Positions 1 to 57,901 of a stretch of DNA of 57,901 nucleotides are shown here, in pieces. The DNA is taken from the IMG/VR virus record IMGVR_UViG_3300047550_004781, positions 1-57,901 of that record; one strand, written 5' to 3'. The position numbers were made by a program, and so were the translations under genes. The notes below the pieces were generated by a model. It did not search any database. It worked only from the letters and a program-made list of their open reading frames with translations, and was not told the DNA's origin. The DNA is from a virus. Taxonomy: Duplodnaviria > Caudoviricetes. The first letter of the stretch is position 1, and each line of letters starts with the position of its first letter.

Positions 1-154
1 CACATGCGTGGAGAGACAATCAATTTTTAACCTGGGAACAAGTTGCCTACAACAAAAATGCCTTTGTGGAACCTGCACAAGTATTACAAGCTGTGGAACA
101 ACTGCTGCCCGGCAGCACCAAAAAAAAACACTGGATCAATCTAAATAGACAATC

Positions 155-724
155 ATGGCCAGTTACGTTCGTATTATAGTTACTCAACAACTATCCAAAC
201 AGCAGTTGGTACTTTGGTACCACACTGTTGAAAAATCTTTGCCCAGTGGTTTGATTGGAGAAACTCAGCTGTCTCCGGACACCTATAGTAAATTCTACGC
301 CAAACGGTTGAGCAACAACAAACACACATATGTGGTACCATTGGTGCGTGATCTTGATGCATATGAAGTTCATCAACTGTTGGAACACTGGTGTAGGGCT
401 TACCCCCAAGGTGATTTCATATTTGATTATAGTCAGGCTGTGGAACATAGTGTACCAAAACTGGCTGACCTTTCAGAACAAAAAATTGCGCAAGCCATGG
501 AAGCTTGGAGCAAACAACAGCACCAGAAATGGATGCAAGATCGCATGGAACAAGGTTGGCGATATGGAACAGTGATCAGTGTTAAAGATCGCACCCATCC
601 ATGGCTTCAACCGTGGGAAAGTTTGCCCCTGGGGGCCAAACAACACAATCTGCAAGCATGTAAAGATTTGGTCAAATGTCTGCAGGATTTTGGTTATACC
701 ATAGTGCAAAAGGTTGACGCATAA
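155..724 (+). CDS. RyR-domain protein
   Basis: C-terminal HQKWMQDRMEQGWRYG...THPWLQPWESLP matches the RyR repeat pattern; TAAATA at 142-147 upstream. Confidence 0.75.
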   Translation: MASYVRIIVTQQLSKQQLVLWYHTVEKSLPSGLIGETQLSPDTYSKFYAKRLSNNKHTYVVPLVRDLDAYEVHQLLEHWCRAYPQGDFIFDYSQAVEHSVPKLADLSEQKIAQAMEAWSKQQHQKWMQDRMEQGWRYGTVISVKDRTHPWLQPWESLPLGAKQHNLQACKDLVKCLQDFGYTIVQKVDA

Positions 725-783
725 TCATTTGACAATCAACGTGTGGTGTGAGCATAGTGTGAACAATTTTCAGGCCTCAGCAG

Positions 784-1032
784 TCAACCCCAGGTCAACA
801 AAAATTGTGTGAGTTGATCTTGTGTTTTGAACCAAAACACAACAGGATCGTCCAAACCCACACAATCACCACCACTGCTCATGAGCCAATCAACCAGTGG
901 CTCGCCCCAGTGCAGTTTGCACCATATACTCATTTGGGGGTTGTAACGGACTATGGGGCTTGGGAAAACAAAGCCCCACTCCTCATACGTGGGTGTGGTG
1001 GGCATATAGAATAATAGACAAAACTTGCTCAC
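784..1032 (-). CDS. small phage hypothetical protein
   Basis: 82-aa ORF ending WFKTQDQLTQFLLTWG, a C-terminal pattern common in small jumbo-phage proteins. Confidence 0.45.
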   Translation of the reverse strand: MSKFCLLFYMPTTPTYEEWGFVFPSPIVRYNPQMSIWCKLHWGEPLVDWLMSSGGDCVGLDDPVVFWFKTQDQLTQFLLTWG

Positions 1033-1219
1033 AAATGCAATACCAACACTAACCCGTTAGATGGCAAGGTTGAGGTGCCAATAGTCCGATTGGCCGTCTG
1101 TGGATCAATCCCCAGCAAATTCAAACACTTGCTGCTCATGTATTTTGTGTGGGTGAGGCATAATTTTGGTTGACATTCCTGTCAATCATGCTATTATGCA
1201 CACATAGAGCGAGGATGCA

Positions 1220-3480
1220 GTGATGTTTGTTCCCGGCACTCGAGTTATTGGTTATACCTACACTGACGACGGCCGTATCAGGATTGAAGGCACGGTGATT
1301 TGCCGCACTGACGATCCCGAAGAGATGTGGCAGGCCTACTATATCACGACCGATGCTGGTGAGACGTATTGCTGCGATGAGCAGGAAGTTTACCTGCTGC
1401 CGCGGCCTGACCCGCGTGACGTGCCCCTGGATCGCAACCTCACCGAGCTGCGGCTGCCCGCCTCGGCCCGCGATGCCAAGACCATCCGCGTGATCATCTG
1501 GGAGACCGATGCCGACACCGGTGCCCGTTCGATCCTAGACATCGTGGAGGGCGGTCGCAGGGAGATCATCCGCTGGTTCAACAGGCATCGCCAGCAGTGG
1601 GCCGAGCAGGGCCGGACCAACACAGCCCGCATCGAGGAGGTACCCTGATGTCCTGGATGGTGACACGCACGGACGACAACGGAGTCGAGCAGGTGATGGC
1701 CCGCAACCTCTCCGAGGACGAGGCCCGCACGCTGGTGGACCGCATGGCCCTCCGCGGCCACAAGCAAAGCTACCAGATGCTGCTGCAGATCCCGGTTGAC
1801 GGCACCCACCAAGAGTGCTAGAATTGCACCATAATCAGCCAGCAAGGAGCTGTCACATGCACACGGATCGCATTCTGGAAAACCTCAGGAACCTGATCAC
1901 CGCCCGGGAGAGGTTCCTCGACGAGTTCAAAAACACCGAGACATCCGCCGATCCGGTGTGGACGGCTGTGCGGACCACCGGATCGATCATGCTGGGGCAG
2001 GCATTGGCCGACCTGCGCATGATCGCCCAGCAGCTGGAGGAGTCCGGGACCACATCCAACATGCCAGCCGGGCATGATCGAACCGGGATCGATTTCACGC
2101 TGCCAGAGGTATCCGTCCATGGCAGCAACACCACCAGCGGTGGTTGGGACTGCGATCACCAGAACATGGGCAAGGGTAGTGGTGAAATCGACAGGATGTT
2201 CGGAATTTGAAATGAAGGGATCATGCATGCCTCGGGTGGAGGGCAGCGTGCCCTGGGAACGGGTTCGGATCAACGGCCAGCCGGTTGCCCAATCAACGGT
2301 TGCGCCGCGGGAAGGATCATGCTAGCGTTCACGGGACGAAACGGCGAGCAGGTGCATGGACTGGTTTGACATGGAACGTGGGATGTGTGATGCTGTGGCA
2401 TTGGCCTGCGACCAAGCCAGTGCCACGCAGGACCAAGGGCTGGGCACGGTGGCGGTGCTGCTGATCATGGTCATGGCCTTCGTGCTGGGCCTGGTGCTGG
2501 CGTTTTTCTCCAACCCCCGCAAGGATACCCAACATGTGTGTTGACACCTTTGTCATTGACCAGGTCAGCTGCGATTCGATCACCAAGGTGATCGAGCATG
2601 TGCCTCTCGGGCAGGATATCTCCATGGAAGCGATCTGGGTATTGGCCATCATGGTGGTGCTGGTTTTTGCCTACGCCTTTACCGCCTTTGGCGGTGGCGA
2701 GGCATAGCAGGGGCCAAACGGTTGACCTGCTGCCTAACCCATGCTATGTTCAAACCAAGGCAATGGAGACCGGAACGTGGACTGGGATTGGTGGGGATTG
2801 GTGTTCGTTTGGATCTGGAAACCGTTGGTCCTGCTGGGTGCAGCGGCGCTGCTGGCCATCGCCGCGGCCTGCGCGTTCCGCATGCTGGAGATATCCATCA
2901 GGATCATCACGGTCCTGCTGTCATGATGATGAAGACGACCTTTTATGGCACGCTGGTGCCAGAGCGGGACGAGGCGGGCAGGCTGCGCAGGTTGGCCGAG
3001 CACGAGGCTCCCGTCAGCATCGAGGACGGCGGCCAGGCCATGATCGCCGAGCTGGGCACCGGCAGGGAAGAAGGCCTCTTCGTGCGGTTGCAGAGCTGGG
3101 ATCCGGGCCGGATACACGCGGAGATGAGATCGATGATGGGCCGGCGCATCAGCGTCACCATCGAAGTCATGGACTGAGGTGGCGATGATCATCCCGGAGT
3201 TCGTGGAGATCGACCTGTCGGGCACCACCAAGCACGGCGGCAACGGCATCGAGGTGGGTCCTCTCTACATGGTTCTGCACGGCGGCCAGTTCTACCTGGG
3301 CAGGTTCTCCGATGTGTGGTTCTGGCTCGGACGCGCGCGGCACCTCCACCTGCAATACGATCCTCCCGGCACCAACAAAAGGCTCTGGCAGCGGGCCTGG
3401 AGGCTGGAGGACAATCACATCAACGAGGATGACGATGGCGAAGGATGGGAGGCCTGGGAAGCGGATTGGTGCCTCAGCAA
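1220..3480 (+). other. high-GC island of short hypothetical ORFs (about 1223-1648, 1648-1821, 1857-2210, 2356-2544, 2534-2707, 2923-3177, 3179-3595)
   Basis: Visibly GC-richer codon usage than the flanks; tightly packed or overlapping ORFs; TTGACA promoter at about 1170 and TTGACC at about 2722. Confidence 0.6.
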
Positions 3481-3563
3481 GGTGCTAACCAATTCTGAAA
3501 AAAAATGGTTGACAACGCCTGAGATTGTGCTATCATCAGCTCATGAACAGCAAGGCAAACAAC

Positions 3564-3968
3564 ATGAAGATGCCCAAGATTGGCACCGTGGTTGAGATCC
3601 TGGTGGACACCAGCTTTGTTCACAATTATTTGGTGAGCGGGCTCAAGCATATTGTTCCGCCTCAAACGCTCATGCGCGGCACGCTGGTTGAGACTCCTCC
3701 GCACATGGCAGGTTGTGTGACCTTGGCCAACAGTGAAACTGGCCATATGAACTATATCAGCCAGCACACAATCATCAGCATCAACAATCAAAAAATTGTG
3801 CAGCCCCAGCCCACGGAAGATCGCATCATCCTGGTCAAAAGTAGCAAGGGCAATGAAACCTACACTGTCAAACAGAATGGTATCACCAAGAAATGGGGAT
3901 GCACCTGCCCGGGATTTACGTTCAAAAAAACTTGCCGTCACACGCTGGAGGCACAAAAGGTTAAGTGA
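3564..3968 (+). CDS. SWIM zinc-finger protein
   Basis: YTV...WGCTCPGFTFKKTCRH (CxC...CxH); promoter TTGACA..TATCAT at about 3509. Confidence 0.7.
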   Translation: MKMPKIGTVVEILVDTSFVHNYLVSGLKHIVPPQTLMRGTLVETPPHMAGCVTLANSETGHMNYISQHTIISINNQKIVQPQPTEDRIILVKSSKGNETYTVKQNGITKKWGCTCPGFTFKKTCRHTLEAQKVK

Positions 3969-3998
3969 ACTGCCACAGCCAGGCTGTGGCAGTTCACT
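3964..3998. repeat. perfect palindrome of two IS right-end motifs; possible terminator
   Basis: AGTGAACTGCCACAGCC-A-GGCTGTGGCAGTTCACT, 17-bp arms, overlapping the upstream stop codon. Confidence 0.75.
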
Positions 3999-4135
3999 GA
4001 AGGGAAACATTAAATTATGATCATGTGCAAAGTCAGTGAGTTGACTTTGGGCCAGAAGGTCATTATATTTGCAGGTGCAGAAACGGGCCCTGCACCTGCG
4101 TGTTTGTTTGATTGTGGGAAAGTGACACTTGTGCT

Positions 4136-4597
4136 ATGAAAATTGTTTGTTTGATTGAGCCATCATGTGTGCAGGACAAGCAGTTGGTCAAACTTCTGGA
4201 GGATCAATTGGGCACACAAATTGATTGTGTGCACGTTACTCCTGAGCCAAGATCTGTCAAGCTACAACTGGCACAAATCATAGAAGGGGAGATAATCTGG
4301 CCTTTGATCTTAATAGCCCTGGGCACCAGGTGTGTGGATGCTGTGAGGGCCAGTGAATGGTTGGATTGTCCTGCTGTTTTGATCAATCCACAATTGTCAC
4401 AGTGTGAGCACACACCTGAAGGTGCACTCTTGCATGTGTTTGTGGAAATTGACCGAAAGCAGTCAGTCACACAAAAGCTTCCTTGGACCATGCATTTGGG
4501 CATAGGTGATCATGCGGAACAATGTTTGCATCAAGCTGTAGATTATGTGGCAAGCACTTGGGCCAAACGGGGAATACCATACACAGCTTTGACATGA
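4136..4597 (+). CDS. degenerate alpha/beta-hydrolase (YqiA-like) protein
   Basis: PAVLINPQL motif is present, but the GxSxG nucleophile elbow is replaced by ALGTR. Confidence 0.35.
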   Translation: MKIVCLIEPSCVQDKQLVKLLEDQLGTQIDCVHVTPEPRSVKLQLAQIIEGEIIWPLILIALGTRCVDAVRASEWLDCPAVLINPQLSQCEHTPEGALLHVFVEIDRKQSVTQKLPWTMHLGIGDHAEQCLHQAVDYVASTWAKRGIPYTALT

Positions 4598-5076
4598 GGA
4601 TGTCCAGCAATCAACCTGGTGTAGTGGATTCCATCGCTGTCTAAATCCAGGATTTTTTTGTTCAACAGGGTCCCTGCCAGTTGATTATCCAAAGGCAAAA
4701 ACCCCAATTTTTTGTAGATTGATTCCATTTTGCCACTGACTTCTGCCCAACTTCTACTGAGTTTTTGATCTTCTCTGAGAATCATCAGTAGGTCCTGTTT
4801 GCCCTGAGACGTTTGATCGGTGGCCACAGCAATCAATTTCCTGCCGTGTGATTCTTTGTAAATCAAAATGGCAGTGATAGTGGCTCCTCTTCTCACAAGT
4901 TTCCACAACCCTGGTGTTTGTACAAGTTCTTGCACACTGCTGGCACTTTGGAAGCCTCCGATGTCAGCATAAGCATCAGCCAACATTTGCCACACCATGG
5001 GTGCATATTTCTGTCTTGCTGTTATATCATTATGATCGAAATTGAGAACCTTCTCTTGCAATTGTATGATTCTCAT
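4543..5076 (-). CDS. hypothetical late protein (MRIIQLQE N-terminus)
   Basis: 177-aa ORF; TAAATA on the minus strand at 5115-5120. Confidence 0.6.
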   Translation of the reverse strand: MRIIQLQEKVLNFDHNDITARQKYAPMVWQMLADAYADIGGFQSASSVQELVQTPGLWKLVRRGATITAILIYKESHGRKLIAVATDQTSQGKQDLLMILREDQKLSRSWAEVSGKMESIYKKLGFLPLDNQLAGTLLNKKILDLDSDGIHYTRLIAGHPHVKAVYGIPRLAQVLAT

Positions 5077-5140
5077 CAGTGATAACCTTTCATAGTAGGG
5101 ATTGACATTTGTTGTATTTATGCTAGATTAAGCATAGTTA

Positions 5141-6490
5141 GTGAGGTCGAAAATGCTTACACCTGCTCATGTGATTGAGGCACTGCAAAACACCAGCAGC
5201 CGCTTGGACAAGGAAAAGATCATCCAGCAAGCATTTGATGCTGGCATCACAGAGTTTTTCCTGGGTGCAAAAATGGCCCTGGATGTGATGGTCACATATG
5301 GTGTCAAGAGTGTGCCTTTGATTGAAGAGGATGATGGCACAGCTGATTTTACCTGGCAGGAGTTTTGTGATCTATCCAATCAACTACAAACTCGCAAGCT
5401 GTCTGGCAATGCTGCTCGCGACGCGCTGAGGCAGGCTGCAATGCGCGCTAATGCACATGAGTGGAATTTCTGGTATCGTCGTATCCTGCTCAAGGATCTC
5501 AAGTGCGGTACCAGTGAGAAGACCATCAACAGTGTGCTGGACAAGAATGGAAAGCAGGGCAAGGCCTTGCAAGTTCCTGTGTTTAGTTGCCAGCTTGCCA
5601 AGCCTGCAGATGATCATCCCAAGAAGATGTCAGGTGCCAAGCTGTTGGACCGCAAATTTGATGGTGTGCGCCTGCTGACGGTTGTGCAGAAGACTGGCGA
5701 AGTAACCCAGTTTACTCGCAACGGTTTGCAGAACACCAACTTTGGCCACATTTGCCAAATGCTCAAGGGCCTGGCTCCCTACCTCACGGAGAGTGTGGTG
5801 CTGGATGGCGAAATCATCAGTGCCAGCTTCCAGAGTCTCATGAAGCAGGTCAATCGCAAGGAACATGTCAACACACAGGACAGCCGGTTGGTGTTGTTTG
5901 ATATTATTCCGCTCAAGGATTTCCAGGCTGGCGAGTACAAGGTAGGGCAGGCTGATCGCCATGCTGCCTTGTGTGAACTGATTCCTGTGCTGGATGAGAT
6001 TACAGATGGTGTGGTGGTTGTTGAGCCCAAGCTGAGCGTGAACCTGGACACCCCAGAAGGCAAGAACAAGCTGGCGGAATTCAACCGCCAAGTGCTGGAT
6101 GCCAACCTAGAAGGCATCATGATCAAGGATCCAAAGGCCGCTTACAAGACCAAGCGTAGTGATGCATGGTTGAAACTCAAGCCTTGGTTGACAGTTGACC
6201 TGGAAATTGTGGATGTGGAACAGGGAACTCCCGACAGCAAGTTTGCCCACACCATGGGTGCGTTGGTTTGTGAAGGTGAGGATCAGGGGCGCCACATCCG
6301 TGTGAATGTGGGCAGTGGATTCAGCGAAGAACTGCGTGACGAAATTTGGCAAAATCGTGCTAACATGCTGGGAAGAATTGTGGAGATCAAGGGTGATGCT
6401 CTCACACAAGATCAAAATCAGCACGAATGGAGCCTAAGGTTTCCAGTGTTCATACAATTCCGTGGTTTTGCAGTCCATGAGAAGATCTAA
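5141..6490 (+). CDS. lig: ATP-dependent DNA ligase
   Basis: KFDGVR adenylation motif, LDGEI, FDII, EGIMIK, WLKLKP, VGSGF, SLRFPVF. Confidence 0.95.
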   Translation: MRSKMLTPAHVIEALQNTSSRLDKEKIIQQAFDAGITEFFLGAKMALDVMVTYGVKSVPLIEEDDGTADFTWQEFCDLSNQLQTRKLSGNAARDALRQAAMRANAHEWNFWYRRILLKDLKCGTSEKTINSVLDKNGKQGKALQVPVFSCQLAKPADDHPKKMSGAKLLDRKFDGVRLLTVVQKTGEVTQFTRNGLQNTNFGHICQMLKGLAPYLTESVVLDGEIISASFQSLMKQVNRKEHVNTQDSRLVLFDIIPLKDFQAGEYKVGQADRHAALCELIPVLDEITDGVVVVEPKLSVNLDTPEGKNKLAEFNRQVLDANLEGIMIKDPKAAYKTKRSDAWLKLKPWLTVDLEIVDVEQGTPDSKFAHTMGALVCEGEDQGRHIRVNVGSGFSEELRDEIWQNRANMLGRIVEIKGDALTQDQNQHEWSLRFPVFIQFRGFAVHEKI

Positions 6491-6667
6491 ACATGGATGA
6501 ACTTTTTGAACAAGCCAGCAGGGCCAGCCTTGGATTGCATGACGCCTGACCGTTCACAGAACCCATTCAGTTGGTTAGTGCATGGTGATTGGGGTTTCAC
6601 ACATGCAAAATTAACCTTGCAGCCAGACTCCCTTAGACAACATTGTGGATGATAAGGGTACAAAAGG

Positions 6668-6913
6668 ATGCATGTGCATTGCACATCCACAATGTGGATT
6701 TTTGTGCCTATGGATAAGCATGAGCATGGCGAATTGGTGAGTTTTTGCAAATCAGCAGTAGGCAAGAGTCATGGTGTGGTCAGCGTGTGGTATACACAAC
6801 GTGTGCCTCTCAAGCTAGAGGATGGAACTTCTATCAAGCCAGGAATTGTGGTCAAAAACAAGGATTTGGCCCTACAAATCATTCTGGTGTTTGGTGCCAC
6901 CTACATAGTGTGA
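6668..6913 (+). CDS. hypothetical protein
   Basis: ORF only; true start uncertain. Confidence 0.3.
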   Translation: MHVHCTSTMWIFVPMDKHEHGELVSFCKSAVGKSHGVVSVWYTQRVPLKLEDGTSIKPGIVVKNKDLALQIILVFGATYIV

Positions 6914-7024
6914 GGTTGGCAACTCATGAGAATGGTTATTCATTGTGCCTCCCGGAAAGTCAAAATTGGACTGACGGATAGAGAATGTCATAGTTATTGA
7001 GATCATATATTTCCATAACTGATC

Positions 7025-8143
7025 TTATATTTTTTTAACAGAGGGACTATATGCTCCTCTGTTGCGGATATTGATAGCGCCATTCAAGTCAGCATCTATC
7101 TCAAATCCACAACTCAAACACGAGAATCTTTCGCCTTGGCGTGATTGCTTGTGTTTGACCCCGCATGCACTGCAAGTTTGCGATGTGTATGCTGCATGTA
7201 CGCGAGTTAACCGGACGCCGTTCTCTTCGCATGCATGTTCTATCCTTTGCTGGGCATAACCCACGCGCCAGAATTGATTCTTCCTACCCCAACGATTGCC
7301 TTGCTTGATTTCACTCAAATCTTCCATGACCAAATGGCTGAGTTGATCCCAAGGTATATCGTTTTTGATAGAATAGTTGATTTGGTTTTTGAGTTCAGTT
7401 CTTGCCCTTGCATGAGATTTGCTGCGTTGCTTGCGACGGGCAATTCGTTCTAATATGTCTTTAATTGGTCTACCAGTTGTATGGGTGGTTTCCATGCGTC
7501 CAGTAGAACAAGTGACCAACTTGTTCCGGCCCATGTCTACACCCATGATGGCTTGGTTGGATCGCAAGGTCACAGCCTTGACAAAATAGATACCCAAGCT
7601 ACCATCGGAATTAACACGCAAACAATTGGTTTTCATGACAAAACCACGTCGCATTAGGTCTTGCATGTGACGTGTGGGTGTGAATGGAATATAAAATGAT
7701 TTACTAGGAAATGATGTGATCTTGATCCAATTGGTGGAAATCTTGCTTGTTTTGTTGGGTTGTATGTCAATAAATCTACTATCCAACTCAATGTTCACCG
7801 AGTTGATATCAATGGACAAGCTTTTGTTGTTCCATTTGTCTAATATTTCTTGTTGGTATTTTTGTAGGTTATTGGCTTTTTGAGCTAGTTTGACTTTCTC
7901 TTGAATTGATCTGACTATTGCACTGGCTTGTTTGGCACATACCTGGCTCAACCTAGATGGCAATTGAATCTGATCAGTAACGTCTTTGTTGGCAAATTTG
8001 GTTATTTTATCTTGATATAACTGGTGATCAACTAGTTTTTGTAGTTCTTGTCTATAGATATCAAATGGCCGCATCAACATCAAGTGTTTGATGTGATTGG
8101 CTAGTTTGGGTCTGTAGGTTGATATCCTAGTAATCTTGCTCAT
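7025..8143 (-). CDS. tnpB: TnpB RNA-guided nuclease (IS607)
   Basis: RuvC GVDMG / MEDL / DADLNGAINI and Zn finger CSAC..CLSC. Confidence 0.9.
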   Translation of the reverse strand: MSKITRISTYRPKLANHIKHLMLMRPFDIYRQELQKLVDHQLYQDKITKFANKDVTDQIQLPSRLSQVCAKQASAIVRSIQEKVKLAQKANNLQKYQQEILDKWNNKSLSIDINSVNIELDSRFIDIQPNKTSKISTNWIKITSFPSKSFYIPFTPTRHMQDLMRRGFVMKTNCLRVNSDGSLGIYFVKAVTLRSNQAIMGVDMGRNKLVTCSTGRMETTHTTGRPIKDILERIARRKQRSKSHARARTELKNQINYSIKNDIPWDQLSHLVMEDLSEIKQGNRWGRKNQFWRVGYAQQRIEHACEENGVRLTRVHAAYTSQTCSACGVKHKQSRQGERFSCLSCGFEIDADLNGAINIRNRGAYSPSVKKI

Positions 8144-8723
8144 TTTTCAATTCAGATATAAGTTTTTCTGTTTTTCGTTTACTTCGTCTTTGCCCATATA
8201 ATCTAGCACAAAAACTAGTAATAATTGCTACTAGATCTTCCATCAATCCGTGGTCCTCGTTGTCTACTTCGTTAACAACATATATGTTATTTATATTATT
8301 TATGATCAAATTGAAACCAAATCTAGTCAATCTGTCTTTGTGTTCTACAATTATATAGTCGTATTTATGTGCATCCTTGAGCAAAGACAGCAATTTTGGT
8401 CGTTGATCATTGACACCACTTGCTATTTCTTTTTCTATTCTAACCACACGCCAACCCCGGGAATTGGCAAACATTACAAGTCTATCTACTTGTCTTTCTA
8501 AATCTTCTTTGTTTTCAACAGAACTTACCCGTGCATATATAGCAACTCCTTGATCTACAACAGATTTTGAGGCACCTAGGTATCTATTAATCTCAGCTTC
8601 ATCCACGTACCACCTATTATTTTTGGTTTTGATAGCACTAATTTCGCCAGATTTTATCTTGTTCCACATAGTTTGTTTGTGAATCCCTAATTGCATTGCA
8701 GCTTGTGATAATTTATACTTCAT
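8127..8723 (-). CDS. tnpA: IS607 serine-recombinase transposase
   Basis: N-terminal MerR-like HTH, YARVSS, DRLTRFG, EDLVAIITSFCARLYGQR; TATAAATA at 8729-8736 (-). Confidence 0.92.
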   Translation of the reverse strand: MKYKLSQAAMQLGIHKQTMWNKIKSGEISAIKTKNNRWYVDEAEINRYLGASKSVVDQGVAIYARVSSVENKEDLERQVDRLVMFANSRGWRVVRIEKEIASGVNDQRPKLLSLLKDAHKYDYIIVEHKDRLTRFGFNLIINNINNIYVVNEVDNEDHGLMEDLVAIITSFCARLYGQRRSKRKTEKLISELKNEQDY

Positions 8724-8950
8724 ATATCTATTTATACCAGAAGTGTAATTCAAACACAAAATTATACAATTTTTTACGAAATGAATGAAGTTTTAATAAT
8801 ACTTATGTGGCACCCAACATTGGTTTTTGTTGACAGATAGCAGATCCACTGTTGGATAGAAGACAATACCATGATTGATGGTTATTTGGAACTAGACATA
8901 ACCCTCACACTCTTATATGCTGAGCATGAATATCAAGGACAGCCCTAATC

Positions 8951-9982
8951 ATGGACACACGAATTGGCTTTTGCTGCAAGATGCTGCCTGATCCCAGCCA
9001 ATCCTTTGTAGGCAAAAAGGATCTGCAAGAGTGGCTGGACCTGCACAACTGCAAAAGCACAACTGTGGCCTACCTGGATAGGCTCAATCACAACCAGGTA
9101 GTTGACAAAATCATCAGCCTCATAGAACACAATCAGCGTGCCTTGCGCAATCAGATCAGTGTGCTCAGCACATGGGATCTACCTCTGCGTATGATGCGAA
9201 TTGGCAGTGAGATCCTGCCTGTGCGAACGTTTGAAAAGTACAAGCATGTCTACACTGAGCCTAGTGTTGTTCGTGCGTTGGAGGGGTTTGAGGCAGTGGG
9301 CAATCTGGCTCGCAAGTATGATATCAGGCTGAGCACTCATCCTGGACAATATACCATCCTCACCAGCAACACAGCAGAAGTTGTCAACCGAGCTATTCTA
9401 GACCTGGAGTATCATGCTGAAATTTTCCGGCTGATGGGCTACACCAGCACAGACCAACGGCAGGAAATCAACATCCATGGTGGTGCTAGATGTACTGACT
9501 TTGTGGACAGGTTTGTAGCTGGACGCAATAGGCTCAGCCGTGACACAAGGGAATGGCTGAGTGTGGAGAATGATGAGTTCAGCTATGGTGTGGATGACCT
9601 GCTGCCTTTGGCTGACCTGGTCAAAATCTGCGTAGACATCAACCATTATTGGATCAAGGAGGGACACTATCTGCAACCTGACGATGCACGTATGCAAAAA
9701 GTGGTTGCCAGTTGGCGTGGTGCCAGGCCCGAGATTCATGTGGCTTGGCCCCATGAACAGGTGTTGACTGATCATGCAGATCCGCATAGCCTGCCTGACA
9801 TGGCTGTTTTGGAAAGTGCGGGATACAAGCGTGCCAAACTACGAGCACACAGTGACGATGCCTGGATCCCAGCTATCGGCAAATATGCCTTGGAGTTTTG
9901 GCCCATGGCTGATCTTTGTGTGGAGGCCAAATACAAAAATCTGGCCAGCACAAAGTTGTATAATATGACCAAATCTACCTAA
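8951..9982 (+). CDS. uvsE: UV DNA damage endonuclease
   Basis: RIGS, RLSTHPGQY, INIHGG, SVENDE, DINH, RAHSD, VEAKYK motifs. Confidence 0.9.
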   Translation: MDTRIGFCCKMLPDPSQSFVGKKDLQEWLDLHNCKSTTVAYLDRLNHNQVVDKIISLIEHNQRALRNQISVLSTWDLPLRMMRIGSEILPVRTFEKYKHVYTEPSVVRALEGFEAVGNLARKYDIRLSTHPGQYTILTSNTAEVVNRAILDLEYHAEIFRLMGYTSTDQRQEINIHGGARCTDFVDRFVAGRNRLSRDTREWLSVENDEFSYGVDDLLPLADLVKICVDINHYWIKEGHYLQPDDARMQKVVASWRGARPEIHVAWPHEQVLTDHADPHSLPDMAVLESAGYKRAKLRAHSDDAWIPAIGKYALEFWPMADLCVEAKYKNLASTKLYNMTKST

Positions 9983-10028
9983 ATAAACCTACCATTCACA
10001 CTCTCATTACACAAGGAGACATCATGAG

Positions 10029-10388
10029 ATGAGCAATAACCATTTTTGGGGATTCCATACAACCATAGACGCACACGCATGCGATATCAATGCCGTTAGA
10101 GACGGCGAACTCATTGCTAAATTTTTAACTCATCTGGTTGATGAGATCGATATGATAGCCTATGGCACTCCTCAAGTTGTTCATTTCGGTGAAGATAACA
10201 AGGCAGGATGGACGGGGGTACAGTTGATCTCCACCTCAAATATTATTGGTCATTGGTGCGATGAAGGAGACTGTTATTTTGATGTGTTTTCTTGCCGCCC
10301 TTACGACGTGTCAAAAGTTGAGAACCTATTTCGGGAATATTTCAAGCCACAACGTATGCGTACCAATTACCTAACACGTCAAGCTTGA
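10029..10388 (+). CDS. speD: S-adenosylmethionine decarboxylase-like proenzyme
   Basis: GWTGVQLISTSNIIGH and YFDVFSC motifs. Confidence 0.7.
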   Translation: MSNNHFWGFHTTIDAHACDINAVRDGELIAKFLTHLVDEIDMIAYGTPQVVHFGEDNKAGWTGVQLISTSNIIGHWCDEGDCYFDVFSCRPYDVSKVENLFREYFKPQRMRTNYLTRQA

Positions 10389-10398
10389 TGACTAATTG

Positions 10399-10425
10399 AT
10401 ACAGGCGGCAATGCCGCCTGTATCT
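10399..10425. terminator. hairpin between convergent genes
   Basis: GATACAGGCGGC-AAT-GCCGCCTGTATC. Confidence 0.6.
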
Positions 10426-11029
10426 AATCCCTAACAACAATCCAACCCTTACTTGGCCTACTATTTTTGGTGAACATGTGTGCAAGACCTGATTCTGCCA
10501 TAGGATAAGCGGCCTGTAACTGATGTCTGGTGCAATATAGATCACCATGTGTGGGGTGCTGGAAATGATATATCTTATGATCTTGATGTCCCAGCTTCTT
10601 TTTCAACCTGGTTTCGTCGGAATCTTTTGTTCCTGACCTATTTTGTGACATAAGCTTCAAGCTTTCCTGAGTATGTCGCTTTTTATACATATTATTCAAT
10701 ACACCAGGTTTGGAATAATTTTTCCGCTGCTGGCGACTCAATTTCATTCCTGAAACTCCGTCTCCACCATCTGTCCTATTACGCAAGATGCCTGTTCCCA
10801 AATCTTTCCTACCATACCAACGTATTAGCCAACGTTCAAGGGCTAATGCTCCAATTTCTGTTAGATTTTGTTCTATGATTACAATCCTTGACATATTTGA
10901 CGGTAGAGGCATGCACTTATGGTGTTGCCATGCTCGACGCTTTTTGCCCTTGCCAATATAATAAGGTGTATGGTCATGCCTTAAATAGGCATAGACATAA
11001 AATCCAGAAGGATATTGTGATTTTTTCAT
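10424..11029 (-). CDS. free-standing GIY-YIG-type homing endonuclease with NUMOD-like tail
   Basis: FYVYAY...[34 protein letters not shown]. Confidence 0.8.
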
Positions 11030-11098
11030 GCTGAATGCTCCCAATTAGCGTTTAGAGTCGGCGGATATTTCCAGTATCGCGGTCGACAAACCTATTTA
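11027..11098 (-). promoter_or_regulatory. structured leader of the homing endonuclease gene (copy 1)
   Basis: TAAATA followed by a stem-loop and CTCTAAACGCTA..GGAGCATTCAGCATG; a second copy lies at 39988-40058. Confidence 0.55.
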
Positions 11099-31401: not shown

Positions 31402-33060
31402 ATGAAAAAAATCACCAGTCCCAATCCACATTTGAAAAACTCCTATGAAAACATGAAACCTGTTGCTGGGAGAGACATGTGGACTACCAATCGTGATTTT
31501 GCCTGTTTTTTACCGAGTATCAGTGCGATCTATGCTAGGTTGGTCAGTCAACCCAACGAACGGACCATTTCTGGCTTGCCCAATGGACTGGATGATCTGA
31601 ATTTCCTTCAGCCCAACACCAATTTGTTCTATTATCCTATTGCCCTCTACAGCAGTGGGCATAGTGTGTGGGATCTTGATCAAAGTGACATTCAAGAAGC
31701 CATGGTGCAAAAGCGTGATAAATCCAGCACAGTGATTGTGGGCGACAGTGGCGGTTATCAGATTGCCACTGGTGTGCTCAAATGGCCCTGGCAGAAGAAA
31801 AAAGATCAATCCGATCAAGATTGGACTAGGGACAAAGATACTATCAGGATGCAAATCCTGCGTTGGTTGGAACACACATGTGAATACAGCATGGTGCTAG
31901 ACGTGCCCACAGGCAGCTTGCTCAAGTTTGGTAACCATCCCATCACGGGTGAAAATTTGCATCCTGGCGTGAAAAATTTCCGTGACTGTTTGAACAGCAG
32001 CATGGAAAATCATGATTTTTTCATCCGCAATCGCAAGGAAGGCAGAACAAAGTTTCTCAACGTCTTGCAGGGCCGTAATCAGGAAGAAGGTGACGTCTGG
32101 TGGGATGTGGTCAAGGATTTGCCGTTTGAAAGCTGGGCATATTCCAATGTGCAAGCCAGCAACTTTGCCATCAATCTTCGCAGGATCATCATCATGCGTG
32201 ATGGCAAATATTTGGATGGCAGAGACTGGGTCCACTATCTGGGCAATGGCAAAATCAAGGCTGGTTGTGCGTTGACAACCTTACAACGGGCCTGGAGAAA
32301 ATTTATAAATCCCAACGTGACTCTCAGTTATGACGCAGCCAGTCCGTTTGTGAATGTGGCCAAGGGTAACATATACTACAGTTGGGAAGTATCTCCACAA
32401 AGCATTGCCTACAAGGGTGGTGCTGTACCTGACCAAAAAGAGCTCAAAGGCAGCCAGGAACTGTTTCAGGACTGGATTGACAGATATAACACCAAATGGA
32501 CTCGTCGCACCAGCGAGGTAGCCAAAAAAGTCACAATTGGTGATATTTGTGTCAAGGGGTATGAGGATCTTAACTTCAAGAAAGTTGCTTTTACTCAACG
32601 AGAATTGGAAAGCGAAAGCTACAAGCAGAGCTTGGAAGCCATTCATGGTGAAAAATTCCGATTCAGTGATGAATATCGTCAATATCTCATGCATGAACAC
32701 CAAGAACATGGTAATCAATTGTTTGGTTGGGGCAAGCAAGAATTTGCAGAACATGAGAAATATCAGGTCAAATGGCCCAGCAGCATGGATGGATTGAGCT
32801 ATGTGTTGGGCATGAGCCACAATGTGGAATTGCATATTGACGCCATTCAACATGCTTGCGCCATGCAAGATCTACCCATCAACAAACGCAAGCAACATGT
32901 GAGTTCAGATCTTATAGAATTTGCTGGTGGTCTTTGTGAACAAATACTAACTTCAGAAAAACCCATGGATTTAATTGACAAACATGCTCGCATGCTAACA
33001 AAAATTACAGGCATGGACGCTGACAATAATATCAGCATGGATTTTAATCTATTTGCTTGA
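31402..33060 (+). CDS. dpdA: TGT/DpdA-like deazaguanine DNA transglycosylase
   Basis: GDSGGYQI, MVLDVP, NVLQG, HYLG, SYDAASP TGT-fold motifs; clustered with folE/queD/queE. Confidence 0.75.
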   Translation: MKKITSPNPHLKNSYENMKPVAGRDMWTTNRDFACFLPSISAIYARLVSQPNERTISGLPNGLDDLNFLQPNTNLFYYPIALYSSGHSVWDLDQSDIQEAMVQKRDKSSTVIVGDSGGYQIATGVLKWPWQKKKDQSDQDWTRDKDTIRMQILRWLEHTCEYSMVLDVPTGSLLKFGNHPITGENLHPGVKNFRDCLNSSMENHDFFIRNRKEGRTKFLNVLQGRNQEEGDVWWDVVKDLPFESWAYSNVQASNFAINLRRIIIMRDGKYLDGRDWVHYLGNGKIKAGCALTTLQRAWRKFINPNVTLSYDAASPFVNVAKGNIYYSWEVSPQSIAYKGGAVPDQKELKGSQELFQDWIDRYNTKWTRRTSEVAKKVTIGDICVKGYEDLNFKKVAFTQRELESESYKQSLEAIHGEKFRFSDEYRQYLMHEHQEHGNQLFGWGKQEFAEHEKYQVKWPSSMDGLSYVLGMSHNVELHIDAIQHACAMQDLPINKRKQHVSSDLIEFAGGLCEQILTSEKPMDLIDKHARMLTKITGMDADNNISMDFNLFA

Positions 33061-33096
33061 CAATTCTCAACTACACATATTATCTTTTGGAATCAT

Positions 33097-33519
33097 ATGA
33101 AAACATTACATCAACTCAGTCGTCAATATCGTCAACAGTTGGCACATAAGAAGAAATTGCGTGATCAAGTTCAGGATCTCAAAAGTAAGGTTGACGACAT
33201 CAATCGAGCTATTGAACAATTGAACAGACAACTTGCCAGTACCAAAGTATTAATTGATTACTGTGTGGTCACTGGGGAATCACCAGCTGAAGCCATTCTC
33301 AGAAATACTCACGAGCAAATACAACAAACAGTGATCGATATTAGGGGTTATGATTATTCCACTAATGAGTATTTGCAAGCAGGCAACGTAAAAGTCAACA
33401 ACGGTCTATCACACCAAAGCATAACTGTGACTCCAATTTCCACATTGAATACTGGTGTTTATCTTGGTTCATCAGGTGTGGGCGGTAGTATGATGGGGTC
33501 AAGTTTGCCGGGAGTTTGA
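33097..33519 (+). CDS. coiled-coil hypothetical protein
   Basis: Heptad-rich N-terminus; TTGACA promoter at about 33057. Confidence 0.5.
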   Translation: MKTLHQLSRQYRQQLAHKKKLRDQVQDLKSKVDDINRAIEQLNRQLASTKVLIDYCVVTGESPAEAILRNTHEQIQQTVIDIRGYDYSTNEYLQAGNVKVNNGLSHQSITVTPISTLNTGVYLGSSGVGGSMMGSSLPGV

Positions 33520-33625
33520 GATCTGTTGAAAATTTTGCTATAAATAGTATGCTACACAAAGGTAGCAAACCGGTCACAATGACCCGTTGAGCATGAACGA
33601 TAGATGCTAACCTAGGAGAAACATC

Positions 33626-34306
33626 ATGAGTTACAATCGAACAAAATGTGATGCCCAATTGGGGAAACAAGTGCATGAATATTTGGTAAAAATGGGTGTG
33701 GAAACGCCCAGCATTGCCAGAGAACTCAGTCGCACTGACAAAATTGACATCATCCAGCAAAAATTCCAGGACATTATGATAGCTCTTGGACTGGACATTG
33801 GGGATGACAGCCTGGCAGAAACACCCTTGCGCTATGCAAAAATGCTTGTTAACGAAACAATGTGGGGATTGGATTGGGACGCTTTTCCCAAATGCACTAC
33901 TGTGGAAAACAAAATGGGCTACGATGAAATGGTAGTTGAGAAAAATATTACCATAAAGAGCAATTGTGAGCATCATTTTGTACCTATTGTGGGGCTGGCC
34001 CATGTGGCTTACATTCCCGACAACAAAGTTCTGGGATTGAGTAAAATTCCCCGCATTTGTGAATATTTTGCCCGCAGACCACAAATACAAGAAAGACTCA
34101 CTGAACAAATTTTTCACACGCTGGCTTTTGTTCTTGAAACGCACAACATTGCTGTGGTAGTAGATGCCAGACATTTGTGTGTGAGTCACAGAGGTGTGGA
34201 AGACACCAATGCTCACACAATTACCAGCAAGTTGGGTGGATGTTTCAAATCTGATCCTGCTGCTAGAGCAGAATTCATGCAGGCTATCACAAGATTATCT
34301 CCATGA
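33626..34306 (+). CDS. folE: GTP cyclohydrolase I
   Basis: ETPLR, CEHH, GLSK..R, RRPQIQERLT, HLCVSHRG. Confidence 0.95.
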   Translation: MSYNRTKCDAQLGKQVHEYLVKMGVETPSIARELSRTDKIDIIQQKFQDIMIALGLDIGDDSLAETPLRYAKMLVNETMWGLDWDAFPKCTTVENKMGYDEMVVEKNITIKSNCEHHFVPIVGLAHVAYIPDNKVLGLSKIPRICEYFARRPQIQERLTEQIFHTLAFVLETHNIAVVVDARHLCVSHRGVEDTNAHTITSKLGGCFKSDPAARAEFMQAITRLSP

Positions 34307-34638
34307 TCAGTTGGCAACACAACAAATTTGTAAACTATACACCTGATTTGCCTGACAGCATCAGGTGTAAATTTCTATATAACAGTGTTAAAGTGGAGTT
34401 TGAACATACACTTGTTAACGGATATTGGAACAAAAATGAAAATTATGACCAATTATGGGTGTGGTGTAACACACATTGCAGCAGTTTGTTCACTTGTATC
34501 AAACAAGACAACATGACATCCTTGTTTATGTTTGATTCTACAGATGACATGAAAAAATTCACCAATCACTTGCAAACAATCGGAGGCAACCAACATGGTA
34601 CAAGAAACCAGCAAGGCCATCATACGACGCATGCATGA
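34303..34638 (+). CDS. hypothetical protein
   Basis: ORF coupled to folE. Confidence 0.4.
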   Translation: MISWQHNKFVNYTPDLPDSIRCKFLYNSVKVEFEHTLVNGYWNKNENYDQLWVWCNTHCSSLFTCIKQDNMTSLFMFDSTDDMKKFTNHLQTIGGNQHGTRNQQGHHTTHA

Positions 34639-35185
34639 CTGGCGTTTCGCTTCTAGATACCTTGTGGGCACAGGTATTGACATTGGCAGCGGTCAGGACG
34701 GATTGAGCCGTTACTCAAGATTTTTTCCTGGGTTGCAAACTGTGTATGATTGGGATCTGCCACAAGGTGACGCACATATTATGCAAGGCGTAGCTGACAG
34801 TAGCATGGATTTTGTACACAGCAGCCATTGTTTGGAACACATGCACGATCCTAGACTGGCCATGGAAAATTGGTGCAGAATTCTAAGATGCGGAGGTTAT
34901 ATGATATTGTTGGTGCCGGATGAAGACTTGTATGAACAAGGCCACTGGCCCAGCATCTACAACTCTGACCATAAAACCACATGGACGATTCACAAATCCC
35001 ATTCGTGGTGTCCAGCAAGCATCAATTGCACTCAATTCTTTGGCGAATTTCCGCAGTTGCGTATAATCAAAATGGAATTATTGGATGCCACTTTTGATTA
35101 TAGTTTGACCAACCAGGATCAAACGCTCTCCCCCATTGGTGAATGTGCTATTGAAATTATTTTGCAAAAACAAGGAATTATCTAG
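34595..35185 (+). CDS. class I SAM-dependent methyltransferase
   Basis: IDIGSG, DFVHSSHCLEH, LRCGG. Confidence 0.85.
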   Translation: MVQETSKAIIRRMHDWRFASRYLVGTGIDIGSGQDGLSRYSRFFPGLQTVYDWDLPQGDAHIMQGVADSSMDFVHSSHCLEHMHDPRLAMENWCRILRCGGYMILLVPDEDLYEQGHWPSIYNSDHKTTWTIHKSHSWCPASINCTQFFGEFPQLRIIKMELLDATFDYSLTNQDQTLSPIGECAIEIILQKQGII

Positions 35186-35994
35186 TGGTGAACAATACGT
35201 CCAAGAAAAATTTTGTAATATATGGTACGCCTGGAGATATAATTTATAGCTTGTCAGTTGTGAAGATGTTGGGGGGTGGCAACATGTATATGCGAATGAA
35301 TTATCTTGATGAGTTTTGCAAGAAGGTATTAAATTGGAATGTGAATCCGCCCACAAACCGACCTACTGTAAATGATTACAACAACATCGAACCATTATTA
35401 CGATATCAATCTTATATAGACACTGTTGATATTTGGCAGCCAAACATACATATTGATTACGATCTTTTAGAAAGCAATTTTCCCTATGTAGTCCCTAATG
35501 GCTGGCAAGGCAATCAAACTCAAATTTATGGACTAGCGGTGGGATATGATATAACTTACCCACAAATAAGTGTGTCATTGTTACATGAACCATGGTTAAC
35601 ACCTGTCGATCCTATAAAAATATCCAACAAGTATATCCTAATCAATAGAACTCCCCGTCATCGTCATCTAGGTCCGCACCAATACTACAAGGACTTGTAC
35701 AAACAAGGTTTGATGAAATATGCGTTGTTTGTGGGATCGCCCATTGAACATCAAGAGTTTGAAGCAGATCATGATATAAAAATAGATTATTATCCAACTA
35801 CCAATCTTTTGGAACTAGCACGGCTCATACAGGGTGCGGAATATTTCGTAGGCAATCAAAGTTGCCCCCTGTCAATTGCCATTGGGTTGGGCAAATCGTA
35901 CCAATGTGAGCCCAATCAAGCTACTTTGACTCCCACTCCTCATGGATTAGGCGGTGATTGTTGGTTTCCCAGAATCAATGGCAAATATTTTTAA
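35185..35994 (+). CDS. GT9-like (heptosyltransferase-fold) glycosyltransferase
   Basis: GDIIY..., LLELARLIQGAEYFVGNQSCPLSIA. Confidence 0.65.
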   Translation: MVNNTSKKNFVIYGTPGDIIYSLSVVKMLGGGNMYMRMNYLDEFCKKVLNWNVNPPTNRPTVNDYNNIEPLLRYQSYIDTVDIWQPNIHIDYDLLESNFPYVVPNGWQGNQTQIYGLAVGYDITYPQISVSLLHEPWLTPVDPIKISNKYILINRTPRHRHLGPHQYYKDLYKQGLMKYALFVGSPIEHQEFEADHDIKIDYYPTTNLLELARLIQGAEYFVGNQSCPLSIAIGLGKSYQCEPNQATLTPTPHGLGGDCWFPRINGKYF

Positions 35995-36007
35995 AGGAGA
36001 GATCTAA

Positions 36008-36697
36008 ATGTACGCCCTCTTTACCATTTACAATGAAAGTTTTGCCCAACTAAATTCCCATACATGGAACAAAAACAAGCTACTATATGCAAAACAACAT
36101 GATTATGAAACATTTGTAAGAGATGACTGGACAAGCAATTATGATCGAATATATCAAATCAAAAATATTTTTGAAACCAGGCCTGATATATCCTGGATTT
36201 GGTATACTGATTCTGATGTAATTGTTACTAATTTTCAAACAACAATTGAAAGTAAAATTGTTTCCACACACCATGTGGTGGTATCAACTGATGTCAACGG
36301 GATAAATTGCGGAAGTATGCTTTTGCGAAATAGTCCTCAAACCATATCATTTCTAACAGATATAATTGGTATTGAAGACATGGCCCAAGAACATTGGGAT
36401 AAAGAACAATGGGCGTTTAGCAATCTTTGTGGATTTCCAGAAACTTGTGACCCTGCATGGCCATCAGGCAAAAACCTAGTAGTTGCAGATAAATATAAAG
36501 ATATTGTGTATATTGTACCGCAAAGATACCTCAACAGTTACGATTATTCTTTGTACCCTTGGCACAAAGATACCCGTGATAAATTATTAGAAGATGGTAA
36601 TTGGCTTCTTGGTGATTGGGCATTACATTGGCCAGGGGTTACTATTGATACTAGACTATCATTATTTGATAAAATTCAAACAAATATACATAGATAG
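36008..36697 (+). CDS. GT34-like (GMA12/MNN10) glycosyltransferase
   Basis: YAKQHDY, WYTDSD (DxD), NCGSMLLRN, EQ, GDWALHWPG. Confidence 0.75.
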   Translation: MYALFTIYNESFAQLNSHTWNKNKLLYAKQHDYETFVRDDWTSNYDRIYQIKNIFETRPDISWIWYTDSDVIVTNFQTTIESKIVSTHHVVVSTDVNGINCGSMLLRNSPQTISFLTDIIGIEDMAQEHWDKEQWAFSNLCGFPETCDPAWPSGKNLVVADKYKDIVYIVPQRYLNSYDYSLYPWHKDTRDKLLEDGNWLLGDWALHWPGVTIDTRLSLFDKIQTNIHR

Positions 36698-36985
36698 GTG
36701 AACTACCACAACGCCCCCTGGAGACTGTGACTAGACCGTGGTGGTTGACATATCATATCCTGCCCCTTCTAAGCAGATGCCCGCTTGCCACACAAACTTT
36801 TTGGTCAATTGGAACTGGTTGTAGAGATATTGCCTTGCTCTGTACACAGACTGGACCTCTTGTTCTTGTTGCGGGTTGGATAAATTCGATATCTGTATCG
36901 CAATTTCATATATCTATTTATATAATTCAGTCAATCGCCGCTATCCATCCAGGGGCTAAAGCGCCCTGGCTTTCCGCGGCGGGAC
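36698..36985 (-). mobile_element. 288-bp non-autonomous derivative of the IS1341-like element
   Basis: Intact LE (..CCCGCCGCGGAAAGCCAGGG..), TATAAATA, decayed tnpB start (MKLRYRYRIYP), RE ending GTGGTAGTTCAC. Confidence 0.85.
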
Positions 36986-37096
36986 GTCAAAGTTGATGAA
37001 TATTTCCCTCAAGCAATAGTCAACAATATTGACAAATATTCACATTTGATAATACCAGGCGCACACATTTCAGTGCCTGAATTATTAGATACTTGA
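36986..37096 (+). pseudogene. orphan 3' gene fragment (possibly a glycosyltransferase C-terminus)
   Basis: Open frame VKVDEYFPQAIVNNIDKYSHLIIPG..* with no start, abutting the mini element. Confidence 0.4.
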
Positions 37097-37121
37097 AACC
37101 TCATTTATTTAAGAGACACAA

Positions 37122-37721
37122 ATGCTAAATTGGACTATAGACGATATGCTCATTCAAACCAATCAGAGAAAAGATAGTTTTGAACTGATGCTGAATCATC
37201 TCAAAAATCAATCCAATCCCCTTATTATTGAAACTGGATGTGCTAGATCAATACATGGTAGTTTGGAAATGGGTTTTTATGGTGATGGAAATAGCACCTT
37301 GATTTTTGACAAATTCATAAGCGAACATGGAGGTGAATTGTTTACAGTTGACAAGGATCCTATCCATCTATTGCATACTAAGAGGATGACAGGTCCCCAA
37401 TCAACTCTTGTTTGTCAAGACAGTGTCAAATTTTTATGGGATATGCAGGCAAAATTGGCTGCCCAAGACCAATTTGTTGATCTATTGTATTTAGATAGCT
37501 ATGATTTAGATCCCAAAAATCATCATCCTAGTGCATTGCATCATTTGAAAGAACTACTAGCCATTAGGACTAGGTTAAAATCAGGCAGTATGATTGCAGT
37601 TGATGATAATTTGGGAACTCCCCATAACCGGCAGGGTAAAGGCGCATACATAGAAGAATTCATGCAAAATATTGGAATCCCTCTCAAGTATGACGGTTAT
37701 CAATTAATTTGGGTGCTCTAA
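37122..37721 (+). CDS. class I SAM-dependent methyltransferase
   Basis: IIETG, VD, DS, DLLYLDS, IAVDD, GKG. Confidence 0.8.
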   Translation: MLNWTIDDMLIQTNQRKDSFELMLNHLKNQSNPLIIETGCARSIHGSLEMGFYGDGNSTLIFDKFISEHGGELFTVDKDPIHLLHTKRMTGPQSTLVCQDSVKFLWDMQAKLAAQDQFVDLLYLDSYDLDPKNHHPSALHHLKELLAIRTRLKSGSMIAVDDNLGTPHNRQGKGAYIEEFMQNIGIPLKYDGYQLIWVL

Positions 37722-37730
37722 CGATTTGGG

Positions 37731-37759
37731 CAATCAATCGCCGCTGCGGCGATTGATTG
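37731..37759. repeat. perfect palindrome derived from the IS left-end inner sequence
   Basis: CAATCAATCGCCGC-T-GCGGCGATTGATTG; the arm matches GCGGCGATTGA of the mini-element LE. Confidence 0.65.
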
Positions 37760-37829
37760 AAATATTTGATATATATATATTGCATTTTTGTCAAAGGTCC
37801 TGTACTAATAATATTAGTGATGTAGCAAA

Positions 37830-38027
37830 AGCCCTCACGGCTTGGGATATCCCGGTAGCAATACCGCAGGGACTAGGGCAGGAAGTGCCACGAGTCCGTA
37901 AAAAATATCGCCTGTGGATCGGAACACACCAATGCCTAAACTTATTGGAAAAATAGTGAACTGGAATCTAGCAGGAAGCCACAGCCCTTTAGGGCGTGGT
38001 AGTTCACAAGGTTTAAAATTTGATGTA
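37830..38027 (+). ncRNA. orphan TnpB omegaRNA-like locus (scaffold ends 38007, guide AAGGTTTAAAATTTGATGTA)
   Basis: Shares GGGCAGGAA.TGCC, CGCCTGTGGAT and an identical AGCAGGAAGCCACAGCCCTTTAGGGCGTGGTAGTTCAC with the copy-A omegaRNA; no tnpB ORF. Confidence 0.7.
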
Positions 38028-38139
38028 ATAATCATATATTTGAATGGAAACATATTGATCAAAGTATATGGAAAATCCAAGATCTTGACTTATTCAAGTT
38101 GCTACAACAAACTTATTTGAAAAATACTGGAGATAATTA

Positions 38140-39045
38140 ATGTTTGGACATAATTCAATCGTCGGTCAAAAATATTTTGAGCAAGCTGGTGACAAGCTGT
38201 TTGTGACTTCCATTTTTTTCACACTGCAAGGAGAAGGCCCCTATCGTGGGGAGCCAGCAGTGTTTGTGCGACTGGCCAAATGCCAACTTGCGTGTAGTTT
38301 CTGCGACACTTTTTTCGATGATGGTGATTGGCTGACTATTCCAGAGATTGAACAGATAATTGATGACGAAATCAACAAATATTTTGATGGAAAAGTGCCA
38401 GCATGGGCTGAAGATTATTGGGGTGGGGTTGATTTTGAAGGTGAACCATCTCTAGCGCAATCAGCTTTGAAAAAAAAGGACATGGTGCTAGTGCTAACTG
38501 GTGGCGAACCCATGTTGCAGAAAAATATTGTCCCATTTCTGGAGCGTATGAACAAACGGTTTGCTAAAACTCAGATTGAAAGTAATGGATTAATTGTTCA
38601 AGATATTCCTCCTGAAACAACATTGGTTGTAAGCCCCAAGTGCAGTGAAAAGCAGGGCAAGGCTGTCAAATACTTGGAACCCAAGTCTGAAATGTTGGCT
38701 AGGGCTGATTGTTTGAAGTTTGTGATGAGCGCTGATCCAGATAGCCCTTATACCAGTATACCACAATGGGCACATGATTGGCACGAGAAAACTGGCAAGC
38801 CTGTGTTTGTAAGTCCCATGAACATATACAATCAAGAGCCGCAAAAGAGCAAACAACTGCGAGCTCAAAAAAATCAAATCACGCTAGAAGAGCGCAGCAC
38901 AGTTGACGAAAAAATTAGTTTTTGGACTCCTGGTCTTTTGAATATGCAAGTCAATCAACAAAATCACGAATATGCAGCTGGTTATGCACTCAAACATGGG
39001 CTTATTTTTCAAGTGCAAATCCATTTGCTGGCAAGCATGGCTTGA
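38140..39045 (+). CDS. queE: 7-carboxy-7-deazaguanine synthase (radical SAM)
   Basis: FFTLQGEG, CQLACSFCDT, LTGGEP, IESNG, VSPK, QIH. Confidence 0.92.
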   Translation: MFGHNSIVGQKYFEQAGDKLFVTSIFFTLQGEGPYRGEPAVFVRLAKCQLACSFCDTFFDDGDWLTIPEIEQIIDDEINKYFDGKVPAWAEDYWGGVDFEGEPSLAQSALKKKDMVLVLTGGEPMLQKNIVPFLERMNKRFAKTQIESNGLIVQDIPPETTLVVSPKCSEKQGKAVKYLEPKSEMLARADCLKFVMSADPDSPYTSIPQWAHDWHEKTGKPVFVSPMNIYNQEPQKSKQLRAQKNQITLEERSTVDEKISFWTPGLLNMQVNQQNHEYAAGYALKHGLIFQVQIHLLASMA

Positions 39046-39049
39046 TCAG

Positions 39050-39343
39050 ATGAGCATCCCCATATATTTTGATTTGTATGACGTACAAGGTCGTATCCTA
39101 GCCAGAAACAGGAGTTTTTTCACCATCAGCTACACTGACCGCCCAGGAGATTTGACCATGCTCAGCAAGCGGATACAGGAATGTTGTTTGAGTGATCATG
39201 CAAAATATGTGCATGCTGACGTGAGATATATTGTAGCTCACAGCGCAGCCGATTATATGTTTGACGTTCAAGAGCCATGGGCCATCTTGCCCAATCGATA
39301 CAAAGAGAGACCAAACATTGAAAATACCCAAAATACCATTTGA
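39050..39343 (+). CDS. hypothetical protein
   Basis: ORF directly after queE. Confidence 0.4.
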   Translation: MSIPIYFDLYDVQGRILARNRSFFTISYTDRPGDLTMLSKRIQECCLSDHAKYVHADVRYIVAHSAADYMFDVQEPWAILPNRYKERPNIENTQNTI

Positions 39344-39923
39344 TTTATTACCCACTAGCTGGGGACTCAAGGGCAAAAGTCGCCAACGTGCAAGGGCCGA
39401 ATATGAACTTGTGGGCTATGAACTAGCGTGCAAATTGGCTGAAATTGACAGTGTGGATGAACTTGATCTTCAACTGCGATTGTTGGATATCAAACTGCAA
39501 TACAAAATACTAACGGAATATGACCACGCACATCAAAAAGCAGAACTGTGTTTATCGGACGTGGCGTTGTCTGAACAGAAATTATTGGTTGATTTAAAAT
39601 ACAATCGTATCAGCAAACAGCAATATGACAAGCAATTGGCGGACATCAAAAACGAACCATGGGTGTGTATCACAGACGTCAAATGGAACCCTAATGACCC
39701 CAGCCGCAGTTATTTTGAATTGGACTATAACGAACACTTTATACATTTATTACGCGCACATGATTATCATGGAACAACTCCTGAGGAATTGGTGGAAAAA
39801 TGGTTGAATCAGGTTTGCAAAAGTGTTGCTTGGGATATGGAATTGGAAGATCCTGGGTTTGTGAGTGAAGCTCTTAATATCCGTAAGAACAAAAATCCCA
39901 ACAATCTAACTGAATATAGTTAG
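39318..39923 (+). CDS. phage hypothetical protein
   Basis: PTSWGLKG, EPWV, YFELDYNEHFI motifs; TTG start assumed. Confidence 0.55.
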   Translation: MKIPKIPFDLLPTSWGLKGKSRQRARAEYELVGYELACKLAEIDSVDELDLQLRLLDIKLQYKILTEYDHAHQKAELCLSDVALSEQKLLVDLKYNRISKQQYDKQLADIKNEPWVCITDVKWNPNDPSRSYFELDYNEHFIHLLRAHDYHGTTPEELVEKWLNQVCKSVAWDMELEDPGFVSEALNIRKNKNPNNLTEYS

Positions 39924-39987
39924 AACGAACATGATCCTGTTTGACATAATCAGAATGTGCTTTTAAGATGGCTTGGTGATGCAATAT

Positions 39988-40058
39988 CATGCTGAATGCT
40001 CCTGAATAGCGTTTAGAGTGGTCAGCTTGGTTGTAGACTCGTGGACCACACTTATTAA
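39988..40058 (-). promoter_or_regulatory. orphan copy of the homing-endonuclease leader motif
   Basis: CATGCTGAATGCTCC....TAGCGTTTAGAGT shared with 11027-11058. Confidence 0.55.
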
Positions 40059-40111
40059 TGTTGACACACGGGCATCAATAACTTATTGTTATACTCGAAG
40101 GAGGAACTTTG

Positions 40112-41095
40112 ATGGCCACCTACGTCATTGTCGATTTGAGTAATTTGGCACTTCGCGTCAGATATGGCATGCGCGCTCCAGATATGAATGCCACCATAGG
40201 TCTGGCCATGCACGTTATATTCAATAGTATACGCCAGGTATGGAAACAGTTTGATGCCAATCATACAGTTTTTGCACTGGAAGGTAGAAGCTGGCGCAAA
40301 GATGTGTATCAACCTTACAAAGCCAATAGAAAAATACAAGCAGCTGCTCGTTCCGTTCAAGAAGTAGAGGACGATCAGTTGTTTTTTGATGCTCTCAATG
40401 ACCTTATAGTATTTTTGCGAGATCGTACAAATACCAGTGTGCTAAGGCACAGCCAGGCTGAAGCTGATGATATGATAGCCAGATGGATTGATCTACATCC
40501 CCTTGATCAACATGTGATTGTGAGCACTGACAGTGATTTTTTGCAGTTGATCCAAGAAAATGTACGAGTCTACAACGGGATTGCAGGCATACTTTACACA
40601 CACATGGGAGTTTTTGACAAGGATGGTCACATAGCTCAACACAAAGGACAGCCCATGCAAGTGCCTGATCCTGAATGGCTGTTGTTTGAAAAATGCATGC
40701 GCGGAGATGCCAGTGACAACATCATGAGTGCCTATCCAGGAGTAAGAAAGAAAAAACTGCTGGAAGCTTTTGATAACCGGCATCAACAAGGATTTGCATG
40801 GAACAATCTCATGCTCAGTAAATGGATCGATCACGATGGGCATGAAGTTTGTGTGAGAGATGCTTACCAACGAAATCAAATGCTGATTGATCTGCATGCC
40901 CAACCTGTTCACCTACAACAGCAGTTTGATCAAACTATCAGGGAAACTGTGAGTATTCCAGCACAGTCTCAAGTGGGCTTCAATCTGATCAAATTTGCAC
41001 ACAGTTGGGGACTGGTGCGTGTGGCCGACCATGCAAGTGACTACAGCGCTTGTTTGAGTCAACCCTATACTGGAAGTTGTGCCAACACTTTTTGA
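40112..41095 (+). CDS. rnh: T4 RNase H-like 5'-3' exonuclease
   Basis: IVD, SWRK..YKANR, EADD, STDSDFLQL, GDASDNI. Confidence 0.88.
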   Translation: MATYVIVDLSNLALRVRYGMRAPDMNATIGLAMHVIFNSIRQVWKQFDANHTVFALEGRSWRKDVYQPYKANRKIQAAARSVQEVEDDQLFFDALNDLIVFLRDRTNTSVLRHSQAEADDMIARWIDLHPLDQHVIVSTDSDFLQLIQENVRVYNGIAGILYTHMGVFDKDGHIAQHKGQPMQVPDPEWLLFEKCMRGDASDNIMSAYPGVRKKKLLEAFDNRHQQGFAWNNLMLSKWIDHDGHEVCVRDAYQRNQMLIDLHAQPVHLQQQFDQTIRETVSIPAQSQVGFNLIKFAHSWGLVRVADHASDYSACLSQPYTGSCANTF

Positions 41096-41153
41096 CACAA
41101 TAGTTGGGTTGGATTAAAATGGTGGGTGAACACACATACAAATAGAGTGGACT

Positions 41154-41636
41154 ATGTCACAGCCAATTTTGATAAAAGCACACCCAATGGGTGATAATAC
41201 ATGGATTTTACATGACCCAGTGGGTCGTGTGGGCTTGCTGAGCGTTAGCGATCAAAAATACAAATTTCTGGGCAAGGGCACTCAAACAACATCCATGGAT
41301 GTGGCATCCTTGGAAAGCATGATGAATTGGCACATATGTTTTATCAAGCCACCAGCCCAAATCCTGAGCAAACTGGATCAATTTATGATTGATCATATGC
41401 CCATCAAACATGCTGATCCACAAAATATTCAACTGGAGCCTTGGATATCATATACCAAAACCAGCAGCAGTTCCATACGATTTGCTGCTGGATGGTGGGC
41501 AATTTTGTTCAACCATTGGCAAGGGGCTTTTTGTCCCAAGATTTCCACTCTGGACAGCCATGAACATGTGGGACCCTTTTCCAACAAATTGGAATTGAAT
41601 ACAATACTATCGGCCAAAAATCAAAAATTGGATTGA
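41154..41636 (+). CDS. phage hypothetical protein
   Basis: YTKT..S..FAAGWW..FCPK..GPF motif. Confidence 0.55.
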   Translation: MSQPILIKAHPMGDNTWILHDPVGRVGLLSVSDQKYKFLGKGTQTTSMDVASLESMMNWHICFIKPPAQILSKLDQFMIDHMPIKHADPQNIQLEPWISYTKTSSSSIRFAAGWWAILFNHWQGAFCPKISTLDSHEHVGPFSNKLELNTILSAKNQKLD

Positions 41637-41881
41637 ATGTCATGAGCACATGGAATACCACAGCAGTGGACACATTTCTCCGCACTGTCAAAACAGCACG
41701 TGACTACAATAGCCGTGAAATCAGATTGAGCATACAAGATGCAGAATCGTTGAGCATCAGCCTGGCCCTCATGCTCAACCAAGAAAGAGAATTGGTCATG
41801 CGCATTATGAAATTACAAGACCAGTTGTTGAGCGTGCAAACACCAGGCACAAACGTAAATTTTTCTGGAGGCAGTTTTTAA
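41633..41881 (+). CDS. hypothetical protein
   Basis: Coupled ORF ending GGSF. Confidence 0.5.
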   Translation: MNVMSTWNTTAVDTFLRTVKTARDYNSREIRLSIQDAESLSISLALMLNQERELVMRIMKLQDQLLSVQTPGTNVNFSGGSF

Positions 41882-42576
41882 TGCAACAGAAACCCATTGT
41901 TGATAGTAAATTCCTTAACTTGTTGGAATTATTGCCTCCATTGGATTTACACCAAGGACCTTGGATATCAGGTGGATGTGCACGAAAACTCTGGTGCAAC
42001 CAACCATGGACAACCGGCGACATAGATGTATGGTTTAGGGACGAGCAGCAGCGACTCAATTGGAGCTGTCAATTGCATGGGAATTGCAGGGGTTGGCAAC
42101 ATAATAGTGCCGAACTAATACAAGTTTGCGATAGTGATAATGCCACAACCTACCAGATCTTACTGCCTCCCAAGGATAACAAATGGCAAACACATTGTCT
42201 CCTCCAGGAGGAACAGCCAGTCAAGATCCTGCTGGAATCAATCGGTCGCCAGGCCAAACCCTTGGTCACACATGATGAATTCTGCTTGCAATTAATTCGT
42301 GCTAGATATGTTGCCAATTTACACCAACTTTGGCAGGATTTTGATTTCACAGTGTGTTGTGTGGCCTTGGATGGCACAACATTGTATGCAGATGATGCAG
42401 CTGTAACACACATGCACAACAATCAATTGCATGTGAGGGATGGTATGGAACACATCAATCTACCCTTGCGTATTTTGAAGTATTACGCTTATGGGTTGGA
42501 TGCAGAGGATGAGTTATTGTTGTATGCGGCGCAAAAAATAAGCCAAGGAGATTGGACGTGGCCAGTTCAATACTAG
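41881..42576 (+). CDS. nucleotidyltransferase-fold protein (CCA/poly(A) polymerase-like head)
   Basis: ISGGCAR, GDIDVW, FDFTVC, RILKY. Confidence 0.65.
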   Translation: MQQKPIVDSKFLNLLELLPPLDLHQGPWISGGCARKLWCNQPWTTGDIDVWFRDEQQRLNWSCQLHGNCRGWQHNSAELIQVCDSDNATTYQILLPPKDNKWQTHCLLQEEQPVKILLESIGRQAKPLVTHDEFCLQLIRARYVANLHQLWQDFDFTVCCVALDGTTLYADDAAVTHMHNNQLHVRDGMEHINLPLRILKYYAYGLDAEDELLLYAAQKISQGDWTWPVQY

Positions 42577-43100
42577 AGATTGACAATATCATATGTGCCA
42601 GCCAACTGAGTGGTCAGCCTGTGACTGATCATGTGCTATGGACAGATAACAAATTATATCCGCTGGCTGCGGTGGACCATTGGATCATGCCCAAAAGGAT
42701 TTTTGTGATTCAATGGTATTGGCTCATGTTGCAGGGCAGACTGGGTATTGCATGTATGGATTTGGAAAATTGGAATGCCCAGTTGCAGATGTTCAATAGA
42801 CATATTGCGCACACACAGGATGTGCACCATTTGAATCTCATGGACACAATCCATGTGTATGTGAAAAAAAGATACAAATCTACCAACTGGGAAGAACAAT
42901 ATCGCATGTTCCATCTCGCGTTGGAGGGATGGAACCCTTGTTGAACATGTAGAATGTGCGCACACTAACACAATATCTAATTTTTTCATATGTGGTATCC
43001 CGTTGCATAGCATGTAGCAGGAGAGGCGCATTGCTTGGCCTGTCAGGCAGCTGTTCATTTTCTCGAAAAAATAAATACACAACACCCAAGAGAGACAGCC

Positions 43101-43412
43101 ATGAGCAGACCCAAGCCTCGAATTTTGATGACCAGCACCAACAACAAAACCTATGTGAGCGAACAGGTGATAGTTGTCAAATGTTTTTATACAGTTTGCT
43201 ATGACGGACAGCCCATTAGTTTAAAATCTATCCACAGTTTGTTGAGCGACCAAGCACCCAAATATCGCAAAACATGTTTTCCTGAATCACCAGGACACGC
43301 GCTCAATTTGGCTGCCAAACTAAATCAAATGTTCCGCACGGACAAATTTCAGGTTTTTGAGATGCAGCCCCTGGTTTGTGTGGACCCTGTCAAAAGCAAA
43401 AACAAAAATTGA
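43101..43412 (+). CDS. phage hypothetical protein
   Basis: MSRPKPRIL..PKYRKT..GHALNLA.KLN; TAAATA at 43072. Confidence 0.6.
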   Translation: MSRPKPRILMTSTNNKTYVSEQVIVVKCFYTVCYDGQPISLKSIHSLLSDQAPKYRKTCFPESPGHALNLAAKLNQMFRTDKFQVFEMQPLVCVDPVKSKNKN

Positions 43413-43839
43413 TCCAACACCTACAAGATCAGATCATTCAACAGCTTGTTTGCCTTTGCTCGCATCAAGATCCTCACTGTGAATGGTGGGACAGCCACCC
43501 TCCTGCGATCCAACAAATATTTTTCAACAACCACTCACTCAAGCTAACATATGTGGGATTCCAAGTTCTCAGCAAATTGTATCAATATTGGGCATGTGAT
43601 CTGCCACCAAACTGGCCAGTTATGTGCAATCAGGGACAAACTTTGCTGCGCCTCCACCACGATATACACATGCCCTACTATTGGAATCACAAAAAGTTCT
43701 ATGTTTTTTGTCAAACCACTGCTTTTGAAATGCAAATCATGGGCATGGAACAGTGGATCAAAAACCACTGAAAATCCATGATTGACACATTCTTGTTTGC
43801 GTGTATATTGGGTATATTAGTGGAACAAGGAATGGCCCA

Positions 43840-45039
43840 ATGAGCACCAAGATCAACACAATTACGTCAGTGAGCCCCAGCCGGCTCAAGAGTATGATTA
43901 TTCATTCGATTGAAAGGCGTAGGCCTTTGTTCATCAGTGGTCCTCCAGGCATTGGCAAGAGTGATGTGGTTGCAGAAGTAGCACGCATGCAGAACCGTCC
44001 ATTGATTGACATTCGGCTTCCACTGCTGGAAGCCACTGATATTCGTGGTCTGCCACACTTGGCAGAAGTGACTATTCGTGATGCAGAAGGCAATCTGGTC
44101 ATGAACGAGAGCAACGTGCCTCTTACTGAAAAGGTGTTCAAGTGGAGCACGCCCAGCGATCTGCCCACTGATCCCAACAGCAGGGCATTGGTGTTTTTTG
44201 ATGAGATGAGTTCTGCCCCGCCCTCAGTGCAGGCTGCAACCTATCAGATCATTCTCAATCGAAAGATTGGCACATATGAGCTGCCTGATGATGTGGTGAT
44301 TGTGGCAGCCGGCAACCGTGTCAAGGACAAGGGGGTTGCCTACAACATGCCCACACCCCTGGCCAATCGTTTCATTCATACTACTCTGCATGTGGATTTT
44401 GACGATTGGCAGGAATGGGCCATTCTCAATCGCATCCATCAGGATGTTGTGGGTTACCTTACCTTTCAGCCCAATGACCTGTTTGATTTTGATCCACGTC
44501 GAGAAAGCTATGCTTTTGCTACGCCACGTAGTTGGAGTTTTGTGAGTGATCTCATCTACGAACGCAAGGCAGATGGAACCCTGGGTGACACAAGCCTACC
44601 TGCTGACATCCTGGGCGACATGATCAAGGGCACAGTGGGTGAAGGACCTGCCATCAAATTCCTTACCTATCGCAAGCAGGCAAACAACTTGCCTCGTGCC
44701 CGGGATATCCTGGATGGTACTGTTACCCAGCTCAAGGTCAAGCAAATTGACATCATGTATTCGTTGAGCACCAGCCTTGTTTATGCACTCATGGATGACA
44801 ACAACAAGGCTGTGGCAGCAGCCAAGAATGGGGACAAAAATAGTCATGTCACAGTGTTTGAGCACACCAACAATTTTTTCCAGTTTATCATGGATAACTT
44901 TGAAGATGAGCTGGTAGTGATGGCTGCGCGATCGTTTATGCTGAGCACACGCACCAACCCAATTCGTGTAAACATGATCAAGAATTGGCCAACGTTTGTG
45001 AAAAAATACAGTCAACTGCTACCCAGCTTTAATTACTGA
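43840..45039 (+). CDS. MoxR-like AAA+ ATPase
   Basis: GPPGIGKS, FFDE, AAGN, PLANRF, TPRSW. Confidence 0.9.
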   Translation: MSTKINTITSVSPSRLKSMIIHSIERRRPLFISGPPGIGKSDVVAEVARMQNRPLIDIRLPLLEATDIRGLPHLAEVTIRDAEGNLVMNESNVPLTEKVFKWSTPSDLPTDPNSRALVFFDEMSSAPPSVQAATYQIILNRKIGTYELPDDVVIVAAGNRVKDKGVAYNMPTPLANRFIHTTLHVDFDDWQEWAILNRIHQDVVGYLTFQPNDLFDFDPRRESYAFATPRSWSFVSDLIYERKADGTLGDTSLPADILGDMIKGTVGEGPAIKFLTYRKQANNLPRARDILDGTVTQLKVKQIDIMYSLSTSLVYALMDDNNKAVAAAKNGDKNSHVTVFEHTNNFFQFIMDNFEDELVVMAARSFMLSTRTNPIRVNMIKNWPTFVKKYSQLLPSFNY

Positions 45040-45051
45040 AACACTGACAAG

Positions 45052-45085
45052 GGAGCCACAGCCCTAGAGGGCTGTGGTAGTTCAC
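45052..45085 (+). mobile_element. isolated IS right-end remnant
   Basis: GGAGCCACAGCCCTAGAGGGCTGTGGTAGTTCAC between the ATPase and VWA genes. Confidence 0.75.
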
Positions 45086-45112
45086 ACTGGATAGCATAAT
45101 GGGAGATATTTT

Positions 45113-46369
45113 ATGAGCACCAACACTGACATTCTGATCAATATCAAGAAGGCCCGACTGGACCTATTGTTGAACCATCCGTTTTTTGGATCTCTGATCA
45201 TGCAGATGCCTTTGCAAGAAGTCACCTGGTGCCCTACTGCGGCTGTGGATGGTAGATACATCTATTGGAATCGTGAGTTTTTCAAGGGGTTGACAGTACC
45301 GGAAATCATTTTTGTTCTGGCCCATGAAATAATGCACATTGCTTATGACCACCTGGGGCGTCGCAGCCATCGAGATCCAGAATACTGGAATATGGCCAAT
45401 GACTATGTGATCAATAGCATGCTCCACAACGAAAAGATCGGCGTTATGCCCACCAAGACCGTGCCAGACAAGGATGGTAACGGTACAGTCAGTCAGCGAG
45501 TGGGTCTATATGACAAACGTTATCAAGGCTGGACAAGTGAAGCAGTGTATGACGATCTGCAAAAGCGTAAAGTCTCCAAACAACTTACTTTGGATGTGCA
45601 TCTGGAGCTGGGTAATGATCAGCTGGGAGAAAAAGGCAGGAGCACCCAGGATTCACAAGGTACACCTGTTGTTATGTCTGAAAATGAGCTCAAGGACATC
45701 AGAGATGAACTCAAAACCAAGATTTTACAGGCTGCTCAGGCTGCTCAAGCGGCAGGCAGTTTGCCTGCCGGTATTGCACGTTTGGTGGATCACCTGGTGG
45801 AAGCCAAGATCAACTGGCGTGATTATATTCAACAGAGCATCCAAAGCCAGCTCACAGCAGATTATGCCTGGCACAAACCCAGCCGTAGGCACATGGGCAG
45901 CGATATTATCTTCCCCAGTTTGATCAAGGAGGATACAATAGACGTGGAAATCAGCATTGACCAAAGTGGTAGTATTACCCGAGAAATGGCGCGTGACTTC
46001 CTAAGTGAGGTTATGGGAATTACGCAACAATATTCATCATATCAGATTGCAGTAAGCACGTTCGATACAAAACTGTATAATCGGCAGGTGTTTACTGAGG
46101 ACAACATTGATGACATGCTCACTTATGAACCCAAGGGCGGGGGTGGCACTCGAATTTCAGTGGTGTTTGACTATTTGAAGAAAAACGACATTGAACCCAA
46201 ACTGCTGATAATCTTCACTGACCTGGAAGACAACGACCATGGAGATCCCAACTACTGCGATACACTTTGGTTAATCAATAACCCCTGGGACAAGAAAATC
46301 CTACCTCAACATGGATCTTGGGTGCGATATGAACAGGCTCAGGGGGTTACCGAAACAGGCTCGGTTTAA
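45113..46369 (+). CDS. DUF2201-type metallopeptidase + VWA protein (MoxR partner)
   Basis: TAAVDG, HEIMH, DQSGS MIDAS, GGGT, FTD. Confidence 0.88.
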   Translation: MSTNTDILINIKKARLDLLLNHPFFGSLIMQMPLQEVTWCPTAAVDGRYIYWNREFFKGLTVPEIIFVLAHEIMHIAYDHLGRRSHRDPEYWNMANDYVINSMLHNEKIGVMPTKTVPDKDGNGTVSQRVGLYDKRYQGWTSEAVYDDLQKRKVSKQLTLDVHLELGNDQLGEKGRSTQDSQGTPVVMSENELKDIRDELKTKILQAAQAAQAAGSLPAGIARLVDHLVEAKINWRDYIQQSIQSQLTADYAWHKPSRRHMGSDIIFPSLIKEDTIDVEISIDQSGSITREMARDFLSEVMGITQQYSSYQIAVSTFDTKLYNRQVFTEDNIDDMLTYEPKGGGGTRISVVFDYLKKNDIEPKLLIIFTDLEDNDHGDPNYCDTLWLINNPWDKKILPQHGSWVRYEQAQGVTETGSV

Positions 46370-46545
46370 AACCTAGCCCGGCCCTATATTGGTTCACATG
46401 TGAAACTCATGTGCTATCATGATTGTGTGTTGCTTGGTTGTGTACACCCTATTTGTCCACCCTCATGTGCCCAACAAGTGACCACCTCTATATATCATAT
46501 GGTATCGAAACATAACTGGTGCTAGGATATATGACCACAGTTGGC

Positions 46546-46600
46546 AAAAAAGAGCCTACAGATTCAAGGGCTCTAGCCCTCTGGCTTTCCGCGGCGAGCA
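46546..46600 (-). mobile_element. isolated IS left-end remnant
   Basis: Reverse complement TTAT|TGCTCGCCGCGGAAAGCCAGAGGGCTAGAGCCCTTG. Confidence 0.7.
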
Positions 46601-46640
46601 ATAATTTGACATAACCACACTCTGCTAGATATAATCAATC

Positions 46641-46919
46641 ATGACTGATTCAACTGACCTGCAAACTCAACTCACAGAACTTGCTGTGCTACTCACAGGC
46701 AAGGTTGCAGAAATGCTGGCATATGCTGCCAAGGACATGGAACCCAGCAAGCGTGAAAAAATCTATCAGATGCTGGAAGACAGTCTAGCCACAGTGGTCA
46801 CCAACACTTTGTTCAAGACACCTATACTTCATAATACAAGAGGTATAGATCATTTGCGAGCCAACATGGATAGTTATGCTCACCAATTTGCACAGAGTTT
46901 TATCAAAAATGACATGTGA
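46641..46919 (+). CDS. hypothetical protein
   Basis: ORF with TTGACA promoter at about 46606. Confidence 0.5.
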   Translation: MTDSTDLQTQLTELAVLLTGKVAEMLAYAAKDMEPSKREKIYQMLEDSLATVVTNTLFKTPILHNTRGIDHLRANMDSYAHQFAQSFIKNDM

Positions 46920-47158
46920 CAACTCTTAAATATGTTGTGAACTATCTTGTAACAATAGAATTCCCCAGCAACGATAGATTAGTGGACCTCAAGTTAGCCT
47001 TTTTGGAGAGCAAACTTGAGGACCTCTATGACGGTATCATCTTTGAGGTGCAGCACAACAGTGATCACAAACCCATCAAGGTCAACATTCAATTCCGCAA
47101 CCAGGAGGATCATCTGCATTGGTTGTTGAGTCAACCCATGTCCATGTTCCCATCCTAA
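46916..47158 (+). CDS. hypothetical protein
   Basis: Coupled ORF. Confidence 0.45.
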   Translation: MTTLKYVVNYLVTIEFPSNDRLVDLKLAFLESKLEDLYDGIIFEVQHNSDHKPIKVNIQFRNQEDHLHWLLSQPMSMFPS

Positions 47159-47213
47159 TTGATCCTCACGATAGATGGTTTGACATTGTAGACCAGGGTG
47201 TTATAATCTTCAC

Positions 47214-47771
47214 ATGAAAGATGAAATTTTTGTTTGCTTTGACGTAGAAAGCGATGGTCCCATACCAGGCGAATATAGCATGCTAAGCATGGGGGCAGTA
47301 GCCTTGAACAACCAAGGTGTTGAACTAGGCACATTTGATGTGAATTTGCATCTCTTGCCAGGAGCTCAACAAGATCCCAACACCATGGCATGGTGGGCCC
47401 GCAACCAGGACGCATATGATGATACCAGGATCAACCTTCTAGATCCCCAAGAGGCCATAAGTAATTTTGTCAAATGGGTCAAGGAGTTGCCAGGTATTCC
47501 AGTGGCTGTGGCATATCCTGCCGGATATGATTGGACGTTCCTCTATTGGTATATGATCAAATTTGCAGGAACAAGTCCTTTCAGTTTCAGCTGTTTGGAC
47601 ATGAAAACCCTGGCCATGAGTTTGCTCAACACCACATATAAGCAAAGCACCAAACGCAAATGGCCCAAGCAATGGAATAGCCCATTTCCACACACTCATC
47701 GTGGATTAGATGATGCACGCGAACAAGGATATAGTTTCATTCAAATGCTCAAGCACATGCAGTCACGGTAG
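47214..47771 (+). CDS. DEDDh 3'-5' exonuclease
   Basis: FDVESDG, YDW, LD, HRGLDDAREQ. Confidence 0.85.
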   Translation: MKDEIFVCFDVESDGPIPGEYSMLSMGAVALNNQGVELGTFDVNLHLLPGAQQDPNTMAWWARNQDAYDDTRINLLDPQEAISNFVKWVKELPGIPVAVAYPAGYDWTFLYWYMIKFAGTSPFSFSCLDMKTLAMSLLNTTYKQSTKRKWPKQWNSPFPHTHRGLDDAREQGYSFIQMLKHMQSR

Positions 47772-48020
47772 GTGTTGGACAGGGTTGGAAGTATAGACAC
47801 ACTCTCCCCGGCAAAATTGGGGAGAGTTTTGTTGTGCTTGGCATAGGGCTTTCACACAGACTGGGGTTGCATGCGGTGTGCTACAGCACACGGAGTCGGT
47901 TGCTCTGATACCTCTCACACATGACCTCTCAAACATCACTTTGGTCATTCAGTGTGGGTGGCTGCGCAACAATTATCAATTGTTTCTACCAAATAATGTG
48001 ATTACTGAATATTTTTTTTT

Positions 48021-48047
48021 GGTGAACTACCACAGTGATAGTTCACC
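48021..48047. repeat. palindrome of two IS right-end motifs
   Basis: GGTGAACTACCAC-A-GTGATAGTTCACC (one mismatch). Confidence 0.65.
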
Positions 48048-48628
48048 TAAGAGCCTGTTTTCCAACCATCTTCCTATATTGACATACATGTTTCCCGCAA
48101 TATTATATTGAATATAACCACTATAGATTATCAACTAGGCTAGCCAAATTGACCAGTTTTTTATTTATGTTTGGACTACTGAATTTGGTCACTCCTGTTA
48201 TATGGGTTTGGAAAAATCTAGATAATTTGACAAATATCAATCTGCAACAAAGACTGACCATGCACAAATTATGGATAAGTGGGTTTGTTTTTTTGCTTGC
48301 TAGTGCAATCATGTGGATGATGTAGAATGTTCTGGGCATTGTTGGCTGTAGGTGTTTGGCTAATGGTGGGATTATTGTGTATTACATATTATGGCCACTG
48401 CCATATTTGTGGACTGGACGCGAGGACTAGACTTCACGTTGGGTGACTTTTGCCTAATGTTGATACTGATTCCATTTGGGTTGTTATTTGTGTTTTGGTT
48501 TTTGGTGGAAGTTTGGGAAGACAAGATGGGAAAAATTTATAAAAACAAAAACAAAATCATATTAAGTGCCAGAAAAAGTGCCAAGATGCACAAGGCACTG
48601 ATTGCTGACAACTGGCCCAGCTAATCCA

Positions 48629-48676
48629 GTGAACTACTGTTGGTCTAAAGACACAACAGGCTTGCGCGGCGAAGGA
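48629..48676 (-). mobile_element. 48-bp LE/RE-fused minimal derivative of the IS605-type element
   Basis: Reverse complement TTTAG|TCCTTCGCCGCGCAAGCCTGTTGTGTCTTTAGACCAACAG-TAGTTCAC = LE of 11100 joined at the hairpin to the RE tail. Confidence 0.85.
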
Positions 48677-48703
48677 CTAAATTATACAAAGAGGATATGG
48701 TCA

Positions 48704-57901: not shown

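What the first reader, a model, noticed from the sequence alone, without database searches (positions are those of the whole stretch)
37731..38027. Stand-alone omegaRNA gene with its own guide inside the DNA-modification cluster
Seen: the last 38 nt of the scaffold (AGCAGGAAG...GTAGTTCAC) are identical to those of the pol-embedded element, and the upstream boxes GGGCAGGAA-TGCC and CGCCTGTGGAT are kept. The stem between them is different, extra 5' hairpins are present (e.g. CGGTA-GCAA-TACCG), and no tnpB ORF remains. An AT-rich promoter-like stretch precedes it (TTGCAT/TTGTCA..TAATAT). Inference: keeping the structural boxes while losing the coding sequence suggests a trans-acting guide RNA (guide AAGGTTTAAAATTTGATGTA) for the TnpB proteins encoded elsewhere. 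That would be a phage multi-guide, CRISPR-like system that could target competing phages, empty alleles or the host. I found no match to the guide in this window by eye.
Basis: partly seen in the sequence, partly recalled or inferred. Interest (0 to 1): 0.8.

Follow-up and report, generated by a model that had tools for sequence, protein, structure and literature searches.

The report
Stranded TnpB-less guide-RNA mini-transposon in phage
This is a gene-less miniature copy of the guide-RNA transposons that litter this freshwater phage: a known kind of stand-alone guide-RNA element that has lost its mobile left end, and it is not a CRISPR-like defence system.

Summary
Window 37970-38007 is letter-for-letter the right end of the polymerase-embedded TnpB element. 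The conserved boxes, a different middle stem and the extra 5' hairpins are all present, and no tnpB coding sequence remains.

It is not a one-off gene. It belongs to a family of miniature IS200/IS605-type elements. Four other copies were found, three in viral record G003 and one in locus L081, each with a different flank. Metagenome contigs also diverge exactly at 38007.

A full family copy consists of:
- a TTAC motif and a left-end hairpin
- a promoter-like stretch, TTGCAT, 16-17 nt, TATAA(T/A)
- a guide-RNA (omegaRNA) scaffold of about 195 nt
- a right end finishing in TCAC

The window copy has lost its left-end hairpin and TTAC, so it is probably immobile. Its -10 box has changed. Its RNA module is intact apart from one mismatch in the pseudoknot.

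The "guide" is simply the DNA flanking the right end, as in any such transposon. I found no target beyond chance.

Stand-alone omegaRNAs and PATE-like elements are already in print. Use of this RNA in trans by the phage's TnpB, for homing against insert-free sibling phages, is plausible but untested. No RNA data were available.

The parts
37731..37759 (+). Perfect 14+14 palindrome just after the stop of the upstream methyltransferase-like gene. Its right arm continues into sequence that aligns with the inner left end of the family. The left-end hairpin and the TTAC motif are missing.
   Evidence: Sequence read. Alignments A2 and A8 show a gap where the other copies have the hairpin GCCAGGG...CCCTGGATGG. 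No TTAC in 37700-37745.
37780..37815 (+). Promoter-like stretch. TTGCAT (-35) is kept, but the family's -10 box TATAA(T/A) reads TACTAA here. An alternative is TTGTCA-16-AATATT.
   Evidence: Consensus scan. Five-copy alignment. 9 of 31 window-private changes here against 8 of 172 in the RNA part.
37815..38007 (+). OmegaRNA scaffold of about 193 nt. Its pieces are: 5' hairpins at 37829-37843, 37844-37853 and 37854-37865; an outer stem 37870-37874 with 37893-37897; the first hairpin 37876-37889 with loop GGAAG; the box CGCCTGTGGAT at 37909-37919; a family-specific middle stem; the long-range helix CCUGU/GCAGG; the terminal hairpin; and the right end finishing in TCAC.
   Evidence: Folds. Pair counts. 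Covariance-model hits of 114.6 bits with R1 (trained on it) and 50.6 bits with R2 (not trained on it).
37970..38007 (+). 38 nt identical to the right end of the polymerase-embedded TnpB element.
   Evidence: The same 38-mer occurs in 7 stretches of other viral contigs with three kinds of upstream sequence.
38008..38027 (+). Flanking DNA that would form the guide of the RNA.
   Evidence: It lies directly after the right-end boundary. Target searches.
23786..25074 (+). Full-length TnpB element A, the likely protein partner. It consists of TTAC, the left end, tnpB at 23866-25059, and an omegaRNA/right end at 24950-25074.
   Evidence: Pfam OrfB_IS605, Cas12f1-like_TNB and HTH_OrfB_IS605. E 2e-53 to solved ISDra2 TnpB chains. 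Left-end junction read.
56815..57901 (+). Second copy of the same TnpB element (C), cut by the end of the window.
   Evidence: Repeat D1, 93% identical over 300 nt. Pfam. TTAC junction read.
11096..12832 (.). IS605-like pair. tnpA (Y1 transposase) lies at 11096-11611 on the minus strand. tnpB B lies at 11583-12827 on the plus strand, with its omegaRNA ending at 12832. This is a possible source of transposase acting in trans.
   Evidence: PF01797 at E 2.2e-27. PHROG transposase. 38% identity between TnpB B and TnpB A. R2 hit of 40.1 bits.

Best explanation
The segment is a stranded member of a family of miniature, TnpB-less IS200/IS605-type transposons. These are also called stand-alone omegaRNA elements or PATE-like elements.

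**Family layout.** An intact copy consists of a TTAC target motif, a left-end hairpin, a sigma-70-like promoter, an omegaRNA scaffold of about 195 nt, and a right end finishing in TCAC.

**How the family most likely works (inferred).**
1. A Y1 transposase supplied in trans moves the copies. One is encoded at 11096-11611.
2. The omegaRNA carries the flanking DNA as its guide and loads onto a TnpB made elsewhere in the phage (elements A and C).
3. The complex cuts the insert-free allele, TTAC followed by the flank, in sister or co-infecting genomes.
4. Repair from the occupied genome restores or spreads the insert.

**The window copy.** It has lost its left-end hairpin and TTAC, and its original -10 box has changed. 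It can probably no longer move. Its RNA module is intact apart from one G-G mismatch in the pseudoknot. If it is transcribed, it could still direct TnpB against insert-free relatives at the methyltransferase/QueE spacer.

**Shown here:** family membership, element boundaries, RNA structure, loss of the left end, and the presence of tnpB and tnpA genes on the contig.

**Inferred, not shown:** transcription, TnpB binding, cleavage and homing.
For: **Family membership.**
- Three places in viral record G003 are 86-88% identical over 228-255 nt (E 1e-74 to 4e-80).
- A fifth copy lies in L081.
- All five have different flanks.
- Among the fetched pieces of G001, G002 and G003, only transposon parts match the window at the DNA level.

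**TTAC junctions.** TTAC precedes the left end in 2 of 5 mini copies and in both full elements, A and C.

**Boundary at 38007.** Metagenome contigs diverge there.

**RNA structure.**
- 96.4% of 221 cells are paired, and 8 of 23 pairs changed on both sides. None of 500 shuffles reached these values.
- Pseudoknot pairing: 12 of 12 omegaRNAs with a loop ending in C have GTTCAC at the 3' end. Of the 5 minis, whose loop is GGAAG, 3 have the compensating CTTCAC.
- Model R2, built without any mini copy, scores the window copy at 50.6 bits. For comparison it gives 40.1 to the TnpB-B omegaRNA and 27 to a decayed remnant at 53585-53706.
- Among 4 mini copies, 11 of 116 paired columns vary against 23 of 82 unpaired columns (p 0.001). 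The window's 4 private changes in paired columns comprise 3 that keep the pair and 1 single-base deletion.

**It is an insertion.** In 8 syntenic relatives the methyltransferase-QueE spacer is about 60 nt, and 0 of 35 QueE loci hold the element.

**Protein partners.** TnpB A aligns along its length with ISDra2-type TnpB, with D, E and D motifs in place. A tnpA gene is present.

**Literature (passages read).**
- PATEs often encode omegaRNAs that need TnpB in trans (10.1101/2023.03.14.532601).
- Stand-alone omegaRNAs are mobilised and work in trans (PMC10691335).
Against: - **The left end is gone.** The hairpin and TTAC are absent, so the homing model can only apply against alleles that still carry the ancestral empty site. 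No such allele was found. The closest syntenic relatives share only about 51% (methyltransferase) and 68-72% (QueE) amino-acid identity, and their spacers do not align with this one.
- **The promoter has changed.** The -10 box kept in the other 4 copies is altered here. The promoter-like stretch carries 9 of 31 private changes against 8 of 172 in the RNA (p 1.5e-4). That fits loss of the element's own expression as well as it fits selection on the RNA.
- **Pseudoknot mismatch.** One of four pseudoknot pairs is G-G in this copy.
- **Recombination could mimic conservation.** The 3' 38 nt may have been homogenised by recombination with element A, which would keep the RNA looking intact without any selection.
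- **Limits of the structure statistics.** They rest on 4-5 mini copies, and the consensus structure was derived from the same sequences.
- **Alternative reading of the covariation.** The position that covaries with the loop lies in the DNA right end, so it could reflect a constraint at the DNA level (transposase) instead of in the RNA.
Confidence: 0.6

Rival explanations
1. It is an inert relic. The mini element inserted, lost its left end and promoter, and is now non-functional. Its RNA part looks intact only because it is young or because recombination with the other right ends in the genome keeps refreshing it.
For: - The left-end hairpin and TTAC are lost and the -10 box has changed.
- The pseudoknot has a G-G mismatch.
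- The exact 38-nt identity to element A, where the closest mini copy L081 differs at 4 of these positions (columns 302, 314, 318 and 333 of A8), suggests gene conversion.
- The window holds other relics at every stage of decay: 36698-36993(-), 44971-45085, 48629-48666(-), 53585-53706(-).
Against: - Private changes are 6-fold rarer per site in the RNA than in the promoter-like stretch.
- None of the window's private substitutions in paired columns breaks a pair.
- Gene conversion by element A can explain only the last 38 nt or so, because the rest of the scaffold differs from A.
Confidence: 0.3
2. It has been domesticated as a cis-acting expression signal. The 5' palindrome would terminate the methyltransferase-like gene. 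The promoter and structured leader would drive or tune the downstream QueE-like radical-SAM gene.
For: - All 5 mini copies lie in intergenic DNA, point the same way as the next gene and sit upstream of it: 13-14 nt upstream in the three G003 copies (read by eye), 75 nt in L081 and 132 nt here.
- Four of the 5 carry a near-consensus promoter.
Against: - The QueE-like gene keeps the promoter-like motif shared with insert-free relatives (TTGACTT...CTACAACAAA, from about 38078).
- The window copy is the one whose -10 box is damaged.
- The palindrome has no T-run after it and was not called as a terminator.
- Shared orientation is also expected from the strand-specific insertion of this transposon type and from dense, co-oriented phage genes.
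Confidence: 0.07
3. It is part of a CRISPR-like multi-guide system. The phage would keep stand-alone guides aimed at the host or at unrelated competing phages.
For: - Several TnpB genes lie on one contig.
- There are several guide-bearing elements with different flanks.
Against: - The guide is the native flank of a transposon end.
- There are no repeats or array.
- The 20-mer guide has 3 exact matches in viral contigs, all in unrelated coding DNA and none preceded by TTAC.
- TTAC plus 16 nt gave 1 match in 596 billion bases of genomes. By my own arithmetic about 1 is expected by chance. It gave 0 in viral contigs.
Confidence: 0.03

Closest known systems
Stand-alone omegaRNAs of OMEGA systems, described in the introduction of Altae-Tran et al., PNAS 2023 (PMC10691335), citing their 2021 work. 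I read passages only.
   Same: - An omegaRNA scaffold with a guide and no effector or transposase gene beside it.
- It lies in the same genome as effector-bearing loci.
- It is evidently mobilised, with multiple copies and different flanks.
   Different: - It sits on a phage contig.
- The family carries its own promoter-like box.
- This particular copy has lost the left end.
- Activity in trans is not shown here.
PATE-like (palindrome-associated) non-autonomous IS200/IS605 elements, Meers et al. 2023 (10.1101/2023.03.14.532601). I read passages only.
   Same: - Short, and not protein-coding.
- Bounded by IS200/IS605-type left and right ends.
- Encodes an omegaRNA that needs TnpB, and a TnpA, supplied in trans.
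   Different: - The window copy lacks the left-end palindrome, so it fails the 'two ends' criterion.
- Those elements were described in a bacterial chromosome, not in a phage.
ISDra2-type TnpB with its omegaRNA (solved chains 8bf8, 8exa and 8h1j)
   Same: - TnpB A matches these proteins at E 2e-53.
- The RNA ends at the transposon right end, with the guide taken from the flank.
- The layout contains a pseudoknot. That ISDra2's RNA also has one is my recollection, not a call result.
   Different: - No sequence similarity of the RNA to any Rfam model.
- The flanking motif is TTAC here.
- In the stand-alone copy the RNA is not embedded in the 3' end of tnpB.
Free-standing homing endonucleases of T-even phages, which cause localized marker exclusion (review PMC13565253; passages read)
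   Same: The proposed outcome is the same. A nuclease encoded by one phage cuts the insert-free allele of a co-infecting relative, so the insert and its neighbours are copied across. The review lists 'transposon non-restorative homing' among co-infecting phages as a category.
   Different: Target recognition would be by RNA guide plus TTAC, not by protein. Nothing was tested here.

Membership tests
TnpB omegaRNA (right-end guide RNA of IS200/IS605) | The scaffold ends exactly at the transposon right end, and the guide is the flanking DNA. | tested here: met
   Homology among the 5 copies stops at 38007. Contigs from 4 runs diverge there.
TnpB omegaRNA (right-end guide RNA of IS200/IS605) | Conserved secondary structure shared with TnpB-linked copies, supported by covariation. 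| tested here: met
   96.4% of cells paired, 8 of 23 pairs changed on both sides, 0 of 500 shuffles as high. R2 score 50.6 bits, E about 1e-9. One pseudoknot pair is G-G in this copy.
TnpB omegaRNA (right-end guide RNA of IS200/IS605) | Encoded within or overlapping the 3' end of a tnpB gene. | tested here: not met
   No tblastn hit better than E 0.08 in 37600-38140. The two boxes lie in different reading frames relative to element A. This is why it is filed as 'stand-alone'.
TnpB omegaRNA (right-end guide RNA of IS200/IS605) | The RNA is made, binds TnpB and guides DNA cleavage beside the flanking motif. | not testable with these tools
   No RNA data: the tool marked the two RNA-labelled runs 'probably DNA'.
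PATE-like / miniature IS200/IS605 element | Short, non-coding, multi-copy, with different flanks. | tested here: met
   5 copies in 3 viral records. Frame-breaking indels between copies. Many loose ends in metagenomes.
PATE-like / miniature IS200/IS605 element | Both subterminal hairpin ends are present, with the left end preceded by the target motif. | tested here: not met
   The window copy lacks the left-end hairpin and TTAC. Both are intact in G003_26k and G003_15k. They are partly lost in G003_51k and L081. The family meets this criterion; this copy does not.
PATE-like / miniature IS200/IS605 element | A compatible Y1 transposase is available in trans. | tested here: inconclusive
   A Y1_Tnp gene is at 11096-11611 (E 2.2e-27), and another lies beside an A-type tnpB in G002. 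Compatibility with these ends was not tested.
CRISPR-like guide array | Repeat-spacer organisation, or guides that match foreign targets. | tested here: not met
   There is one scaffold with one flank. Target searches are at chance level.
TldR-type guide-RNA regulators (nuclease-dead TnpB) | The partner TnpB lacks the RuvC catalytic residues. | tested here: not met
   TnpB A shows the D, E and D motifs aligned with an ISDra2-like chain. That these positions are the catalytic ones is my recollection. The other TnpBs were not checked.

The most novel reading that the evidence does not exclude
Freshwater jumbo phages carry a family of promoter-equipped, TnpB-less omegaRNA satellites that borrow the phage's own TnpB and TnpA. 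After losing its left end, the stranded copy would be kept as a fixed RNA-guided 'marker-exclusion' weapon. It would cut insert-free sibling phages at the methyltransferase/QueE spacer during co-infection and drag the neighbouring 7-deazaguanine-modification genes along with it. The compensating pseudoknot change, seen only inside the TnpB-less lineage (3 of 5 copies), would then be direct evidence that stand-alone omegaRNAs are under selection as RNAs.
Probability: 0.2. Interest if true: 0.7.

Novelty: new member of a known kind. Interest (0 to 1): 0.4.

Why it matters
Stand-alone omegaRNAs are known, but the PNAS 2023 passage I read says their biological role is unknown.

This is a compact natural case on a phage. 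One contig holds four tnpB genes, a tnpA gene and several gene-less derivatives at different stages of decay. Sister copies in other phages allow comparison.

Phage co-infection is a setting in which RNA-guided homing between genomes could be measured directly.

For the scan itself, the main lesson is that an "orphan guide RNA" beside a transposon-rich region should first be read as a miniature transposon whose guide is simply its flank.

Tried and rejected
**Searches that found nothing**
- Rfam: no family at gathering score in the whole window. Only chance-level rows appeared at E up to 10 for the stand-alone copy and for the TnpB-linked omegaRNA. Rfam therefore has no model for this RNA type, and the blank says nothing.
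- Phage GenBank collection, blastn of 37700-38140: no match.
- Metagenome contigs: two exact patterns from the mini family gave 0 stretches each.
- Exact 25-mer of the family in viral contigs: found only in G003.

**Guide targets**
- The 20-mer has 3 exact viral matches in unrelated coding DNA, none preceded by TTAC. One of them (L027) extends to 25 of 26 letters, inside what looks like a helicase motif-II region. I treat it as chance.
- TTAC plus 16 nt: 1 genome match (a Bacilli MAG) and 0 viral matches.

**Expression**
- No RNA holder was listed.
- The two runs labelled RNA-Seq are kept as contigs and are marked 'probably DNA'. They give no evidence either way.

**Population data**
- Run X3 holds the same phage with 0 differences. 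The assembly breaks at the repeats, so no contig bridging an empty site was seen.
- Parts of the stretch without cover in X7, X19 and X20 mean nothing.

**Empty site in relatives**
- The spacers of 8 syntenic loci do not align with the flank.

**Other**
- I considered and dropped a reading as a protein-coding small ORF (37726-37956 and others). Copies differ by single-base indels.
- Supplementary files of papers were not consulted. The extended-data figures of Meers et al. on PATEs may bear on how similar those elements are.

Full report
**Observation**

None of 100 shuffles gave two matches.

The first site is the right end of a TnpB element. Its tnpB gene is at 23866-25059 and has Pfam OrfB_IS605, Cas12f1-like_TNB and HTH_OrfB_IS605 domains. 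This element interrupts a family-B DNA polymerase gene.

The pairwise alignment confirms the two conserved boxes, a 15-nt insertion between them and an unrelated middle segment. Both RNAs fold into the same layout. tblastn with three of the window's TnpBs (the 7025-8143, 11583-12827 and 23866-25059 genes) finds no coding remnant in 37600-38140; the best E-value is 0.08.

**Setting**

The window is a 57.9-kb viral record that CheckV rates 15% complete. Relatives of its QueE-like gene lie on viral contigs of up to 455 kb. The record is rich in transposons:
- tnpB genes at 7025-8143(-), 11583-12827, 23866-25059 and 56893 to the window end
- a Y1 transposase gene, tnpA, at 11096-11611(-)
- a 300-nt internally deleted element at 36698-36993(-), with a complete left end and the first codons of tnpB
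- shorter end remnants at 44971-45085, 46560-46600(-), 48629-48666(-) and 53585-53706(-)

The left ends of elements A and C both follow TTAC. All right ends finish in TCAC. The window's only near-match to TTAC plus the guide is the element's own TCAC-plus-guide junction. This fits the known arrangement of a flanking motif and a slightly different element-internal motif described by Meers et al. (passages read).

**What the segment is**

A DNA search of five related viral records found three places in G003 that are 86-88% identical to window 37754/37780-38007. A gapped pattern search found a fifth copy in L081.

Aligned, an intact family copy has this layout:
1. TTAC
2. a left end with the hairpin GCCAGGG...CCCTGG
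3. TTGCAT, 16-17 nt, TATAA(T/A)
4. about 195 nt of structured RNA
5. GTGGTA(G/C)TTCAC

Similarity ends abruptly after that, and the flanks differ. Copies also differ by single-base indels, so they are not protein-coding.

Among the fetched pieces of G001, G002 and G003, only transposon parts match the window at the DNA level. The copies therefore reached different phages by movement, not by descent at one locus.

In four metagenome runs, contigs pile up on this repeat and leave it at 38007 into many different sequences.

In 8 distant syntenic relatives the methyltransferase-QueE spacer is about 60 nt, and none of 35 QueE loci holds the element. The segment is therefore an insertion.

**State of the window copy**

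- The left-end hairpin and TTAC are missing. A perfect 14+14 palindrome (37731-37759) stands in their place, and its right arm continues into the inner left end.
- The -35 box is kept, but the -10 box reads TACTAA.
- At columns where the three G003 copies agree, the window differs at 9 of 31 promoter-region columns against 8 of 172 RNA columns (Fisher p 1.5e-4).
- Of its private RNA changes, 4 lie in paired columns. Three of these keep the pair and one is a single-base deletion that shortens a hairpin.

**RNA structure**

On ten sequences (six TnpB-linked, four mini), I specified four helices, including a pseudoknot between the first hairpin's loop and the last bases of the scaffold. These are 96.4% paired, and 8 of 23 pairs changed on both sides. 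None of 500 shuffles reached these values, and shifted registers give 35-45% paired.

Across 17 distinct omegaRNA-like sequences:
- All 12 whose loop ends in C have GTTCAC at the 3' end.
- The loop GGAAG is confined to the 5 mini copies. Three of them have the compensating CTTCAC.
- The window copy and one G003 copy have an uncompensated G-G.

By my own hand calculation, the association of 3 of 5 against 0 of 12 gives Fisher p of about 0.015.

A covariance model built only from the six TnpB-linked RNAs gives these scores:

| Sequence | Bits |
|---|---|
| Window stand-alone copy | 50.6 |
| G003 mini copies | 34-41 |
| OmegaRNA of the window's TnpB B | 40.1 |
| Decayed remnant at 53585-53706 | 27 |

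Within four mini copies, 11 of 116 paired columns vary against 23 of 82 unpaired columns (p 0.001).

Caveats:
- There are few sequences.
- The structure was derived from the same data.
- E-values from the shortened calibration are rough.
- The covarying 3' base is also part of the DNA right end.

**Guide**

The 20 nt after 38007 are simply the flank.
- The exact 20-mer occurs in three unrelated viral contigs, in coding DNA, without TTAC in front.
- TTAC plus 16 nt occurs once in 596 billion bases of genomes, where I expect about one by chance, and not at all in viral contigs.
- Nothing in the window matches apart from the element's own junction.

**Mechanism**

- **What is shown:** identity as a stranded miniature IS200/IS605 element with an intact omegaRNA module, and co-residence with tnpB and tnpA genes. 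TnpB A matches solved ISDra2 TnpB at E 2e-53, and D, E and D motifs align in the printed alignment to the ISDra2-like chain 9yyg.
- **What is inferred from the literature:** such RNAs load onto TnpB made elsewhere and direct cleavage of the insert-free site, so that repair restores or spreads the insert. The sources, of which I read passages only, are:
  - Meers et al.
  - Altae-Tran et al.
  - the 2026 review, which lists homing between co-infecting phages
- **For this copy:** I put use as a trans guide at roughly one in three.
  - Against it stand the changed promoter and the pseudoknot mismatch.
  - The exact 38-nt identity to element A also counts against it. The closest mini copy, L081, differs at four of those positions, which points to recombination and not to selection.

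**Comparison and verdict**

This is a new member of a known kind: stand-alone omegaRNAs, or PATE-like elements. There is no array, no foreign target and no sign of a CRISPR-like role.

Points of moderate interest:
- the phage setting
- the family's own promoter
- compensation of the pseudoknot within a TnpB-less lineage
- the presence of every stage of decay on one contig

Expression remains untested, because no RNA holder was available.

Noticed in passing
window 36698-36993 (-): A second miniature element lies 730 nt upstream on the other strand. It has a complete left end, the first ~40 nt of tnpB and a diverged right end finishing in GTGGTAGTTCAC. Its flanking motif reads TTGAC, not TTAC. 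Its omegaRNA part scores only 12 bits.
   Followed up: partly
window 21486-26597: TnpB element A sits inside the family-B DNA polymerase gene, just after a stretch that matches the intein splicing domain (polymerase residues 693-768). The polymerase is left as separate ORFs at 21486-23816, 25063-25599 and 25572-26597. Whether the enzyme is reconstituted, for example by intein trans-splicing, is open.
   Followed up: no
window 11096-12832: An apparently autonomous IS605-like unit. It has divergent tnpA (Y1) and tnpB genes (38% identical to TnpB A), and an omegaRNA that shares the boxes and the terminal TAGTTCAC but has a compensated first hairpin and terminal hairpin.
   Followed up: partly
window 7025-8143 (-): A fourth TnpB-like gene (Cas12f1-like_TNB, weak OrfB_IS605). 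The omegaRNA model finds nothing next to it, so it probably belongs to a different element family.
   Followed up: no
window 44971-45085; 46560-46600(-); 48022-48046; 48629-48666(-); 53585-53706(-): Remnants of transposon ends lie in intergenic spacers: a perfect terminal hairpin plus TAGTTCAC after the AAA-ATPase gene, a left-end fragment, a palindrome made of two facing right-end tips, a right-end tip just upstream of the IMPDH gene, and a decayed tnpB-3'/omegaRNA remnant.
   Followed up: partly
window 48602-50596: The IMP dehydrogenase gene carries Hint/intein domain matches at residues ~336-479. This is a second intein-bearing gene on the contig.
   Followed up: no
L003 10740-10960: A different, short-scaffold omegaRNA with the same 38-nt end has no tnpB upstream and sits behind TTGACT-16-TATGAT in a high-GC viral contig. 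Its flank is a 31-nt unit repeated twice in tandem (96% match), overlapping the start of a DNA methyltransferase-like ORF. The guide therefore nearly matches the gene's own start.
   Followed up: partly
L074 (G003 copy near 15 kb), flank after the right end: About 44 nt of the flank, including the ribosome-binding site and the start of the next gene, is repeated roughly 100 nt downstream. The repeat is preceded by ...GATCAC, which may be a trace of an older right end.
   Followed up: no
L072-L074, L081, window 38008-38139: All 5 mini copies lie upstream of the next gene and point the same way. The distance is 13-14 nt in the three G003 copies, 75 nt in L081 and 132 nt in the window. This could reflect an insertion bias or a role as a promoter.
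   Followed up: partly
L081 9434-9545: In this copy the outer left end is replaced by an inverted partial omegaRNA of another subtype. The result is two right-end modules head to head.
   Followed up: no
window 1164-1215, 54428-54479, 54727-54778: Three copies of a 52-nt promoter-like repeat (TTGACA...17...TAT(T/G/A)(A/T)T). These are probably phage promoters.
   Followed up: no
window 11026-11058 and 39987-40019: A 33-nt repeat, 91% identical. On the minus strand it reads as a ribosome-binding site plus ATG. One copy is at the left side of the tnpA/tnpB unit and the other is in the spacer before the 5'-3' exonuclease gene.
   Followed up: partly
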